A DNA stretch of 64,000 nucleotides. Source: a bacterium (lineage in GTDB: Bacteria; Patescibacteriota; Patescibacteriia; JAGPKW01). The stretch covers positions 75,610 through 139,609 of the forward strand of contig JAJXYN010000009.1 in assembly GCA_021780535.1 (NCBI GenBank). The letters are read 5' to 3'. Of this stretch, positions 1 through 64,000 are shown piece after piece. The notes under the pieces were generated by a model, which worked only from the letters and a program-made list of their open reading frames with translations, ran no database searches and was not told where the DNA came from. Both the position numbers and the translations under genes were made by a program. Every line of letters begins with the position of its first letter. Positions within the stretch are counted from its first letter, which is position 1.

Positions 1-1535
1 CTGCTTTTAAATCCGTTATGAATGGTTATCAAGTTATGATATTATGTCCTACTACTATTTTATCTCAACAACATTTTGATACTTTTTCTGAAAGATTAAA
101 AAATTTTGGAATAAAAATATGTTTAGTAAATAGATTTCGTGATGAAGAAAATAAAAAAAACAATGTTATAGAAGATATATCATTTGGGAAATACGATATA
201 ATTATAGGTACACATAGACTTCTTTCAAAAGATATTAAATTTAACAATTTAGGGCTTATAGTTATTGATGAAGAACAAAAATTTGGAAGCTTATCAAAAG
301 AAAGATTAAAAAAATATAGAAATAATATTCACATGCTCGCAATGTCTGCTACTCCAATTCCAAGAACATTAAATATGAGTTTAGCTGGAATTTATAATAT
401 GAGTATCATAAATACTCCCCCAAAAAATAGAATTGATATATTAACTTATGTTGAAAAATATAATGAAGAATTGGTAAAAAACGCTATTTTAAAAGAAATT
501 GAAAGACATGGACAGTGTTACTATTTATTTAACAAAGTTGAAACTATAGATATTTGCCAGCATAAACTTAAAAAATTATTACCAAATATAAAATTTGCAA
601 CTGCTCATGGTCAAATGCATGCTCATGAACTTATACAAATTTTTGAAAAATTTGATAAAAAAGAAATTGATGTTTTAATTTGTACTACTATTATTGAAAG
701 CGGAATTGACTTACCAAATGTAAATACTTTAATAGTTGAAAATGCTGATAGATTTGGACTTGCACAACTTCATCAATTACGAGGAAGAATAGGTAGATCC
801 AATAAACAAGGTTATGCATATTTTTTATATAAAAATGAAAAAATATCAGAGAATGCTGATAAAAGATTAGAAACATTAATTGAAGCAAATAAAATTGGTG
901 ACGGTTTTAAAATAGCATCTCGCGACATGGAAATTCGTGGCGTTGGGAATTTATTAGGTAAAGAACAACATGGGAGTGCTTGTGTTGTAGGATTAAATCT
1001 TTATTCAAAATTATTAGAACAAGCTATAAATAAAATAAATAATGGCGTTGAAGAAAATATATATTTTGAAACAAAAATAAATCTTCCTATAGATTTTAAA
1101 ATACCGAAGGAAATTATTGAAAATGAAAGTGAAAGAATGCAGACATACCAGAAACTTTCCATGCTTGATGATATAAATGAACTTAATGAAGAAATAAAAA
1201 TATTAAAAAATAAAAATATTAAAAAATTTAAAGATAATATTGAGAATTTAGAAAATATTTTTAAGCTTAAAATTTATTGTAAGAATTTAAAAATTATTCA
1301 AATAGATTATTCAAAAATTGAAATTATTCAAGGAAATATAAAAGAAAAAATATCTCTGATGTTTGAAAAAGAAGATGATTTAATAGAAATTGAAAATGAG
1401 TTTTATAAGCAATCTGGACAATTTATAAAAAAAGATAAAATTTTGAAAATTGATATAGAATATCTTGGGAAAAAATGGTTTTTAAAACTTGTTGAGATTA
1501 TAGAATACATAAGTAAAACTAAAAATGAAGAATAA
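1..1535 (+). CDS. mfd: Transcription-repair coupling factor Mfd, C-terminal portion (5' end lies outside the window)
   Basis: The frame is open from the window edge. Superfamily-2 helicase motifs are present (ILCPTTILSQQHF, MSATPIPRTL, HGQM...LICTTIIESGIDLPNVNTLIV, QLRGRIGRS). The C-terminal TRCF-type domain is followed by a Lys/Ile-rich extension. Confidence 0.85.
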   Translation, partial: AFKSVMNGYQVMILCPTTILSQQHFDTFSERLKNFGIKICLVNRFRDEENKKNNVIEDISFGKYDIIIGTHRLLSKDIKFNNLGLIVIDEEQKFGSLSKERLKKYRNNIHMLAMSATPIPRTLNMSLAGIYNMSIINTPPKNRIDILTYVEKYNEELVKNAILKEIERHGQCYYLFNKVETIDICQHKLKKLLPNIKFATAHGQMHAHELIQIFEKFDKKEIDVLICTTIIESGIDLPNVNTLIVENADRFGLAQLHQLRGRIGRSNKQGYAYFLYKNEKISENADKRLETLIEANKIGDGFKIASRDMEIRGVGNLLGKEQHGSACVVGLNLYSKLLEQAINKINNGVEENIYFETKINLPIDFKIPKEIIENESERMQTYQKLSMLDDINELNEEIKILKNKNIKKFKDNIENLENIFKLKIYCKNLKIIQIDYSKIEIIQGNIKEKISLMFEKEDDLIEIENEFYKQSGQFIKKDKILKIDIEYLGKKWFLKLVEIIEYISKTKNEE

Positions 1536-1544
1536 AAAATATTT

Positions 1545-1580
1545 AAAAAAGATTAGCATCAGCTAATCTTTTTTATTATT
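1545..1580. terminator. Bidirectional intrinsic terminator shared by convergent mfd and ppsA
   Basis: Hairpin aaaagattagc-atc-agctaatctttt is flanked by A-runs upstream and T-runs downstream. It sits between two convergent stop codons. Confidence 0.6.
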
Positions 1581-3987
1581 TCTTCTTTTTTGAAGATATT
1601 GCAATTCTTGTTTTTAATACCGTATCTGGATTTAAAGATATTGAATCTATTTTTAGTTTTGTTAAAAATTCAGCAAAATCTGGGAAGTCTGATGGAGCTT
1701 GTCCACATATCCCTATTTTTCTATTATTTCTTTTTGCACCTTCTACTGCTTGTTTTATTAAAATCTTAACTGCATCATTTCTTTCATTATATATATGAGC
1801 AACTAAATTTGAATCTCTATCAACGCCTAATGTTAATTGTGTTAAATCATTTGAACCTATAGAAAATCCATCGTATATTTTTGAGAATTGATCTATCAAG
1901 ATAACGTTAGAAGGTATTTCAACCATCATGTAAACTTGCAAACCAGCTTTGCCTCTTTCAAGACCATATTCTTTCATAACTTTTTGTACCTGTTCTCCTT
2001 CTTCTACTGTTCTGCAAAATGGTACCATCATAATAATATTATCTATACCCATTTCTTCTCTAACTTTTTTAATAGCAATACATTCTAAACCAAAAGCATC
2101 TTTATATAATGGATCATAATATCTTGATGCACCTCTCCAACCTATCATAGAATTATGTTCTACTGGTTCAAATTCTTCTCCACCTATAAGATTTGCATAT
2201 TCATTTGATTTAAAATCTGAGAATCTTACTATAACTGGCTTTGGATAAAATGCTGCTCCCAATCTTCCTACCCCTTCTGCTAATTTTTCTACAAAATAAT
2301 CTTTTTTATTTTTATATCCTTTTGTAAGTTCTTCTATTTGTTTTTTAGCTTTTTCATTTTTTAATGACGAAAAATTCATTAATGCTTTTGGATGAATTTT
2401 TATATATTCATTAATAATAAATTCTTCTCTAGCCAACCCTACCCCGTCGTTTGGGATAAACGACATAGCAAATGCTGAATCTGGGTTGCCAACATTCATC
2501 ATTATTTTTGTTTTTGGCTTTGGTAATTTTTGAAGATTTGTTTTTTTGATTTTAAAATCAATTTTACCATCATAGACAAATCCGTCTTCACCATCTGCAC
2601 AAGATACTGTAATATCTTGCCCATTTTTTATTTTTTCTGTTCCATCGCCAGTCCCAACAACACATGGAATACCTAATTCTCTACTTATAATAGCTGCATG
2701 GCATGTTCTTCCTCCTGAATTTGTAACTATTGCTGAAGCTATTTTCATAATAGGTTCCCAATCTGGATCTGTCATTTCTGTAATTAATATATCCCCAGCT
2801 TTAAAATCATAAATATGTTCTGTTGATTTAATTATACTAGCCTTCCCAACACCTATTCTAGCCCCAACAGAAGAACCTTTCACTATTATTTTTTTATTAG
2901 ATTTTTCATCTAAAATATATTCTTCTAGGATATTTACATTTTTTCTAGATTGTACAGTTTCTGGACGAGCTTGCACTATAAATAGTTTCCCAGTATTACC
3001 ATCTTTTGCCCACTCCATATCCATTGGTTTTTTATAATGATCCTCAATTATGCAAGCCCACTTAGCAAGTTGCAATGCCTCATTATCTGTTATTGCAAAT
3101 TTCTCTTGATCATCTTTTGACACTGAAATATTTTTTGTATATTCTCTTTCTCCATCTTGCGAATATACCATTTTAATATTTTTATTTCCTATTTTTTTCC
3201 CTATTATTGAAGGCTTATTTTCTTTAACTCCTTTTTTCCAAACAAAAAATTCATCTGGGGAAACTCTTCCTAATACTACATTTTCACCTAACCCATAAAT
3301 TGAATTAATAACAACAGACTCCCTAAAACCAGATTCTGTATCAATAGAAAACATAATTCCTGATGCTGATAAATCTGATCTTACCATTTTTTGGACTACT
3401 ATTGAAAGACCTATTTTAAAATCATCAAATCCTTTATCGTGTCTGTATGATATTGCTCTATTTGTAAAAATAGATGCAAAACATTTTTTACATGCTTCTA
3501 TAAGTTCATCTTCACCTTTAATGTTTAAGAATGTTTCTTGTTGACCAGCAAATGATGCATCTGGTAAATCTTCAGCTGTTGCTGATGATCTTACAGCGAC
3601 ATCAAGATCATTTGTTTTATAAAATTTACAAAGTTCTTTATATGATTTTATTATTTCGTCTTTTAATTCTTGTGGAAATTCTAAACCTACTATTAATTTT
3701 CTAGATTCTCTTCCAACTTTTGCAAGAGTTTTTAAATCATAAGTTCCTGATTTTTTATCTTTTTTTAATTGAGATAAAATTTCTTTTAGTTTTTGTTTTG
3801 CTCCAGTTTTTTCTAATAGATAAAAATAAGAATATGCTGAAATAGCAAAACCATTAGGGATACTAACTCCTTTTGATGTTAGTTTTTGGTACATTTCTCC
3901 AAGTGATGCATTTTTACCACCAACAAGAGGAACGTCTTTTATCCCAATTTCCGTAAACCAAAGTATAAATTTTTTGTTTTTGTCCAT
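1576..3987 (-). CDS. ppsA: Phosphoenolpyruvate synthase (pyruvate, water dikinase)
   Basis: 803 aa. N-terminal ATP-grasp region. PEP-utilising mobile domain GGRTCHAAIISRELGIPCVVGTG. C-terminal PEP-binding TIM-barrel region. Confidence 0.9.
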   Translation of the reverse strand: MDKNKKFILWFTEIGIKDVPLVGGKNASLGEMYQKLTSKGVSIPNGFAISAYSYFYLLEKTGAKQKLKEILSQLKKDKKSGTYDLKTLAKVGRESRKLIVGLEFPQELKDEIIKSYKELCKFYKTNDLDVAVRSSATAEDLPDASFAGQQETFLNIKGEDELIEACKKCFASIFTNRAISYRHDKGFDDFKIGLSIVVQKMVRSDLSASGIMFSIDTESGFRESVVINSIYGLGENVVLGRVSPDEFFVWKKGVKENKPSIIGKKIGNKNIKMVYSQDGEREYTKNISVSKDDQEKFAITDNEALQLAKWACIIEDHYKKPMDMEWAKDGNTGKLFIVQARPETVQSRKNVNILEEYILDEKSNKKIIVKGSSVGARIGVGKASIIKSTEHIYDFKAGDILITEMTDPDWEPIMKIASAIVTNSGGRTCHAAIISRELGIPCVVGTGDGTEKIKNGQDITVSCADGEDGFVYDGKIDFKIKKTNLQKLPKPKTKIMMNVGNPDSAFAMSFIPNDGVGLAREEFIINEYIKIHPKALMNFSSLKNEKAKKQIEELTKGYKNKKDYFVEKLAEGVGRLGAAFYPKPVIVRFSDFKSNEYANLIGGEEFEPVEHNSMIGWRGASRYYDPLYKDAFGLECIAIKKVREEMGIDNIIMMVPFCRTVEEGEQVQKVMKEYGLERGKAGLQVYMMVEIPSNVILIDQFSKIYDGFSIGSNDLTQLTLGVDRDSNLVAHIYNERNDAVKILIKQAVEGAKRNNRKIGICGQAPSDFPDFAEFLTKLKIDSISLNPDTVLKTRIAISSKKKK

Positions 3988-4069
3988 ATTTAATTGTTAA
4001 CCTTTTTTTATATGTAAATTATAGCAGAAAAAATATAAATATAAAATATAGAAACGCATAAAAAATAAT

Positions 4070-4104
4070 AAAAAAATATGCGATATTAGTCGCATATTTT
4101 TTTA
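4070..4104. terminator. Palindromic intrinsic terminator downstream of trxB
   Basis: Hairpin atatgcga-tattag-tcgcatat is followed by a T7 run. A-runs on the other side make it usable in both directions. Confidence 0.55.
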
Positions 4105-5031
4105 TTATTTTAAATATTTTTTTGCTGTTGTTGCAGCTACTGCTCCCATTGCTTCAGCAACTATTATCTGTTTCAAATCCGAAAAACCTGTTGTAATATC
4201 TCCCGCTGCATATATACCATCAATACTTGTTTTACAGTGTTGATCAATTTTTATAAATCCCTGCGCATCCATATCTATGCCTAAACCTTTCAATAAAACA
4301 GAATATGGTACTGCACCAATTTCGATAAATATACCATCTGTTTTTAATTCTTTTTCTAACACTGCACCGTCTTCTGAAATCGTTTTCACCACCATAGACT
4401 CAACCTTGTTTATTCCTTTTATTTCGGTTACGTTACTATTTTTTATTATTTCTACTTTTGGATTATTATTAATAATCTGCATATCAGCTTCGTCATTTGC
4501 AGATAGACTATCTTTTCTTATTATTAAATATATTTTTTCTGCTATGTTTAATAAATGATTAACACCTTTTAATGCAGAATTACCACTTCCTATTACTGTT
4601 GTAATTTTATTTTTATAAAACATTGCATCACAAATAGTACAATAACTAACCCCCTTACCTGTGAAATCTTTCTCACCTTTTATGTCTGCTTTCTTTTTAT
4701 CCGTACCCAAAGCTAAAACTATAGATTTACCTTCATGAATTTGTCCATCTTCAGTAGAAACATATATTATATCATTAATTTTTTGTATAGCATTTACTGT
4801 TCCAGTTTTTATTTCACAATTTTTAAACTTTTTTGCATGATCAAATAACTTTTGAGATAAATCTGGCCCAGTTACTTCTGGAATACCAGGGTAATTATCT
4901 ATTAAATGAGTTAATGAAATCATTCCTCCGATTTGTGATCCAATTATTAATACACTCATATTATATCTTGAAGCATATATCGCAGCGGATATACCAGCTG
5001 GTCCAAGACCAACCACAATTAAGTCATACAT
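4105..5031 (-). CDS. trxB: Thioredoxin-disulfide reductase
   Basis: 308 aa. N-terminal FAD-binding fold YDLIVVGLGPAGISAAIYASR. Redox-centre-like SYCTICDAMFY. NAD(P)-binding VIGSGNSALKG. Confidence 0.8.
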   Translation of the reverse strand: MYDLIVVGLGPAGISAAIYASRYNMSVLIIGSQIGGMISLTHLIDNYPGIPEVTGPDLSQKLFDHAKKFKNCEIKTGTVNAIQKINDIIYVSTEDGQIHEGKSIVLALGTDKKKADIKGEKDFTGKGVSYCTICDAMFYKNKITTVIGSGNSALKGVNHLLNIAEKIYLIIRKDSLSANDEADMQIINNNPKVEIIKNSNVTEIKGINKVESMVVKTISEDGAVLEKELKTDGIFIEIGAVPYSVLLKGLGIDMDAQGFIKIDQHCKTSIDGIYAAGDITTGFSDLKQIIVAEAMGAVAATTAKKYLK

Positions 5032-5113
5032 GAATTATTTATTTAATTTATTAGTTTGATCAATAATTATTTTATTAATGCTTTATTATATTATTACGTA
5101 ATAAACTGTCAAT

Positions 5114-5536
5114 TTAATTATCAGGTTGTTGTGTATTTTTGCTACCTTCATTTTTTAACATTTCTTCAATTGGAGGGTTATCTTCTTTTTCTGTATATTG
5201 ATCTACATTAATAGACCCCATTATTATTGATTTTTTAATTTTTAATATAAATTCTGAACAAAAATCTATTATTGCACTATTTATTTTATCATTAAAATCA
5301 TTTACATGAGATGTAAAAAAATTTTTTATATCTTCATTGCTAGGCTTAGATTCTAAAAATTTAAAATATTCTTCTTTAGAATTTTCATCCAACATGTCTA
5401 TTGATGCTTCTCCTATTTTTTCTGTTAGAGCCGATTCTAATTCTTGCTTAAATTCTTTTTCTTCTTGGTATTCAAGCAAAATATCTGCTTGTTTATATAC
5501 TTCATCAACATATTCTTTTAAAATATTTTCTGACAT
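5114..5536 (-). CDS. Hypothetical acidic protein
   Basis: 140-aa ORF with coherent coding composition. No recognisable motif. Confidence 0.4.
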   Translation of the reverse strand: MSENILKEYVDEVYKQADILLEYQEEKEFKQELESALTEKIGEASIDMLDENSKEEYFKFLESKPSNEDIKNFFTSHVNDFNDKINSAIIDFCSEFILKIKKSIIMGSINVDQYTEKEDNPPIEEMLKNEGSKNTQQPDN

Positions 5537-5631
5537 AATAATTATTTATAATCATTTAATTTAATATAATAATATCATTTTAAAAAATAAAATAGAAGTA
5601 TTTAAATACTTCTATTTTTATATTAATTGTT

Positions 5632-8600
5632 TTAACTATTTTTTAATTTTATTAATATATTTTTCTGCATATCAATATAGAAAGGATCAACTTTTTCAGA
5701 CTCCATTCTTACTATTTCAGATTCTAGAAATGCAATTTTTGCATGTTTTTCTACTGATGTTATCATATCAAAAACTTCTGGTGTTAATTTTGTTCTTAAC
5801 TCTATTTCCTCTTTTTGTAATAATATTAATTCATCATATACTGCTTGGTCTTTTATTACAGGAGTACCATCAGGATTTGTTTTAAACATGTTAAAAGCGT
5901 TTTTTGTTAATTCTTTTATTTGTGAATCTAGTGAGTTTATTTTTTCGTATAAATTGTAATTTTGGTCTGATATTTTTACTTTTTGCAATTCTTGTAAGAA
6001 TAATAATTGTTCTCTTGGAGCCATTGATAGGTTCTTTTGATTATTCAAAGTAGATATTGTTCCTTCTAAATTTTTTATTTTATCATTAATAGATGAAGGT
6101 GAAGTATTAATACTTTCTTGGGATGTTACAGTTTGCTCTACTCCATGGCCAATAGAGTTCTTTGATTGTATGGGATTTTGTTTTATAAAGTCTGCTGGCC
6201 TATTTATTGTTTGCTGTGTTTGTATTGGAGCATTTGGTTGGTTTTGTATTTTAGTTGAATCTACTTGAAGCTTGTCATATATTTCACGGTATTGATCTTG
6301 AGATAATTTAACACCATTATTTTTTATATCAGCTGTTGGATATTTATTAAAATAAACTTCGTCAAACGATTTACCACTTTTTTTAGCTGCTATTAAATTT
6401 TCTTTGCCACCAAACAATGAATAAAAGCCACTATTTTGTTTATCAATTACTGCATTTTCATTAATAATTTCCGCTGAAGAAGCACCTTGTTTATCTGTTA
6501 TTATTTGAACATATTGCCCTGTTTTATCATCTTTTAATATTATAGCTCCATCTATTGGCGTCATAACATTGCCATTTGATTTATTAATAACAGTAAAACC
6601 TTTTGTTGTTAAATAATCTTTTATTTGGCCTTTTCCTGACTCATATATGTTAAGCACTCCTAATGCTTTATCTGTTACTTTATAATTTTCTGGTTTTAAA
6701 TATTCAATTATAGCATTACCTTTACCATCAAATTTAACAGTGCCCAATTCTCCAGAATTTATAGATCTAACAACTGCTACATCCATACCATTTTGATCAT
6801 TCATGCCAACGATTTCATATCCTTTTTCTCCTAACTGTTTACTAAAATTGTCTTTATCTATATGACCAAATAAATCTTGGATTTGAGTTGCTTGTGTTGT
6901 GCCATTATTGTCAATAACAGTATTTAATGTCCCGTCATTTACTTCTGCTTTATGAAATGTAAGTTTACTGTATGCATCTATTATTCCAACCGATCTATTG
7001 CTTGTCGCCTTATCAACAAGAATAACAGAATTTGCACCATTACTTTCTAATTGCACATCACCAGGTAGAAAAGATTTATCAGATTGTATATTTCTTAATA
7101 CTCCGGCTGTTGCTGTTGTACGCACAGATTCATCACTTGGGAGTGATTCTGAAAGAGAATTTATTTCTTTTGATAAACGAGATTTTTCTTGTAACATATC
7201 TTGATATTCTGGACGTCTTGAGTTTCCACCTGTATTATGCGCTTCTAAATCTTTTTTTAATTGTTCTAGTTGAGAGTTTAAATCTGCTATCCTTTTTTCT
7301 GTATTTATTTTTGTACTCACAACCGCCTTTACATCTGTAATTGTTTCTATTTTATTATTTATTGATACTGCATCTGCTTCTGATATTCCAGTTTCTGGCG
7401 ATACGCCTATTGCTTCCGTTGATGCAAGAGGTGCTGTTGTAGCTTTAATTTGGTTTACATCAGGGTGGGCATATGACATTGATGCTTGTTTATCAGCGCT
7501 TCCATCAAACCATTCTGGATGTTGTAATGTATTTCTTATATCTCTATCAACTTCATTTATATTTGATTTCATATAATCATCTATTTTTGTAAAATCTATA
7601 AATTTTTTACCAGATGATGGGTCTATATATGTATACTCTTTTAAATTATCCGTTAACAAACCTTTTACTGTTGATCCTCCAATTAAAATATGAGACAGCC
7701 TATCACTTCTTTCTCCCAAAGGTGATACTTTTGCATAGTGACTTGCAATTGCTGAATAAAATTCATCTATTTGGTTTTTAGATGTATCTATTTCCATAAA
7801 ATACTCTGGGGCTGTTTGTGGTGTAATTTCTTTCATTGCTGTGGCACCAATTATTTCTGTATTAATAACATGAGGCTCATGGGCTGATATATTTTCCGTT
7901 CCAACATGAGGCTCATGAGGTGTGGTAAATATATTCGGTTTTTTAACTGATGCTATTTCTATTGCTGATTGGTGATGATTAATAGCACCTAATAAAGTTC
8001 TAGAAGCAAAACCAGCACCAATAGCAGCTACCGCCATAATGCCACCCGCCATATACGATTCGCTGTTTATTTTTCTTGTTATATTTATTCTATTTTGTAT
8101 AGACAACTTTAATTCATCTATATTTCCTTTTTGCTTTAATTCTTCTGTATCGAAAGCTAGTCTATTCCCGTTATTAGAAATGTTTTCTCCTTTAATGTTT
8201 TTACCAAGACCCTTGCTTTCTCTGATATTTTTCCAAGCTGTTTTACCGCCAACAAAAGCACCAAAACCTGTTGTAGCAGTTGCAGTGGCAATGGCTACAA
8301 CAGGCAAAGCTAATACGGTCGCTAATATAGCGAACGAACCTACTGTTATAGTCTTAGCTATTGTTCCATAATTTTTCCAAAATCTTTCTAATTTCTCTTT
8401 ATTAAATCTTTTCTTCTCTAGTATAGATAATATTAATCCTATATTTTCTTCATTTATTTCTTCCAATAACTCACCATCATTTAATTTTTTTATAATTTTC
8501 TCTTGTTCTTTAGCTTTCTTTATATTTTCTTCATCTTTTTCAAATTCTTCTATTATTTTTTCGGCAACTTCTTTTTGTTTTATCAACTCTTTATATTCTT

Positions 8601-9876
8601 CCAGTTTTTTAGAAATAGAATCATATTGACTTTTTAATTTATCAATTTTTTTATCACCACCACTATAATTATTTAGAGCTTGTTCTAGTGATTCCTGATC
8701 TAAGTCTTTTTTAGCTGGGAACATTTTTCTTAAAAGATCATATTTTACTTCTTCAACATGAGACCCTATAACACCTTTTTTCATTAATAAATTTGATCCT
8801 ATTTTTTTTGTAATATTAAAAATAGCACCTCTACTAATTGTGGTAAAAATATTATCGGTGGTACCCATTAAAGATTTTCCAATTTCAAAAATATTTTGAT
8901 CTAAATATTTAACTTGATTTTTAGCTGTTAAGTATTCTTTTACACCATCATTTATTTCACCTAATTTAGATTCTTTTTTATCCAATGACTCGTCAGATGT
9001 ATTTTTTTCAGCAGTACTATCATCTCCATTTTCAACTCCTAATCTTGTTGGGGCAATTTTTTCGTTTAAATTTTCTGTTTCGGCCTCTGCTGGTTCTTTT
9101 TCAGATTCAACCCTTGATGTATCTATATTGCATTTTTTTAATAATATTTTATTTGCAACGTTTCTAAGTTGAGATTCGTTAAAACCTTTTTTATTATGTT
9201 CATTATATTTTATTAATTTTTCCATCAACATTTCTATTCTTTTCTCTACTGTTGCACCAATAAAAACATCGTCAGAAAAAATTAACTTTTTTATTGACTT
9301 AAAATCATTACTCCTCATCAATCCATCAGTTAATTTGGCTACTGATATTTTACCAGAATTTTCTTCTTGTTGTGATTCTAAATTCTCTAAAACAGGGGCA
9401 TCAACCTCTGCCACACTTCCGATCACGTTCTCTAACTCTTTCTCTAATTGTTGAAATTTTGAGAATTTCTCATTATATTCCTTACTTTGAATATCTTTAA
9501 TTTGAAGTAATTCTTCTCGCATTTGTTCTATTTCTGATTTTATTTCAGAAGCTGTTCTTAAAACTTTTGAATTAAGAATATTTTTTATTTCTTTAGGACT
9601 TTCAATTGTTTCTGGTGCTACTAACTCTGTTGTTTTTTTCTGCCCCATTTCTTCCATTAATTCTTGCCTTTGGCTTTCTGCATCTTCTTTACTTATAGAC
9701 CCATACCTTTCAGCCGTTGATATAAAAGCTAGCTTTTTTTTTAATAATCTCTCTTCCTCTGATTCTGAACTTGTTGGCATGGCTTTTTCCTTACCAAATT
9801 TATAAAAATAAAGACTCCCTCCAAAAACACTTTTTGAGATAATTTTATCTAAATTTTTAATTAGTAATATTTTCAT
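5632..9876 (-). CDS. Giant (1414 aa) coiled-coil membrane protein, function unknown
   Basis: The roughly 520-aa N-terminus is Lys/Glu-rich coiled coil. Two central hydrophobic helices are present (ILATVLALPVVAIATATATTGFGAFVGG and GGIMAVAAIGAGFASRTLLGAI). The roughly 750-aa C-terminus is Ser/Thr/Asn/Gln-rich with a HEPHV x2 repeat. No signal peptide or enzymatic motif was recognised. Confidence 0.5.
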   Translation of the reverse strand: MKILLIKNLDKIISKSVFGGSLYFYKFGKEKAMPTSSESEEERLLKKKLAFISTAERYGSISKEDAESQRQELMEEMGQKKTTELVAPETIESPKEIKNILNSKVLRTASEIKSEIEQMREELLQIKDIQSKEYNEKFSKFQQLEKELENVIGSVAEVDAPVLENLESQQEENSGKISVAKLTDGLMRSNDFKSIKKLIFSDDVFIGATVEKRIEMLMEKLIKYNEHNKKGFNESQLRNVANKILLKKCNIDTSRVESEKEPAEAETENLNEKIAPTRLGVENGDDSTAEKNTSDESLDKKESKLGEINDGVKEYLTAKNQVKYLDQNIFEIGKSLMGTTDNIFTTISRGAIFNITKKIGSNLLMKKGVIGSHVEEVKYDLLRKMFPAKKDLDQESLEQALNNYSGGDKKIDKLKSQYDSISKKLEEYKELIKQKEVAEKIIEEFEKDEENIKKAKEQEKIIKKLNDGELLEEINEENIGLILSILEKKRFNKEKLERFWKNYGTIAKTITVGSFAILATVLALPVVAIATATATTGFGAFVGGKTAWKNIRESKGLGKNIKGENISNNGNRLAFDTEELKQKGNIDELKLSIQNRINITRKINSESYMAGGIMAVAAIGAGFASRTLLGAINHHQSAIEIASVKKPNIFTTPHEPHVGTENISAHEPHVINTEIIGATAMKEITPQTAPEYFMEIDTSKNQIDEFYSAIASHYAKVSPLGERSDRLSHILIGGSTVKGLLTDNLKEYTYIDPSSGKKFIDFTKIDDYMKSNINEVDRDIRNTLQHPEWFDGSADKQASMSYAHPDVNQIKATTAPLASTEAIGVSPETGISEADAVSINNKIETITDVKAVVSTKINTEKRIADLNSQLEQLKKDLEAHNTGGNSRRPEYQDMLQEKSRLSKEINSLSESLPSDESVRTTATAGVLRNIQSDKSFLPGDVQLESNGANSVILVDKATSNRSVGIIDAYSKLTFHKAEVNDGTLNTVIDNNGTTQATQIQDLFGHIDKDNFSKQLGEKGYEIVGMNDQNGMDVAVVRSINSGELGTVKFDGKGNAIIEYLKPENYKVTDKALGVLNIYESGKGQIKDYLTTKGFTVINKSNGNVMTPIDGAIILKDDKTGQYVQIITDKQGASSAEIINENAVIDKQNSGFYSLFGGKENLIAAKKSGKSFDEVYFNKYPTADIKNNGVKLSQDQYREIYDKLQVDSTKIQNQPNAPIQTQQTINRPADFIKQNPIQSKNSIGHGVEQTVTSQESINTSPSSINDKIKNLEGTISTLNNQKNLSMAPREQLLFLQELQKVKISDQNYNLYEKINSLDSQIKELTKNAFNMFKTNPDGTPVIKDQAVYDELILLQKEEIELRTKLTPEVFDMITSVEKHAKIAFLESEIVRMESEKVDPFYIDMQKNILIKLKNS

Positions 9877-9880
9877 ATTA

Positions 9881-10072
9881 TTATTTTATTTTATTGAGTA
9901 TTTTTTTATATTCTATCTCCTCTTTTTTAGAAATAATAAAATCATGAATTTCTTTTAATTCTTTTTCTATTAAACTCAACTTATTCATATCATCTTTATA
10001 TTTTTCATAAAGAGATTTGATTTGTTGTTTTACATTTTCTATATCTTGTTCTCCTTTATTTTTTACTTGCAT
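9881..10072 (-). CDS. Small coiled-coil protein (63 aa)
   Basis: Lys/Glu-rich ORF located 4 nt upstream of the giant protein gene on the same strand. Confidence 0.35.
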   Translation of the reverse strand: MQVKNKGEQDIENVKQQIKSLYEKYKDDMNKLSLIEKELKEIHDFIISKKEEIEYKKILNKIK

Positions 10073-10382
10073 TATATTCTTCTATTAATTCTTCTCTTAT
10101 TTTTAAAGCTTCTTCTTTTGACATGTCTTCATAGTTTGGTACCATATCCATTATAAATTTCAATATTGATAGTTGGTTTTCCTTATTTTCTTCTGAGAAT
10201 TTTGATAATGCAGATTTTTGATCTTCTGTTAGTATTTCATTTAATCTAAGCATTATTCTTTCTTGAAGTAATTCTTGGAGAGATTGTATTATAACAGATT
10301 TATCAGCTTCTGAAGCATCCCCCATACCCAATTCAACAAATATATCCATTTGTTGATCTTGTCCATTTAAAGTTTCTGACAT
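10056..10382 (-). CDS. Hypothetical acidic protein (108 aa)
   Basis: The ORF overlaps the next gene by 17 nt, which suggests an operon with the giant protein. No motif recognised. Confidence 0.4.
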   Translation of the reverse strand: MSETLNGQDQQMDIFVELGMGDASEADKSVIIQSLQELLQERIMLRLNEILTEDQKSALSKFSEENKENQLSILKFIMDMVPNYEDMSKEEALKIREELIEEYNASKK

Positions 10383-10502
10383 AATTTTGATTTAAATTAT
10401 TTAAATTTGTTAATATTATAACATTTTTTCTATATTTTTATTATATTTATGTGTGCATAACCAACATTATAAAAAATATTTACAAACAAATAATTTTAAA
10501 TA

Positions 10503-10531
10503 TTGACCATATTATTTATTAGTGGTAATTT
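10503..10531 (+). promoter_or_regulatory. Sigma70-like promoter for the DHH-like gene
   Basis: TTGACC-N17-TAATTT lies about 25 nt upstream of the ATG at 10556. Confidence 0.4.
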
Positions 10532-10555
10532 AGCGTTAATTAATAAGACAAGAAT

Positions 10556-11668
10556 ATGAATTTATCAAGTACTGAACAAATTTTTAAAATAATAGAAGAA
10601 AAAAAATCTGCTCTTATTTTGTTGTCAAAAAATTATAATGGAGATGCTTTGTCAGCGTCTTTGGTATTATCTTTATATTTGAAAAAATATGGCAAAAAAA
10701 CTTGTATTGCTATTGAAAATATTGAAAATATTGATAAAAAATATAAATTTTTGCCAGAAATAGACTTAATATCTAACAAGGTTTTTGACCCAAGTAAATT
10801 TACTATTAGAATCAATACGGATAGAGTTAAGGCAAAAGAACTTAGCTATGAGCCAAAAGAAAACGCTATAGAAGTGTATATTACATCAGTTACCGAAAAT
10901 GGATTTAAAAAAGAAGATGTTGAAATTATAGAAGAAAATGTTAGTTTTGATTTTGTTATCTCTATCGGAGCTAAATCAAAAAATGATATTGGTCTATATA
11001 GTAAAAATCTTAAATTTTTGGACAATAAAGATATTATTAATATTGATATAAATCAAAAAAATGAAAATTTTGGAACTATAAATTGTATAATGCAAAATCA
11101 AAAAACATTATCTGAAACTATTTTTGATATTATTAGTTTTAATAAAAGTGAATTAATAGATGAAAATATAGCAAATTGTATTTTGACTGGAATTATGGAT
11201 AAAACAAATGGATTAAAAGCTTTTGACATATCATCAAATACTCTATCAAATGCTTCAAACTTAATAGATTTGGGTGCTGATAAGGATTTAATTTCTAGAA
11301 ATATATTTAAAAATAAAAATTTGGATGAAATAAAAACATCAGCGAATGTTATTGCTAATATTAAGAGTTTTGATAATAATATTGTTTATTCTGTAAATGA
11401 AAATTTGAATGATAATTTTAATATAAAATCATTATTTACTGATAATTTATCTTATATTAATGATGTGGAGATATTCGTAATGTTTAATAAAAAAAATGAT
11501 ATTATTTATTCTCAAATAATAACATCTTCAAAATATTCAGCTGATGAAATAACTTCTGATTTTAAATCTATTGGAGATAATGAGATTGCCCAGTTTGCTA
11601 TTGCTAGTACAGATATAGAGAAAGTGGTTGAAATTGTTTTAAATAAAATTAAGAACAAAATAAAATAA
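10556..11668 (+). CDS. DHH-family (NrnA-like) protein with degenerate catalytic motifs
   Basis: The N-terminal LLSKNYNGDALSASLVLSLYLKKYGKK aligns with the NrnA HxxPDGDAxGS region, but His/Asp are replaced. No DHH or GGGH motif was found. Confidence 0.45.
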   Translation: MNLSSTEQIFKIIEEKKSALILLSKNYNGDALSASLVLSLYLKKYGKKTCIAIENIENIDKKYKFLPEIDLISNKVFDPSKFTIRINTDRVKAKELSYEPKENAIEVYITSVTENGFKKEDVEIIEENVSFDFVISIGAKSKNDIGLYSKNLKFLDNKDIINIDINQKNENFGTINCIMQNQKTLSETIFDIISFNKSELIDENIANCILTGIMDKTNGLKAFDISSNTLSNASNLIDLGADKDLISRNIFKNKNLDEIKTSANVIANIKSFDNNIVYSVNENLNDNFNIKSLFTDNLSYINDVEIFVMFNKKNDIIYSQIITSSKYSADEITSDFKSIGDNEIAQFAIASTDIEKVVEIVLNKIKNKIK

Positions 11669-11691
11669 CCGGATTAATCGGTTGTTTTTTA
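11665..11691 (+). terminator. Intrinsic terminator after the DHH-like gene
   Basis: Hairpin aaccg-gattaat-cggtt plus gtttttt lies immediately after the stop codon. Confidence 0.6.
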
Positions 11692-11692
11692 T

Positions 11693-12180
11693 TCGTTCGT
11701 TTATTAAGGCGCCGACTTCATCGGCATAAGTTAATAATACTCACTTCGTTCGTTTATTAACTAAAAAAAAGAAGGGTCAATATCCTCGGTGGAGAATCTA
11801 CATAGATTAATTAACTTTTCTCTACGAATTGCTAATTAGTCTGTGTAGATTCTCCAAAATTGTTTTGTGAGGCATGACCCAAAATTTGTTTGAAAACTAG
11901 ACCGATTCGTGGACACATACTCCAGATTTACCCCAGAAAGTCACTCAATTAAGAGATATTCCTCTGGATCATGAAATAAGACCCTTTTTGTTTTTATTGT
12001 GACATATCACACAAGCGTGTAATACATCTTTTAATGGAATCAGTGAAGTTTTATGATAAAGGCTAAAATGTTTTTCTTAACTTTTTATCATAACTACATT
12101 ATAGCATTTTTTTGACTTTATGTCCATTTGATGTGAATAGTTTCATAATAAATAGCCAATTTAGGCTATTTTTTTAGAAC
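11693..12180. ncRNA. Candidate structured non-coding RNA locus (unclassified)
   Basis: No ORF of 60 aa or more. The region is GC-enriched relative to its surroundings. It contains a nested stem set: gggtca..cctc..[ggagaatctacatag...ctgtgtagattctcc]..gagg..tgaccc. It also contains a gccga-cttca-tcggc hairpin, a ttcgttcgtttattaa direct repeat, an internal gaccc+T-run, and a terminal terminator aatagcc-aattta-ggctatt+T7 near 12150-12178. Confidence 0.35.
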
Positions 12181-12194
12181 ACATTTTTTATACA

Positions 12195-12230
12195 ATATAA
12201 TAAAAATAGACCAACCATATTGTTGATCTA
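12195..12230 (-). terminator. Intrinsic terminator after the 95-aa gene
   Basis: On the minus strand, tagatcaacaatatggttggtcta forms a 9-bp stem followed by a T-run. Confidence 0.5.
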
Positions 12231-12248
12231 TTGCACAAATGTAAAAAA

Positions 12249-12536
12249 TTATTTCTTTTTTATTTTAGTATTAGACTTGTGAGTTCTTGGAAATTTATAC
12301 CTTTCTATAATTCTTTTTTCATTTTCAGAATATAAATCGGCTAGAAAAAAATCAACCGACCCACTTTTAATGCTATTTTCAAAATATTCAAGAAGATTTG
12401 AACTAATTTCAAATGACCAAATTTTATGACCTCTATATTCTATATTTTTTAAATCTGATAAACAACCCTCACTCACCAACGAAGTCCTAATAGCTTCACT
12501 GGTAATTTTATTCTTTGGGTGTAAAAAATACCTCAT
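12249..12536 (-). CDS. Hypothetical protein (95 aa)
   Basis: ORF translationally coupled to the upstream S51 peptidase gene (ATG overlaps the stop). Confidence 0.4.
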   Translation of the reverse strand: MRYFLHPKNKITSEAIRTSLVSEGCLSDLKNIEYRGHKIWSFEISSNLLEYFENSIKSGSVDFFLADLYSENEKRIIERYKFPRTHKSNTKIKKK

Positions 12537-12537
12537 G

Positions 12538-13191
12538 TTAACCCCCTAGTTTTTGGAAACGAAGATTATTATCCCCAAAAAAATAATATGCTTCATCAAC
12601 TCCTATTTTAAAAAGATTTTTGAATTTGTCTTCATTTTTTAATCTATTTTCCATTTTAGTTGTATCATCTATATTATAATCTGGCCAGAATGAAAAAGGG
12701 ACAATTTCCATACCGACTTTGTCTCTTACACCATAAATATTTAAGTCGGCAATACCTAAATGACTAGTGAGTGGCGCCGTATCTATTGTAACTCCAGCAA
12801 TAATTGCTCCGGCACTATCTCCACAATATATACCATCTTTTTTATTTTTTAATATACTATACAAGCTTTTTTGTTGCATATATTTAGCTAGATAGTATGT
12901 ATTCCCGCCAAGCACAACAACGATATCTGCACAAACAATCTTTGATGGATTGAACTGTTTTGATATATCTATTATATCAATACAATAAGGATGAATATTA
13001 AAAACTTCTGCCACATTTTTTGCATAATATTTGATATATCTTTCCGAAAAAAGATATGTCTTCATTGCTGTTGTAATAATAACAACATTATCAATATAGC
13101 CATTTTTTAATGAAACAAGCTCTTCTACTTTTTCGCCAATTACATCTTTAGCTTTCCCATAGAAACCTTGAGAGCTGAGAATCATGTCCAT
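12538..13191 (-). CDS. Peptidase S51 family (peptidase E / cyanophycinase-like)
   Basis: VVVLGGNTYYLAKYM...GIYCGDSAGAIIAG matches the S51 GGNTF...G-SAG nucleophile region. Confidence 0.6.
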   Translation of the reverse strand: MDMILSSQGFYGKAKDVIGEKVEELVSLKNGYIDNVVIITTAMKTYLFSERYIKYYAKNVAEVFNIHPYCIDIIDISKQFNPSKIVCADIVVVLGGNTYYLAKYMQQKSLYSILKNKKDGIYCGDSAGAIIAGVTIDTAPLTSHLGIADLNIYGVRDKVGMEIVPFSFWPDYNIDDTTKMENRLKNEDKFKNLFKIGVDEAYYFFGDNNLRFQKLGG

Positions 13192-13658
13192 TATTGACTC
13201 CTCTTATGTAGTTTGTAATATTTAAACACATTTTTTATTAAAAAACAATATAATATTAAACCATATTAAAACTACATAACAATAAATATTTATTTGAGTT
13301 TATTTCTCCTATTATATATGTCCCCTATATTTTTTATCTTTTCATACACGACATTCCTCTCATTACTCATTTCTTTATCACTTAGATTGTGTTTATGAGA
13401 TAAAAAACTAAAATCATATAATTCAAACACCTCTCTTATGTCTTTTATGTTTAAATATCCTCTAAAATTATTATCATCTTCATCATCACAAAAAATTAAA
13501 CCTAAAATTTTTTTCTTAATAGTCTATAATAATTTATAATTTCTGAACTAGTATTTTCTTTTTGATAATTAAAATTTTCTTTCATAAAAAATAAACATAC
13601 TTTATAAATATATTTTATATGAATAATAAAAAATAAGCTACAATAATTTACTTAAAAT

Positions 13659-13694
13659 AAAAATATTAGCTATTTCTAGCTAATATTTTAAAAG
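13659..13694 (-). terminator. Palindromic terminator (repeat family A, copy 1) after the 13700..14092 gene
   Basis: On the minus strand, aatattagcta-GAAA-tagctaatatt forms an 11-bp stem with a GNRA loop, followed by a T-run. It lies just downstream of the stop codon. Confidence 0.55.
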
Positions 13695-13699
13695 TTGAT

Positions 13700-14092
13700 T
13701 TAATTATTCTTATTTGTTTGTTCTTCTGCAATCACCTTACCTTTAACTTTACTAACTAAAAAAGTACGGTTATCATTTCCTTCACCAACAAAATTACCAT
13801 TTATATATACCATTGCTTCTAAATTATTTGGATTTAATTCATATTTATATATCCAAAATGCCTCATAATCTTTACCGCCGATAAGACTTGCTGATGATGT
13901 ACCATCTGAATACGCAAATATAGTACCTGTTAATCCTTGAGGTTTTTGAATCTCATTATTAAGTACAGGAAAAATAATTTTTTGTGTAGGAATTTCTCCA
14001 GAAAAGTTTGCTTTTATTGTATATTCTGCCTTTAAAATTTCATCTTTCGATAATACAGATGACGTATTGCTTGGCATAAGCCCAGTACACAT
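13700..14092 (-). CDS. Hypothetical protein; in-frame continuation of the 14240..14542 ORF (possible split gene)
   Basis: Same reading frame as the upstream signal-peptide ORF. It is separated from it only by one TAA at 14240-14242, and the 49 codons in between are open. Confidence 0.45.
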   Translation of the reverse strand: MCTGLMPSNTSSVLSKDEILKAEYTIKANFSGEIPTQKIIFPVLNNEIQKPQGLTGTIFAYSDGTSSASLIGGKDYEAFWIYKYELNPNNLEAMVYINGNFVGEGNDNRTFLVSKVKGKVIAEEQTNKNN

Positions 14093-14239
14093 CCAACCAG
14101 ATTCTATGGTGTTTGTCGTTAAATTATAGATACATGCAAACCCACATCCTTTTTTAGTTGTAGTACCTTGGAATCTTATAAATTCACTAGTTTGGTTGAC
14201 TACTTTATTAATAGTTTTTTGACCACCAGCAACACATTC

Positions 14240-14542
14240 TTATTTTGAATTTTTAATTATATTATAAATTACATCTGTAAATTCTTTGCCAGTTTTTTTC
14301 TTTCCAAAAAGACTATTTCCTTGTTTAGTTATGTTTTTATAAAACTTAATTTGGCTTGGACCAGATATTTTTTCTATCCTTGTTGAAATTAATTGAGTAC
14401 TTGTTAACATGGGGTTTTCTAATGCATTTGCAAAAGAAGCAGCTAATAAAATTGGCAATACAAATAAAAATATTTTTTTCATATTTATTATTTTTAAATT
14501 AATTATATATATTATAACGTTAAAATAATAAAAAAGTAACAT
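14240..14542 (-). CDS. Secreted protein, N-terminal part (signal peptide); possibly the N-terminus of a roughly 280-aa protein interrupted by an in-frame stop
   Basis: MKKIFLFVLPILLAASFANA is signal-peptide-like. The ORF ends at a TAA that is in frame with the next ORF. Confidence 0.45.
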   Translation of the reverse strand: MLLFYYFNVIIYIINLKIINMKKIFLFVLPILLAASFANALENPMLTSTQLISTRIEKISGPSQIKFYKNITKQGNSLFGKKKTGKEFTDVIYNIIKNSK

Positions 14543-14562
14543 TGATAATAAAACAAAAATAC

Positions 14563-14590
14563 CAGCTATTTCTAGCTAATATTTTAAAAG
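14563..14590 (-). terminator. Terminator-like element (repeat family A, copy 2) after tRNA-Ala
   Basis: The same agctatttctagctaatattttaaaag motif as at 13659-13694. Its stem is weaker. It is followed by a T-run on the minus strand. Confidence 0.4.
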
Positions 14591-14621
14591 TGATCTCCTT
14601 CGCTAAAGCTACGGCGATCAA

Positions 14622-14697
14622 TGGTGGACCGTAGGAGATTCGAACTCCTGACCTCCACGGTGCAAGCGTGGCGCTCTACCAACTAAGCTAACGGCCC
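14622..14697 (-). tRNA. tRNA-Ala (anticodon UGC)
   Basis: 76-nt cloverleaf on the minus strand (gggccgttagc...cttgcac...ggttcgaatcc...ggtccacca). G3:U70 Ala identity pair. Encoded CCA. Confidence 0.9.
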
Positions 14698-14773
14698 ATA
14701 TCTATTAATTTAAAAAAATCAATAGAGATATTATATATTACTTAAAAATAATTTTCAATACCTTAATATCTAA

Positions 14774-15094
14774 TTATTCATGTAAACCACCAAAACCAGT
14801 GAAAAATCTACCAAATATTCCAACAAATATCTTTGTCCAAAGCCCAGTGAGAGCTAATGTTCCTAATAATAAAACTATTAATCCTATTAATTTATAACCA
14901 AACCTACTTGATCCAGCCCCCATTTTTTCTTCAAAAAAAGTTATCATCCCAAAAGCATTATATAAGACTTCTGATTTTATAACTATTAAAGCTCCTGCGA
15001 CAATCATTAATATACCTATTATTATATTCGTCATCTTTATTAATATTAATTTATAATTATAAGATATTTTATCACGTGCTCTTGAAAGTATCAA
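14774..15094 (-). CDS. Small membrane protein (hypothetical)
   Basis: Two to three hydrophobic helices (IIIGILMIVAGALIVI, LIGLIVLLLGTLALTGLW). The true start is probably an internal Met. Confidence 0.4.
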   Translation of the reverse strand: MILSRARDKISYNYKLILIKMTNIIIGILMIVAGALIVIKSEVLYNAFGMITFFEEKMGAGSSRFGYKLIGLIVLLLGTLALTGLWTKIFVGIFGRFFTGFGGLHE

Positions 15095-15125
15095 AAAAAT
15101 AATATAGAATATCTTTATCTATTTT

Positions 15126-15202
15126 GGGTGTGTAGCTCAGCTGGTTAGAGCACGACTCTTATAAAGTCGGGGTCGATGGTTCAAGTCCATTCACACCCAC
15201 CA
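15126..15202 (+). tRNA. tRNA-Ile (anticodon UAU)
   Basis: 77-nt cloverleaf. Anticodon stem cgact/agtcg with loop cttataa. Ile-like D/T arms (tagctcagctggttagagc, ggttcaagtcc). Encoded CCA. Confidence 0.75.
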
Positions 15203-15206
15203 TATA

Positions 15207-15246
15207 AAAATAATTGACTAAATTAGTCAATTATTTTTGTTTTTCT
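15207..15246 (+). terminator. Palindromic terminator (repeat family B, copy 1) after tRNA-Ile
   Basis: Perfect 12-bp palindrome aataattgacta-aat-tagtcaattatt followed by tttgttttt. Confidence 0.6.
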
Positions 15247-15292
15247 ATTGATTTTTTATTATTTATATGGTTTAATATATAAACATTAAATA

Positions 15293-15736
15293 TTGGAGGG
15301 CTCTATGGAATTTTTTCGTAAAGATATAATCCCAAACAATACAACTATTTATATTGGAGGTCCTGAGAAACTTGGAAGACCAACAATTTTTAAAGTTTAT
15401 TGCTTTGGAGTAGAACAAAGAGAAGTGGAGATGTTTGTTCTGAAAGGCAATGTTTCATTTATTTATAACAATCAAGAAAAACTTGATTTTACTTATGAGC
15501 AATTCAAAGAATATTGCCTCAAAAACAAAGAAACAATTGACCCGTTTATTTTACTTTGTTATGAATTTTTTGCTTGTGAATGGAAACTTCATCGCACTTG
15601 TGATGATTGGAGAATTGTATATCCACAAGCACTCAAAGAGGCAAAAGAAAATACAAAAATTTTCATTGGAAAAAATAATAAAAATATACAACTAATCAAT
15701 AGAATTGAGAACTGGTGCGATTTGTTTTTTCCTTGA
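15293..15736 (+). CDS. Hypothetical protein (probable start at the second Met, 15305, which is preceded by GGAGGG)
   Basis: 147-aa ORF with a Shine-Dalgarno-like ggaggg 8 nt upstream of the second ATG. No motif recognised. Confidence 0.4.
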   Translation: MEGSMEFFRKDIIPNNTTIYIGGPEKLGRPTIFKVYCFGVEQREVEMFVLKGNVSFIYNNQEKLDFTYEQFKEYCLKNKETIDPFILLCYEFFACEWKLHRTCDDWRIVYPQALKEAKENTKIFIGKNNKNIQLINRIENWCDLFFP

Positions 15737-15772
15737 ATATAAGAGAGCTGAAATATGCTCTCTCTTTTTTAT

Positions 15773-16366
15773 TTATGCAGTTATTTTCATTTCTTTGATA
15801 AGAGTTTTTACTTGTGGGTCATTAGAATATTTTTTAATATCTTCAAGTAGTTTAATTACTCTTAAACCTTCTGTTTTTATAGCTTCATATTGTCCTTTTT
15901 TAATAGCCAATTTAAATTCTACTTTTTCTGGAATATCTTCATAATTTATACCTTTTGATTTTTCTAATATTGAAGATATACCAAAATCTTCATTTAATAG
16001 CTTATCCAAAGTAAAAGAAAAGTCTTTCCAGTATTCTTGTAGATTTTCTGGTAATTCTTTTAAATGCCCTAATAATTTGGCTATATTATTATTTATAATT
16101 TCAGAATTTTGAATTATGTAATTTAAAGATTTATCCAAATTTTTTGTATTAGATATTTCTTGTTTATTAAACGCAAAAGATAAAACTTCTGATATATTTC
16201 CTTTACCATCTTTTAATATTGTTTCTAAAGTATCTTCTGGATTATGTTCAAATTGTTCTTCATAATATTCAAATGCTTTTATTTCTACATATTCAACTTC
16301 ATTTTCTAAATTTTCACTTTGATTTCTTGGTTTTAAATCTTCTTGACTTGGTTTTTCAAAGGACAT
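15773..16366 (-). CDS. Hypothetical acidic protein (197 aa)
   Basis: ORF convergent with the previous gene. No recognisable domain. Confidence 0.4.
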   Translation of the reverse strand: MSFEKPSQEDLKPRNQSENLENEVEYVEIKAFEYYEEQFEHNPEDTLETILKDGKGNISEVLSFAFNKQEISNTKNLDKSLNYIIQNSEIINNNIAKLLGHLKELPENLQEYWKDFSFTLDKLLNEDFGISSILEKSKGINYEDIPEKVEFKLAIKKGQYEAIKTEGLRVIKLLEDIKKYSNDPQVKTLIKEMKITA

Positions 16367-16540
16367 TTTATTTATTTTAATTTTTATTTTGTTATTATAC
16401 TAAATTTATAATAACTCATCTACACTCTATATCCAACAAACATCTATCACTCTTCCTATTATTAATAATCATAACCAACTTCATCCTTATCTATCATTAT
16501 AATCTCTTTAAAGCATTTTCTCTTATTATCTGTCTTTGTT

Positions 16541-16606
16541 ATAACTTCGCTAAATATCGAAACTATAACATAACCAAACAGCTCATTTTCGCCAAATAAA
16601 ATAATT
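16541..16606. repeat. Intergenic repeat, 66 bp (copy A of 2)
   Basis: About 82% identical to 17294-17359 (ataacttcgctaaatatcgaaactataacataaccaaacagctcattttcgccaaataaaataatt versus atagccttgccaaatattgaaactagaacataatcaaaaaactcattttcaccaaacttaaatatt). Confidence 0.5.
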
Positions 16607-16630
16607 GACTGAATTAGTCAATTATTTTTA
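16600..16630 (-). terminator. Palindromic terminator (repeat family B, copy 2) after the lipoprotein gene
   Basis: aataattgactgaattagtcaattatt followed by a T-run in both directions. About 96% identical to 15209-15235. Confidence 0.55.
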
Positions 16631-16631
16631 T

Positions 16632-17204
16632 TTATTTTGATATATTTAATACTTTTATTACACTCAACAATTCCTTATCAATATCTTTAAAACATTTTGT
16701 TCCATCCATATAATTTGGGTTATTCATAAATGAAATGAAGTAATACCCATTATTGTTATTTTTAGCATAATACATACAATCTTTAACTATTCCTGCTGTG
16801 CTGATTTCTTTAAATTGTAAGCCGTCTATTTCTAATTCATTACCAGTTTCTGTTGTAAGTTTTACAAAATTAGAAAAAGTATTATCATCAACGGTACTTA
16901 AACATATAGATTTGTTTAATTTTTCATCATTTATAGAAAAAATTGTTTTAAAATCTTTATTTTGTGATACACACAAATCATCTACTTTAAAATTATTTGG
17001 ATATGAAATTTCTAAACCATCTTTAGAAAAACTTAATACTTTATTATCGTCGTTTATTTTTGTATTATTATTTTTAACTACTTGGGGAATGTTTGGTTTA
17101 TTATTATTCTTTATTAAATCACCCTGCTTAAAACTGATAGATGAACATCCTGATAAAAATATTGCAAATATAAATATTGCAAACACACTTATTAGTTTTT
17201 TCAT
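16632..17204 (-). CDS. Lipoprotein (hypothetical)
   Basis: Signal peptide with a lipobox (FLSGC). Confidence 0.55.
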   Translation of the reverse strand: MKKLISVFAIFIFAIFLSGCSSISFKQGDLIKNNNKPNIPQVVKNNNTKINDDNKVLSFSKDGLEISYPNNFKVDDLCVSQNKDFKTIFSINDEKLNKSICLSTVDDNTFSNFVKLTTETGNELEIDGLQFKEISTAGIVKDCMYYAKNNNNGYYFISFMNNPNYMDGTKCFKDIDKELLSVIKVLNISK

Positions 17205-17293
17205 ATTATTTATTGTTATACATTATATTAATTTGTTTGAAATTAGCATAAAATATTTAAAAAGTCAATATTATATTGATTATAACATATTTT

Positions 17294-17359
17294 ATAGCCT
17301 TGCCAAATATTGAAACTAGAACATAATCAAAAAACTCATTTTCACCAAACTTAAATATT
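17294..17359. repeat. Intergenic repeat, 66 bp (copy B of 2)
   Basis: See 16541-16606. It lies about 90-150 nt upstream of the lipoprotein ATG. Confidence 0.5.
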
Positions 17360-17455
17360 AGAAATTTAATTGGAAATAAAAAAATCGCTTCTAAGGGCGA
17401 CTTTATTTTTCAATAGCAACATTTTGAACTTGTTATAAATTATTCAACTTAATTA

Positions 17456-18346
17456 TTAATCCACAGAAATATTTTCTGCAGTAAAATATTTCTCCAGAAT
17501 TTTATCTATTTCTGAAGAAGTTTCAACATAAAAATTCATTGCCATCACAATAAATTCTTCATATATATGTGGTTTGGATAACATTTCTGCAATAGCTTCT
17601 TGCTTGTTAATTGGTTGCTTATACTTTCTTTTTTTTGCCATCATAGCTTCAAACACATCTGCAACTTTTAATATTCTACCACCAAGACCAATTTCATTAG
17701 ATTTTTTACCAGCTGGATATCCAGACCCATCAAGACTTTCATGGTGTTCACTTATAATAATATTTATATTATCTAAATATTCCTTTAAAAATGGATTTTG
17801 TTTTTTTATATATTCAATCATTATAAAACTTAATAATGGATGGGTATTCATAAATAATCTTTCTTCAGAATTAAATCTTCTTCCATCATACAAAAAATCA
17901 TTATCCATGATTATTTTTGAAATATCATGCATAAAAGCTGCCATAGATATTAATTCCACTGTCTGATCATCAAGAAAATCTTTATATCTTTCACTTTTTT
18001 TCAAATAATGACATATTCTATTTGTATATTCTCTGACATTTGCAAGATGTTCTATTGTTTCTGAATGTGCTCCTTTCATATTATATATTGACGAACACAC
18101 AACATGCATTTCTGCCATTCTTACTTTAATAGGAATACATTCTTCAACAATAAAAGATCTGACTGTATTTTCATGATATTCTTTTATATCTGGAGAAATC
18201 TCATCTATTTTTTTGAAAAAATCGTATAGTGATTTTTTAGATATATATGACTGACCATTTTTTGATATAGTAGAAAATATTTTACAATAAAATTCACGAT
18301 GTAGTATTTCCCGTCTAACATATCTAGCAACTCTATTAAGAAACAC
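17456..18346 (-). CDS. HD-GYP domain protein (putative cyclic-dinucleotide phosphodiesterase)
   Basis: Metal-binding HD motifs (AAFMHDISK) and the HD-GYP signature HHESLDGSGYP. Confidence 0.7.
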   Translation of the reverse strand: MFLNRVARYVRREILHREFYCKIFSTISKNGQSYISKKSLYDFFKKIDEISPDIKEYHENTVRSFIVEECIPIKVRMAEMHVVCSSIYNMKGAHSETIEHLANVREYTNRICHYLKKSERYKDFLDDQTVELISMAAFMHDISKIIMDNDFLYDGRRFNSEERLFMNTHPLLSFIMIEYIKKQNPFLKEYLDNINIIISEHHESLDGSGYPAGKKSNEIGLGGRILKVADVFEAMMAKKRKYKQPINKQEAIAEMLSKPHIYEEFIVMAMNFYVETSSEIDKILEKYFTAENISVD

Positions 18347-18413
18347 TTCAGTCCTCCCAGGAGTTAATTGTCTAATAATTTTATACGATTTTATATTATC
18401 TTACAATATCATG

Positions 18414-20015
18414 CTATATCTCTATTATATAAGCTTCCCCGTTTGTGAAAAAGAAATCCCCAGCAAAATTTTTTCCTAATACTGGTTTCACAAATTTTTC
18501 TTTTTTATAATCTTTTATTAATCCTGTTTTATTTAAGTCGTTAAATAAAAATTCTCTTTCTGTATCTATATCTGGATCTATGGTGTGAGTAATTCCCCAT
18601 TTAATACCTATATCAAAACTTGCCGTTCCTATATACACAATCTTTCCATCATTAGTTATCATATTAGTCTTCCAAAATCTTGCATGATGCCTTTTTCTTG
18701 CTGTTTTTTCGCTTGTTGATTTTTGAAATCCAAAATTATGTATTTGAGCATTCCAAAATGATGGTGTCATCGGTGCGGTTTCATCTTCCTTGTTTAAAAT
18801 AGCTGATTTAGCAACTTTAGCAAGTGATTTTAAGTCTGGGTATCTTGCTTGACTCCAACCCGCTTTTTCAAAAAAATTCAAAATTTCTTCATCATTTTTT
18901 GCTACTATTATAAAACTCATTGGCTGTTGAGATTTACCAGAAAGCATCTCCGAATATTTTGTTAAACTGTTTTTATCAAATTCATTTGAAATATTATCTA
19001 ATGATTCTATTTTAATTTGATTTGTATTATTTTGTATTACATTAATATTTTGTTTATGAAATATTGTAAATGATATGAGAAAAGTTAGTGCTATAAAAAA
19101 TATTGCATAAGTTATTCTTTTTATTTCTTTATTAAAAGATAAATGGTGATCTTCTTTTTTATTTATTAATATTTCTGAAATAAATATAGACAATGATAAG
19201 CATATAGCACCTAATAAAAAGCCACCTATAACATCACTTAGATAATTAGAGCCTAAATATATCCTACTAAACCCTATTATAAAAATTAACGTTGTAGAAA
19301 AAAAGATTATGGCAAATTTCTTTTTTCTGTTTTTTATATTTCTTATTAAAAAATATGAAATAAAACCATAGAAAGCTACTGCTATCGTAGAATATCCACT
19401 CGGGAACGAAAAGCCATGTTCAATATAAAAACTAACGTCTGGTCTTGGCCTTTCAAATATGTTTTTTATAATAATATTTGAAAATGTTGCAAAAAATATT
19501 GACGACAACATTGGAATTATATATTTTTTCTTTTTCAATAAAAAACTATATATTATAAACAATGTTGTAAATATGGTTATGATTATTGGATTTCCAAAAT
19601 TTGTAATTAATGTGAAAAAATTAAATACATCTATATCTCTAAAATAAAATATTAAATTAGATATTCTAATATCAGATTGAATTAGTATTTTTTGAGCTAC
19701 ATAATTTTGAATAACTTTTGTAAAAAGAAAAGATGCAAAAACAAAAAATAATATTATTTTTGTTAATTTATATCCATAAATATTATTTTTATCAAATCTT
19801 TGTTTTAAAAATTTATGAATATTAGGATGATTTTTTAAAAAAATAATTACATCTTTATTTCCTATTATGCCGTTTTTTATCCCTCTAAAAATATCTTTAA
19901 ATAAATGTATTAATTTTACAAAAAAAATAAAAATTTTTTTCCTAAAAATTAAAATTAGTATTATTATTGTTATTATTAAAATAATTGGAATTAAAATTTG
20001 AACTTCTTGTGTCAT
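18414..20015 (-). CDS. PAP2-like integral membrane protein with both catalytic histidines substituted
   Basis: Multiple TM helices. KNIFERPRP fits Kx6RP. FPSGYS stands in place of PSGH. SRIYLGSNYLSD stands in place of SRx5Hx3D. A roughly 200-aa soluble C-terminal domain is present. Confidence 0.5.
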   Translation of the reverse strand: MTQEVQILIPIILIITIIILILIFRKKIFIFFVKLIHLFKDIFRGIKNGIIGNKDVIIFLKNHPNIHKFLKQRFDKNNIYGYKLTKIILFFVFASFLFTKVIQNYVAQKILIQSDIRISNLIFYFRDIDVFNFFTLITNFGNPIIITIFTTLFIIYSFLLKKKKYIIPMLSSIFFATFSNIIIKNIFERPRPDVSFYIEHGFSFPSGYSTIAVAFYGFISYFLIRNIKNRKKKFAIIFFSTTLIFIIGFSRIYLGSNYLSDVIGGFLLGAICLSLSIFISEILINKKEDHHLSFNKEIKRITYAIFFIALTFLISFTIFHKQNINVIQNNTNQIKIESLDNISNEFDKNSLTKYSEMLSGKSQQPMSFIIVAKNDEEILNFFEKAGWSQARYPDLKSLAKVAKSAILNKEDETAPMTPSFWNAQIHNFGFQKSTSEKTARKRHHARFWKTNMITNDGKIVYIGTASFDIGIKWGITHTIDPDIDTEREFLFNDLNKTGLIKDYKKEKFVKPVLGKNFAGDFFFTNGEAYIIEI

Positions 20016-20081
20016 TTCTTTAAAAACTTGAATTATTTAGAATATTATTATAGTTTAACATAAGCATAATAAAAAAATAAG

Positions 20082-21443
20082 ATGATATTTACCATAATTT
20101 CTATAACAACAATAATATTATATGCTTTATTTTTTTTAAAGAACCAAAAATTATCAATTGTTGGTGTTATTTTGTTATTACCTATTTATTTAATAAAATT
20201 AAATATTCTTGGCATACCTACAACTTTTTTGGAATTGATTTTAATTGGAACATTTACTGGATTTTTCTATAAATTGCTAAAAGAAAGACACGATATAAAA
20301 TTTTATAATTTTTTTATACCTATAATTATATTTTTAATATCTGCTATAATATCAACCAAAATTTCAAGCCATTATATATCAGCTTTAGGCATATTAAAAG
20401 CATATATAATAGAACCTATTTTATTTTTTATTATCTTTATTAATACATTTAAAACTAAAAAAGAACTAGATATTATCATAAAAACATTAGGAATTACTGT
20501 TATTTATTTATCTATATATGCTATTTTTCAAAAGATAACTGGAATAGGAATAGGCACTAGCGATCCTTCTTGGGCTATAGAAGCCACCAGAAGAGTTACT
20601 AGCATATTTCCTTATCCAAATGCATTAGGATTATTTTTAGCACCGATAGTAACTATATTTTTACATAAAATAATAATAAAAGCTCAAAACAATTTTAAAA
20701 ACTCAATTTTAAATTTAAAAACTTTTATTTTGAATAACATATTTGATTTTGTTGTATTTATAACTGGATTATTAGCTATTGTATTTGCTGGCTCCATGGG
20801 TGCTATTATGGGCATATCTGCTTCTATTTTTTTATATATTTTTATATTATCAAAAGATAAATTAAAATATTTTATCATTGGTTTTATTGGTTTTATATTA
20901 ATTTTAACATTACCATTTACATATCCATTAGCTAACAAAACTATTCTTCTTGGAGATTTTTCTGGAAAAATAAGAACCCAAATGTGGGAGGAAGCATCAA
21001 ACATGCTTAGAAATAATTTTATATTTGGTGGTGGGCTTGATAACTTTAAAGAGGCTTTAAAACCTTACCATAAAAAAACTTTTTTTGAATTGTACTTATA
21101 CCCTCATAATATAATACTTAACACGTGGTCTGAACTTGGTTTTTTTGGATTATTATCTTTTTCTTTTGTAATTGTTATATTTTTTAAAAAAAATTATAAA
21201 ATATATATTTATAAATTAAACTCTTTTTGGCTTGAAAATGCCGGGATTAAAAATATTGAAATATTGAAATATAAAAAAGAAATTGCTTTAATAATCTCTT
21301 TATCTATGTTTACATTATTAATACATGGCCTTGTTGATGTCCCTTATTTTAAAAATGATTTAGCTATTTTATTTTGGGTTATAATTGGGATAGGAATAAT
21401 TAATGAAAAAATTGATGATAATATTGTAGTAATTAAAAAATAA
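20082..21443 (+). CDS. Polytopic membrane protein, O-antigen ligase/polymerase (Wzy_C)-like
   Basis: About 10 or more TM helices. The central loop FAGSMGAIMGISASIFLY resembles the Wzy_C motif region. Confidence 0.45.
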   Translation: MIFTIISITTIILYALFFLKNQKLSIVGVILLLPIYLIKLNILGIPTTFLELILIGTFTGFFYKLLKERHDIKFYNFFIPIIIFLISAIISTKISSHYISALGILKAYIIEPILFFIIFINTFKTKKELDIIIKTLGITVIYLSIYAIFQKITGIGIGTSDPSWAIEATRRVTSIFPYPNALGLFLAPIVTIFLHKIIIKAQNNFKNSILNLKTFILNNIFDFVVFITGLLAIVFAGSMGAIMGISASIFLYIFILSKDKLKYFIIGFIGFILILTLPFTYPLANKTILLGDFSGKIRTQMWEEASNMLRNNFIFGGGLDNFKEALKPYHKKTFFELYLYPHNIILNTWSELGFFGLLSFSFVIVIFFKKNYKIYIYKLNSFWLENAGIKNIEILKYKKEIALIISLSMFTLLIHGLVDVPYFKNDLAILFWVIIGIGIINEKIDDNIVVIKK

Positions 21444-21614
21444 ATATATAAACATAGAAATATAAAAAAGTTGAGACCATTTATATATTTATATATTTTA
21501 TATTTGAATATTTTATTTTTTACTTAATTTGGCTTTTTTTAATTGACTTTTTATTGACTTTATGCTTATATAAATGTAGAATCTATTTATGTTAAAAAAG
21601 ATTAATTAGTTTTT

Positions 21615-24281
21615 ATGGACAAAACATATAATGCCTCAAAAATTGAAGATAAAATATATAATAAATGGGAAAAAAAGGGATATTTCAATCCAGATAATTG
21701 TAAAGAAAACCCAAATTCTGACAAGTCTTTTACAATAGTATTACCTCCTCCAAATATTACTGGTATATTACATTTAGGACATACTGCTACTTTTACTATT
21801 CAAGATATATTAATAAGATACAAAAGAATGCAGGGATATAGGTCTTTATGGCTTCCTGGTACTGATCATGCTGCTATAGCTACTCAAAATGTTGTTGAAA
21901 AGCAATTAGCCTTAAAAGAAAAAACAAAAGAAAGTCTAGGAAGATCTGGTTTTATTGATGAATGTTGGAAATGGACAAATAAATGCCACAACAATATTGT
22001 TGATCAAACAAAAAAAATGGGGGCTTCCTTAGATTGGTCTCGTGAAAGATTTACATTAGACGAAGGGATAACCCTTGCTGTTTATACTGCTTTTACAAAA
22101 ATGTATGAAGAAGGTCTTATTTATAGGGGTCCTAGAATTATCAATTGGTGCAGTTCTTGCGGATCAACATTAGCTGATGATGAAGTTGATTACAAAGATG
22201 TTGAAGGAGCTTTTTATTACATAAAATATCAAATAAAAGATAGTGATGATTTTATAGAAATAGCCACAACTAGGCCAGAAACATTACTTGGAGATACTGC
22301 TATTGCTGTTAATCCAACAGATGAAAGATATAAAGACTTTATTGGAAAAACTGTTATTGTCCCAATAATAAACAGAGAAATAAATATTATAGCTGATGAA
22401 TATGTTGATAAATCAACTGGTACTGGTGCTTTAAAAGTTACTCCGGCTCATGATGTTAATGATTATGCTTTAGGTAAAAAACATAATCTTGATTTTATAA
22501 ATATATTAAACAGTAATGGAACACTAAGTCAAAGCGCTGGAGAGGATTTTGTTGGTATGACTATTGCTAGTGCAAGAGAAAAAGTAATTGCGAAACTTCA
22601 AAGACAAGGATTATTATCAAAAACAGATCCAATAACTCATTCTGTTGGTCATTGTTATAGATGCTCTACCATTATTGAACCTTTAATATCAGAACAATGG
22701 TTTATTGATGTTAATAAAAAAATTGATTCTCTTAATGGTAAATCTCTAAAAGAAATAACCAAAGAAGCTGTTGAACTTGGAGAAATAGAAATTATACCAA
22801 AAAGATTTGATAAAACTTATTTTCAATGGATAGATAATCTTAAAGATTGGTGTATATCAAGACAAATATGGTGGGGACATAGACTTCCTGTATATACTTG
22901 TGTTGAATGCTCTGAAATTACTGTTTCTGCAAAAAAGCCAAAAACATGCCCTCATTGTAATTCAAACCAATTAAAACAAGATGATGATACTTTAGATACT
23001 TGGTTCAGTTCTGCTCTTTGGCCTTTTGCAACTATGGGTTGGCCAAATGAAAATTTTAAAGACTTTAATTTATATTATCCAAATACTGTCTTAGAAACTG
23101 GCTATGATATATTATTCTTTTGGGTTGCGAGAATGGTTATGATGGGTAAATATTTGACTGGAAAATACCCATTTAAAAAGATTTATTTAAATGGATTAGT
23201 TTGTGATAAATCTGGTCAAAAAATGAGTAAGTCTAAAGGAAATGGCATAGATCCTATGGATGTTATAAAAATTTATGGAGCTGATGCTGTTAGACTTAGT
23301 CTTGTTATAGGCTCTACTCCTGGTAACAATATTAATGTTTATAATGAAAAAATCGCCGGCTATAGAAATTTCATTAATAAATTATGGAATGTTTCTAGAT
23401 TTGTTATAGATTATAATGAAATATTTGATGATTTAGACGATGGGGATTTGTCAAAGTTACAAAATCCAAGAGCTCTTGTTGCTGCTAATGAATTAAATCT
23501 TGCCGATAATTGGATATTAAATAAAAATAACGAAATAATAGAAAAAGTAACAGAAAAATTAGATACTTATAGAATAGGAGAAGCTGGAGAAATATTATAT
23601 GATTTTGTATGGAGAGATTTCGCTGATTGGTATGTTGAAATATTTAAAAATAAAGAATATGGTTGTCAAGACTGGGTTTTAAGGTATGTATTAATAAATA
23701 CTTTAAAATTATTACATCCATTTGCTCCATTTATTACTGAATATTTATGGAATACTATATTTAAAAAAGACAAATATACTCCTCTTATAAATGCTGATTG
23801 GCCTGTTGCTAATACTAAATTAAACAATAATAAAATATTAAATAATTTTGATTCTGTAAAAAATATTGTTTCTTCTATTAGAAATATTAGATCTGAGCAT
23901 AATATAGATCCAAAATTTAAACTTAATACTATTATTATTGATAATGAAAATATAAATTTAATAGTTGATAATGCTAAAATTATAAAAGACCTAGCAGGAA
24001 TAGAAACTATTAAAATCTCTAAACAAGCTCCTAATGAAACTAATTTTGTGAAGATAGTTTCTGACACATTTGAAATATATATAGAACTTACAAAAAAAGA
24101 ATTAGATGAGATATTAAGAAAAAATGATAAAGAAATTAAATTTTTACAAGATTCTATAAAAGCTATTGAAATAAAATTAAATCAAAAGAACTTTTTAGAA
24201 AAAGCTCCTAAAGAAATTGTTGAAAAAGAACAAGAAAAATATAAAAATTTTAAACAAAGACTTGAAAAATTAGTTAAGTAA
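21615..24281 (+). CDS. valS: Valyl-tRNA synthetase
   Basis: 888 aa. PPPNITGILHLGH (the HIGH motif of ValRS type). KMSKSKGN. C-terminal coiled-coil tRNA-binding arm. Confidence 0.9.
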   Translation: MDKTYNASKIEDKIYNKWEKKGYFNPDNCKENPNSDKSFTIVLPPPNITGILHLGHTATFTIQDILIRYKRMQGYRSLWLPGTDHAAIATQNVVEKQLALKEKTKESLGRSGFIDECWKWTNKCHNNIVDQTKKMGASLDWSRERFTLDEGITLAVYTAFTKMYEEGLIYRGPRIINWCSSCGSTLADDEVDYKDVEGAFYYIKYQIKDSDDFIEIATTRPETLLGDTAIAVNPTDERYKDFIGKTVIVPIINREINIIADEYVDKSTGTGALKVTPAHDVNDYALGKKHNLDFINILNSNGTLSQSAGEDFVGMTIASAREKVIAKLQRQGLLSKTDPITHSVGHCYRCSTIIEPLISEQWFIDVNKKIDSLNGKSLKEITKEAVELGEIEIIPKRFDKTYFQWIDNLKDWCISRQIWWGHRLPVYTCVECSEITVSAKKPKTCPHCNSNQLKQDDDTLDTWFSSALWPFATMGWPNENFKDFNLYYPNTVLETGYDILFFWVARMVMMGKYLTGKYPFKKIYLNGLVCDKSGQKMSKSKGNGIDPMDVIKIYGADAVRLSLVIGSTPGNNINVYNEKIAGYRNFINKLWNVSRFVIDYNEIFDDLDDGDLSKLQNPRALVAANELNLADNWILNKNNEIIEKVTEKLDTYRIGEAGEILYDFVWRDFADWYVEIFKNKEYGCQDWVLRYVLINTLKLLHPFAPFITEYLWNTIFKKDKYTPLINADWPVANTKLNNNKILNNFDSVKNIVSSIRNIRSEHNIDPKFKLNTIIIDNENINLIVDNAKIIKDLAGIETIKISKQAPNETNFVKIVSDTFEIYIELTKKELDEILRKNDKEIKFLQDSIKAIEIKLNQKNFLEKAPKEIVEKEQEKYKNFKQRLEKLVK

Positions 24282-24283
24282 TA

Positions 24284-24321
24284 AAAAAAGAAAGCATTTT
24301 AAAAATGCTTTCTTTTTTTAT
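24284..24321. terminator. Bidirectional terminator between valS and the convergent 179-aa gene
   Basis: Hairpin aaagaaagcatttt-aaaa-atgctttcttt flanked by A- and T-runs. Confidence 0.6.
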
Positions 24322-24860
24322 TATTGAATTTTAGTTGATATTAAATCTGTTTTTATTTGATTTATGTCTGATACTTTTGCTTTTATGGATAAACTTTTTA
24401 AAACCTTTAAAGCATTATCAGCCGTCCCTAAGTAATATTTTCTATAATTTATAGAATCTATATACCATGCTTGTCCTTTATCTTGCACTTGCACAAATAT
24501 TCTCCCACTAATATTTTTTGCAAAAATATAATCTTTCCAATTTGAATATTTTGAAGTTGGTAATTTTATTCTATTAATATCTTTATTAGATATTCCAATC
24601 CCTAAATTTTGCATAATTACTAAGGCATCTTTTGCGTTATTTAAAGAATATTTTTCTTTTTTAATAGGATCAATATACCATGTTTTTGTTTTATCTTCTG
24701 CTTGAACTACAACTTTTCCTGAATACCTAACCAAAATTGGCTGAGCTTTTGCAAAAGAAACTGAAGGAAAGACAACAAGAGTCATCATTTTCATAATTAA
24801 CATAAATTTTAGTATTTGTTTTTTTGTTGCCATTTCTTTGTATATTTGTATTATTGCCAT
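24321..24860 (-). CDS. Secreted protein with two internal approximately 60-aa repeats (hypothetical)
   Basis: N-terminal signal peptide. Repeat 1 (KTWYIDPIKKEKYSLNNAKDAL...) aligns with repeat 2 (QAWYIDSINYRKYYLGTADNAL...). Confidence 0.45.
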   Translation of the reverse strand: MAIIQIYKEMATKKQILKFMLIMKMMTLVVFPSVSFAKAQPILVRYSGKVVVQAEDKTKTWYIDPIKKEKYSLNNAKDALVIMQNLGIGISNKDINRIKLPTSKYSNWKDYIFAKNISGRIFVQVQDKGQAWYIDSINYRKYYLGTADNALKVLKSLSIKAKVSDINQIKTDLISTKIQ

Positions 24861-25175
24861 ATTTTATGTTTTTATACATTACAACATATTTGCAATTTTG
24901 TCAATATTATGATTTTATATTTATTTTCTTATTTTAGTAAACAAGAGTTCCACAGTTTTCCACAGTTGTTTATTTTTTATTTTTTGTATATAATGTTTTT
25001 CATAGTAGGGGCTAGTAATTGGGGTTTAATTAAACAAATAATTACTTGTTGTAAATAAATTATTCTCTGCAATTTATTTGCGAAAAAGACAATGATTATT
25101 TCTAGAACTCTGGATACTTGGCTCTTATTTTTTACTCTCTAATAAGTTCCCGATTTGTTGGAATGGTTGGATGAG

Positions 25176-25213
25176 AATAAAAAAATCGAACAAAAGTTCG
25201 ATTTTTTTATTTT
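25176..25213 (-). terminator. Intrinsic terminator after uvrA
   Basis: aaaaatcgaac-aaaag-ttcgattttttt is palindromic with flanking runs. It lies immediately after the uvrA stop. Confidence 0.6.
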
Positions 25214-25216
25214 ATA

Positions 25217-28138
25217 TTAAAGCATATTTTTTAAATATTTCCCCGTATAACCTTTTTCACATTTTGCTACTTGTTCTGGAGTTCCCTCTATTATTATTCT
25301 ACCTCCTCCATCTCCACCTTCTGGCCCCATATCTATTATCCAATCTGCCGTTTTTATTACATCCAAATTATGTTCTATTACCAATACAGTATTTCCTTTT
25401 TCTACTAATTTATGAAGTATTGTTAATAATTTATTTATATCTTCAAAATGTAATCCTGTTGTTGGTTCATCTAGTATATATAATGTTCTTGTCGTTGATT
25501 TTTTGGATAATTCTGTTGCCAATTTTATTCTTTGTGCTTCTCCACCAGATAATGTCGTTGCACTTTGTCCTAGTTTTATATATCCAAGACCCACATCGTT
25601 TAATACTTTTAATTTTGGGTGAATACTTGGTATATCTTTAAAAAATTCTATTCCTTCTTCTACTGTCATATCCAAAACTTCAAAAATATTCTTATCTTTA
25701 TAATGTATTTCTAATGTACTTTCATTATATCTTTTACCCTTGCACACATCACACGTTACATATACATCTGGCAAAAATTGCATTTCTATTTTTATTGATC
25801 CATCTCCTTGGCAATTTTCACATCTTCCTCCATCAACATTAAAACTAAATCTTCCTGTTTTATATCCTCTTATTTTTGCTTCATTTGTTGATGAGAATAT
25901 TTCTCTAATAAAATTAAATATTCCTGTGTATGTTGCTATATTACTTCTCGGGGTTCTTCCAATTGGTGATTGATCTACATTTATAATTTTATCTATATTC
26001 TCTATACCTTTTATTTCTTTATGCTTACCTATTTCAACTTTTGATCTATAAAATTTAGTTAATAAATAATTTGCTAGTATATCAATCATTAATGTAGATT
26101 TTCCTGATCCAGACACTCCAGTTAATGCAACAAATTTATTTAATGGAATTTTTACATCAATATTTTTTAAATTAAATTCACTTGCTCCAATTATTTCTAA
26201 AAATTTTCCATTACCTTTTCTTCTTGTATAGTCTGGAGTATATTTATTTTTGAAATAATGTTCTCCAACTATTTTTTTACCAGATAGATATTGACCTGTT
26301 AAAGATTTTTCTGATTCTTTTATATTATCTAGATACCCAGCAAAAACAAGTTCTCCACCATGCTTACCAGCAAGTGGTCCTATATCTACAATATAATCAC
26401 ATGATCTTATAACGTCTTCATCATGTTCAACAACTAAAACAGTATTCCCTAAATCTTTTAATCTTTTAAGACTTTCTATTAATCTATCATTATCTCTTTG
26501 ATGTAGCCCTATTGTTGGTTCGTCTAATACATAAATAACACCTGATAGTGATGAACTTATTTGAGTTGCTAATCTTATTCTTTGAGCTTCTCCACCAGAT
26601 AATGTGATAGAATTTCTAGATAAAGACAGATATGATAAACCAACGTTTCTTAGAAAATCCATTCTTACTAATATTTCTCTTAATACTTTTTCACAAATCT
26701 GCATTTCTCTTTCAGATAAATTTCCTAAAACTTTTTTAAAAAAAATTGAAGCATCATCTATATTTTTATCAGTAATATCTATTATACTTTCTTTTTCTAT
26801 CAGAACATTTAAAAATTCTTTCTTTAATCTTTTTCCATTACAATCTGGACATTTTTCAGTTCTCATATATTTTTCTATTTCAGATCTTGAATATTCTGAG
26901 TCTGTTTCTTTATATCTTCTTTCCATGTTTGGAATTATTCCTTCATATGGCATTTTAAATCTTCCTAAATCATAAAGGGTTGACCCTGTCCCATAAAGAA
27001 TTATATCCATTTCTCTTTTTGATAATTTTTCTATTTTTTTTGTAAGATCTAATTTTTCTATTTTTGCTACTTGCTCAAGAATTTTATAATTCCACCCTTT
27101 TGATGAAATTATTTTTTGCCAAGGCAAAATAGCACCTTCTTCTATGGAAAGTTTTTTATTTGGAATTATTAAATCTGGATCTATTTTTTGTTTTATACCA
27201 AGACCATTACATTCATTACATGCACCATATGGACTATTAAAAGAAAAACTTCTTAAAGAAATTTCTGGGAATGAAATATCACATTCAGCGCATGCAAAAT
27301 GTTGAGAATAGAATATATCTTTTGTTTTTATTTTTTCTTTAATATCTGGATCGTCAATTTTCAATAAATGATTATTAATTTCTTCATCTGTTTCTATATT
27401 TACTATCAACACACCATTTCCAAATTCTAAAGCCGTTTCAACTGAATTTGAAATTCTTTCTCTTTCTTCTTTTTGCTCATCTTTAGATAATTTATCTTCT
27501 AAAATTATTCTATCTACAATTATTTCTATTGTATGTTTTTTTGTTTTTTCTAAAGATAAATCTAATGCTTCTTCTATATCATATACATATCCATCTACTC
27601 TAACTCTCACATATCCAGAACTTTGTATTTTTTCTAAAACTTGTTTATGTTCACCTTTTTTACCTCTTATGACTGGGGCTATTATTAAAATTTTTTTATT
27701 TTTTTGTAATTCTAATATTTTTGAAATTATTTCATCTACTGGCTGTTTTGAAACTATTTTCCCACATTTTGGACAATGAGGTTTTCCTATATTTGCCCAA
27801 AGCAATCTCATATAGTCATAGATTTCCGTTGTTGTACCTACTGTTGATCTTGGATTTTTTGCTATATTTCTTTGATTAATTGCAATAGTGGGAGAGAGCC
27901 CCTCTATCTCATCAACATCTGGTTTTTCTTCTAACCCTAAAAATTGTCTTGCATATGCTGATAAACTTTCTACATATCTTCTTCTTCCTTCTGCATAAAT
28001 AGTATCAAAAACAAGAGATGACTTTCCAGAACCAGACAATCCTGTTATTGCGGTCATTTGATTTTTTGGTATTTCTACCGTGATATTTTTCAGATTATTA
28101 ACTCTAGCGCCGCGAACGACAATGCTTTTTGGCTCCAT
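25217..28138 (-). CDS. uvrA: Excinuclease ABC subunit A
   Basis: 973 aa. Two ABC ATPase modules (GLSGSGKSSL, GVSGSGKSTL, LSGGEAQR x2). Zinc-finger Cys clusters. Confidence 0.93.
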   Translation of the reverse strand: MEPKSIVVRGARVNNLKNITVEIPKNQMTAITGLSGSGKSSLVFDTIYAEGRRRYVESLSAYARQFLGLEEKPDVDEIEGLSPTIAINQRNIAKNPRSTVGTTTEIYDYMRLLWANIGKPHCPKCGKIVSKQPVDEIISKILELQKNKKILIIAPVIRGKKGEHKQVLEKIQSSGYVRVRVDGYVYDIEEALDLSLEKTKKHTIEIIVDRIILEDKLSKDEQKEERERISNSVETALEFGNGVLIVNIETDEEINNHLLKIDDPDIKEKIKTKDIFYSQHFACAECDISFPEISLRSFSFNSPYGACNECNGLGIKQKIDPDLIIPNKKLSIEEGAILPWQKIISSKGWNYKILEQVAKIEKLDLTKKIEKLSKREMDIILYGTGSTLYDLGRFKMPYEGIIPNMERRYKETDSEYSRSEIEKYMRTEKCPDCNGKRLKKEFLNVLIEKESIIDITDKNIDDASIFFKKVLGNLSEREMQICEKVLREILVRMDFLRNVGLSYLSLSRNSITLSGGEAQRIRLATQISSSLSGVIYVLDEPTIGLHQRDNDRLIESLKRLKDLGNTVLVVEHDEDVIRSCDYIVDIGPLAGKHGGELVFAGYLDNIKESEKSLTGQYLSGKKIVGEHYFKNKYTPDYTRRKGNGKFLEIIGASEFNLKNIDVKIPLNKFVALTGVSGSGKSTLMIDILANYLLTKFYRSKVEIGKHKEIKGIENIDKIINVDQSPIGRTPRSNIATYTGIFNFIREIFSSTNEAKIRGYKTGRFSFNVDGGRCENCQGDGSIKIEMQFLPDVYVTCDVCKGKRYNESTLEIHYKDKNIFEVLDMTVEEGIEFFKDIPSIHPKLKVLNDVGLGYIKLGQSATTLSGGEAQRIKLATELSKKSTTRTLYILDEPTTGLHFEDINKLLTILHKLVEKGNTVLVIEHNLDVIKTADWIIDMGPEGGDGGGRIIIEGTPEQVAKCEKGYTGKYLKNML

Positions 28139-28225
28139 ATTGTCTTTGATGTTAGGGTTTAAAATGTATCGGAAGTATATAATAAAAAACTATAAAAGTA
28201 AAGGATGGAGTAATGGAAATTTTTT

Positions 28226-28768
28226 TTACTTTTGTGTTTTATCTTCAATATTATATCCACTTTTTAAAATTTTATTTATTTTTTTATTCCATCTTAAAGG
28301 ATCATCTTTATAATCATAGGCTATTATTTTTATATTACCATCTTTATCCGTTCTTAAAAGTTGTCTATTTCTGACAATATCACCAAACATATTAATTCTT
28401 TCTTTTATTATAATTTTATATGTATATTTGTTTTTATTTATAAAAAAATTCATAATTTTGTCAAAATATGTTTTTGAAACACCTGCCAAATCTGATGTTT
28501 TTTGATCATTTATTTTACTATTCTCTTTTTTGCTATCATTTTTTTCTATATATTTTTTGTGATATTCATTTAATTTTTCTTCATAATCCATTCTATCTTT
28601 TTCTGATTGATTTAAAACTGTATTAAAATTTTTACTATAAAAATCTTCTTGTTTTTTTGCCCTATTATTTTCTATTTCTTCTATTTGAGAAGAAAATTTA
28701 TTTATAGATTCTAAACGTTTTTGTTCTTCTAATTCTGATAATCTTGATGGGGATATTTTTTCTTTCAT
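28226..28768 (-). CDS. Hypothetical Lys/Glu-rich protein (180 aa)
   Basis: ORF only. Coiled-coil-like composition. Confidence 0.35.
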   Translation of the reverse strand: MKEKISPSRLSELEEQKRLESINKFSSQIEEIENNRAKKQEDFYSKNFNTVLNQSEKDRMDYEEKLNEYHKKYIEKNDSKKENSKINDQKTSDLAGVSKTYFDKIMNFFINKNKYTYKIIIKERINMFGDIVRNRQLLRTDKDGNIKIIAYDYKDDPLRWNKKINKILKSGYNIEDKTQK

Positions 28769-28879
28769 ATTCTTATTTTATTATATTACTTTTATAAGTA
28801 GTATTTTAGCATATTACAAAAAAAATATTCAATTTATTGACTTTTTACTAATATTGGATATAATTTATTTATTATATAT

Positions 28880-28963
28880 GCGGGCGTGGTGAAATGGTAG
28901 ACACGCGTGCCTTAGGAGCACGTGACGAAAGTCATGGGGGTTCAAGTCCCTTCGTCCGCACCA
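28880..28963 (+). tRNA. tRNA-Leu (anticodon UAG)
   Basis: 84-nt class II tRNA. Anticodon stem cgtgc/gcacg with loop cttagga. Long variable arm. Encoded CCA. Confidence 0.85.
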
Positions 28964-29102
28964 TTGTGTACAATGAGTATATTTTGGAACAACATTAAAT
29001 ATATCATTTTTAGCTGGAGAATTATTGTTGACCCAGGCCAAACTAAAAGATAATTTGATTAATAAAAATGGCTTGACGAATGTTCGCCAAGCCTTGAGAA
29101 GC

Positions 29103-30407
29103 TTATGGTTTCATAATAAGAGTCCATCTATATTCTGATTTAAAATACTCTAACAAATCAATAATGTTCTCCATGGTCACAGATTCTATGAGCTTTCTTT
29201 TATCTTCATTAGAAATTATCCTTCCAGCAAAGATAATAAAGTCCATTGCATTACCAACAATATCAAAAACCGTATCATCATTTATAAAACTTTTTGCTAT
29301 AGTTTGTTTCTTTATACGATTAAATAACTCTGAATCACTTTTAATCATATTAATACACTCATCTATAGCATCTTCTATTTCATCAAGAGCAGAAATATTC
29401 AAATTATTACAAGAGATATAAAAAGTAATAAAATGCTTATAATTTTCAAATTGAGCATTAATAGAATATGTCCATCCACGTTCTTCACGAATTTTATCAT
29501 ATAGAACTTCATTAAAAATTCTTTTTAAAATAGTAAATACTATCGGATTAGAAGAAAAAGAGTTTGGAATTTTTACGTACATATAGTACCTAGCGGCTTT
29601 GATTACATCATTTTTCGAATAGTACTCGGAGAAATTAAAAATATAACGATTTTCTGATAGAGCTTTAAAAACTAGTTCGGGATTATCTATTACCCCTTTT
29701 TCTCCATCTTTATTTTTTGAGAATGAAGTTTCTTTAATCACTTCTTCAACTTCTTTTATGGTCATTCCACCAGCACAAAAAATACTAATATTCTTCGGGT
29801 TATAGTGCTCATTATAAAAATTCTGAAGATCATCTTTTTGGATTTTAGGAATAGAATCAAGATCACCAAAAGGCGAAGCAAACCTTCCAAGCCAAATACC
29901 TGGATATAATATTTTGTTTCGTTTTAAATCAAGATTAAATTCAAACGATACTTTATATTTTCTATTAAATTCTTCAACTATAACCTTTCTCTGGATGTCT
30001 ATTTCTTTAATATCTGCCGAAAGAAGCATATCGGCAAATATAGAAAGACCTTTTATAATTGAGCTCTTATTAATAGGAAGAAAAAATCTATATCTTGTAA
30101 AAAGATATCCCGTGCTACCAAAATCTGCACCACCGCCACAATCACTAAAAAATAACTCTTTTTCTTTTCTTGAGGTTGAAGAATTTCTTGAAATAACATG
30201 TTCAACAAAATGCGCAGTACCTTCTAACCCAATTTGATCTTTTTCTGCTCCACTATGAACAAGGAAACTAAAAACTTCAAAGGTTTTATCTGGTATATGA
30301 TTAACATATAAAGTTATACCATTTTCTAAAACTGAAGACTTGAAACCAGCACTATAATCACTCATAATACTCTCCTTTATTGAGTTTTGTCTGGATAAAA
30401 ATAACAC
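29103..30407 (-). CDS. M16 (pitrilysin/insulinase) family metallopeptidase-like protein
   Basis: Inverted zinc motif HxxEH in GTAHFVEHVI. The 434-aa length fits an M16 single-chain enzyme. Confidence 0.6.
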   Translation of the reverse strand: MLFLSRQNSIKESIMSDYSAGFKSSVLENGITLYVNHIPDKTFEVFSFLVHSGAEKDQIGLEGTAHFVEHVISRNSSTSRKEKELFFSDCGGGADFGSTGYLFTRYRFFLPINKSSIIKGLSIFADMLLSADIKEIDIQRKVIVEEFNRKYKVSFEFNLDLKRNKILYPGIWLGRFASPFGDLDSIPKIQKDDLQNFYNEHYNPKNISIFCAGGMTIKEVEEVIKETSFSKNKDGEKGVIDNPELVFKALSENRYIFNFSEYYSKNDVIKAARYYMYVKIPNSFSSNPIVFTILKRIFNEVLYDKIREERGWTYSINAQFENYKHFITFYISCNNLNISALDEIEDAIDECINMIKSDSELFNRIKKQTIAKSFINDDTVFDIVGNAMDFIIFAGRIISNEDKRKLIESVTMENIIDLLEYFKSEYRWTLIMKP

Positions 30408-30569
30408 GGAAACATATAAAAGTCAAACAGATTCTTCTAAGAATTTATTCATCAAAATCTAAAATATCAAAACATTATTCTTATCCTTAAAATAAGTTAG
30501 ACACTCATCAATTAAGTTGCACCAAAAATAAAAACCACTTATTTCTAAGTGGCGCAATCAATTATTTGA

Positions 30570-30890
30570 TTAATCAACTGATATTAGCTTTAACAATAAA
30601 GCTAATTTATAAAATGCAATTGCTGATAAAAATAAAAATATTTCTATAAAAATAGTCCAGCTTATTGACATAGCATTATTTTTTTTTGTTACATAACTAC
30701 TTGGACTAAGTTTTTTGCTTTTTGCTTGACTTACTGTTTTTGTGCTCACTGATGATGTTTTACGTTTTCTCGGTTTTTTCACATTTTTCCATTTATCATG
30801 CTCTTTGTTTTTTGACAACATATCTTTAAAACTAGAGAAAACCTCTTCTGAATCTGTCTTTTCATCATATCTTCCTTGCGATAAATTCAC
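30570..30890 (-). CDS. Small membrane-anchored protein (106 aa), Lys/Ser-rich N-terminus plus C-terminal TM helix
   Basis: C-terminal WTIFIEIFLFLSAIAFYKLALLL. The start overlaps the upstream gene by 4 nt (ATGA). Confidence 0.4.
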   Translation of the reverse strand: MNLSQGRYDEKTDSEEVFSSFKDMLSKNKEHDKWKNVKKPRKRKTSSVSTKTVSQAKSKKLSPSSYVTKKNNAMSISWTIFIEIFLFLSAIAFYKLALLLKLISVD

Positions 30891-31747
30891 GTTATTTCTC
30901 CTTTTATTGTTAAACGTTCAATCCATTTTTTTACTACATCTTCTTCTAATTTTACTTCTACAAATTCTGATTGTTTAACACCATATATATGTACAATTCC
31001 ATCTATTATTGAAATTGCTTTTCTATAATATATTGTTTGTATATTTTGTTTAACAACAACAGAATTTGCAAAACTATCAAGAAAACTAAAATATTTTTCG
31101 CCTTTATTCTTCGTAGCGACAAAATCTCCTATTTTTTTTGCGCTATCAAAAGATAATAGTTTTTTTGTAGAAACAGAAACGATATATTCTGTCTTGTTTT
31201 CAATACACTGAAGGTACTCAAATGCTGCATTAATATCATAAAAAACAAAGTATTTCTTTGTGGTTTTATCTTTTATAATATGTGGCATTTTTATAATCCT
31301 ATTATTTTTGAAATCAAATATTGCCCATACTCCTGGCTTTATCATAACTTTTGCATACCTACCATCTCTACTTCCAGAATAATTAAAATACCTAACATGT
31401 AATCCACTTTTTGTTTTTTGTGGCACACCGTTTTCATCAATATAAAAATATTTATTGTTTTTACTTACAGCAAAAACACCATATTTTCTTGAGTCTACAG
31501 TATCTAATTCCCAAATATTCCCAGCTTCATCTTTGATAATTAATCCTTTTTCTTTGTCTAATATAATCCATTTTCCGTCAGATATTCTTTTTAGACAAGA
31601 AAACCTATCATAAAAACCATATACTTCTGAGAAATTATTTTCACCAATACCAGCAATAGTGCTATCATTTGCTAAATAAACAATATCGTCTTTTTTATAT
31701 ATAACAATGCGTGAACTACCGCATGTACTGTTTGTTATTTCAAACAT
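30887..31747 (-). CDS. WG-repeat (beta-propeller-like) protein, hypothetical
   Basis: Recurring approximately 35-aa units of the form KxxxxIDxxGxxII (KWIILDKEKGLII, KYFYIDENGVPQ, VWAIFDFKNNRII, KYFVFYDINAAF). Confidence 0.4.
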   Translation of the reverse strand: MFEITNSTCGSSRIVIYKKDDIVYLANDSTIAGIGENNFSEVYGFYDRFSCLKRISDGKWIILDKEKGLIIKDEAGNIWELDTVDSRKYGVFAVSKNNKYFYIDENGVPQKTKSGLHVRYFNYSGSRDGRYAKVMIKPGVWAIFDFKNNRIIKMPHIIKDKTTKKYFVFYDINAAFEYLQCIENKTEYIVSVSTKKLLSFDSAKKIGDFVATKNKGEKYFSFLDSFANSVVVKQNIQTIYYRKAISIIDGIVHIYGVKQSEFVEVKLEEDVVKKWIERLTIKGEIT

Positions 31748-31807
31748 ATCATAACCCCCTTGTGTTCAATTTGATAGTTATTTTAATACCACAAATCAGA
31801 CTATAAG

Positions 31808-32497
31808 TCAAAAAAAATATAAATCAAAATCACCAATATAATATCCTAAACATTTTTTATTTTTAATTAATTCTGTTTTTGTATATTTGTTTATTTTTTT
31901 TCTAATATTTTTTATAAAAACTTCTACTACATTTGAAAATGGATTATCATTTTCATCCCATATTTTGTCAAATATTTCTTGCCTGTTTATTATTATATTT
32001 TGATTTCTAAAAAATAGCTCTAAAATATTAAACTCTTTTTTCGTTAAACATATTTTATAATTTCTAAAAAATAATTTTTTTAAATTTAAATCTAAATAAA
32101 AATTATTGTATTCTATTTTATCTTTTATATAACTATTACTAGATCTTCTTAATATTGCTTCTATTCTTAATATTAATTCTTCTTTGTTGAATGGTTTTTT
32201 AACATAATCATCTCCACCAGCTTTTAATGCATTTAATAAAAATTTGTCATCACTAATAGACGTTAAAAATATAATTGGTGTATTATTTTTCATTGCTCTT
32301 AAATCTTTACATATATCTATTCCATTTTTTTCTGGAACATTTATATCAATCATTATTAAATCATAATTATTCATAGAGGCTTTTAGTAACCCAGACTTTC
32401 CATTTGTTTCATAATCTAAAATAAAATAATTTTTATCTAAAATAATTTTTATAGCCTCAATAATTTCAATATCATCTTCTATATATAGTATTTTCAT
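31808..32497 (-). CDS. OmpR-family response regulator (REC plus winged-helix); no kinase gene adjacent
   Basis: MKILYIEDD...DLIMIDINVP...IIFLTS...KAGGDDYVKKPF (receiver with phospho-acceptor Asp). C-terminal trans_reg_C-like region. Confidence 0.75.
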   Translation of the reverse strand: MKILYIEDDIEIIEAIKIILDKNYFILDYETNGKSGLLKASMNNYDLIMIDINVPEKNGIDICKDLRAMKNNTPIIFLTSISDDKFLLNALKAGGDDYVKKPFNKEELILRIEAILRRSSNSYIKDKIEYNNFYLDLNLKKLFFRNYKICLTKKEFNILELFFRNQNIIINRQEIFDKIWDENDNPFSNVVEVFIKNIRKKINKYTKTELIKNKKCLGYYIGDFDLYFF

Positions 32498-32612
32498 AAA
32501 TAATAAATAATTAATTTTTAATTTGGTATTATTATTTATTTTAATATTAACACAACCAAAATGAAAAAATTATGAACAATATAATAATTTATATTAAAAA
32601 AATAAAGACAAC

Positions 32613-34196
32613 TTATATTATCTTTATTTTTAATATTCTATCTATATCAAATATTATTGCTTCTTTTTTATTTATATTCAAACCCTTCAGTGCTGTAAAA
32701 TTAATATTCTTATTTTTATAATTTTCTAAAATTTCTATTGGAATTATTTCTTTTTTTATTTTATCTCCATTATCTTTCATATATATTATTTCTATTTTAC
32801 TTTTTTCTTCTATATATTTTTTTATTAAATTTAATTTATTTTCTTTTGATAAATTTAATTCTGAATTTTTTTTGTGTAATTTTTTTATATATTCAATAAC
32901 TCTTTTATCTAATAGTATATGTTCTTTTCTTAATTTATTTTTTAATATTATACCTTCCAAACTTGTGCACCTACTCAATGCTACATAAGCTTGTCCATGA
33001 GCAAATGTTCTATCACCAAAATCTATTACAACTCTATCAAATGTTTTTCCTTGGCTTTTATGTATCGTTATAGCCCAAGCTAATTTTATTGGAAATTGAA
33101 TAAATGCGCCGATTGGTTTTGATTCTATGGAATCAGAATCATCATTATATACATAATTAAATATATCCCATTTATGTGGCTCCACTTCTACAATATCTCC
33201 ATTATCAAGTTCTACTATTATAATATCATTATTTATCTCTTCTTCTTTTCCATGATTTATAAATTCTGAATTTTCTATAATCTTTATTACCTTACCAACA
33301 CTTCCATTAACCCATTTACCTTCCGAGTGATTATTCAACAACATTACTTGTGACCCTTTTTTTATTTTTAGAATATTTTCTGTTGGCAAATAATTTTTAT
33401 CAAAATTACCTTTTATTAAACCGCTATATATATATTCTTTTTCTTTTATGCTTTCTAATTTTTTTAAATTAATTTCGTCAGCTTTTTTATTTGTTGTTGT
33501 TAGATTTATATAAAAATCTTCTTTTTTTATTTCACTTTCTTTATTATATCTTTTGTTTAATATTTCTAAATGATTTTGTTTTAATGAATTACTTCTTATT
33601 ATATTTAAAAGATTTATAAATAAATTATCTTTTTGTCTGTATATTTTGTTTAACTCTACAAAATCAAAATCAAATATTTTAAAAACTTTTGATGAAAAAA
33701 AATATGGTGTTTTGTAATGTTCTTCAAATATTTTTTTTTCTGCTTCTACCATTACTGGTGGTAATTGATATAGATCACCAATAAAAATCATTTGTATCCC
33801 ACCAAAATTTTCCGATTTATCTTTCCCATTTAATCTTAAAAATTTATCTACACAATCTAATAAATCAGCTCTTACCATAGATATTTCATCTATTATTATA
33901 CAATCTATTTTTTTATAAAAATCCGTTTTCTTTTTTCTAATTTTTGATTCCGTGACATTTGGTTTAAACTCAAAAAATGAATGTATTGTTTGGCCTTTTA
34001 TGTTTAATGCTGCTACTCCAGTTGGAGCAAGAACAACTATTTTTTTTTTAGTTTGATATCTAAAATAAGATAGTAAAGTTGACTTGCCAGTGCCAGCCTT
34101 ACCTGTTAGAAATATATTTCTATTTGTATTCTCCATTAAATTAAAAGCATTTATAAAATCCTCATTTAATTCAATGTTTGAAAATTGATCTTGCAT
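32613..34196 (-). CDS. PIF1/RecD-like superfamily-1 DNA helicase
   Basis: Walker A LTGKAGTGKST. IIIDEISMV. GDLYQLPPV. PIF1 signature QAYVALSRCTSLEGI. About 100-aa C-terminal extension. Confidence 0.75.
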   Translation of the reverse strand: MQDQFSNIELNEDFINAFNLMENTNRNIFLTGKAGTGKSTLLSYFRYQTKKKIVVLAPTGVAALNIKGQTIHSFFEFKPNVTESKIRKKKTDFYKKIDCIIIDEISMVRADLLDCVDKFLRLNGKDKSENFGGIQMIFIGDLYQLPPVMVEAEKKIFEEHYKTPYFFSSKVFKIFDFDFVELNKIYRQKDNLFINLLNIIRSNSLKQNHLEILNKRYNKESEIKKEDFYINLTTTNKKADEINLKKLESIKEKEYIYSGLIKGNFDKNYLPTENILKIKKGSQVMLLNNHSEGKWVNGSVGKVIKIIENSEFINHGKEEEINNDIIIVELDNGDIVEVEPHKWDIFNYVYNDDSDSIESKPIGAFIQFPIKLAWAITIHKSQGKTFDRVVIDFGDRTFAHGQAYVALSRCTSLEGIILKNKLRKEHILLDKRVIEYIKKLHKKNSELNLSKENKLNLIKKYIEEKSKIEIIYMKDNGDKIKKEIIPIEILENYKNKNINFTALKGLNINKKEAIIFDIDRILKIKII

Positions 34197-34197
34197 T

Positions 34198-34419
34198 TTA
34201 TTTTATTATCTCTACTGTTTTAAATTTTGTGAATATTCCAGATTTTATTATAATACAACTTTTTGGTACGTGAAATTCTTCTGATAAAAAATCTATCAAA
34301 GCCTTATTCGCTTTACCTTCTATTTGTGGAGCTTTTATTTTTACTTTTAATACATTGTCTTTAAATTCTACTATTTTACTCTCTTTACTATTTGGTTGTA
34401 CGTTTACTTTTAATATCAT
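34198..34419 (-). CDS. DUF167 / YggU-family small protein
   Basis: 73 aa. VKIKAPQIEGKANKALIDFLSEEFHVPKSCIIIKSG matches the YggU pattern (P.dGKAN.ali.fl...ks.i.i..G). Confidence 0.6.
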   Translation of the reverse strand: MILKVNVQPNSKESKIVEFKDNVLKVKIKAPQIEGKANKALIDFLSEEFHVPKSCIIIKSGIFTKFKTVEIIK

Positions 34420-34454
34420 AGATCTTTATTATAATATTTATAAATTCTACATTA

Positions 34455-34486
34455 TACAATACAAAAGGTCCAGGCATGCCTGGACC
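34455..34486 (-). terminator. Intrinsic terminator after tig (perfect 20-nt GC-rich palindrome)
   Basis: ggtccaggcatgcctggacc followed on the minus strand by ttttgtattg. Confidence 0.6.
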
Positions 34487-34499
34487 CTACAAGATATTA

Positions 34500-35813
34500 T
34501 TATTCGATTATATTTTTCTCTTTTAGGAATTTTATTACTTTTTCATTTTTTAAAACCCTTTTTACTTGTGTTTGATATTCTGGATGTTCTAAATTTTGCT
34601 TAATTGTTTCAAAATCTGGATGAGAACTATAATGAACTCTAGCTGCTTCTAATTCTTTATTTAATTCTTCTTCTGTAACATCTATTTTTTCTTCTTCTGC
34701 TATTTTTTCTATTATTAAAGATATTTTCAATCTTTCTTCTGCTTTTGGTTTAAATTCTTCTTGCAATTCTTCTTCTGATTTTTTAATAGAAGCTTTATAA
34801 TTTTCAAAATCCATTCCACTCTGTTCTATATTTGACTTTAATTCATTAACCATTTTTTTTGTTTCCATAAGAATTAATCTTGCTGGAATCTCTGAAATTT
34901 TAGAATCTTTTCCAATTTCTTCTAACATTTTAACTGATAATTTTTCATCATCTTTATTTAAATCTTCTTGTATAATGTTTTGCTCTAATTGTTTTTTAAG
35001 AGCATCTAAAGTATCAAATTTTAAAACTTTTGCAAAGTCATCATTTAACTCTGGTAATTCAATTTTATTGATAGCATTTATTTTTATTTTAAATAAAACT
35101 TTTTTATTAGCTAGGTTTTTTTCAAAATAATCTTCCGGAAAAGTTAATTCAAATTCTTTTTCATCACCAACTTTTAGTCCAATAATTTGTTCATAATAAC
35201 CAGGAATAAATCTTTCTTTTTTAACTTCTTCTTTAAAATTTTTATAACTTCCATTTTCCAATGGAACTCCATTTATAAATAAATCTAGATCTATATCTGC
35301 TTTATCTCCATCTTCTATAACTCCATCATTTTTAAGAACCTCAGAAGATCTCATTCTTCTTAATTCTTCTACTGTTTTTTCTAATTTTTCTTTAAATTCT
35401 TTTGAGCTTGTATCTTGTTTTTCTTTTTTAATCTTCAATTCTTTATATTTTCCTAATTTAATTTCTGGAACAAGCATTAATTCTGCTGTAAAAACTATAG
35501 GATTTCCTGGTGCTAATTTTTCTATTTTAATCTCTGGTTCATGAAAAACCTTTTCTTTAATGTCTTGAGATTGCAAAGCTTCATAATATGAAGATTCTAC
35601 TATGATTTGTAAAGCCTCTTCATAAATAGACATTTCCCCAACTTTTGAAGCTACCGCACTATAAGGAGCTTTACCAGGTCTAAATCCTTTTATTTCTACA
35701 TGCTCTGAAATATGTTCTGCAGCGTGTTCTATATGTTTTTTATAATCTTCATATGGAACTTCTATTGTGAAGATTATTTTACCATTATCTTGATTCTTAA
35801 TAGTATTAATCAT
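34500..35813 (-). CDS. tig: Trigger factor
   Basis: 437 aa. N-terminal ribosome-binding region, central PPIase-like region (KGFRPGKAPY), C-terminal helical arms. Confidence 0.88.
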   Translation of the reverse strand: MINTIKNQDNGKIIFTIEVPYEDYKKHIEHAAEHISEHVEIKGFRPGKAPYSAVASKVGEMSIYEEALQIIVESSYYEALQSQDIKEKVFHEPEIKIEKLAPGNPIVFTAELMLVPEIKLGKYKELKIKKEKQDTSSKEFKEKLEKTVEELRRMRSSEVLKNDGVIEDGDKADIDLDLFINGVPLENGSYKNFKEEVKKERFIPGYYEQIIGLKVGDEKEFELTFPEDYFEKNLANKKVLFKIKINAINKIELPELNDDFAKVLKFDTLDALKKQLEQNIIQEDLNKDDEKLSVKMLEEIGKDSKISEIPARLILMETKKMVNELKSNIEQSGMDFENYKASIKKSEEELQEEFKPKAEERLKISLIIEKIAEEEKIDVTEEELNKELEAARVHYSSHPDFETIKQNLEHPEYQTQVKRVLKNEKVIKFLKEKNIIE

Positions 35814-35923
35814 AAATTTCTTGATTATTTTTTAATGGGTTTCATTATATCAAATAAATATTATTTTTTCAATATAATCAACAAAAAATAGCCTATTTTT
35901 TAAAATGGCTATTTTTATTTATT

Positions 35924-37144
35924 TTATACTTTTTTATTTATAAATTTTATTATATCATCTCTGAGATTTGCTAATGATCCTATAGAAATAAATAATATTA
36001 ATAAACTTAATATCCATCCAATAAAAGGTATTATTGTTAATATTATAAATATTAAAGAACCAACTGTTAAAGATAAGTATAATGATGGATTTTTATATTT
36101 CATCATCTTAGATAAAAATATATTACCAACAAAAATTGAACTAAAGACTGATGCTATAAATATCATTACACAAAGTACGCATAATATAATTAAAGATATT
36201 TTTATTCCTATTATTGTTATTGCAAATAATAAAGACAATCCTAATAAAGAAAAAAATGTTAAAGCTCCTTTTCCTAAATTTTGTGTTAAATTTTTTTCAG
36301 AATCTTTATTTATTCTTAATACAACTTTATTGAATGATTTTATGAGCATTAGACCAGCTATTAAAACAGCAAACAAACCTAGTGTTAGCTTAACAAAAAC
36401 TTTTGTTTTAAATGAACTTATAAATCCATCAGCTGGATTTTCTTTTACTTCTTTTATTGTAGAAATATTTCCATTAACTACTGAGCTTATATTTGCAGAA
36501 GTTTGAATTGATTCTGAAGCTTCTAAATTATTTACTATTTTTGCATTTTGTCCGAAATAAACAAAATCTGAAAGTAATGTTGCATTTCTACCAATATTAG
36601 AATTTAACGTTATTGCTTTGGATTTTACCAAAAGATCTCTACTAACATCTGCCCCTATATTTACTACATTTCCACGTATTAATAAATCTTGTCCTATACT
36701 TGAATTCTTATTTATAACAATAGAGCTTCCTGCTATATAAGAATTTTTATTAATTTTTGAATTTACATTTATTAAACTGCCGGCCAAAAATAAATTATCA
36801 ATTCCATCGGAATTTATTGTTACAGCGTCTCCTGCTGAAAAAATATTCCCATTAACTTTTCCATTTAAATTAATATTATTACCAACTACAAATAAATCTC
36901 CGTTTATATTTCCAGAAAAAGTAATACTAGAGCCCGCTAAAAATGCATCCCCATTAATGTTACCTCTAATATCAAGAACATCTCCAACTGCAAGATATGT
37001 TTTATTTATAGTTTTATCTTGGTCTAAGAATACCAAATCAGATGCTTTTATTTTTGTTGTGAAAATAAAAGAAAATATAAATATAGGAATTAAAATGATT
37101 CCTAAAAGTAAAAATATTTTACTTTTTTTAAAAACCTTTTTCAT
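35924..37144 (-). CDS. Membrane protein with beta-helical (bactofilin/hexapeptide-like) repeats, hypothetical
   Basis: N-terminal TM. Repetitive GNINGDxF(L/V)AGSxIxxxGxINGD segments. Three to four C-terminal TM helices. Confidence 0.45.
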   Translation of the reverse strand: MKKVFKKSKIFLLLGIILIPIFIFSFIFTTKIKASDLVFLDQDKTINKTYLAVGDVLDIRGNINGDAFLAGSSITFSGNINGDLFVVGNNINLNGKVNGNIFSAGDAVTINSDGIDNLFLAGSLINVNSKINKNSYIAGSSIVINKNSSIGQDLLIRGNVVNIGADVSRDLLVKSKAITLNSNIGRNATLLSDFVYFGQNAKIVNNLEASESIQTSANISSVVNGNISTIKEVKENPADGFISSFKTKVFVKLTLGLFAVLIAGLMLIKSFNKVVLRINKDSEKNLTQNLGKGALTFFSLLGLSLLFAITIIGIKISLIILCVLCVMIFIASVFSSIFVGNIFLSKMMKYKNPSLYLSLTVGSLIFIILTIIPFIGWILSLLILFISIGSLANLRDDIIKFINKKV

Positions 37145-37309
37145 GATGTTGATTAAATAGTTTGTTAGTTAAATAGCTAGCTAGTTAAATAGTTCTAAAT
37201 TACTTAACTTTTACAATTTAATTATAACACAATATAGAAATATAGAAATATACAAAAGTGTATGTCGTAAAATATTTTTATGATATAATACAATTATATT
37301 AATAAAAAT

Positions 37310-38239
37310 ATGGAAGAAAAAATTGTTCCTGAAGAAATAAAAAAATTAATAGATAAATTTATTTCTTATATTGAAATAAACAAAAACAGAAGCTTAAAAA
37401 CTGTAAATAATTATAGACGTTATTTATATAGATTTTTTGATTTTGCAAAAATTAATTCTGTTTCCAATATTACTGCTGATGTTGTAAATAATTTTATTCT
37501 CTATATGAGAAGACAAAATGGTACTCGTGATGGAGAAATGAAAACTAATACTCGTAATTATCATTTAATTGCTCTTCGCATGTTTTTAAAATATCTTGCA
37601 AAAATAGATGTTAAAACTTTAAGCCCTGAAAAAATAGAACTTGCCAAACAACAACCTAGACAAGTTGAATTTTTGGAAAAAGAAGAATTAAAAAAAATTA
37701 TTGGAGCTCCTAATTTAACAAAAGAAAGTGAATTAACAAAATTAAGAGATGTTGCTATTTTAGAATTATTATTTTCTACTGGCTTACGTGTTTCTGAACT
37801 TGCTAATCTTAATAAAGAAAATGTAAATCTTAATAGAGATGAATTTTCTATTCGTGGTAAAGGTGGAAAGGTTCGTGTAGTTTTTATTTCAACTATAGCT
37901 AGAGAAACTTTAAAAAAATATTTAGATAATAGAAAAGATACATCACAAGCATTATTTGTGAGAACTGATTTAGATTCTAAAAATCATTCATTAGAAAATT
38001 TAACGGTAAGATCAATTCAAAGAATTGTAAAAAAATATTCTAAAATTGCTGGTATAACAAAAAAAGTTACACCCCACACACTAAGACATTCTTTTGCTAC
38101 GGACTTATTATATGAAGGTGCCGACATCAGATCAGTTCAAGAAATGTTGGGCCATTCAAGTATCACAACTACCCAAATCTATACTCATGTTACAAATAAA
38201 AGATTAAAAGAAATTTTTGATAAATTTCATGATAAATAA
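37310..38239 (+). CDS. Tyrosine site-specific recombinase (XerC/XerD-like, phage-integrase family)
   Basis: C-terminal catalytic region R...TPHTLRHSFATDLLYEGADIRSVQEMLGHSSITTTQIYTHV with the catalytic Tyr. N-terminal core-binding domain. Confidence 0.8.
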   Translation: MEEKIVPEEIKKLIDKFISYIEINKNRSLKTVNNYRRYLYRFFDFAKINSVSNITADVVNNFILYMRRQNGTRDGEMKTNTRNYHLIALRMFLKYLAKIDVKTLSPEKIELAKQQPRQVEFLEKEELKKIIGAPNLTKESELTKLRDVAILELLFSTGLRVSELANLNKENVNLNRDEFSIRGKGGKVRVVFISTIARETLKKYLDNRKDTSQALFVRTDLDSKNHSLENLTVRSIQRIVKKYSKIAGITKKVTPHTLRHSFATDLLYEGADIRSVQEMLGHSSITTTQIYTHVTNKRLKEIFDKFHDK

Positions 38240-38305
38240 CACGTTATAATTCAATATTATTTACATTTTAGCTTTTGTGTGTTATTATTAAATTCATTGA
38301 AACAT

Positions 38306-38380
38306 GCGCCTATAGTTCAGTGGATAGAATAGGAGCCTTCTAAGCTCTAGACCCAAGTTCGATTCTTGGTGGGCGCACCA
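38306..38380 (+). tRNA. tRNA-Arg (anticodon UCU)
   Basis: 75-nt cloverleaf. Anticodon loop cttctaa. Encoded CCA. Confidence 0.8.
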
Positions 38381-38439
38381 TTAAAATTTATTTACCATTT
38401 TAAAAAACCAACCCCATAAAACGAGTTGGTTTTTAAATT

Positions 38440-38829
38440 TTAGAAATAATCTTCTGGTACATCACTCCAATTACCATGTATATTACATTTTACAACGGCA
38501 TGATATATATCTAGACCCTCCCAACTTCTTGGATTCCATTCATTTATTTCACATAATTCTCTATCTCTTTTATTTACTTTATTTAGATCAAATATTACTT
38601 TATATATTTTTTCTCCTTTTTCAACATGAACAGTATCCACAATTCTTCTTAATGAATATAATGTTATCGTTTGTATGTAATGATTTTTTATTTTTGAACG
38701 ATAAAAGTTAGATACATCAATTTCTATCTCATGATCAGATATTACTCTTATTATTGGAGTATGCTCATAATCCAAATCATTTGAGTTTTCTGGACATTGA
38801 TTTGTCGTTGTATGTAGAATTGAGGGCAT
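38440..38829 (-). CDS. Hypothetical protein (129 aa)
   Basis: ORF between two tRNA genes. No motif recognised. Confidence 0.35.
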   Translation of the reverse strand: MPSILHTTTNQCPENSNDLDYEHTPIIRVISDHEIEIDVSNFYRSKIKNHYIQTITLYSLRRIVDTVHVEKGEKIYKVIFDLNKVNKRDRELCEINEWNPRSWEGLDIYHAVVKCNIHGNWSDVPEDYF

Positions 38830-38903
38830 AGCATTTTTGTTTTTATAATATAACTATAATTGACTTTTGGCAAATTTTTGCTATAATTGAATTCGTTAGA
38901 AAT

Positions 38904-38980
38904 GGTGGTGTTAGCTCAGTTGGTAGAGCATCGGTCTGTGGATCCGAGGGTCACGGGTTCGAACCCCGTACGCCACCCCA
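38904..38980 (+). tRNA. tRNA-His (anticodon GUG) with genomically encoded G-1
   Basis: Matches the bacterial tRNA-His architecture (ggtggtgttagctcagttggtagagc...ctgtgga...gggttcgaaccccgt...acgccacccca). An extra 5' G opposite the discriminator C. Confidence 0.8.
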
Positions 38981-38983
38981 AAC

Positions 38984-39016
38984 AAAATAACGCTTTATTG
39001 GCGTTATTTTTTATAA
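38984..39016 (+). terminator. Intrinsic terminator after tRNA-His
   Basis: aataacgc-tttattg-gcgttatt followed by ttttat. Confidence 0.55.
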
Positions 39017-39087
39017 AATATCACAACTTCACATGTTTATAGCTTAAATTAAAAAATCCGCGTACAATTAAGCACGCGGAGTTAATA

Positions 39088-40401
39088 CTACAAAAGTCTT
39101 GCTACTTTCTCGGCTATTTCAGACCTAACAACTTTTATTAGCTTTATAAAACAAAAATCGTTTTCATTAATAAATGCTCTAATAAAGTTGGAGAATCCAT
39201 TTGAATATTTATCCAAATACATATCATCCATTTGATCTAAATCTCCGGTTAGTACAACCTTTGATCCTTCACCACTTCTAGAAACCAACGTTTTCATTAT
39301 ATGTCTAGTTGTATTTTGTGACTCATCAATTATTATGTAAGATTTTGGCCAAGTTGCTCCTCTTGCATATTGTACTGTTTGTATTTCTATTATTCCATTT
39401 TTTATCAATTCTTCTGCTTTCTTACAATTAAAAGGCCTATTTTTTTTCTCCATACTTTTGATTTGAGACAATATAAAGTCCACATTATTCATAATTCCAG
39501 CCATCCATGGGTTTATTTTTTGACTAATGTCTCCAGGAGTAAAACCTAAATCTGATTTTTGATCTACGGGGATAGTGTGCCTGATTACTATGATTTTTTC
39601 ATAATCACCATTTATATATCCAAGCAAACCAGCCATTAAAGCTAATAGGGTTTTCCCAGTGCCAGCCACCCCAGATAATGCAACAAAATTTATTTTTTTG
39701 TCCATGCAAGCTATTAATGCACAATCTTGTTCTGGATTTAAGCTATGAATCTTGAAAGAATCTTCAAATAAGTTCTCAGCCCAAATCGCTTCTGATCTAG
39801 TGTTTTCATTTACTATTTTTATATATTTACCTTTTTCTGGTTCTTGGTATCTAACAGACTTTATTCCATTTGTATAATTATCTTTTCTTTTGAAAACTTT
39901 TCCATATTTTTCAAAAAGATCTGTTTTATCATTTTGGTAATCCTGTGCCACAACACCTATTGATGTTGCTTTTATTCTCATATTTATGTCTTTACTTACT
40001 AATATAACTTTTCTGTTTGTTTTAAGAGCTACTTGCTTATCCTGATATTCTTTGGCTATAGAAATAATATAATTATCAATTTTATCAATTTTAAATATAT
40101 TATTACTATCATAACTAGATATTATAAGCTTACCTAAACCCTTACCTCTTTTTTTGCCATTTGCCGAAAGCGTAAGTATTTTTTCAATTATCTTCACTGC
40201 AACTCTAGCATATTTTCCTCTACTTGAATCTTCTGTTTTTATTTTATCTAATTCTTCCAATACAGCAAATGGTATTAATATATCATTTTCTTCAAAAGCA
40301 TACAGAGAATATGGATCATGTATTAGAACATTTGTATCTAATACATAGATTTTTGTTAAATTACTGACCTTACCAGAAGCACCACTGGATTGACTCTTCA
40401 T
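39088..40401 (-). CDS. PhoH2-type protein (N-terminal PIN domain fused to a PhoH-like ATPase)
   Basis: PIN VLDTNVLIHDPYSL...VLEELD. P-loop LSGVAGTGKTLLAL. PhoH-like C-terminus. Confidence 0.75.
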   Translation of the reverse strand: MKSQSSGASGKVSNLTKIYVLDTNVLIHDPYSLYAFEENDILIPFAVLEELDKIKTEDSSRGKYARVAVKIIEKILTLSANGKKRGKGLGKLIISSYDSNNIFKIDKIDNYIISIAKEYQDKQVALKTNRKVILVSKDINMRIKATSIGVVAQDYQNDKTDLFEKYGKVFKRKDNYTNGIKSVRYQEPEKGKYIKIVNENTRSEAIWAENLFEDSFKIHSLNPEQDCALIACMDKKINFVALSGVAGTGKTLLALMAGLLGYINGDYEKIIVIRHTIPVDQKSDLGFTPGDISQKINPWMAGIMNNVDFILSQIKSMEKKNRPFNCKKAEELIKNGIIEIQTVQYARGATWPKSYIIIDESQNTTRHIMKTLVSRSGEGSKVVLTGDLDQMDDMYLDKYSNGFSNFIRAFINENDFCFIKLIKVVRSEIAEKVARLL

Positions 40402-40463
40402 CGTAAATTCCTCCCAATATTCGTATTTTGCATTATAAACATTACTCCTTTTATAGCTTTTGT

Positions 40464-40826
40464 CTATACATTAATTATTTCTAATAACTTATTTTTTGTA
40501 ATTGGCTTACATAAATATAAAATATTCAACTTTGAAATAATATTTTTATATTTATCAATATTTGATGAAATAAATATTATTTTATTTAATTTTTTTATTT
40601 TTTGTAATTCTATAATCATATCAACACCAGATATTATTGGCATCTCTATATCTGTAATTATAATATCATAATCATTATTTAAAATATCGTTAAATGCTTC
40701 TTCGGAATTGCTGAAATATGATATTTTATAATTTATATTTTTTCTAAATATAAATTTAATAGAATTTAAAACATCAACATCATCATCAATTATGATAATG
40801 CTTTTAGTCGCGTTGGATTTTGTCAT
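40464..40826 (-). CDS. Stand-alone receiver (CheY-like REC) domain protein
   Basis: 120 aa. IIIIDDDVDVLNSIK...DIIITDIEMPIISGVD...IIFISS is the receiver fold with the phospho-acceptor Asp. No output domain. Confidence 0.7.
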   Translation of the reverse strand: MTKSNATKSIIIIDDDVDVLNSIKFIFRKNINYKISYFSNSEEAFNDILNNDYDIIITDIEMPIISGVDMIIELQKIKKLNKIIFISSNIDKYKNIISKLNILYLCKPITKNKLLEIINV

Positions 40827-40940
40827 GTTTTGAGATTATTACATAACCAAAAAACCCTCTATCAAGAGATATGGCTTTTGGCCAACCAACGCGACATTGG
40901 TCTCTCTTGGATAGAGGGATTTTTAGTCGCGTTGGATTTT
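40802..40940 (-). promoter_or_regulatory. Structured 5' leader of the REC gene: terminator-like hairpin plus a 10-nt motif present three times
   Basis: A 20-nt perfect direct repeat ttttagtcgcgttggatttt sits at 40802-40821 (codons 2-8 of the REC gene) and at 40921-40940. Between them is a 15-bp stem ccctctatcaagaga/tctcttgGatagaggg whose 33-nt loop carries ccaacgcgac, the exact complement of the repeat core. On the mRNA strand the hairpin is followed by UUUUUUGG. Confidence 0.45.
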
Positions 40941-40965
40941 AATTAATTAGATTATATAACAAATA

Positions 40966-41601
40966 CTAAATAAAATCAAACCTGCCATGAAATAATTTAT
41001 TTCTTTTAGTATTTATTGTGTTTAGTATATTTAAGTTTTTTATATTATTATCAAATAATACCCCTAAATCCTCCCAATTTTTTAAAATAATATCTTTTAT
41101 ATCTATAAAATCTGCATAAAAAATGTAATGAAAACGATTATTATCAAATTTTGATCTTTTAATACATATATCTGAAATTTTTTTATCTATATTATTAAAC
41201 CACCAATCCGAACCATATTTAGTGGATAATATTTTAATTATTTTTTTTCTTAAAATGTTTTCATATACTATAAATTTTTTATAAAAGAATATATTTTTAT
41301 TTATTAAAAAATCAGAATATAATATTTTCAAATTTTTAAATTTATTTATTGTTGTTTTTCTTATTTTATTAATGTATATGCTTCTTGTTTCTACTTTAAT
41401 AAATAAATTATTTATATTTTTAAATAATATAAATTTTATAATAATAAAATCATTGTAAGAATAAAATATTTTTCTATCATCATATTCTTTATATTTTAAA
41501 TTATTAATAAGATTTAACTTTAATATTAAAGTATATATATCAAAACAGATAAGTTTATAATCCTTAAATATTAAAGTATATTCTTCTTTTTGTAATCTCA
41601 T
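40966..41601 (-). CDS. Hypothetical protein with a C-terminal HEPN-type Rx4HG motif (putative RNase / Abi-like)
   Basis: 211 aa. The C-terminus ...NTKRNKLFHGRFDFI fits the HEPN (Swt1/Abi_2-like) R-x4-H-G signature. Its start overlaps the stop of the RadC-like gene (41598-41601). Confidence 0.4.
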   Translation of the reverse strand: MRLQKEEYTLIFKDYKLICFDIYTLILKLNLINNLKYKEYDDRKIFYSYNDFIIIKFILFKNINNLFIKVETRSIYINKIRKTTINKFKNLKILYSDFLINKNIFFYKKFIVYENILRKKIIKILSTKYGSDWWFNNIDKKISDICIKRSKFDNNRFHYIFYADFIDIKDIILKNWEDLGVLFDNNIKNLNILNTINTKRNKLFHGRFDFI

Positions 41602-42233
41602 ATAATACCTTTATCTTTAAAACTTATAAAAGAATTATCTTTTATAATTATAAAATCAACAAACAAAATATCTAAAAATATACTTTTTTCTTTCAAATTT
41701 GTTGCAAATTTTATAAAATCTTTATTTGTATCTATTTCTTTTGACCCACAAACAATAAAAAATTTTTTAAAATCCAATTCAAATAGCAATTTAAATATTT
41801 TTTTTATATCATAATCTAGAATATTTTCACCTAGATAAATTAAATTCTTATTAATTATTTTATTTTGGTTATTTAAAACAATTAAATAGAATTCTGTTAT
41901 TTTAAGATTTAATAAATATTTAAAATTTTCGTATATTTTTTTTGATGAATTAATAAAAATATCTTCGTTTTTGTCAAATATTCTCCTGCCTATTTCTATG
42001 CAAGAACAAATCTGTGAAGCCTTTACTATTGGTATCTTTAATTGTTCCACAATTTGTTCTACTGATTTAAATATTGTTAAGTCTGCACCATAATCTTTAA
42101 TTACTCTATCAGAAATATCAAAAACTGATTCCGATTTTGATCCATTATTTAATATAATTGATAACAATTCCTTCATTTCTAAATATCTTGGACCAAGTCT
42201 TAATAACTTTTCTCTTGGTAACTCTATTTCCAT
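41598..42233 (-). CDS. RadC-like (JAB/MPN) protein with degenerate JAMM motif
   Basis: The N-terminus LPREKLLRLGPRYLEMKELLSIILNNGSKSESVFDISDRVIKDYGADL...IEIGRRIF aligns with the RadC HhH region (PRE+LL..G...L.D.ELLAILLRTG..G..V..LA..LL..FG.L....ELARR). At the JAMM position HNHPSG..S..D the sequence reads FIVCGSKEID-TNKD. Confidence 0.5.
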   Translation of the reverse strand: MEIELPREKLLRLGPRYLEMKELLSIILNNGSKSESVFDISDRVIKDYGADLTIFKSVEQIVEQLKIPIVKASQICSCIEIGRRIFDKNEDIFINSSKKIYENFKYLLNLKITEFYLIVLNNQNKIINKNLIYLGENILDYDIKKIFKLLFELDFKKFFIVCGSKEIDTNKDFIKFATNLKEKSIFLDILFVDFIIIKDNSFISFKDKGII

Positions 42234-42369
42234 TTTTTATTAATATTAATTTATTAATAAAAACATTATATATAAAAATAATTTTAAGAAAATTAAAAAA
42301 CGTATTAATAATATATTAATATTTAAATTCTTATTCTAAGATAAGTTATTTTTTTGCTTGTGTATAAAA

Positions 42370-42400
42370 AAATTTCAGATTGTACTGAAATTTTTAAAAA
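42370..42400 (-). terminator. Intrinsic terminator after rubrerythrin
   Basis: aaatttcag-attgta-ctgaaattt followed on the minus strand by tttttttatac. Confidence 0.5.
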
Positions 42401-42451
42401 GATTTATATTTGTTTTATAAATATAAATCATGTAGCTATTTTATTTTTTTA

Positions 42452-43024
42452 TTAAAACTGTTCTTCCATTACTTGAAAAAATGATTTTTCATGATCACAA
42501 CATGGGCATTTTTCTAAAGCATTTTCTGAAAAATACATGTAACCACATTCTCTACAAACCCAAAATACTTTTTCATCTTTTTTAAATACTTTCCCATCTT
42601 GTAAATTTTTTAGCAATTTTTCATATCTTTCTTTGTGATGCTTTTCGGCTTGAGCTATTAATTTAAGCTTTGCTGCTATTTTTGTTAAACCTTCATCTTC
42701 TGCTATTTTTGCAAATTCTGGATACATACTTTCCCATTCGTGAGTTTCTCCATCTATAGCATATTGTAAATTATCTTCTGTCTTACCAAAACCAGTTGGC
42801 ACTCCTGTTTCTATTTTTAATTCTTTTACATCTCCTTTCAATTCTTGAATGAGTTTAAACAATGTTTTAGCATGTGTTCTTTCTTGATTTGATGTTTCTT
42901 CAAATATAGAAGCTATCTGTTCATAACCTTCTTCTCTAGCTATTTTTGAATAAATATTATATCTGTTCCTAGCTTGGCTTTCCCCAACGAATGCTTTTGC
43001 TAAATTCTCTAATGTTTTATTCAT
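42452..43024 (-). CDS. Rubrerythrin (ferritin-like diiron domain plus C-terminal rubredoxin-like Cys4)
   Basis: ENLAKAFVGESQARNRY...EETSNQERTHAK. C-terminal CRECGY...CPCCDH. The ORF extends to 43111, but the homologous start is MNKTLENL at 43024. Confidence 0.8.
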   Translation of the reverse strand: MNKTLENLAKAFVGESQARNRYNIYSKIAREEGYEQIASIFEETSNQERTHAKTLFKLIQELKGDVKELKIETGVPTGFGKTEDNLQYAIDGETHEWESMYPEFAKIAEDEGLTKIAAKLKLIAQAEKHHKERYEKLLKNLQDGKVFKKDEKVFWVCRECGYMYFSENALEKCPCCDHEKSFFQVMEEQF

Positions 43025-43168
43025 ATAATTTATGTTATATTGTTTATAAATACATTTTATAATATATCTTTTTAAATAACAACCTTTTGATAATATTTTC
43101 CCCTTGCACAAACATAATTTTTCTGCTAGAATATCTTTAATATTTTAATAATTTTAACAGACAAGAGA

Positions 43169-43582
43169 ATGCCAAATAAAAAGAACGCAGAAAAAGCTTT
43201 AAGACAAAGTAAAAAAAGACAACAAGCTAATGATAAAATTAGATTTTCTATCCATGATATGAAAAGAAAAATAAGAAAAGCTTTAGAATCTAGTGCTTCT
43301 GCAGATGAATTGCAAAATCTTTATAAACAAGCTCAAATTTTATTAGACAAAGCTACTAAAAATAATGTTATAAAAAAGAATAATGCTTCTAGAAAAAAAG
43401 CTTCTATTTCTAATATGATAAGTAAATCATCTAAACCAGATAATTCTACTACTAAAAAAGTTGCTACAAAGAAAGCTACTACAAAGAAAACTACTACTAA
43501 AAAAGTTGCTACAAAGAAAGCCACTACAAAGAAAACTACTACTAAAAAAGTTGCTACAAAGAAAGCTACTGCTAAAAAATAA
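43169..43582 (+). CDS. rpsT: 30S ribosomal protein S20 with a Lys/Thr/Ala-rich tandem-repeat C-terminal tail
   Basis: The N-terminal 85 aa (MPNKKNAEKALRQSKKRQQANDKIRFSIHDMKRKIRKALE...) match S20. The tail is three 15-aa units KKVATKKATTKKTTT, encoded by a 45-nt tandem repeat. Confidence 0.85.
   Translation: MPNKKNAEKALRQSKKRQQANDKIRFSIHDMKRKIRKALESSASADELQNLYKQAQILLDKATKNNVIKKNNASRKKASISNMISKSSKPDNSTTKKVATKKATTKKTTTKKVATKKATTKKTTTKKVATKKATAKK
43447..43578 (+). repeat. 45-nt tandem repeat (about 2.9 copies) inside rpsT
   Basis: actactaaaaaagttgctacaaagaaagc(t/c)actacaaagaaaact, near-perfect copies. Confidence 0.7.
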
Positions 43583-43599
43583 TTTTAGTAAAATATATA

Positions 43600-43634
43600 A
43601 AATGAAAGCGGTTATGCCGCTTTCATTTATTTAA
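43600..43634 (+). terminator. Intrinsic terminator after rpsT
   Basis: gaaagcgg-ttat-gccgctttc followed by atttattt. Confidence 0.6.
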
Positions 43635-43651
43635 AACTTAATGAGAAATAA

Positions 43652-44728
43652 ATGTCATTATCCGTCGGAATTGTAGGCTTACCAAATGTTGGAAAATCTA
43701 CATTATTTAAAGCAATTACAAAAAAACAGGTTGATATAGCAAACTATCCATTCTGTACTATAGAACCAAATATTGGAATAATAGAAGTCCCAGATGAAAG
43801 ATTAGATAAACTTAAAGAAGTCTCAAAAGCTCTTAAAATAGTAAATGCTACAATTAAATTTTATGACATAGCTGGTCTTGTGAAAGGTGCTAGTTCTGGG
43901 GAAGGTCTTGGAAATAAATTTCTTTCACACATAAAAGAAGTTGATGCCATAGCTCATGTTGTAAGATTTTTTGAAAATAATGATATAACTCATGTTAATG
44001 GGAATATAGATCCAAAGAGAGATGCCGATATTATAAATTTAGAGCTTATACTTTCTGATTTAGAAGTTGTAAAAAAAAGAATTGAGGCGGTTGAAAAAAA
44101 AGCACGAATTGGTGATAAAGATTCTGTAATGAAACTTACTATATATAAAAAATTAGAAGAGGTTTTATTATCTGAAAAGATGCTTCATAATGAAACTTTT
44201 GAAGATGATTATATTGATGTTATTAAGGAATTAAATTTAATAACTATAAAACCAATGTTTTTTATTGCTAATGTTTTAGAGTCTGATGTTAATAAAGAAT
44301 TTAAAATAGATGGTTATGAAAATTATAGAATAATTCCTATATCTGCAAAAATAGAATCTGAAATTTCTGAAATGGAAAATGAAGATGATAGAAAAATGTT
44401 CTTAGAAGAAATAGGGTTACAACAATCTGGATTAGACAAAGTTATAAAATTCTCATATTCTTTTTTAAATTTAATAACTTATTTTACCTCTGGAAAAGAA
44501 GAATCAAAAGCCTGGACAATTACAAAAGGAATGAACGCAAAAAGATCTGCTCGCGAAATTCATTCTGATATTGAAAATGGTTTTATAAGAGCAGAAATAG
44601 TTTCTTATAACGACTTTATAAATAACAAGGGATGGGACGGAGTAAAAAATTCCGGCGTTTGTAGAACCGAAGGGAAGGATTACATAATGCAAGATGGAGA
44701 TGTAGCTTATTTCTTGTTTAATAAATAG
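43652..44728 (+). CDS. ychF: Ribosome-binding ATPase YchF (Obg-family GTPase)
   Basis: G1 VGLPNVGKST, G3/G4 motifs. C-terminal TGS domain ending ...DGDVAYFLFNK. Confidence 0.88.
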   Translation: MSLSVGIVGLPNVGKSTLFKAITKKQVDIANYPFCTIEPNIGIIEVPDERLDKLKEVSKALKIVNATIKFYDIAGLVKGASSGEGLGNKFLSHIKEVDAIAHVVRFFENNDITHVNGNIDPKRDADIINLELILSDLEVVKKRIEAVEKKARIGDKDSVMKLTIYKKLEEVLLSEKMLHNETFEDDYIDVIKELNLITIKPMFFIANVLESDVNKEFKIDGYENYRIIPISAKIESEISEMENEDDRKMFLEEIGLQQSGLDKVIKFSYSFLNLITYFTSGKEESKAWTITKGMNAKRSAREIHSDIENGFIRAEIVSYNDFINNKGWDGVKNSGVCRTEGKDYIMQDGDVAYFLFNK

Positions 44729-44734
44729 ATAAAA

Positions 44735-44777
44735 AAATATAGTTGTCGCACGTATCACGACAACTATATTTTTTATT
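44735..44777. terminator. Bidirectional terminator between ychF and dgkA
   Basis: atatagttgtcg-cacgtat-cacgacaactatat flanked by A- and T-runs. Confidence 0.6.
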
Positions 44778-45202
44778 TAAATTATTTGATGGAACTTTAA
44801 TAATGCATAAATTTTTGGACCAAATACAACCATTCCAATTAATATCGCATAGAAAGTTGCTAACAAAACAGCTGCTGCAGCTGAATCTTTTGATATCATT
44901 GCTCCTCTATGAAATTCTTTTGTATAAATATTTATACTTTCTTCTATTGCCGTATTAATCAATTCTGATACTAAGACAAAGAAAATAGCCGACAAAACAA
45001 ACATTAATTCTGTTGAATTTATTTTAAAAAATATAGCTAAAAAACAAGTTATAAAACCTATTATTGTATGAGTAATAAAACTTGTATGATTTGCTACCGC
45101 TAATCTTAAACCATTAAAAGCATATCCAAATTTTTTCATTAATCTAAATAATTTATTACTTGTAATTTCTCCTTCAACTTTTTTTTGTAGGTCTTTATCC
45201 AT
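44777..45202 (-). CDS. dgkA: Diacylglycerol/undecaprenol kinase (DgkA family)
   Basis: 141 aa, three TM helices. Conserved ELINTAIEESINIY (E..NTAIE motif). Confidence 0.8.
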   Translation of the reverse strand: MDKDLQKKVEGEITSNKLFRLMKKFGYAFNGLRLAVANHTSFITHTIIGFITCFLAIFFKINSTELMFVLSAIFFVLVSELINTAIEESINIYTKEFHRGAMISKDSAAAAVLLATFYAILIGMVVFGPKIYALLKFHQII

Positions 45203-45215
45203 TTTATTATATATA

Positions 45216-46598
45216 TTAAATTTTTATAAATTTATATATTTCTCTATAAATTTTTTGATCCGTTCTAAAGTAAAGAATATTACTAAAGTCATTTTTTTGC
45301 AAATCTTTATTTAAATTATCTATGGATATATTTAAATTTTCTTTTACATTAATAGAATCATTAAAATTTATTTTTTTAAATTCCATTTTAGATATATCTT
45401 CTAAAATATTCAACTTAAAAAATGATATTTTTTTATTTAATTCAAATTTGAAAACTGGAAATATTATAACGACTTCCCCTTTTGATTTTAATATTTTTGA
45501 AAAAGAAAAAAATGCTTTTTTATACAAACCCTCTAGTTCTTTTATAACTGTTTTTATTTGATATTCATTTTTTATATTTATATCATTTGGACCTAGATAT
45601 GGCTCTGCCACTATTGTATTTATTGAATTATTTTCAAAAACATCTTGTAAAAACTGTACATCAAAATTAAATATATTTATAATTTTATTATCAAATTTTA
45701 TTAAATTATTAATTTTAATTTTATTATTTTCTAAATCTATTTTGCTGATTTCAGATTTTATATTTTTTTTATTAAGTAACCAATTTATATTAATAGTAGA
45801 ATCTTCTATGGCTTTTATTGATAAATCTGTACCAATAATATTTTTGTAATTTAATAATATTAATTCTTGCAACATTGTTCCACTTCCACAAAACGGATCT
45901 AATATTAAATTATCTTTATTTCCATTTGTAAGGTTAATCATCATTTTGCAAAGTTTTGGCGGCAACATTCCAGAATGAGAATCTCTATTTGGTCTCCCAA
46001 AATCTCTATTTCCGTAATCTTCAAAATCCTGTACAGCAAAAGTTCTTCCCACTAAATAATTATTGTTTGATTTTATAATAACTATTTCAAAACCATTATC
46101 ATGTAATAATTTATTTTTTGCAACTGTTACAGATGATAAATTATATTCATTTGAATCAACGAATCTACTGCTTTTCCCAAAATCTTTAAGTCCATTTTTT
46201 ATTTCTAAGCCAAATTTTTTTATATTAAAATTATTTTTATTTTGTTTTTCTAAATCAAAAAAACTAATCCCAAAAAATATTTTTGAATAATTTGAAAAAT
46301 AAGAATTTAAAAATTCTGCAGTATTTTTTGAATTTAAATTAGCAACATCAGCAACTATATTACCTATTTTTATAGTTCCTCCTAAATCATTTAAAATTTC
46401 TTTATAGTTTAATTCGTTTTCTGCTTTTATTTTTATTATTAATATTTCATCATCATATCTAAAACTCAATATACCGAGATTATTATTTTTTAAATAATTT
46501 AAAATCTCTAAAATAGATAGTTTACTATTTTTTCCTAACACAAAAAAATATTCTCTTATAGATCTATCATCTTCTGAAATATATATTTTATTAGACAT
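45216..46598 (-). CDS. Class I SAM-dependent RNA (N2-guanine-type) methyltransferase-like protein with a long C-terminal extension
   Basis: LILDPFCGSGTMLQE (motif I, Trm11/RlmL-like DPFCGSGT) is preceded by GRPNRDSHSGMLPPKLCKMMINL. The roughly 200-aa Asn/Lys-rich C-terminus has no assignable function. Confidence 0.5.
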   Translation of the reverse strand: MSNKIYISEDDRSIREYFFVLGKNSKLSILEILNYLKNNNLGILSFRYDDEILIIKIKAENELNYKEILNDLGGTIKIGNIVADVANLNSKNTAEFLNSYFSNYSKIFFGISFFDLEKQNKNNFNIKKFGLEIKNGLKDFGKSSRFVDSNEYNLSSVTVAKNKLLHDNGFEIVIIKSNNNYLVGRTFAVQDFEDYGNRDFGRPNRDSHSGMLPPKLCKMMINLTNGNKDNLILDPFCGSGTMLQELILLNYKNIIGTDLSIKAIEDSTININWLLNKKNIKSEISKIDLENNKIKINNLIKFDNKIINIFNFDVQFLQDVFENNSINTIVAEPYLGPNDINIKNEYQIKTVIKELEGLYKKAFFSFSKILKSKGEVVIIFPVFKFELNKKISFFKLNILEDISKMEFKKINFNDSINVKENLNISIDNLNKDLQKNDFSNILYFRTDQKIYREIYKFIKI

Positions 46599-46730
46599 TT
46601 TATTTATTTATTTTTTACATAACAAGTATAACTCTTTATTACTATATTTTCAAGATTTTTTATGTTCTACAAAATGTTTCACAAAATAATACTATAAATA
46701 TAAAAAGAGCTGTTAATAGGCTCTTATGGG

Positions 46731-47546
46731 TTAAAATACCTTCTTTTTACCATTTGAGGTATCATAAACATGAATTTTTAGATTAATGTTCTTTCTCTCT
46801 CTATTTAAAATACTAGTTAATAATATATTTACTGTTCTTGAATCGTCATCAGAAATACCAATATGCATACCACGTTCTAAAAATGTCATTCTATTTTCAA
46901 CATGCATATTTGATAGTATTTTTTCAAACTCTTGTTTTACATATTCACAAAATACTTCAAATGCTTTTGGTTTAAATACTCCTGGGTCATGACACTCTTT
47001 AACCCCTAAAACTTCCATAGCGGATTCATCATTTTCCATTCCGTAAAATCTACAAATATTTATATAATAATCCAATATTTCTTCATTCGTCAGACTAGAA
47101 TTATCAATATCCAAAAAATCCATATACGCTCTCTGATTTTTAATCAATGATATATAATCCAACCCATCAAAATTAGATAAAATCATTTCTTTGGCTGCTT
47201 TTTTAAAAGCAGACCTAGAATGACCTCGCGCTGTATTCCATGCAAATATAGACGCATTGTTAACACATTCTACAAAATCTTGCCACGATGAAGCTCGTGT
47301 TGATTCAAGTATTTGCTTAACAAATAGGTCATCATTTTCTTTTCTAAAATTAATCATTGATTTATAATAATCTATTTCATTAAAATACCCAAATTCTAAA
47401 AGATTAGTTCTTATAAAAGCAAATCTTTCAGTAGAAACTTCATCCCAGTCCCCATTTAATTTTTGTAAAAATATTGTGGTATTTAGTGTTCTTAGATTAT
47501 TATCTATATCAAATACATAAGCTCTAAACATATCTTGTTGTTTCAT
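46731..47546 (-). CDS. Hypothetical protein (271 aa)
   Basis: ORF with coherent composition. No motif recognised. Confidence 0.4.
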   Translation of the reverse strand: MKQQDMFRAYVFDIDNNLRTLNTTIFLQKLNGDWDEVSTERFAFIRTNLLEFGYFNEIDYYKSMINFRKENDDLFVKQILESTRASSWQDFVECVNNASIFAWNTARGHSRSAFKKAAKEMILSNFDGLDYISLIKNQRAYMDFLDIDNSSLTNEEILDYYINICRFYGMENDESAMEVLGVKECHDPGVFKPKAFEVFCEYVKQEFEKILSNMHVENRMTFLERGMHIGISDDDSRTVNILLTSILNRERKNINLKIHVYDTSNGKKKVF

Positions 47547-47647
47547 AATATTCTCCTTTCTTTGTGTTGTGCGTATTATAATATCATTAAATTGGAAAAA
47601 AAATCAAATTTAATATAGAATTGTTAAATAATAATTTAAATTAATTT

Positions 47648-48277
47648 ATGTTGTCTGGTATAGTTTCAACTCTTTTGAGTATTTTCTTAAAAATGGGATA
47701 CGCTGGAATTGTTATTTTAATGGCTTTTGAAAGTTCTATAATACCAATACCATCAGAATTAGTAATACCTCCTTTTGCATATTTAGCACATGGTGGTGAT
47801 TTTAATATAATATTAGTTATATTATTTGGCACTACTGGGAATTTAATAGGTGCTTTAATAAATTATTTTATATCGGCTAGTCTTGGAAGATTTGTTGTTT
47901 ATAAATTAGTTAATACAAAAATAGCAAACTTACTACTAATTAATGAAAAGAAGCTGGAAATTGCTGAAAATTATTTTAATAAAAATGGTGAAATATCAAT
48001 ATTTCTAGCTAGATTAATTCCAGTTGTTAGACATTTGATATCCATACCTGCTGGACTTTCTAAAATGAATATTATTAAATTTTCTATATTTACAGTATTA
48101 GGATCTTTAACATGGAATACAATACTAGCAATATTAGGATACTCTATCGGATCTAATAAAGAATTAATAATTAAATACTCTTCACAAATTGGATATATAA
48201 CTATAATTATCGGAATTATTTCTGTGATAATTATAACTATTGTAAATATGAATAAAAAAAGAAAAAGTGACAAATAA
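47648..48277 (+). CDS. DedA-family membrane protein
   Basis: AFESSIIPIPSELVIPPFAYLA...ARLIPVVRHLISIPAG is the DedA/SNARE-associated signature. Confidence 0.75.
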   Translation: MLSGIVSTLLSIFLKMGYAGIVILMAFESSIIPIPSELVIPPFAYLAHGGDFNIILVILFGTTGNLIGALINYFISASLGRFVVYKLVNTKIANLLLINEKKLEIAENYFNKNGEISIFLARLIPVVRHLISIPAGLSKMNIIKFSIFTVLGSLTWNTILAILGYSIGSNKELIIKYSSQIGYITIIIGIISVIIITIVNMNKKRKSDK

Positions 48278-48300
48278 ACCAGTCACTTAAAAAAATATAC

Positions 48301-48993
48301 TTATAAATTTTTAGCTATTCCCTCAAACCCAGGATCTATCTTGGGCTTTTTTATAACTTGAATTATCTTACCGGAAACATAATAATCATCATAATCGTCA
48401 TAATGAATACATATAGGAGGATAATCTTTACTAGATTCTGAATAAAGTATTATTCTTTTATTTTTATCATCTCTAAAAAATTTTTTAATATTTGCAAATT
48501 GGTCTATCGTTGATAAAACATAATCATTATTTTCAGGTTCGTTAATACTTAAATCAACAACCACATAATCTCCTTCTTCTATATTATTCCCATTTACATT
48601 TGCCATATTCATAGAATCACCAACAGCTCTTATTACAAAAAGTCTTTTTATATCTTTATTGCCAATAATATTTTTTGATATTTTAAGATATCCCTCTATA
48701 TTCTCGTCAGCAAAAACTGTTGCAAAACCACAACTTGCAGAACCAACTATAGGCAATGATATTAAATTAGAATTTACATTTCTGTTTAATCCTCTATCTG
48801 CCTTAATTATTTTTTTATTAATTTTGTCAATATAAATCAATCCTTTTTTTTCTAATTGCAAAAGATGGTGTTTAACTTTTTGTGGATATTTTTCTTCTCC
48901 AATTTTTTTCCCTATCTCCCTGAGAGTTAAGCCATCAAATTCTTTTTTCTCTAAAAGTTTTAATATTTTTAATTGAAGATCGTGCATAATCAT
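48301..48993 (-). CDS. lexA: LexA repressor (S24 peptidase)
   Basis: N-terminal winged-helix DNA-binding region. C-terminal VIRAVGDSMNMANVN...GDYVVVD (Ser nucleophile in GDSM). Downstream Lys. Confidence 0.8.
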   Translation of the reverse strand: MIMHDLQLKILKLLEKKEFDGLTLREIGKKIGEEKYPQKVKHHLLQLEKKGLIYIDKINKKIIKADRGLNRNVNSNLISLPIVGSASCGFATVFADENIEGYLKISKNIIGNKDIKRLFVIRAVGDSMNMANVNGNNIEEGDYVVVDLSINEPENNDYVLSTIDQFANIKKFFRDDKNKRIILYSESSKDYPPICIHYDDYDDYYVSGKIIQVIKKPKIDPGFEGIAKNL

Positions 48994-49145
48994 ATAGTAT
49001 AAATGAATAATGAAGAGTAATAAATAAAAATATAATTAATTATATAACCAATACAAACAGAGATTATTATGCGGGATATAAATTAATTTCTCTACTTAAT
49101 AATTTAACCCCGCAAATTTTCTCCATAAAAAAGGCTACCTGTTTA

Positions 49146-49174
49146 ATTATATTTAATTAAAAAAATATTGTCAA
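49146..49174 (-). promoter_or_regulatory. Consensus sigma70 promoter pointing toward lexA
   Basis: The minus strand reads TTGACA-(17 nt)-TATAAT, about 145 nt upstream of the lexA ATG. The -35 box sits inside a 10-bp inverted repeat tattgtcaag-N15-cttgacaata (49166-49200). Confidence 0.45.
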
Positions 49175-49315
49175 GTTTTTATAATTTTTTCTTGACAATA
49201 CTTTAAATGTTGACAAAATCCTGATTTATAAATTTATTTATTTTATTATTATTTATACAATAATCTAATAATTCACTATTTTTAAGTTTAAATAACAAAT
49301 ATTCATCTTTTTAAA

Positions 49316-50413
49316 TTATAATTTGTTTGCGATAATACCACCACCAATAACTATATCATTATCATAGAAAACTATTGATTGCCCTGGTTGTATAGACATC
49401 TGCTTTTCTTTAAACATCACTTTAATCGATGTTTTATTAATCGGTATTATTTTACAATCAATAAAATTACCATGTGCTCTCATTTTAGCTTGAATATTAT
49501 CCATCTCATTATCAAGACTTTCTATGGATATAAAATTTAGGTCAACAGCTATAAGACCACTTGAATATAAATATTCTTTTGGACCAACCACTATTGTATT
49601 TGATTCTGCATCTATTTTTATTACATAAAAAATTTCTCCAGCTCCACCTAAATCCAATCCCTTTCTTTGACCTATTGTATAATTAACAATACCATCATGT
49701 TCTCCTATTACTACTCCATTTATATTTATAATATCCCCTTTTTTTATTTTTTTATCTTTAAAAAGAACTGCATAATCTTCTGCTTCTACGAAGTCTTGAC
49801 TCTCATCTTTTTCTGCATATTCTTTGAAACCAATTTCTGTTGCTAATTTTTTTAGATCCGTCTTTAAATATTCACCTATTGGAAATATTAAATTAGATAA
49901 TTGACCTTGTGTTAATTTATATAAAAAATATGATTGGTCTTTTTTTGGATCTATTGATTTTTTAATAAAATATCTACCAGTTTTTTCATTTTTGTCTATT
50001 CTCACATAGTGACCCGTTGCAAAATAATCAAATTTTATACCTGATTTTTTTGATTCTTCCAATAAATAGCCAAATTTAATTTTAGAATTACAAGCAATGC
50101 ATGGATTTGGAGTACTCCCATCTAAATAAGAATTACAAAAATAATCAACAACATTTTCTTTATATTGTTTTTTTAAATCAATAATATAATGCTTTATATC
50201 TATTTTTTGACAAGCTTTTTTAGCTTCTTCTATTTCTCTCTCTTCATTTGGCCCATAACATCCACTTTTTTCTGTTTCTGGCAAATTGGCTGTTTTATCA
50301 TAAATGCTCATTGTGACGCCTATGACTTCATACCCTTGTTGTTTCAATAAATAAGCGGACATTGTAGAATCTATACCTCCGCTCATTCCAACTGCTACTA
50401 TCTTTTTGTTCAT
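49316..50413 (-). CDS. mnmA: tRNA-specific 2-thiouridylase MnmA
   Basis: PP-loop VAVGMSGGIDSTMSA. Catalytic Cys residues. 365 aa. Confidence 0.9.
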   Translation of the reverse strand: MNKKIVAVGMSGGIDSTMSAYLLKQQGYEVIGVTMSIYDKTANLPETEKSGCYGPNEEREIEEAKKACQKIDIKHYIIDLKKQYKENVVDYFCNSYLDGSTPNPCIACNSKIKFGYLLEESKKSGIKFDYFATGHYVRIDKNEKTGRYFIKKSIDPKKDQSYFLYKLTQGQLSNLIFPIGEYLKTDLKKLATEIGFKEYAEKDESQDFVEAEDYAVLFKDKKIKKGDIININGVVIGEHDGIVNYTIGQRKGLDLGGAGEIFYVIKIDAESNTIVVGPKEYLYSSGLIAVDLNFISIESLDNEMDNIQAKMRAHGNFIDCKIIPINKTSIKVMFKEKQMSIQPGQSIVFYDNDIVIGGGIIANKL

Positions 50414-50437
50414 ATATAAACTTGTTTAATTAGAGTT

Positions 50438-50511
50438 TGGCTCCAGGACATGGATTCGAACCATGATGACAGGTTCCAGAGACCTGTGTCCTACCATTAG
50501 ACGATCCTGGA
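50438..50511 (-). tRNA. tRNA-Gln (anticodon CUG)
   Basis: 74 nt on the minus strand (tccaggatcgtctaatggtaggac...caggt-ctctgga-acctg...ggttcgaatcc...tcctggagcca). U1:A72 and discriminator G are typical of bacterial tRNA-Gln. Confidence 0.8.
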
Positions 50512-50536
50512 ATAATAAAGAATTATATATTAATAA

Positions 50537-50565
50537 TACAGACCAGGCAAGCCTGGTCTTTTTTA
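50537..50565. terminator. Palindromic hairpin terminator adjacent to tRNA-Gln and the 256-aa gene
   Basis: agaccaggc-aa-gcctggtct followed by tttttt on the plus strand. Confidence 0.45.
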
Positions 50566-51333
50566 TATATTATGTTTTATAACATCTAATATCTTTGTAT
50601 TATCTTCATCTGCTTCTATATCCTCTCTTATTATATCTATTGCTTCTGTTTTAGAAAAATTCTTTCTATATGGCTTATCTGATATTAAAGCAAAATATTT
50701 GTCCAATATCAATACTAATCTTGATATTTTACTTGCATTACACTTTTTCATATCAGATAGATAACATTCATTTATATTATTCTTTACATCTAAACATATA
50801 TCTAATATTTGTTTTTCAAATTTTAAAGTTTCTAAAATTTCTTTTGTATAAAATATTTGTTTTTCTAATATCAGTTTATCTCCATCTTCTAATATTACGT
50901 TTTTATCAAACAATATTTTTGGAATTAATAATTTTCCTATATTATGTACTCTAAACGCAACTTTAAATGTTTTCTCTTGTGATATTGGGTTCCCTATAAT
51001 TGTAAATGGATAATCTAATTCTTTTAATATTTTTTCTATAAGAAAATCAATATGAAGATATAAATTAATTTTTATAGATGGATCATATAAACATAAATAT
51101 TTAACTAAAACATTTGATTTAAATTCTATGTTTAAAAACATTTCATCAAATTTTTTAAGTAGTTCAAATGGTTCATCATTAATTTTTAAACCATTATCAT
51201 TAATTCTTTTTTCTTCTTTTTTTATTAATTCTAAAAAAATACTTGATAATTTACTTGTTGCTTCATTTTGTATCCACTCATATTTTATTTTTATTTTTTC
51301 TATAAAATAATTATTTTTATTATTTTCAGACAT
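50563..51333 (-). CDS. Hypothetical protein (256 aa)
   Basis: ORF only. Confidence 0.4.
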   Translation of the reverse strand: MSENNKNNYFIEKIKIKYEWIQNEATSKLSSIFLELIKKEEKRINDNGLKINDEPFELLKKFDEMFLNIEFKSNVLVKYLCLYDPSIKINLYLHIDFLIEKILKELDYPFTIIGNPISQEKTFKVAFRVHNIGKLLIPKILFDKNVILEDGDKLILEKQIFYTKEILETLKFEKQILDICLDVKNNINECYLSDMKKCNASKISRLVLILDKYFALISDKPYRKNFSKTEAIDIIREDIEADEDNTKILDVIKHNI

Positions 51334-51364
51334 ATTGATTTTTTAATTTTTATTTTAAAATATA

Positions 51365-51802
51365 TTATTTGTGATAAGATCTATTATTTAATATCATCAT
51401 AGACCTATATATTTGTTCTGTTAAAAATAATCTTGCCATCTCATGTGTAAACGTCATTTTAGATAAACATATTGTTTTATTTTCTTTTTTTATATTACTA
51501 GATAAGCCATTAGCACCACCAATGACAAAGCAAATATTTTCTTCTATTTTATTTATTAAATTTGAAAATTCTATTGAAGTTAAATCTTTTCCATGCTCAT
51601 CTAATATAAATACGTTTTTTATTTTTTCCTCTTTTATTTTCTGATTTACAAGCTCTGTATCTTCAATTATTCCTCTATCTTTTAGTTCTATTATTTCAAA
51701 TCCACAAAAAGGTTTTATTCTCTTTGTAAATTCATCACATAATTCTTTTATGTTATTTTCTTTTATTTTTCCTATACAAATTATTTTTATTTTTGAGACC
51801 AT
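51365..51802 (-). CDS. rlmH: 23S rRNA (pseudouridine1915-N3)-methyltransferase RlmH (SPOUT)
   Basis: 145 aa. ...FVIGGANGLS...LSKMTFTHEMARLFLTEQIYRSMMILNNRSYH matches the RlmH/YbeA C-terminal signature. Confidence 0.8.
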   Translation of the reverse strand: MVSKIKIICIGKIKENNIKELCDEFTKRIKPFCGFEIIELKDRGIIEDTELVNQKIKEEKIKNVFILDEHGKDLTSIEFSNLINKIEENICFVIGGANGLSSNIKKENKTICLSKMTFTHEMARLFLTEQIYRSMMILNNRSYHK

Positions 51803-52305
51803 TTTATTTCTTTTATGCTAAATATTATAAACCCTATAATTATAAACACATCTGATAAATTGAAAACATTTATATTGAGAACATTCACATAATCTATTAC
51901 ATAACCAAATTTTATTCTATCAATAATATTAGAAATCGTACCAACAAAAACTAGTAATAATGAAAAATTAAGAATGAAAAATGAATTGTTATTTTTATTT
52001 TTTACAATAAAATAAATTATAAAAAGTATTAATATTATTATACTTATTATTAAAGCTACTAGATTTCCTGTTGGCAATGAAAATGCTATATTTTCATTTT
52101 TAAAATAATCTAACTTTATTATATTTTCTATACCAATTATTTTATCTTGGAAAAAATTATGTTGCGATAAAATTTTTAATAATCTATCAATAGAAAATAA
52201 AAAAAGTCCGCACAAAATAAAAATAACATTTTTAATTATAGGACTTTTAATAATTTTCATCTTTATATTAAATCTTTTTCTTTTTTTATTTGACAAGAAG
52301 AACAA
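51787..52305 (-). CDS. lspA: Lipoprotein signal peptidase II
   Basis: Four TM helices. NENIAFS (NxGxAFS) and FNLSDVFI (FNxAD) motifs. Confidence 0.7.
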   Translation of the reverse strand: MFFLSNKKRKRFNIKMKIIKSPIIKNVIFILCGLFLFSIDRLLKILSQHNFFQDKIIGIENIIKLDYFKNENIAFSLPTGNLVALIISIIILILFIIYFIVKNKNNNSFFILNFSLLLVFVGTISNIIDRIKFGYVIDYVNVLNINVFNLSDVFIIIGFIIFSIKEIKWSQK

Positions 52306-52631
52306 AGAGTAGCTTCTGGGTTAAATTTTAATCTATTCTCTTCAATTAAACCGCCACATGATTCGCATTTTCCATAGCTTCCACTTTCAGTTCTATCTAT
52401 TGCCTTATCTATTGCTTGCAATTCTGAGCTCAATGTATCTAGTAAAGACTTATTTTGCATTTCATCTTCTATCTCATCTGAATTTTCTTCATCAGAGTTA
52501 CCATATTCTTCATGAATTACTTCATATTCTCCCTCTTGATTCTTTTTAGCAAATTTAGAAATTTGAGAAACGATTTGTTCTCTTTTGGCCTTCAAAATTT
52601 CTTTAAATTTTTTTATTAAATCTTTGGTCAT
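52263..52631 (-). CDS. DksA/TraR-family C4 zinc-finger protein
   Basis: Acidic coiled-coil N-terminus. C-terminal CESCGGLIEENRLKFNPEATLCSSCQ. Confidence 0.7.
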   Translation of the reverse strand: MTKDLIKKFKEILKAKREQIVSQISKFAKKNQEGEYEVIHEEYGNSDEENSDEIEDEMQNKSLLDTLSSELQAIDKAIDRTESGSYGKCESCGGLIEENRLKFNPEATLCSSCQIKKEKDLI

Positions 52632-52708
52632 TTTTTTGCTTTACTTGTTTAATTTGAACTATTTTACCAAGTAAATAATGTTTAGTAAATAGTAAATTAA
52701 AATGTTTA

Positions 52709-54103
52709 TTATTTTATAATAATATTTAAATTATTTTGTTTAATATTAGCTATAATATTCACATTAAGATTGTTTAAAATGAGTGAATATTCATTAAATT
52801 TATTATAAACATTTGATATCATTTCTTCATTATTAGAAACTAATAATATCCCATCTTTACTCATCATTGAATAATATAATTTAAAATTCCCATAATCTAA
52901 ATATTTAATAATATAATTTATGTTATTTTGCGATATTTCTTTTGTTTCAAATTTTATATTTGAACTATTTGATATCTCTTCTTTTGCTTTAGTACCATCT
53001 GGTAAAACAATTTCATTTAAGCTAGGATTTTTTGAAGATAATTTCATTAAAAATGCATTCTCTAATCCATTAATATCATCTATATAATTATTAAAATCTC
53101 CTAGTTTTGTTAATATCAAAAAACTATCTATATTATTTAAATTTATATCCGAATCTTTGAAATTTATAAATAAATTACTATTATTTGAAAATATTTTTTT
53201 TATACTATCTACACTAAACCCGTCTTCTGATATATTTTTGAATAAATAATTTAGATTTTCACTTGTTGATATATTTTCATTTTTGTATTTTTCTATAAAA
53301 GATAAAATTAAATTTGAAATATTTATATTGTTAATAATTAAATAATTATCTTTTAGATAACTTGTACCATAATTATTTAACACACTATCCTCAGTTTTTA
53401 AATTTGATGCAGAAATATTAAATTTATCATTTATCAATTTAATTCCAATTAAAGAATAATCTTTTGTAAAATAATTACCTGTATAATTGTTTGATATGTT
53501 TTTAATAATATTATTTAGATAAGCAGAGTCTGCATAAATTTTTAATAAATTTTGATTTAATAAAAATGAAAATTCTTTTTCTAAAATTAATTTTTTATAA
53601 TTATTAATAAAAAATTTGTATTTATTTAAAACTAAATTTTCTGCATCATTGTTATTATTGTTAGTTGTTAAAATAACATATTTATCAAGTTTGTATGATT
53701 TTAAATTTAAATTTAAATTTGTATATTTATTAATTTCTTCAGAGAAAGTTTTACCATCTATATTATATACATTTTTTTTAAATAATTTTTCTTTAAATAT
53801 AATATAAAAATTATTATCTTCTGTTATAAAAAAACTTACTTTATTTATATAATCTGATTTTATTTTTTTAAACTCATTATTCTCTAATATTTTATTTATA
53901 CTTATATTTTTTAAACTAAATATTTTTCTTGCATCTTCTTCTTTAATTTTTTGGTTTATATTTATTAGGGCGTATATTTTTGTGTTTTCTGGTGCGAATT
54001 TTATAAATGGATCATTTATGAAAACAAAAAACAAAAAACAAAAAACAAAAATAGATACTAATAAAATAGAAATATAAATTGTTAATTTTGTTTTTAATTT
54101 CAT
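52709..54103 (-). CDS. Asn-rich membrane-anchored hypothetical protein (464 aa)
   Basis: N-terminal TM helix (ISILLVSIFVFCFLFFVFI). Low-complexity Asn/Lys/Ile-rich ectodomain. Confidence 0.4.
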   Translation of the reverse strand: MKLKTKLTIYISILLVSIFVFCFLFFVFINDPFIKFAPENTKIYALININQKIKEEDARKIFSLKNISINKILENNEFKKIKSDYINKVSFFITEDNNFYIIFKEKLFKKNVYNIDGKTFSEEINKYTNLNLNLKSYKLDKYVILTTNNNNNDAENLVLNKYKFFINNYKKLILEKEFSFLLNQNLLKIYADSAYLNNIIKNISNNYTGNYFTKDYSLIGIKLINDKFNISASNLKTEDSVLNNYGTSYLKDNYLIINNINISNLILSFIEKYKNENISTSENLNYLFKNISEDGFSVDSIKKIFSNNSNLFINFKDSDINLNNIDSFLILTKLGDFNNYIDDINGLENAFLMKLSSKNPSLNEIVLPDGTKAKEEISNSSNIKFETKEISQNNINYIIKYLDYGNFKLYYSMMSKDGILLVSNNEEMISNVYNKFNEYSLILNNLNVNIIANIKQNNLNIIIK

Positions 54104-54200
54104 TAGTTTATGTAGTTTTATTAGTTGATTAGTTTATTATACAATATTATTATCTTTTTTTAAATAAAATATACCGCATTTTATTGCGATATATTTACAT

Positions 54201-56429
54201 TTATTTTATTTCTGGTTTATCTGTTTGTTTGGGTTTATATAAGAAATCTTCTTTTGTTTCTTGTTTATCAGTAAAAACTGGTTTTTTCTCTTCAAATTTT
54301 GGTTTTTCTTTTAAAGCTTTTATTGAAAGACCTAGTTTTCCCATTGGATCTTTTTCCATTATTTTTACATTAACAATATCACCTAATTTAACAACATCTT
54401 CAACCCTTGCAACTCTTTTCCAATCTAATTCTGAAATATGAACCATTCCATCTTGATTTGGAGAAAGTTCTACTATAGCACCGAATGCCATAATTCTAAC
54501 AACCTTACCCTTTACTATTTCACCAACTTCAAATTCTCTTGTTATATTCTTAATCCACTCTATAGCCTGCTTCATACCATCTGGATTTTTTGATGTTATA
54601 TATACAGAACCATCATCTTGTATATCTATAGAAACACCTGTTGTTTCTATTATCTCCTTTATAACTTTTCCACCTGGACCAATAACATCTTTTATTTTAT
54701 CTGTATCAATTTTAAACATCTCTATTCTTGGAGCATATTTAGATAATTCTTTATTAGGTCCTTTTATAACTGATTCTAATACATCTAATATTTTATATCT
54801 TGCTCTTTGAGCTTTTCCTAGTGCGTCTTCTACAATTTCCATCGTAAGTCCATTTGTTTTTGTATCCATCTGTATAGCTGTAACTCCATCTCTTGTACCA
54901 CCTACTTTAAAATCCATTCCGCCCAATCCATCTTCCATATCTTGAAGATCTGTGAATGTTTTCCAATTACCTTCTAAATCTTGTGCCATACCTATAGCAA
55001 TTCCTGCTACGTGTTTCTTGATTGGAACTCCAGCATCCATAAGAGATAATGTTGAGCCACAAATAGATGCCATTGAAGATGATCCATTTGATCCCATAAC
55101 CTCAGAAACAACTCTTATTGTATATGGAAAATCTTCTTCTTTTGGCAAAACTGACTCTAAAGCTTTTTCAGCAAGAGCACCGTGACCAATAGCTCTTCTA
55201 CCTAAACTTCTCAAAGGAGCTGCTTCCCCGTAAGAGAATGGTGCATCATTATAATGGTGCATATATTTCTTTTTCACTTCTTCTTCCATTCCATCTATAA
55301 TTTGCTCATCTCCTGGAGATCCTAATGTGACTATTGATAATACTTGAGTTTCTCCTCTTTGGAATATTGCTGAACCGTGAGTTCTAGGCAATAAAGAAGT
55401 TTCTCCACTTAATGGTCTTATATCTTCAATACCTCTTCCATCAACTCTTTTGTTTAATTTTAATATAGCTAGAGATACTTGTTCTTCTATAAAATCTCCA
55501 AATAAATTTTCTAATATCTTTTCTGATGAAATATTTGAATCTTCTTTTATTTCTTTATTTAAAAACTCCTTAGTTTCTTTCTCTAGATTTGAAAGAATTT
55601 CTTTTCTTTGTCTTTTAGTGCCTACTGGAATATTAAATAAATATTTTTCAAGCAAAGGAATCATAAATTCTTTTGCTTTATTTTCAATATTTTTTTCATC
55701 TTCTGTTAGTTCTTCCTGACAAAGAAACTTCTCGTCTTGTTTTGTTTTACCTATTTCTTTTCTTATAGAATTTAAAAAATCAACAATTGGCTTCATTTCA
55801 GACATTGATTTAACAAATGCTTTTTTAAGAACATCTTCTGGAATTTCTTTACCTTCCATCTCTATCATTAATACTTTTTCTCCGGTTCCTGAAACTATTA
55901 AATCTAACAAAGATGTTTTTCTTTGCTCATATGTTGGATTTATTATAAAAGTATTTCCATCATATCCTAATCTTACTCCCGCTATTGGGCCATTGAATGG
56001 AATGTCTGATATATGCAAAGCTGCTGATGCTGCTATTATACCTAGCATATCAGCATCATTATCTTCATCTAAAGATAGGACTGTAACTATAACTTGTACA
56101 TCATATCTCATTTTTTGATTAAATAATGGCCTCAACCCTCTATCTATAAGTCTCCCAGTAAGAATTGCTTCATCTCCAGCCCTACCTTCTCTTTTCATAA
56201 ACTTTGATCCCTTTATTTTACCTGCTGCATACATTTTTTCTTCAAATTCAATCATTAATGGGAAAAAATCTGTATTTCTTTTTTCTTTTCCAATAACTGC
56301 AGTTGCTAAAACAACAGTATCTCCATATCTAACAGTACAACTTGCATTTGTTTGATGAGCAAGCTTACCAAACTGTATTTCTAAATCTCTCCCTGCATAC
56401 TGTATCTTAAATGTTTTTAAATCGTTCAT
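54201..56429 (-). CDS. pnp: Polyribonucleotide nucleotidyltransferase (PNPase)
   Basis: 742 aa. Two RNase PH-like domains, KH domain, C-terminal S1 (GEIVKGKVVRIMAFGAIVEL). Confidence 0.93.
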   Translation of the reverse strand: MNDLKTFKIQYAGRDLEIQFGKLAHQTNASCTVRYGDTVVLATAVIGKEKRNTDFFPLMIEFEEKMYAAGKIKGSKFMKREGRAGDEAILTGRLIDRGLRPLFNQKMRYDVQVIVTVLSLDEDNDADMLGIIAASAALHISDIPFNGPIAGVRLGYDGNTFIINPTYEQRKTSLLDLIVSGTGEKVLMIEMEGKEIPEDVLKKAFVKSMSEMKPIVDFLNSIRKEIGKTKQDEKFLCQEELTEDEKNIENKAKEFMIPLLEKYLFNIPVGTKRQRKEILSNLEKETKEFLNKEIKEDSNISSEKILENLFGDFIEEQVSLAILKLNKRVDGRGIEDIRPLSGETSLLPRTHGSAIFQRGETQVLSIVTLGSPGDEQIIDGMEEEVKKKYMHHYNDAPFSYGEAAPLRSLGRRAIGHGALAEKALESVLPKEEDFPYTIRVVSEVMGSNGSSSMASICGSTLSLMDAGVPIKKHVAGIAIGMAQDLEGNWKTFTDLQDMEDGLGGMDFKVGGTRDGVTAIQMDTKTNGLTMEIVEDALGKAQRARYKILDVLESVIKGPNKELSKYAPRIEMFKIDTDKIKDVIGPGGKVIKEIIETTGVSIDIQDDGSVYITSKNPDGMKQAIEWIKNITREFEVGEIVKGKVVRIMAFGAIVELSPNQDGMVHISELDWKRVARVEDVVKLGDIVNVKIMEKDPMGKLGLSIKALKEKPKFEEKKPVFTDKQETKEDFLYKPKQTDKPEIK

Positions 56430-56449
56430 TTTTTTACCTTTCTTCTAAT

Positions 56450-56498
56450 AAACAGATTTTAGACTAGAAAATTGTTTTACAGTCTATGATCTGTTTAT
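56450..56498 (-). promoter_or_regulatory. pnp 5'-leader hairpin (candidate RNase III autoregulatory site)
   Basis: Long interrupted hairpin taaacagat[tagact-...-agtcta]atctgttta lying between the rpsO terminator and the pnp start. Confidence 0.4.
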
Positions 56499-56524
56499 TA
56501 AAATAATTTTAGTTAATTAATTAT

Positions 56525-56561
56525 CAACAAATAAAGGAACGTGCCAAAATTAGCACGTTCC
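56525..56561 (-). terminator. rpsO intrinsic terminator/attenuator
   Basis: ggaacgtgc-taatttt-ggcacgttcc followed by tttatttgtt on the minus strand, directly after the rpsO stop. Confidence 0.6.
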
Positions 56562-56573
56562 AACATGTTATAC

Positions 56574-56879
56574 TTAAGCCTTTGGTAACTCTTCCATTTC
56601 TGTAGTTCCCAATGTTTTATCTGCTTCAATTTTCTTCATTAAAGCATCAAATCTTTCTTGAGATTCTTTTCTTAGTTCTTTTAGAAATCTTCTTCTTTGT
56701 GCAACTTTTCTAATAAGACCTCTTTTTGATGAGAAATCTTTTTTATGTTGCTTTAAATGCTCTGCAATATCATCAATTTCTGCTATTAAAATAGCAATTT
56801 GAACTTCAAAAGATCCTGTATCATTTGTATGGATAGCATATCTTTTTATTATTTGAGCTTTTAATTCTGGGTTTAACAT
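56574..56879 (-). CDS. rpsO: 30S ribosomal protein S15
   Basis: MLNPELKAQIIKRYAIHTNDTGSFEVQIAILIAEI...LIRKVAQRRRFLKELRK is the S15 signature. Short C-terminal extension. Confidence 0.9.
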   Translation of the reverse strand: MLNPELKAQIIKRYAIHTNDTGSFEVQIAILIAEIDDIAEHLKQHKKDFSSKRGLIRKVAQRRRFLKELRKESQERFDALMKKIEADKTLGTTEMEELPKA

Positions 56880-57252
56880 ATTATTTTATCCTTTCTTATA
56901 TCTAAGCATTGGTTGCTCGTTCCAAGAGCCGAGATATGGATTAATTACTTATTAAATACTTGAATAAATATAACTTTTTTTTTATTAAAAGTCAATATTA
57001 TAAATAGTTTATAGTTTATATTTTAATAAATTTATAGAAATACAAACCTGTGTATAACTTATTAGCGTAAAATCAATGTTTGTATTTTTTTATCCTAATA
57101 TTAGCTATAAAAAATATAAAACTTTAAACCCTTTATGGTATTAGCTTTTATATTGTTGATGATTTTAAAAAGTGATATATTAGTATTATAAAGATACGAA
57201 AAGGTCGTATTTATAACCGTCTAATTTAGACAGAAAGGTAAGGTGAAAAATT

Positions 57253-57525
57253 ATGAACAAAGCTGATTTAATCAATGCTATAGCTAAAGAAGCTGAAATA
57301 TCAAAGAAATCTTCAGAAGTTGCTTTGAATACTTTTATGGCTACTGTTACTAAAGCATTAAAAAAAGGTGATTCTGTTGTGTTAACAGGTTTTGGTACTT
57401 TCTCTACAATGAAGAGAAAAGCTAGAATCGGTAGAAATCCACAAACTGGCTCAGAAATTAAGATCCCAGCTAAAACTGCTCCTAAATTCAAACCAGGTAA
57501 AGCTTTAAAGGATTCTGTTAAATAA
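57253..57525 (+). CDS. hup: DNA-binding protein HU
   Basis: MNKADLINAIAKEAEISKK...GFGTFSTMKRKARIGRNPQTGSEIKIPAKTAPKFKPGKALKD is the canonical HU fold with the arm. Confidence 0.92.
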   Translation: MNKADLINAIAKEAEISKKSSEVALNTFMATVTKALKKGDSVVLTGFGTFSTMKRKARIGRNPQTGSEIKIPAKTAPKFKPGKALKDSVK

Positions 57526-57559
57526 TAGAGTTCTCTGTCGTTCACGACAAAATCAAAAA

Positions 57560-57588
57560 GTCCACAAAGTAATTTGTGGGTTTTTTGA
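57560..57588 (+). terminator. Intrinsic terminator after hup
   Basis: ccacaaa-gtaa-tttgtgg followed by gtttttt. Confidence 0.6.
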
Positions 57589-57653
57589 TTGTAAAAATAG
57601 AAAAAATGCTGTAAATTATTAACAATATATTAAAAATTTAAATTTATTTATTT

Positions 57654-59180
57654 ATGTCTTTGCAACTATATAATACAAAATCTAGAAAAAAAGAAAAATT
57701 TAAAACCGTTGATAATTCTAACACTGTTCGTATTTATAGTTGTGGTCCTACTGTTTATGATTTTGCTCATATTGGTAATTTTTCTATGTACATTTTTACC
57801 GATTTACTTAGAAGATATTTAGAAAATGGCCCTGATAAATTTTCTGTTAAACATGTTATGAATATAACCGATGTTGGGCATCTTAAGGTTGATGATGATG
57901 AAAATTATGATTTTGCTGCTAGTGAAGATAAATTTGAAATTGCTTCTCGCAAAGCCAATCTTAATCCTTGGGAAATTTCTAAAAAATACACTCAAGTTTT
58001 TTTAGACGATATGAAGAAATTAAATATTTTAAATCCTTCAGAAAATAATGGTTTTATGCCTCTTGCTACTGACAATATAAGGGAAATGCAAGCTATTATT
58101 TTAAAACTTATTAAAAATGGCTATGCTTATATTAGCAACCAAGAAAATATTTATTTTGACGTTTCTAAATTTCCTAAATATGGCGAATTTTCTGGAAAAA
58201 CATTAAAAGATCTTGAAGCTGGAAAAGGTGGAAGGATTGATGTTGAAGAATTATTAAAAGACAAAAAAAATATCTTTGATTTTTCTCTTTGGATTACTGA
58301 TGAATCTCATATTATGAAATGGGACTTTCCTTCTGCTATTAAATCTGGGAAATTTGGTTATCCAGGATGGCACATTGAATGCTCTGCTATGTCTATGAGG
58401 TTTTTGTCAGATGTTTTTAATTATAAAATTCCTGATTTTTCTAAATTTAAAACATTAGATATTCACACTGGCGGAGAAGATCACATCTTCCCTCACCACG
58501 AAGATGAAATTGCTCAATCTGAAGGTGTTACCGGTATTGAATTTTCAAACTTTTGGCTTCATAGAAAACATATTCTTGTTAATGGAGAAAAAATGAGTAA
58601 ATCTAAAGGTAATTTTTTTACTATTTCCGATCTTGAAAATGGAAAACTTGGTAATATTAAATTTAGTGCCTTAGATTTTAGAATGTGGACATTGCTTGGA
58701 CATTACAGAAGCCAGAGAGATTTTACTCTTGAAACCATGAAAGAAGCTAAAATTATAAGAGAGAGAGTCCAAAATTTTTATCAAAAAATTAAAGAGTCAA
58801 AAAATTTAGAGATTAAGCAATTAAAAGAAAACAAATTAGAGATTTTTAAAGAAGATTTTTATAATTATTTAAATGATGATTTGAATACGTCAGGAGCCTT
58901 GTCTGTTATATTTGAAATTATGGAAAATTATAATGAAAATAATGGAAATGATCTTAAAATTTTTAATTTTTTAAATGAATTCAATTCAATCTTTGCAATT
59001 ATAGATATAAATAAAAAAGAAATTGAAATCCCTAAAGAAATTATTGAATTAACTAACCAAAGATTAGAAGCTAAAAAAAATAAAAACTTTACATTGTCTG
59101 ATGAATTAAGAAATAAAATTGAAAATCTTGGATATATTATAAAAGACACAAAAGATAATTATGAAATTATAAAAAAATAG
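57654..59180 (+). CDS. cysS: Cysteinyl-tRNA synthetase
   Basis: CGPTVYDFAHIGN (HIGH-type). Zinc-binding Cys/His. KMSKSKGN. C-terminal DALR-like helical domain. Confidence 0.9.
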   Translation: MSLQLYNTKSRKKEKFKTVDNSNTVRIYSCGPTVYDFAHIGNFSMYIFTDLLRRYLENGPDKFSVKHVMNITDVGHLKVDDDENYDFAASEDKFEIASRKANLNPWEISKKYTQVFLDDMKKLNILNPSENNGFMPLATDNIREMQAIILKLIKNGYAYISNQENIYFDVSKFPKYGEFSGKTLKDLEAGKGGRIDVEELLKDKKNIFDFSLWITDESHIMKWDFPSAIKSGKFGYPGWHIECSAMSMRFLSDVFNYKIPDFSKFKTLDIHTGGEDHIFPHHEDEIAQSEGVTGIEFSNFWLHRKHILVNGEKMSKSKGNFFTISDLENGKLGNIKFSALDFRMWTLLGHYRSQRDFTLETMKEAKIIRERVQNFYQKIKESKNLEIKQLKENKLEIFKEDFYNYLNDDLNTSGALSVIFEIMENYNENNGNDLKIFNFLNEFNSIFAIIDINKKEIEIPKEIIELTNQRLEAKKNKNFTLSDELRNKIENLGYIIKDTKDNYEIIKK

Positions 59181-59195
59181 CAGGTGTTATACCTG

Positions 59196-59873
59196 TTATT
59201 TTAATACTATTATTTTTAAAACTTTAGCTCCAAAACTTTTTGAATTAGCTTTATTTTTCATCCAAATATCAACATGATCTGTCCCGGTATATCTTTGATT
59301 CATTCTATCTTCAACATAAAATATTCTATCTCCAAAATATTCTGGAATAAGTATTTTTGTATGAAATGGTAAATCGTTTGTTGCAACTATGTCTTCTGTA
59401 TTTCTTTCACAAACATTTAGATTCGAAGCGGTTATACATGGAGTATCATCAGTTTGACCAGATTCACTATTATAAGATGTTGCCGTTGTTATGAATGAAT
59501 CATTTATCTGTTTATTATATTTATCCATTATCTTTTTTACCTCTGCATCTGTTTTCCTTTCAAATATTTCTGGCACTTCATTCACTACACTCACATTTTC
59601 TAAAACAGAAGCCTTTTCAACTAATTCTTTTTTTGGATTTTCAACATTTTTTGCCAATACTTCTTTTACTGGTTGAATTACTTTTGTTGTATCTTTTTTA
59701 ACAATAGTTGTATTGTTTATGTTTTGTTTTAATGGCTCTTCAGCAACGGCCTCTTTCACAAATTGCTGTTTGATATCTTTAAATAACCCCATTTTAAAAG
59801 ACAAAATACTACTAACTAATATTATTAGCAATATTTGAGATGTGAATACAATTTTCCAATTAGGTTCTTTCAT
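59196..59873 (-). CDS. 3D-domain (MltA/YocH-like) cell-wall protein with N-terminal membrane anchor
   Basis: N-terminal TM helix. C-terminal GQTDDTPCITASN...DLPFHTKILIPEYFGDRIFYVEDRMNQRYTGTDHVDIW is a 3D-domain-like Asp cluster. Confidence 0.5.
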   Translation of the reverse strand: MKEPNWKIVFTSQILLIILVSSILSFKMGLFKDIKQQFVKEAVAEEPLKQNINNTTIVKKDTTKVIQPVKEVLAKNVENPKKELVEKASVLENVSVVNEVPEIFERKTDAEVKKIMDKYNKQINDSFITTATSYNSESGQTDDTPCITASNLNVCERNTEDIVATNDLPFHTKILIPEYFGDRIFYVEDRMNQRYTGTDHVDIWMKNKANSKSFGAKVLKIIVLK

Positions 59874-59987
59874 TTTTTGGAATTATTCATTATTCAAAAA
59901 ACACTAGCATAAAAATATGTATTTGTCAATGTAATATGCAATTTTTTTTGCTAATATAAAATAAAAAAACACTGTTTTAGTGCTTTT

Positions 59988-60995
59988 TTATTTAAAACCT
60001 AGATGTTTATATGCATTTTCTGTAACTATTCTACCCCTTTGTGTTCTTTGTAAAAATCCTATTTGAATTAAAAATGGTTCATATACATCTTCAATAGTAG
60101 CCATTTCTTCACTTGTGGCTGCAGATAATGTGTTTAATCCAACAGGACCACCATTAAATTTTTCTATTATAGTTTCAAGTATAAATCTATCTGCGTGATC
60201 TAAGCCCAATTCGTCAACCTCTAAAGAGTCTAGTGATTGCTTTGATTCTTTTACTGTAATTTTGTCTTTATTTTCTACACACACAAAGTCTCTAACTCTT
60301 TTTAATAGTCTATTAGCTATTCTTGGAGTCTTCCTTGATCTTTTTGCTATTTCCATAGCACCTTCATTATCTATATCTATATTAAGAATATTAGCTGATC
60401 TTTTTACTATTTGTTGTATTTCTTCATTTTCATAAAAACTTAGTCTGAATACATTCCCAAATCTATCTCTTAATGGTGAAGATATTAAACTTATCCTTGT
60501 TGTTGCTCCTATTATTGTTATTTTTGGTAAATCTATTCTAATTGTTTTTGCTGATGGGCCCTTTCCTACTATTATATCTAAGGCATAATCTTCCATTGCT
60601 GGATAAAGGACTTCCTCTACTACTTTATTTAATCTATGTATTTCATCTATAAACAAAATATCACCTTCTTCTAAATTTGTTAGTATGGCAGCTAAATCAC
60701 CTGCTTTTTCTAAAACTGGACCTGCCGTGATTTTTATATTAACACCCATTTCGTTTGCAATTATATTTGCAAGTGTTGTTTTTCCTAATCCTGGGGGACC
60801 ATAAAATAATATATGTTCTATCACATCTTTTCTTTTTTTTGCTGCATTCATTGATATAGAAAGATTCTTTTTTATATTTTCTTGGCCAACATAAGACTTT
60901 AAATCTTTTGGCCTTAAGGAATAGTCTACGACTTTATCTTCAATTAATTCATCGGGTTTTATTATTCTTTCTTCTAGTTCTACTTCGGGATTCAT
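59988..60995 (-). CDS. ruvB: Holliday junction branch-migration helicase RuvB
   Basis: AAA+ Walker [14 protein letters not shown], Walker [12 protein letters not shown]-terminal winged helix. Confidence 0.93.
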
Positions 60996-61002
60996 TTTAT
61001 TA

Positions 61003-61031
61003 TTGACAAAATATTAAATATGTGATAATGT
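61003..61031 (+). promoter_or_regulatory. Consensus sigma70 promoter with no downstream ORF (candidate sRNA promoter)
   Basis: TTGACA-(17 nt)-TAATGT on the plus strand. The next plus-strand feature is a terminator at about 61205-61241, with only non-coding sequence between. Confidence 0.35.
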
Positions 61032-61204
61032 ATGTGTACTTTGAAAAGTATAGCACACAAAAAAAAGAAATAAAATAAAATAGCGTTTTTAAATCTGTGG
61101 GCACGACAAGCGGGAGATTAGATTTGTGGGGAAAAGGGATTAGTCTTTTTTCTACCATTAAATAATCTTTTTGCTCACAGTTTTAAGTACGTTATTTTTT
61201 TATA

Positions 61205-61241
61205 TAAAAAACACCATTATTATGGTGTTTTTGTATTTTTA
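61205..61241. terminator. Palindromic terminator overlapping the VanW-like gene stop; could also terminate a plus-strand sRNA
   Basis: aaaacaccat-tatt-atggtgtttt with T-runs on both strands. Confidence 0.55.
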
Positions 61242-63169
61242 TTTGTAGAATTTACATCTATCATCGTATTAGGGGTTTCTACAACAGCATCAGCAGATGG
61301 TTGATCTGGATTTGTAGTTGTTATAGGAGTTTCTGGTTGTGTTAATTTTTCAACACCTTTCATACATATTGCTTGCCATGGTTTATAATGACTTTTAAAT
61401 ACTTCATCAAACTTAGTTCCATCATCATATTCAACATTATAAGAAAATTCTGCATCTGCACCATTATGTGACGTTTCTGAACATTTTATCTTCCCAACTG
61501 GTAAATCTAATGTTTCTATCCATTTTGTACTTGGGGCTGTAACTATGTTTGTGACAACAGGTGTTCCAATTTTTATTTTTCTATCATCTTTTGTACCCCA
61601 AACAGAATAAGTAAGAGTATTAGTATTTAAATCTATACTAGTTTTTATTAAAATATAATTTTTTGTATTATTTGAAAATCTGAAATCTGGTTTCGGGAAA
61701 TATATCGTAGCATCTGTTCCAGCTGGTTCATAATACGGAACTCTATATGAGTGATTTTGTCTTTCTAATATTGGGAAACCTCCATTTAGAGCTGTTCTAA
61801 ACATTGTTGTCGCAACCTGACATAATCCTCCACCATATTCTTTCTCTGTTTTATCTCCTTTTATTACAAGTTCTGGGACATACCCCATAGCAGCGCTTAC
61901 AGATTTTAATGTTTTTATCATTGAAAATTCTTCGCCTGGCTTTACCAAAGTTCCATCAACATAACCTATTCCTGTTTTTATATTATGTATTCTATCAACT
62001 GATGATCCTTTAAAATTTGATGATCCTTCTGCTATTTTTTCTAACAATCCATATTTAACAACATCACTATCAGTATCACTCGGTGTTGATTCATCTATTG
62101 TTAAATAAACATCTTTCTTTAATGTAAGAATTGCATCTTGTAGTTTAGAATAAGAATCTACTTTATTAAGTGCCTCTCCTTTTGTTATTGGTGTGAATTT
62201 TATTGATTTACCATCTTTAATAACCAGTTCGCCATTATCTGGTTTTCTATCATTATCTGTGGCTATTTTATCTAAAAAAGCTTTCATGCTTTCATCTTTT
62301 AATTTTATATTTGCCTCTACAAATTCATTTTGATCATTTAATAAATATTCAAAATCAAACATGTTAATTAAATCAGATCTATTTAAAAGAATTTTATTAT
62401 CTTTATAATAAATATTTATAGGAGTATTATCCAATAATGAATTTGATTGTGTTAATGTGTTTGTTAATTTTTCTTCTACAATTTTTGGATTATTAATTAT
62501 TTTTTTTATATCTATATTTAGTGGACTAGTTTTATTTAATGAATTTATATAATTTAAAATACTGCTATTTATATTTGAAACATCATAGCTGAATCCTGGA
62601 TCTTCTTTTTTTATTATGAATTTATTATTTTCATTATCTGTAATAATACTAGCATTTACCGTTGCTTTCTCATTCTTTTTAATATCATTTTTTATATTAT
62701 CTATTTCATTTTGATTTATAGAATAATCAAAATTATATTTTTTTGTTTTAAATAAATTTTCTAAAAATAATTCTGGATCTATTTTTGTTTTTGAAAATTT
62801 TGAAAAAATTTGACTAATTATTTTGTCTTTTGAATTATTATCTATTAATTTTCCTAGTGACACATTTTGTACTATTTCATTATTGCTATCACTTTCTATT
62901 TTAAAATTTACTTGAGTATTTAAAATTTTATCTTCTTCTTTTTTGATAATATTTGTTATCTCTACCTTATTTTTAAAAGATATATTTTTATCTAAAAAAA
63001 ATGTATTTGCAGAAGCTATATTATCAAATATATAGTTTGCTCCCTGTACTAAAATTACTAAAAACAATATTGGCAACAAAACAAATAAAAAAATATCAAA
63101 AGAAAATACTGTTTTTTTGTTTTCTTTTTTTGTCTTTATTTTTTCTATTATATTTTTTATTATATTCAT
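61220..63169 (-). CDS. VanW-family protein (membrane-anchored)
   Basis: N-terminal TM helix. VanW core YGGGLCQVATTMFRTALNGGFPILERQNHSYRVPYY...GTDATI. Confidence 0.75.
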   Translation of the reverse strand: MNIIKNIIEKIKTKKENKKTVFSFDIFLFVLLPILFLVILVQGANYIFDNIASANTFFLDKNISFKNKVEITNIIKKEEDKILNTQVNFKIESDSNNEIVQNVSLGKLIDNNSKDKIISQIFSKFSKTKIDPELFLENLFKTKKYNFDYSINQNEIDNIKNDIKKNEKATVNASIITDNENNKFIIKKEDPGFSYDVSNINSSILNYINSLNKTSPLNIDIKKIINNPKIVEEKLTNTLTQSNSLLDNTPINIYYKDNKILLNRSDLINMFDFEYLLNDQNEFVEANIKLKDESMKAFLDKIATDNDRKPDNGELVIKDGKSIKFTPITKGEALNKVDSYSKLQDAILTLKKDVYLTIDESTPSDTDSDVVKYGLLEKIAEGSSNFKGSSVDRIHNIKTGIGYVDGTLVKPGEEFSMIKTLKSVSAAMGYVPELVIKGDKTEKEYGGGLCQVATTMFRTALNGGFPILERQNHSYRVPYYEPAGTDATIYFPKPDFRFSNNTKNYILIKTSIDLNTNTLTYSVWGTKDDRKIKIGTPVVTNIVTAPSTKWIETLDLPVGKIKCSETSHNGADAEFSYNVEYDDGTKFDEVFKSHYKPWQAICMKGVEKLTQPETPITTTNPDQPSADAVVETPNTMIDVNSTNKNTKTP

Positions 63170-63177
63170 TTAATATT

Positions 63178-63615
63178 CTATTTTTTTAATAACACTATTT
63201 TTAATATCCCATTTTCTATTTTCGCAGATGTTTTTTCTGGGATGATTTCTATTGGCAAAATTATTGATCTTGAAAAATTTCCATAGAAACATTCTCTGTG
63301 TATATATTTTTTTGTTTTTTCTTCTGTAATTTTTTTTCTAAAACCATCAATCATTATCTTCTCTGGTTCTATATTTATATTAATATCTTTTACACTAACT
63401 CCTGCAACTGGCGATTCTATAAATATATTTTTATCATCTTCTAATATATCAACAGACAATTCGCCTTTTTCTATAGTATATTCATTTTCAGAAAAATCAT
63501 TTATTAATATTTTGTTTAAATTAACAGTTTCTGAGTTTTGCTCTTCTTCTTGCTCTTTGAGATGTTTTTTTTCTTTTAGTGTTTTAGTTGTTGGTTTTAT
63601 TATTTTTTTAGACAT
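63178..63615 (-). CDS. Hsp20/alpha-crystallin-family small heat-shock protein
   Basis: C-terminal alpha-crystallin-like FSRSIILPIEIIPEKTSAKIENGILKIVLLKK with the upstream beta-sandwich segment. N-terminal Lys/Glu-rich extension. Confidence 0.55.
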   Translation of the reverse strand: MSKKIIKPTTKTLKEKKHLKEQEEEQNSETVNLNKILINDFSENEYTIEKGELSVDILEDDKNIFIESPVAGVSVKDININIEPEKIMIDGFRKKITEEKTKKYIHRECFYGNFSRSIILPIEIIPEKTSAKIENGILKIVLLKK

Positions 63616-63707
63616 ATATTTTTATTAAGCGTTATGCGTGCGTTATATATATTTTGTAAATTCTAGCTTTTATAATATTTTATATTTTATTTGCTTATAT
63701 TATACTA

Positions 63708-63968
63708 TTATTTCCTTATCATATCCAATATTAATAAATTTAATCTATAAAGTGATAAATCTTGATCTGTTTTTGATAAAACATCTATATCTTCTAAATC
63801 TTTATAATATTTTTTTAAATTTTCTTTGTTAAAATTTTTTAATTTAATTTTTATTGGAAATATTTTTTTTGGATTTTTCCAATTTAATTTATTTGCTATT
63901 TCAGAATCTGGATATTTCATAGAAATTAAATCAGAAACAGAAATCATTTCTTCAATATTATTTATCAT
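63708..63968 (-). CDS. Hypothetical protein (86 aa)
   Basis: ORF only, near the window edge. Confidence 0.3.
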   Translation of the reverse strand: MINNIEEMISVSDLISMKYPDSEIANKLNWKNPKKIFPIKIKLKNFNKENLKKYYKDLEDIDVLSKTDQDLSLYRLNLLILDMIRK

Positions 63969-64000
63969 TATTGTATTAAAGAAAATTAATTCATCTAATT

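Follow-up and report, generated by a model that had tools for sequence, protein, structure and literature searches.

A probable gene for a stable structured RNA on the minus strand beside a DHH-family gene in ultra-small Patescibacteria

The 64,000-nt stretch of DNA analysed here (the window) contains, between a DHH-family gene and the gene that converges on it, an intergenic segment that the original prediction had described as a plus-strand unit of about 500 nt (11693-12180), free of ORFs, enriched in GC, and flanked by genes with terminators of their own. A terminator is indeed found for each of the two flanking genes. The unit itself is better described as a minus-strand one of about 329 nt, part of a conserved element that extends from about 11763 to 12197. 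The features of the locus are the following:

10556-11668, plus strand: DHH-family gene, the convergent neighbour
11662-11688, plus strand: terminator of the DHH-family gene (consensus scan of both strands)
11692-11760: insertion/duplication, two 16-nt direct repeats flanking 37 bp with a GCCGA/TCGGC hairpin
12091 to 11763, minus strand: predicted type A transcript, with +1 at the A at 12091 and its 3' end in a U8 tract (11763-11770)
12098-12126, minus strand: putative sigma-70-type promoter, with -35 box TGGACA (12126-12121), 17-nt spacer and extended -10 box TGcTATAAT (12106-12098)
12151-12175, both strands: conserved hairpin AATAGCC/GGCTATT with T7, an A-tract before and a T-tract after
12175-12195: conserved upstream block TAGAACACATTTTTTATACAA (minus strand ...AAAAAATGTGTTCTA), about -85 to -105 from the predicted start site
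12232-12205, minus strand: terminator of the other flanking gene (consensus scan)

The ends of the type A transcript were placed from sequence features, and a minus-strand terminator-like site at 11662-11688 may provide a back-up stop for the RNA. No ORF at the locus exceeds 35 codons under translation table 11, or 64 codons if UGA is read as sense (table 4), and short AUG frames within the RNA are not kept among relatives, which excludes a protein-coding reading. The GC enrichment is real, but modest (32.5% for the RNA versus 25.4% for the window), and 7% of equal-sized windows reach the value of the RNA. Both strands fold better than all of their shuffled versions, with z scores of -7.4 (minus strand, 11755-12095) and -5.5 (plus strand, 11690-12180).

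Every relative, over a range of 100% to 45% protein identity, has a gap of 445-634 nt after its DHH gene, irrespective of the gene beyond it; it is the alignment of these gaps with the window that delimits the conserved element. All 12 distinct sequences of the RNA that were found come from a small group of ultra-small bacteria of the Patescibacteria (CPR). In two of the relatives (L007 and L010), nucleotide identity with the window is 86% for the RNA and 78-79% for the DHH gene. The RNA is thus conserved as much as or more than the neighbouring gene, and on this ground the decayed foreign fragment that had been offered as an alternative is rejected. The segment next to the DHH terminator is of another kind. 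The direct repeat TTCGTTCGTTTATTAA is present at 11692-11707 and 11745-11760, on either side of the GCCGA...TCGGC hairpin, and both had been counted as part of the RNA. The whole of 11692-11760 occurs in the window and in contigs of the same species; it is absent from the type A loci of L007, L010, L012, L013/L014, L015, L029, L032, L034 and L036, as scored in DHH-linked loci of other species for which the DHH-proximal end is covered. To judge from these loci, it is a species-specific insertion outside the conserved RNA.

The predicted RNA consists of a 5' hairpin (P1), a core organized around a three-way junction (P2, P3 and P4-P6) and a 3' domain (P7):

12053-12091, minus strand: P1, 5'-terminal hairpin AUGAUAAA...UUUAUCAU (single-sequence folds)
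11892-12052, minus strand: core three-way-junction domain (covariance model R1)
12037-12052 with 11895-11910, minus strand: P2, core helix
12001-12028, minus strand: P3, core hairpin
11985-12000, minus strand: J3/4, A-rich junction strand ACAAUAAAAACAAAAA, single-stranded in the consensus structure
11911-11984, minus strand: P4-P6, irregular core hairpin
11774-11880, minus strand: P7, closing stems of 5-6 bp and 4 bp, asymmetric internal loop and hairpin of about 25 bp

Model R1 finds the core in all type A copies (E values of 1e-33 to 1e-21), and also in the distant sequences L034 (E 3e-9) and L013 (E 4e-5). P1 is predicted in all of the nine full-length copies but the distant L013, in which the 5' end is unpaired. 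Pairing is maintained in 96.3% of the 571 pair cells of the core, and 26 of its 50 pairs have changed on both sides. Core covariation amounts to 0.408, compared to 0.182 in shuffled alignments (0 of 500 reach the observed value) and to 0.07-0.14 with the pairing partners slid; these values derive from an alignment fitted to the structure of R1, and the covariation counts, taken from 12 distinct sequences in two clades, are inflated by shared ancestry. J3/4 is near-invariant (AAYAAAAAYAAAA), is kept in all 12 sequences including the distant ones, and represents the most conserved single-stranded element of the RNA. The complement of this strand accounts for the GACCC motif and T-rich tract at 11980-11996 that had been noticed on the plus strand as an internal element.

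The evidence points to an RNA on the minus strand, opposite to the strand assumed in the original prediction. The core pair cells comprise 438 Watson-Crick pairs, 112 G.U pairs and 8 A.C mismatches when read on the minus strand, so that 96% of cells are paired on this strand versus 78% on the plus strand; since the 112 G.U pairs exist on the minus strand only, they indicate a minus-strand RNA. Inside the RNA, L006 differs from the window by three substitutions, each of them a swap between A-U and G.U when read on the minus strand, and P1 of L012 contains a U.G pair that would read C.A on the plus strand.

The putative promoter matches the consensus at 11 of 12 positions in a consensus scan, and has the TG extension in addition. 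Its spacer and -10 box are invariant in every copy of type A and of the two related RNA types B and C introduced below, and P1 begins exactly 7 nt past the -10 box in every copy. The invariant 29-nt block resembles a promoter when read on the minus strand only. A 21-nt word from the promoter occurs in 11 contigs of the genome collection, of which one carries the full RNA (L019) and three carry related cassettes (L018, L022 and L025); the remaining seven, from unrelated bacteria, represent either promoters of other genes or matches by chance. In six of these seven contigs a -35-like hexamer could be recognised 16-17 nt upstream, and one of them precedes a tRNA gene. A scan of viral contigs for the promoter gave two chance matches, both within coding regions. 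Further upstream, the hairpin at 12151-12175 with its T7 had been taken for the terminal terminator of the unit. It is present, but lies upstream of the RNA promoter rather than at the 3' end, and appears from its conservation to be a bidirectional terminator or insulator: it is found in the same register in all copies, with a compensatory change from AATAGCC/GGCTATT to AATGGCT/AGCCATT in L012. The adjoining block at 12175-12195 is near-invariant across type A and type B cassettes.

In the 3' domain, gggtca (11774-11779) pairs with tgaccc (11875-11880) and cctc (11784-11787) with gagg (11869-11872), enclosing an inverted repeat with 31-nt arms (11790-11820 and 11826-11856) that are 84% complementary. 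These nested stems had been recognized from the window sequence, although the "palindromic loop elements" reported within them belong to the same hairpin (about 25 bp), of which they form the upper part. Fifteen of 32 P7 pairs have changed on both sides, none of 500 shuffles reaches the observed covariation, and the basal 18 bp show no one-sided changes. A long-range pairing of AAAAAAAAGAAGGGTC with GACCCTTTTTGTTTTTA was also considered; it is lost in L012 and L013, and was dropped. GGGTC pairs instead, with covariation, with the nearby GACCC. The strand signal of P7 is opposite to that of the core, with 20 A.C versus 8 G.U cells on the minus strand. This excess of A.C over G.U points to a possible additional plus-sense role of P7 or of its DNA. 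A U-tract, UUCU7-8, follows P7 in every copy, and P7 probably doubles as a bidirectional terminator. In L029, no separate terminator follows the DHH gene, which leads directly into P7, the sole hairpin downstream of it. P7 and the 12151-12175 hairpin each lie between an A-tract and a T-tract, as do bidirectional intrinsic terminators that separate convergent genes, and P7 is almost purely Watson-Crick and can thus pair on both strands; at about 107 nt, with a mismatch and internal loops that are all conserved, it nevertheless goes far beyond what a terminator needs.

The segment 11763-12091 thus combines a promoter of its own, a hairpin domain with a U-tract, the lack of an ORF and a covarying structure, and probably constitutes a stand-alone minus-strand gene, whose product, a non-coding RNA of 329 nt here called type A, would be stable and highly structured. 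The original prediction of an unclassified structured RNA that is not simply a 3' UTR is borne out in this respect, as the RNA is conserved, shows compensatory base changes and lacks an Rfam match. We infer that the gene is transcribed, given a promoter and terminator that fit consensus and are kept across copies. Transcription would start at about 12091 from the near-consensus extended -10 sigma-70 promoter, which the conserved bidirectional hairpin would shield from the upstream gene, and would stop past the P7 hairpin domain at the U8 tract, at about 11763. Both ends of the resulting RNA would be helical, formed by P1 (5') and P7 (3') with the three-way junction between them, and the convergent DHH gene would share P7 as a bidirectional terminator.

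The A-rich junction is a candidate protein contact site of the type A RNA. As a guess of low confidence within the stand-alone gene reading, type A could act in trans as a protein-binding RNA, as a ribonucleoprotein scaffold or as a decoy. J3/4 reads AAC AAA AAC AAA AAG, i.e. a run of five A-R-N triplets, a motif type to which the distal face of Hfq binds. This recalls the Hfq-binding RNAs CrcZ and CrcY, which are also of similar size (about 330-400 nt) and also have paralogues, but which contain six A-rich motifs compared to one in type A; the match to the CrcZ model is noise (16 bits versus a threshold of 95, and on type B only). As for raiA-motif RNA, OLE and ROOL, type A is encoded by a stand-alone gene in a long, GC-richer intergenic region, lacks an ORF, is restricted to one lineage, and features a multi-helix covarying structure. 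It is smaller than OLE and ROOL, occurs in Patescibacteria and has no Rfam 15 match, and it differs from all three in having a paralogue that shares the promoter cassette, 5' hairpin and 3' domain layout around a different core. No covariance model of Rfam 15 for OLE, ROOL, GOLLD, HEARO, raiA or similar RNAs matches the window. Type A further resembles 6S RNA and Ms1 RNA as a predicted stable, structured RNA with a strong promoter, and 6S-1 and 6S-2 of Bacillus are a paralogue pair as well, but type A is branched and its ends are not paired together.

The paralogue is a second RNA of about 330 nt, type B, found in related genomes with the same upstream cassette of about 105 nt and a different core; it lacks the A-rich junction strand, which tells against the proposed protein-binding role. 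A divergent type C RNA also has AACAAAAACAAAAA. Both B and C have a 5' hairpin similar to P1, and both carry the cassette with no DHH gene nearby. Model R1 found no core match at E<=1 in type B or type C loci, so that their cores are not detectably homologous to that of type A. What the three types have in common, then, is the insulated promoter cassette, the 5' hairpin and the long 3' hairpin domain. It is conceivable, though we consider it rather unlikely, that they form a modular class of Patescibacteria RNAs in which each core performs a job of its own, as a new ribonucleoprotein or ribozyme, in place of lost regulators or enzymes. One version of this idea would have type A descend from the junction of the RNase P catalytic domain, since repurposed. 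The core does show the order of elements of the P2-P3-P4 core of RNase P, i.e. the 5' strand of P2, the P3 hairpin and a purine-rich J3/4, followed by a short, invariant helix that encloses the remainder of the domain and directly precedes the 3' strand of P2. Type A differs in having only about 70 nt inside the "P4-like" helix, and in lacking an end-to-end P1. The 3' end of E. coli M1 RNA, GUCCACGA...AUCGGUCAGUUUC, resembles GUCCACGAAUCGGUCUAGUUUUC of type A, a similarity to be considered as a lead only.

Alternatively, the gene could encode a housekeeping RNA (RNase P, 6S, tmRNA or SRP) so divergent or reduced, at 25% GC, that covariance models miss it. Besides the topology shared with RNase P, a strong, insulated and invariant promoter and fully helical ends recall such an RNA, as do two paralogues per genome that, at about 330 nt each, fall within the size range of rnpB and ssrA, yet we regard this explanation as improbable. 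The models for RNase P (RF00010, RF00011 and RF00373) give nothing at E<=10 in window positions 11500-12400, in the distant copy (L013, 5100-5660) or in type B of L027, and those for 6S RNA (RF00013) and SRP RNA (RF00169 and RF01854), as well as tmRNA, likewise give no match at this threshold, as the original prediction had supposed from consensus sequences. Inspection of sequences and folds revealed neither CR-I (GGAAAGUCC) nor CR-V (ACAGAAnnnGGCUUA) of RNase P, nor a P1 of the RNase P kind, as the 5' end of the RNA is a local hairpin, the 3' end lies in P7, and the two are not paired with each other. The branched fold is unlike the 6S rod with its central bubble, the domain IV motif of SRP RNA was not seen, and the locus features neither a T-arm/CCA nor a tag ORF. 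ARAGORN finds six tRNAs elsewhere in the window, and neither a tRNA nor a tmRNA at the locus itself or at the RNA genes of nine related loci. A scan of the whole window with the 4227 families of Rfam 15 at gathering thresholds yields only tRNAs, located elsewhere, and at E<=10 the locus, seven relatives, type B and a distant type A give only chance matches of microRNA, snoRNA and sRNA type. No description of the type A RNA was found in the literature on ncRNA families of Patescibacteria.

That the functional unit is instead on the plus strand, either as the 3' UTR or a read-through product of the DHH gene or as an sRNA ending at 12151-12175, seems to us very improbable. The favourable fold of the plus strand, the T7 that follows the 12151-12175 hairpin on this strand, and the L029 arrangement are all compatible with it, and P7 pairs slightly better in this sense (95% versus 92%), including position 13 of its hairpin, a C.A mismatch in all copies that becomes a conserved G.U. 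On the plus strand, however, 112 of the 571 core pair cells turn into A.C mismatches and the 29-nt block is no promoter. The distance from DHH terminator to P7 is only about 15 nt, with no promoter, in most copies, and types B and C have the cassette independently of a DHH gene.

There is very little likelihood that the locus contains no RNA gene at all, and represents a DNA-level element such as a protein-binding inverted repeat or a relic of a mobile element, a pseudogene or a decayed foreign fragment. In P7, the inverted repeat is long and almost purely Watson-Crick and could be a DNA site, and the adjoining 53-bp duplication indicates local instability, but compensatory changes hold several separate helices, an asymmetry in G.U pairs is meaningless for double-stranded DNA, the element has neither a reading frame nor matches in phage records, and its position beside the DHH gene is stable across relatives down to 45% protein identity. 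Least likely of all is a tRNA or other gene split by a divergent group I intron, which in Patescibacteria can escape RF00028 and ARAGORN and with whose size two RNA genes per genome, each of about 330 nt, would agree: such introns lie within tRNA genes, with flanking exon halves and a P3-P9 core (PMC13011429), whereas here P1 follows straight after the promoter and P7 with its U-tract forms the end, no tRNA-like sequence (acceptor stem, D-arm, T-arm or CCA) was seen at either transcript end, neither a core of P3-P9 type nor a G-binding helix can be made out, and neither RF00028 and the tRNA models at E<=10 nor ARAGORN found anything.

The type A locus illustrates how strand, terminator and boundaries can be misassigned when an intergenic region is read from left to right, even where the call of a non-coding RNA is right. 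Orphan structured RNAs are regularly found, and on present evidence type A involves no new mechanism. Patescibacteria nevertheless make up a large share of bacterial diversity, with tiny genomes and few recognisable regulators, and to our knowledge very little is known of their non-coding RNAs. With its predicted ends, strand, covariance model and 12 homologues defined, type A represents a delimited target for follow-up. An insulated promoter, together with a paralogue under the same cassette, suggests that these bacteria may produce an abundant RNA whose role is maintained by the cell.

Computational analysis shows that the space between the DHH-family gene and its convergent neighbour holds a conserved RNA gene whose fold and strand are defined; we call its product type A RNA. 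The surrounding features, in order along the window, are:

10556-11668, plus strand: DHH-family gene (weak Pfam DHH match)
11662-11688: terminator-like hairpin of the DHH gene (terminator scan)
11790-11820 and 11826-11856: arms of an inverted repeat
12232-12205: terminator-like hairpin of the 95-aa gene (terminator scan)
12249-12536, minus strand: 95-aa gene, convergent with the DHH gene, with an S51 peptidase gene next to it

The sequence features listed in the original prediction are real (nested stems, the long inverted repeat, a 16-nt direct repeat, GACCC plus T-run, and an AATAGCC/GGCTATT hairpin plus T7), and the locus is indeed devoid of open reading frames, with stop-free runs never beyond 35 codons, or 64 with UGA as sense. 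GC content is raised as stated (32.5% for type A RNA, 25.4% window-wide), but only modestly, since 7% of equal-size windows are as high. Fold z-scores of -7.4 on the minus strand and -5.5 on the plus strand are both far beyond shuffled sequence. Upstream of the DHH gene, a conserved trio (5632-10382, minus strand) comprises genes for a very large protein of repetitive, low-complexity sequence (1414 aa in the window and 960-1768 aa in relatives), for one of 59-70 aa, and for a DUF5663-domain protein; the last of these genes lies near the RNA locus. A tRNA-Ile gene with anticodon UAU (15126-15202, plus strand) adjoins tRNA-Ala(UGC) (14622-14697, minus strand), and this divergent pair also occurs in two related contigs (L033, L034). 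tRNA-Ile(UAU) is uncommon in bacteria, in which AUA is usually decoded by a lysidine-modified CAU tRNA.

Homologues of the DHH protein numbered 17 at E<=1e-10, and contigs of relatives carry the labels Patescibacteria or Saccharibacteria. Flanking DNA was compared for homologues at 75, 70, 61, 58, 58, 45, 45, 44 and 30% identity, with gene coordinates as the sole basis for a homologue at 55%. A gene-free gap of 445-634 nt lies 3' of every homologue down to 44-45% identity, the contigs of both 58% homologues (L015, L036) ending within it; no comparable gap follows the gene of the 30% homologue (L035). The gap is kept despite a varying next gene (nucleotide kinase, 99-aa or 102-aa protein, acetyltransferase) and aligns to window positions ~11763 to 12197. 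At the nucleotide level, the RNA region of two relatives (L007, L010) is 86% identical to the window, compared to 78-79% in the DHH gene. Originally counted as part of the element, the direct repeat and the GCCGA hairpin lie outside the RNA in a segment (11692-11760) that is found only in contigs of the window's species and is absent from other-species loci whose DHH-proximal end is covered. This segment is a 53-bp tandem duplication or insertion, with 16-nt direct repeats TTCGTTCGTTTATTAA around a small GC hairpin, placed between the DHH terminator and the U-tract of the RNA. The constant linkage of type A RNA with the DHH gene may have a functional basis, or may simply result from the tiny space between the two terminators.

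The best-conserved block at the locus, ATTATAGCATTTTTTTGACTTT in plus-strand reading, is on the minus strand TGGACA-17 nt-TGcTATAAT, the top promoter match of the region, with 11 of 12 consensus positions plus the TG. A 21-mer scan of 185,579 species genomes matched 11 contigs, of which one (L019) carries the whole element, three (L018, L022, L025) carry related cassettes, and seven derive from unrelated bacteria. A -35-like hexamer can be discerned 16-17 nt upstream on the same strand in six of these seven, which supports the block as a minus-strand promoter; one copy, on a Virgibacillus contig, precedes a tRNA gene. The 17-nt spacer (within 12104-12126, minus strand TGGACATAAAGTCAAAAAAATGC) is unchanged across all copies of type A and of two other RNAs of relatives with the same promoter, types B and C. 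Spacer plus -10 box also recur verbatim in contigs of unrelated phyla (TTGACATAAAGTCAAAAAAATGCTATAAT in Clostridia contig L024), which may reflect convergence or chance. Together with the GTCAA of the spacer, the -35 box makes up an inverted repeat, TTGAC-N5-GTCAA, that could be an operator.

In every copy, the 5' hairpin P1 starts exactly 7 nt past the -10 box, at a purine, and UUCU7-8 comes right after the 3' domain P7, so that the predicted transcript runs from 12091 to 11763 on the minus strand (329 nt). The promoter, these ends and the G.U asymmetry described below correct the strand and boundaries of the original prediction. What had been taken for the terminal terminator (12151-12175) sits upstream of the -35 box, at a distance of ~30 nt; it is conserved, with compensatory changes, has an A-tract before and a T-tract after it, and we read it as a candidate bidirectional insulator. 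A further conserved block, TAGAACACATTTTTTATACAA (12175-12195, at roughly -85 to -105 relative to the start of the RNA), is common to type A and type B cassettes, contains an inverted repeat GAACA-N7-TGTTC on the minus strand of the related locus L013, and may be a regulator site.

Single-sequence folds are concordant across eight close full-length copies, with the following elements (RNA positions):

P1, 1-39: 5' hairpin
P2, 40-55 with 182-197: long-range helix
P3, 64-91: hairpin
J3/4, 92-107: 16-nt A-rich single strand
P4-P6, 108-181: irregular hairpin, with a short linker after it
P7, 212-318: 3' domain, followed by U8

What was listed as an internal GACCC plus T10 tract complements the P4 5' strand and J3/4, and the palindromic elements placed in a loop, although present, belong to the upper helix of P7. 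A covariance model of the core (R1, P2 to P6) matches every close copy, with E-values from 1e-33 to 1e-21, as well as the distant loci L034 (3e-9) and L013 (4e-5), where the core is embedded in a larger RNA of ~480 nt with extra hairpins. In a 12-sequence core alignment, fitted to the model and covering few sequences from two clades only, both-side changes occur in 26/50 pairs, and covariation is 0.408 versus 0.182 +/- 0.013 in shuffled alignments (0/500 as high), falling to 0.07-0.14 with partners slid by 1-3 columns. Of the 571 core pair cells in this alignment, 96.3% are paired on the minus strand versus 78.1% on the plus strand, with 438 Watson-Crick, 112 G.U in minus-strand reading, 8 A.C and 13 other cells. 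Within the RNA, the same-species contig L006 differs from the window by three substitutions, all of them exchanges between A-U and G.U, in one direction or the other, on the minus strand. A DNA element, a pseudogene or the decayed foreign fragment allowed for originally is opposed by this strand-asymmetric G.U, by the compensatory changes and by the stable chromosomal position.

The helices of P7 were parsed by hand, because MAFFT misaligned its closing stems, with every segment checked against the actual sequences. Double changes occur in 15/32 pairs, and 0/500 shuffles match the observed covariation. Its cells are 89% Watson-Crick, its basal 18 pairs vary by double substitution only, and in minus-strand reading it has 20 A.C cells versus 8 G.U. 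At hairpin position 13 (window 11803/11843), all ten sequences retain a C.A, which would read G.U on the plus strand, amid covarying flanking pairs; this could be a protonated wobble, a feature for recognition or an indication of plus-sense function. In our reading, P7 would be under constraint to pair on both strands, as it would double as a stop for the convergent DHH transcript. At L029, P7 directly follows the stop codon of the DHH gene without a separate terminator, and a U-rich run comes after P7 on the plus strand.

A scan of metagenome contigs for the promoter with the AGAACA block after it returned seven loci. Two contigs, Ga0209373_10000011 (581,814 bp) and Ga0302292_1000378, hold two copies each, one of type A beside the DHH gene and the other of type B. 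Type B, a paralogue of ~333-343 nt in total, occurs at:

L027, 3250-3700
L028
L031
L025, 4540-5060

Type B shares with type A the ~105-nt upstream cassette, in identical register; its 5' hairpin is similar, and its 3' domain is built alike (GC closing stem, long AU-rich hairpin, U7). Its core is multi-branched and unrelated to that of type A, with three mutually complementary 26-nt segments; an R1 search of type B loci did not detect the type A core, and Rfam gave no match. Type B is flanked by an ELP3-like radical-SAM gene and glyA. Type C, a divergent RNA from another Patescibacteria genome (L018, L022 and L030 being the same), resembles type A in its promoter, in P1 and in having the motif AACAAAAACAAAAA, and in little more. 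Its ~420-nt stretch downstream of the shared promoter (L030) holds a triple, CCCATAG / CTATGGG / CCCATAG, with the potential for alternative hairpins. No DHH gene is linked to types B or C.

Rfam 15 at gathering thresholds detected six tRNAs in the whole window, all away from the locus; at E<=10 the locus gave only chance microRNA-like matches on the long hairpin and sRNA/snoRNA noise. With this outcome and the covarying fold, the call of an unclassified structured RNA holds. The order of elements in the core is like the P2-P3-J3/4-P4 junction of RNase P RNA, and the 3' end of the E. coli RNA presumably also resembles type A RNA. Membership was rejected, as CR-I and CR-V are absent, the two ends of the RNA are not paired to one another and no model matched at E<=10; kinship is a remote lead. 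Group I introns that lie within tRNA genes of Patescibacteria can evade standard tools (PMC13011429), but a tRNA gene split in this way is very unlikely here, as tRNA halves are not present at the transcript ends; ARAGORN detected neither tRNAs nor tmRNAs at the locus. 6S RNA is dismissed by the branched fold, which is not a rod with a bubble, and tmRNA and SRP RNA by absence of their defining motifs, each without a match.

Helical ends, a near-consensus promoter and the candidate insulator are suggestive of a stable, highly expressed RNA. J3/4 (AAC AAA AAC AAA AAG) is the best-conserved unpaired element and sits in a three-way junction; it is the likeliest place for a protein or a second RNA to bind. 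On these grounds we favour, tentatively, a trans-acting protein-binding RNA, possibly a scaffold or decoy, with a catalytic or structural role or the rivals discussed making up the remainder. Type A RNA was not described in the searchable literature on ncRNA families of Patescibacteria. The feature is real. It represents a new RNA family, one without an entry in Rfam 15, within a known general kind, the stand-alone structured non-coding RNAs of bacteria.

Follow-up and report, generated by a model that had tools for sequence, protein, structure and literature searches.

A probable cis-acting structured RNA leader upstream of an orphan receiver gene in an A+T-rich, small-genome bacterial lineage

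The gene for a stand-alone receiver protein in the window (the whole stretch of 64,000 nt that was analysed) is preceded by a hairpin-forming segment that is, in our judgement, very probably a functional cis-acting structured leader. Its conservation among related loci, its compensatory base changes and its one-sided changes, which wobble on the sense strand only, point in this direction. Most likely it is a new attenuator-type leader outside the described RNA families. Whether it works as the two-state switch proposed below is, on our assessment, evenly balanced.

The features of the locus are listed in the direction of transcription. All of them lie on the reverse (−) strand.

41598–42233, − strand: RadC-like gene, upstream of the 211-aa gene
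40966–41601, − strand: 211-aa gene, upstream of the leader, with a weak HEPN signal
40951–40979, − strand: leader promoter, with −35 box TTGATT (40979–40974), a 17-nt spacer and −10 box TATAAT (40956–40951)
40921–40940, − strand: 5′ copy of the repeat, AAAAUCCAACGCGACUAAAA, with its core CCAACGCGAC at 40935–40926
40845–40928, − strand: long hairpin P0 plus P1 with a three-way junction on top, from the minimum free energy (MFE) fold, RNAalifold and compensatory pairs
40884–40902, − strand: P2 hairpin, GACCAAUG-UCG-CGUUGGUU, which carries the 10-mer GUCGCGUUGG at 40895–40886
40873–40883, − strand: P3 hairpin, GGC-CAAAA-GCC, followed by the 3-nt joiner AUA at 40872–40870
40849–40854, − strand: U6 tract, terminator-like, directly after the G+C-rich base of P1
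40827–40844, − strand: A/U-rich spacer from the hairpin to the start codon
40802–40826, − strand: start codon (40826–40824) and coding copy of the repeat (40821–40802; core 40816–40807)
40464–40826, − strand: receiver gene, 120 aa, stand-alone and CheY-like (Pfam Response_reg, E 2.6e-17)
39088–40401, − strand: PIN-PhoH gene, downstream of the receiver gene

Conservation of the leader and its locus

The perfect 20-mer TTTTAGTCGCGTTGGATTTT occurs exactly twice, at 40802–40821 and 40921–40940 (+), with 119 nt from start to start. About 0.03 matches per 64 kb are expected by chance for such a repeat with three mismatches tolerated. The 10-mer GTCGCGTTGG is found three times with zero mismatches, at 40807–40816 (+), 40926–40935 (+) and 40886–40895 (−), with about 0.07 expected. 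A preliminary description of the sequence had reported the direct repeat, a loop-borne 10-mer complementary to the cores of both copies and a locally high G+C content. The first two are exact and unexpected by chance; the G+C content is 45% in the 91-nt element and 25% in the window.

Eight distinct leader variants, all metagenomic and from one narrow clade, were compared (the window, L001; and L008, L012, L016, L033, L035, L123 and L126). The loci were collected through homologues of the receiver protein (64–70% identity) and of the 211-aa protein (54–71%). Scanning metagenome contigs for an exact 18-mer returned 28 matches, of which four were true low-GC loci and two of these new variants. 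The receiver protein also recurs letter for letter in GCA_027355865.1, GCA_021833805.1 and several metagenomes, and contigs with an identical receiver show at least 99.5% identity to the window and are therefore uninformative on variation. The source organism is uncultivated.

Between variants the structured leader is 79–100% identical and is the most conserved stretch of the locus. The two flanking coding sequences are 60–85% identical, and their third codon positions 45–77%. All variant loci have RadC, the 211-aa gene, the leader and the receiver gene in this order, and every locus with this receiver type has the leader at the same position. The hairpin and repeats of the preliminary description are thus kept in all eight orthologous loci. 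A covariance-model search found one leader per locus and none elsewhere in the window or in about 148 kb. A profile search of 1.84 billion cluster representatives returned two clusters of the orthologue group and then dropped steeply to generic receiver domains. A search of genome contigs with a profile of the receiver alignment gave, among the matches listed, generic receivers of at most 40% identity and no orthologue. Judged by the search of cluster representatives, the orthologue group is restricted to a narrow clade.

The RadC/211-aa/receiver block comes and goes as a unit. In L033 the block is present without PIN-PhoH and the receiver gene is followed by tRNA-His. In locus L137 CorA is followed directly by PIN-PhoH and the whole three-gene block is absent, and the PIN-PhoH homologues P0014, P0018 and P0016 led to loci that have neither the receiver gene nor the leader; with orthologues at only about 43% identity, PIN-PhoH is a poor marker of the lineage. 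PIN-PhoH is thus not always present, and the leader goes with the receiver gene.

PIN-PhoH evolves much faster (about 43% identity between L001 and L008) than the receiver and 211-aa proteins (70–71%), and it has a strong GGGAGG ribosome-binding site (40408–40413, 7 nt before the ATG), unlike most genes here. One PhoH match at 41% identity carries the label Patescibacteria. A tRNA-Ile with anticodon UAU (15126–15202) represents an uncommon bacterial way to read AUA. The ribosomal protein S20 gene (43169–43582) encodes a C-terminal tail of KKATTKKTTTKKVATKK repeats, and the length of S20 varies with the tail between strains (137 aa here, 122 aa in L004).

The preliminary description had also allowed for the footprint of a small duplication. 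A perfect direct repeat does flank a G+C-rich, insert-like segment in an A+T-rich genome, as a target-site duplication around a 99-nt insert would. Nevertheless, we regard a duplication footprint, a mobile element or chance as very improbable. The same arrangement stands in the same place in eight lineages whose flanking genes differ by 15–40%, which is the mark of selection across diverged lineages and leads us to reject that proposal. Removal of the supposed insert would delete the start codon. There is a single copy per locus and none elsewhere in the window; nothing similar to the leader was found in phages or plasmids, and a 16-mer scan of viral contigs gave G+C-rich chance matches only. 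An integron attC site was considered separately and rejected: GTTGGAT fits GTTRRRY, but the inverse core misfits, there is no integron integrase, and the G·U pattern described below points to an RNA.

At gathering thresholds, Rfam 15 matched only tRNAs in the window. A permissive scan of 40760–41000 gave sub-threshold chance matches (His_leader scored 21 bits where 49 are required; the PK-repBA match was on the wrong strand), and the related loci had no Rfam match either. A literature search found no relevant publication on such a leader.

Fold, covariation and strand

On the mRNA strand, P1 pairs 40918–40903 (5′ arm) with 40869–40855 (3′ arm) in 15 bp with one C bulged. P0 pairs 40928–40919 with 40854–40845 (GACU+A5+U with U6+GGUU); it adds 9–10 pairs that continue P1 through the A5/U5 tract, for a total of 25 bp in P0 and P1 together. 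The G+C-rich base of P1 (CCCUC/GAGGG) is followed by a U run (40854–40849); seven variants have U6 here and L123 has AU5. At its apex the hairpin has 33 nt that fold into P2 and P3 and are not a simple short loop. P2 alone has a folding energy of −6.7 kcal mol−1, and its stem shows one change from A-U to G·U. L008 has an additional G, by which P3 becomes GGCC-GAAA-GGCC and gains a C-G pair and, on the mRNA strand only, a GNRA tetraloop.

RNAfold, applied to the single variants, and RNAalifold, applied to their alignment, give the same fold, so the hairpin and its junction are predicted independently by both programs. The 15-bp hairpin followed by UUUUUU that had been read from the sequence is borne out on the mRNA strand. 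The lengths given for the stem and its 33-nt loop were right, but the stem extends to 25 bp and the loop is the P2–P3 junction. Compared with shuffled controls, the sense-strand fold has z = −5.1 and the antisense strand z = −3.8. A terminator consensus scan with loops of 3–8 nt did not call the hairpin; a 33-nt junction is atypical as the loop of a terminator. RNAalifold also draws a hairpin at 40781–40800 (−), just past the coding copy (AUCAUC..GAUGAU, encoding Ile-Ile-Ile-Ile-Asp-Asp-Asp), with some pair changes. This may be a mere by-product of the complementarity between Ile (AUC) and Asp (GAU) codons.

We tested 36 base pairs over the alignment. Paired bases make up 95% of the cells, and four pairs are changed on both sides, a count matched by 0 of 500 shuffles; slid controls gave 0–1. 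In P0, where the window has GACU/GGUU, L008 has GAUU/GAUC and L123 has GGCC/GGCC. L033 replaces C-G by U-A and A-U by C-G in upper P1, and the C·U of L012 and L016 is a plausible intermediate. All one-sided changes wobble on the mRNA strand (U-A to U·G, A-U to G·U and G-C to G·U).

These G·U pairs exist on the sense strand only (they would be A·C on the other), and together with the GAAA loop of L008 they identify the sense RNA as the functional molecule. The pattern of changes thus argues that an antisense transcript is not the functional molecule, and it makes a purely DNA-level element unlikely. P0 takes in four bases past the U-tract and can therefore form only in read-through RNA. To judge from this reach past the U-tract, the covarying hairpin would fit a role in full-length mRNA at least as well as one in termination.

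Covariation had been proposed as a check on the suggested cis-regulatory RNA, in which the loop and the repeats would pair alternatively. The long hairpin with its four compensated pairs answers to this; the loop–repeat pairings show no covariation. In the helix between the 5′ copy and the 10-mer 100% of the cells are paired, with only two one-sided G·U changes. The loop 10-mer and the coding copy are without a change in all eight variants, so their helix gives no covariation signal. The core of the 5′ copy is likewise kept in eight of eight variants, and only its final two positions change: L008 and L126 have U for C, and L123 has G for A. The changed bases stay paired with the 10-mer through G·U. 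The last bases of the 5′ copy (GACU) are also part of P0, where the changes of L008 and L123 are compensated. The pattern is consistent with a double constraint on these bases and falls short of proving the loop pairing; since P0 accounts in full for the changes, they give the loop pairing no independent support. We rejected a further helix, of the U-tract and GGUU with the coding copy, since the L008 and L123 compensations match the 5′ copy only.

The leader could also involve no switch at all. It would then be an unconditional terminator of the RadC/211-aa operon, or a 5′ stabilizer or RNase III site, with the 10-mers as DNA operators. At 25 bp the stem has the length needed for RNase III, and type A loci have no other terminator after the 211-aa gene, whereas in the type B loci described below that gene has its own, separate terminator. 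An efficient unconditional terminator would, however, leave the receiver gene without a means of expression. Operators would leave both the sense-strand-only G·U changes and the near-equal fold energies given below unexplained; moreover, the sites are spaced at 40 and 79 bp, out of helical phase, and the conserved block contains no gene for a DNA-binding protein. We consider this reading quite improbable.

A candidate two-state switch

The −35 box of the leader promoter sits within the last codons of the upstream 211-aa gene. The promoter scored 10 of 12 in a consensus scan. Its −10 box is TATAAT in seven of the eight variants and TACAAT in L035, its −35 box reads TTGATx, and its spacer is 17 nt wherever it was counted by eye, with a variable sequence. 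Transcription would start at about 40947–40943. The distance from the U-tract to the start codon is 18–30 nt across the variants, and this spacer is the least conserved part of the locus (26–79% identity). Neither a Shine–Dalgarno sequence nor a promoter was found in it (40827–40844). Because the spacer is too short and too variable for a promoter, the receiver gene must be expressed by read-through of the hairpin.

The encoded protein is a bare Response_reg domain without an ANTAR domain. Its acidic pocket DDD, phospho-acceptor Asp59, Ser87/88 and Lys107-Pro108 are invariant. No histidine kinase was found near the orphan receiver gene by a simple motif search. At a distance of about 9 kb there is a second response-regulator-like gene (31808–32497, 229 aa, MKILYIEDDIEII...).

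The coding copy of the repeat begins with the third base of codon 2 and ends with the first of codon 9, and its core is +11 to +20 of the mRNA, codons 4–7. These codons, UCC AAC GCG ACU, have synonymous shares of 0.031, 0.12, 0.039 and 0.31 in the window, which gives a joint probability of 4.5e-5. The neighboring codons vary freely. Invariant rare codons between free neighbors indicate that codons 4–7 are constrained as nucleotides. Pairing is known to block initiation within roughly the first five codons, and +11 to +20 is at the edge of that region. A Shine–Dalgarno sequence precedes 4 of the 41 long open reading frames of the window. With so few Shine–Dalgarno genes, a switch here cannot work by hiding such a sequence, and a target within the codons suits the genome.

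We folded the nascent RNA to the end of the 10-mer or of P3. In eight of eight variants the MFE structure is the helix of the 5′ copy with the 10-mer, at −20 to −22 kcal mol−1. This helix has mostly 10 bp (12 bp in L033 when folded to P3), and the 5′ arm of P1 sits in its 30-nt loop. The alternative pairing of the 5′ copy with the loop that had been suggested is thus the predicted nascent structure throughout. After synthesis of the 3′ arm, the terminator fold is the lower in energy by 0–9.5 kcal mol−1; in L033 the alternative fold stays the MFE structure. The two helices share no bases. On steric grounds, however, a stem of 15–25 bp should not be able to form within a 30-nt loop closed by a 10-bp helix, with linkers of 5–7 nt. 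In silico, the leader therefore has a second, earlier-forming fold that excludes the terminator. In the full-length RNA, opening P2 would cost about 8.5 kcal mol−1, and the duplex of the 10-mer with the coding copy would yield −17 kcal mol−1 before the loop penalty. From these calculated energies, such long-range pairing is plausible but not compelling.

In the two-state model, the leader would be the 5′ end of the receiver mRNA, transcribed from its own conserved promoter. In the OFF state, P0 and P1 would form, capped by the P2–P3 junction, and the U6 tract would halt transcription. In transcripts that read through, the 10-mer GUCGCGUUGG on P2 could pair with CCAACGCGAC at codons 4–7 and hinder ribosome binding. 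In the ON state, the 5′ copy of CCAACGCGAC, which is made first, would capture the 10-mer as it emerges and trap the 5′ arm of P1; the terminator could then not form in time, and the coding copy would be left free. The 5′ copy would thus serve both as anti-sequestor and as 5′ arm of the antiterminator, and the 10-mer as sequestor and as 3′ arm of the antiterminator. Both the termination and the occlusion of translation are steps that we infer from the predicted folds. A protein or a small ligand that stabilizes one of the states would be the expected trigger.

The 5′ copy would, in other words, be a built-in decoy of the start-proximal coding sequence, and this role would explain why the two copies are kept identical. 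More generally, the model would account for the three copies of the motif, the identical direct copies, the frozen rare codons and the lack of a separate promoter. A leader peptide was rejected as the sensing element: the hairpin is preceded by no AUG, GUG or UUG, and an AUG-initiated open reading frame within the loop is disrupted by a frameshift in L008.

The main variant of the two-state model has one protein bind both copies. Here the copies would be RNA sites for a sequence-specific RNA-binding protein; binding to the 5′ copy would block the antiterminator and promote termination, and binding to the coding copy would block initiation. That the coding copy can pair with the 10-mer would, on this view, simply follow from its being identical to the 5′ copy. 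The two copies are identical over 20–22 nt in four lineages, well beyond the 10-mer, and their 5′ flank AAAAU has no explanation in loop pairing. Putative RNA-acting proteins, PIN-PhoH and the 211-aa protein with its weak HEPN signal, are encoded next to the leader. The shared part is, however, only 9–11 nt in L008 and L123, the leader of L033 is intact although PIN-PhoH is absent beside its receiver gene, and no RNA-binding regulator was identified. We hold such protein-operated attenuation to be possible but doubtful. It would resemble the control of leaders and translation starts by TRAP and PyrR.

The leader could also end at U6 as a stand-alone small RNA of about 95 nt. In cis or in trans, the loop of P2 would act as an antisense to codons 4–7. 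The 5′ copy would inhibit the RNA from within, and receiver mRNA would come from occasional read-through only. A conserved promoter and a terminator-like end do bound a compact, stable RNA, and the 10-mer lies partly in an exposed loop from which CGCGAC could nucleate pairing. However, the covariation of P0 reaches past the U-tract, which points to selection on read-through RNA, and the 10-mer has no further target within the 64-kb window. This makes a separate small RNA unlikely.

A second leader type and comparison with known systems

Three distant orthologues of the receiver gene (in L124, L125 and L141) have N-termini that read MNKYKK or MIKQKKK and are without the motif. They are preceded by another leader, which we term type B.

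L124, 2338–2570: type B leader, precedes the orthologous receiver gene
L125, 1586–1818: type B leader, precedes the orthologous receiver gene
L141, 245–492: type B leader, precedes the orthologous receiver gene

The type B leader is about 190 nt long, is 89% identical between two lineages and folds with z = −7 to −7.7. It had no Rfam match. A 15-bp long-range helix, UGCAUAAACACAAUU/AAUUGUGUUUAUGCA (also written TGCATAAACACAATT/AATTGTGTTTATGCA), encloses a multi-branch domain and overlaps a terminator, CGGATACTC..GAGTATCCG+T6 (U6 in RNA), of 9–12 bp. According to this predicted fold, type B may follow the same logic, in that base pairing joins a 5′ segment to the apical part of the terminator. 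The presence of two unrelated structured leaders at orthologous genes makes a stronger case for RNA-based control of receiver expression.

The architecture resembles that of known attenuators and riboswitch platforms such as pyr/PyrR and trp/TRAP, which share with it an own promoter, a G+C-rich stem with a U-tract before the gene, and an upstream segment that gives a mutually exclusive fold, with the two states close in energy. It differs in that the antiterminator helix is formed with the apical part and one arm is trapped; the exclusion is thus topological, with the bases of the terminator stem uncontested. In addition, no sensor domain, leader peptide or known protein site was recognized in the leader, and there is no Rfam match.

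In sequestor/anti-sequestor switches, and in the 'anti-antisense' action of DsrA on the rpoS leader, one sequence masks the start region and a competitor releases it, as proposed here. This leader would instead mask codons 4–7 and not a Shine–Dalgarno sequence, so that the constraint falls on coding sequence, and release would come from an exact duplicate of that coding site, carried by the same RNA. Dual-acting riboswitches are similar in that one element acts on termination and translation in the same direction, both effects being predicted ones in our case; the aptamer-like part of this leader is very small by comparison.

Two other systems were considered and rejected. A type III toxin–antitoxin locus (ToxI-like) also has direct repeats and a terminator before a protein gene, and putative RNases are encoded nearby here. 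The leader has two 20-nt copies 119 nt apart, one of them in the coding sequence, and no tandem array of repeats of about 30–40 nt; the downstream gene encodes a receiver domain and not an RNase toxin. An ANTAR target would have two hairpins in tandem, each with a hexanucleotide loop; here P2 has a loop of 3 or 7 nt and P3 one of 4–6 nt, and there is no ANTAR domain.

We suggest, tentatively and as a rather doubtful possibility, that the leader represents a new class of ligand- or protein-responsive switch, adapted to a genome with few Shine–Dalgarno sequences, in which a decoy of codons 4–7 joins the control of termination to that of initiation, and that the unrelated type B leader evolved at the orthologous gene. 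The finding adds one, probably two, undescribed structured leaders to a poorly known A+T-rich lineage with small genomes. It ties RNA-level control to an orphan receiver protein, and the leader is confined to a narrow clade. If the switch works as proposed, the two RNA classes would imply that a signal sensed by RNA sets the level of the orphan receiver, beside RadC and a HEPN-like gene. Translation would then be switchable by RNA in a bacterium that makes little use of ribosome-binding-site sequences, through the first codons and a decoy in the leader, and this design would mark the coding sequence with rare, frozen codons.
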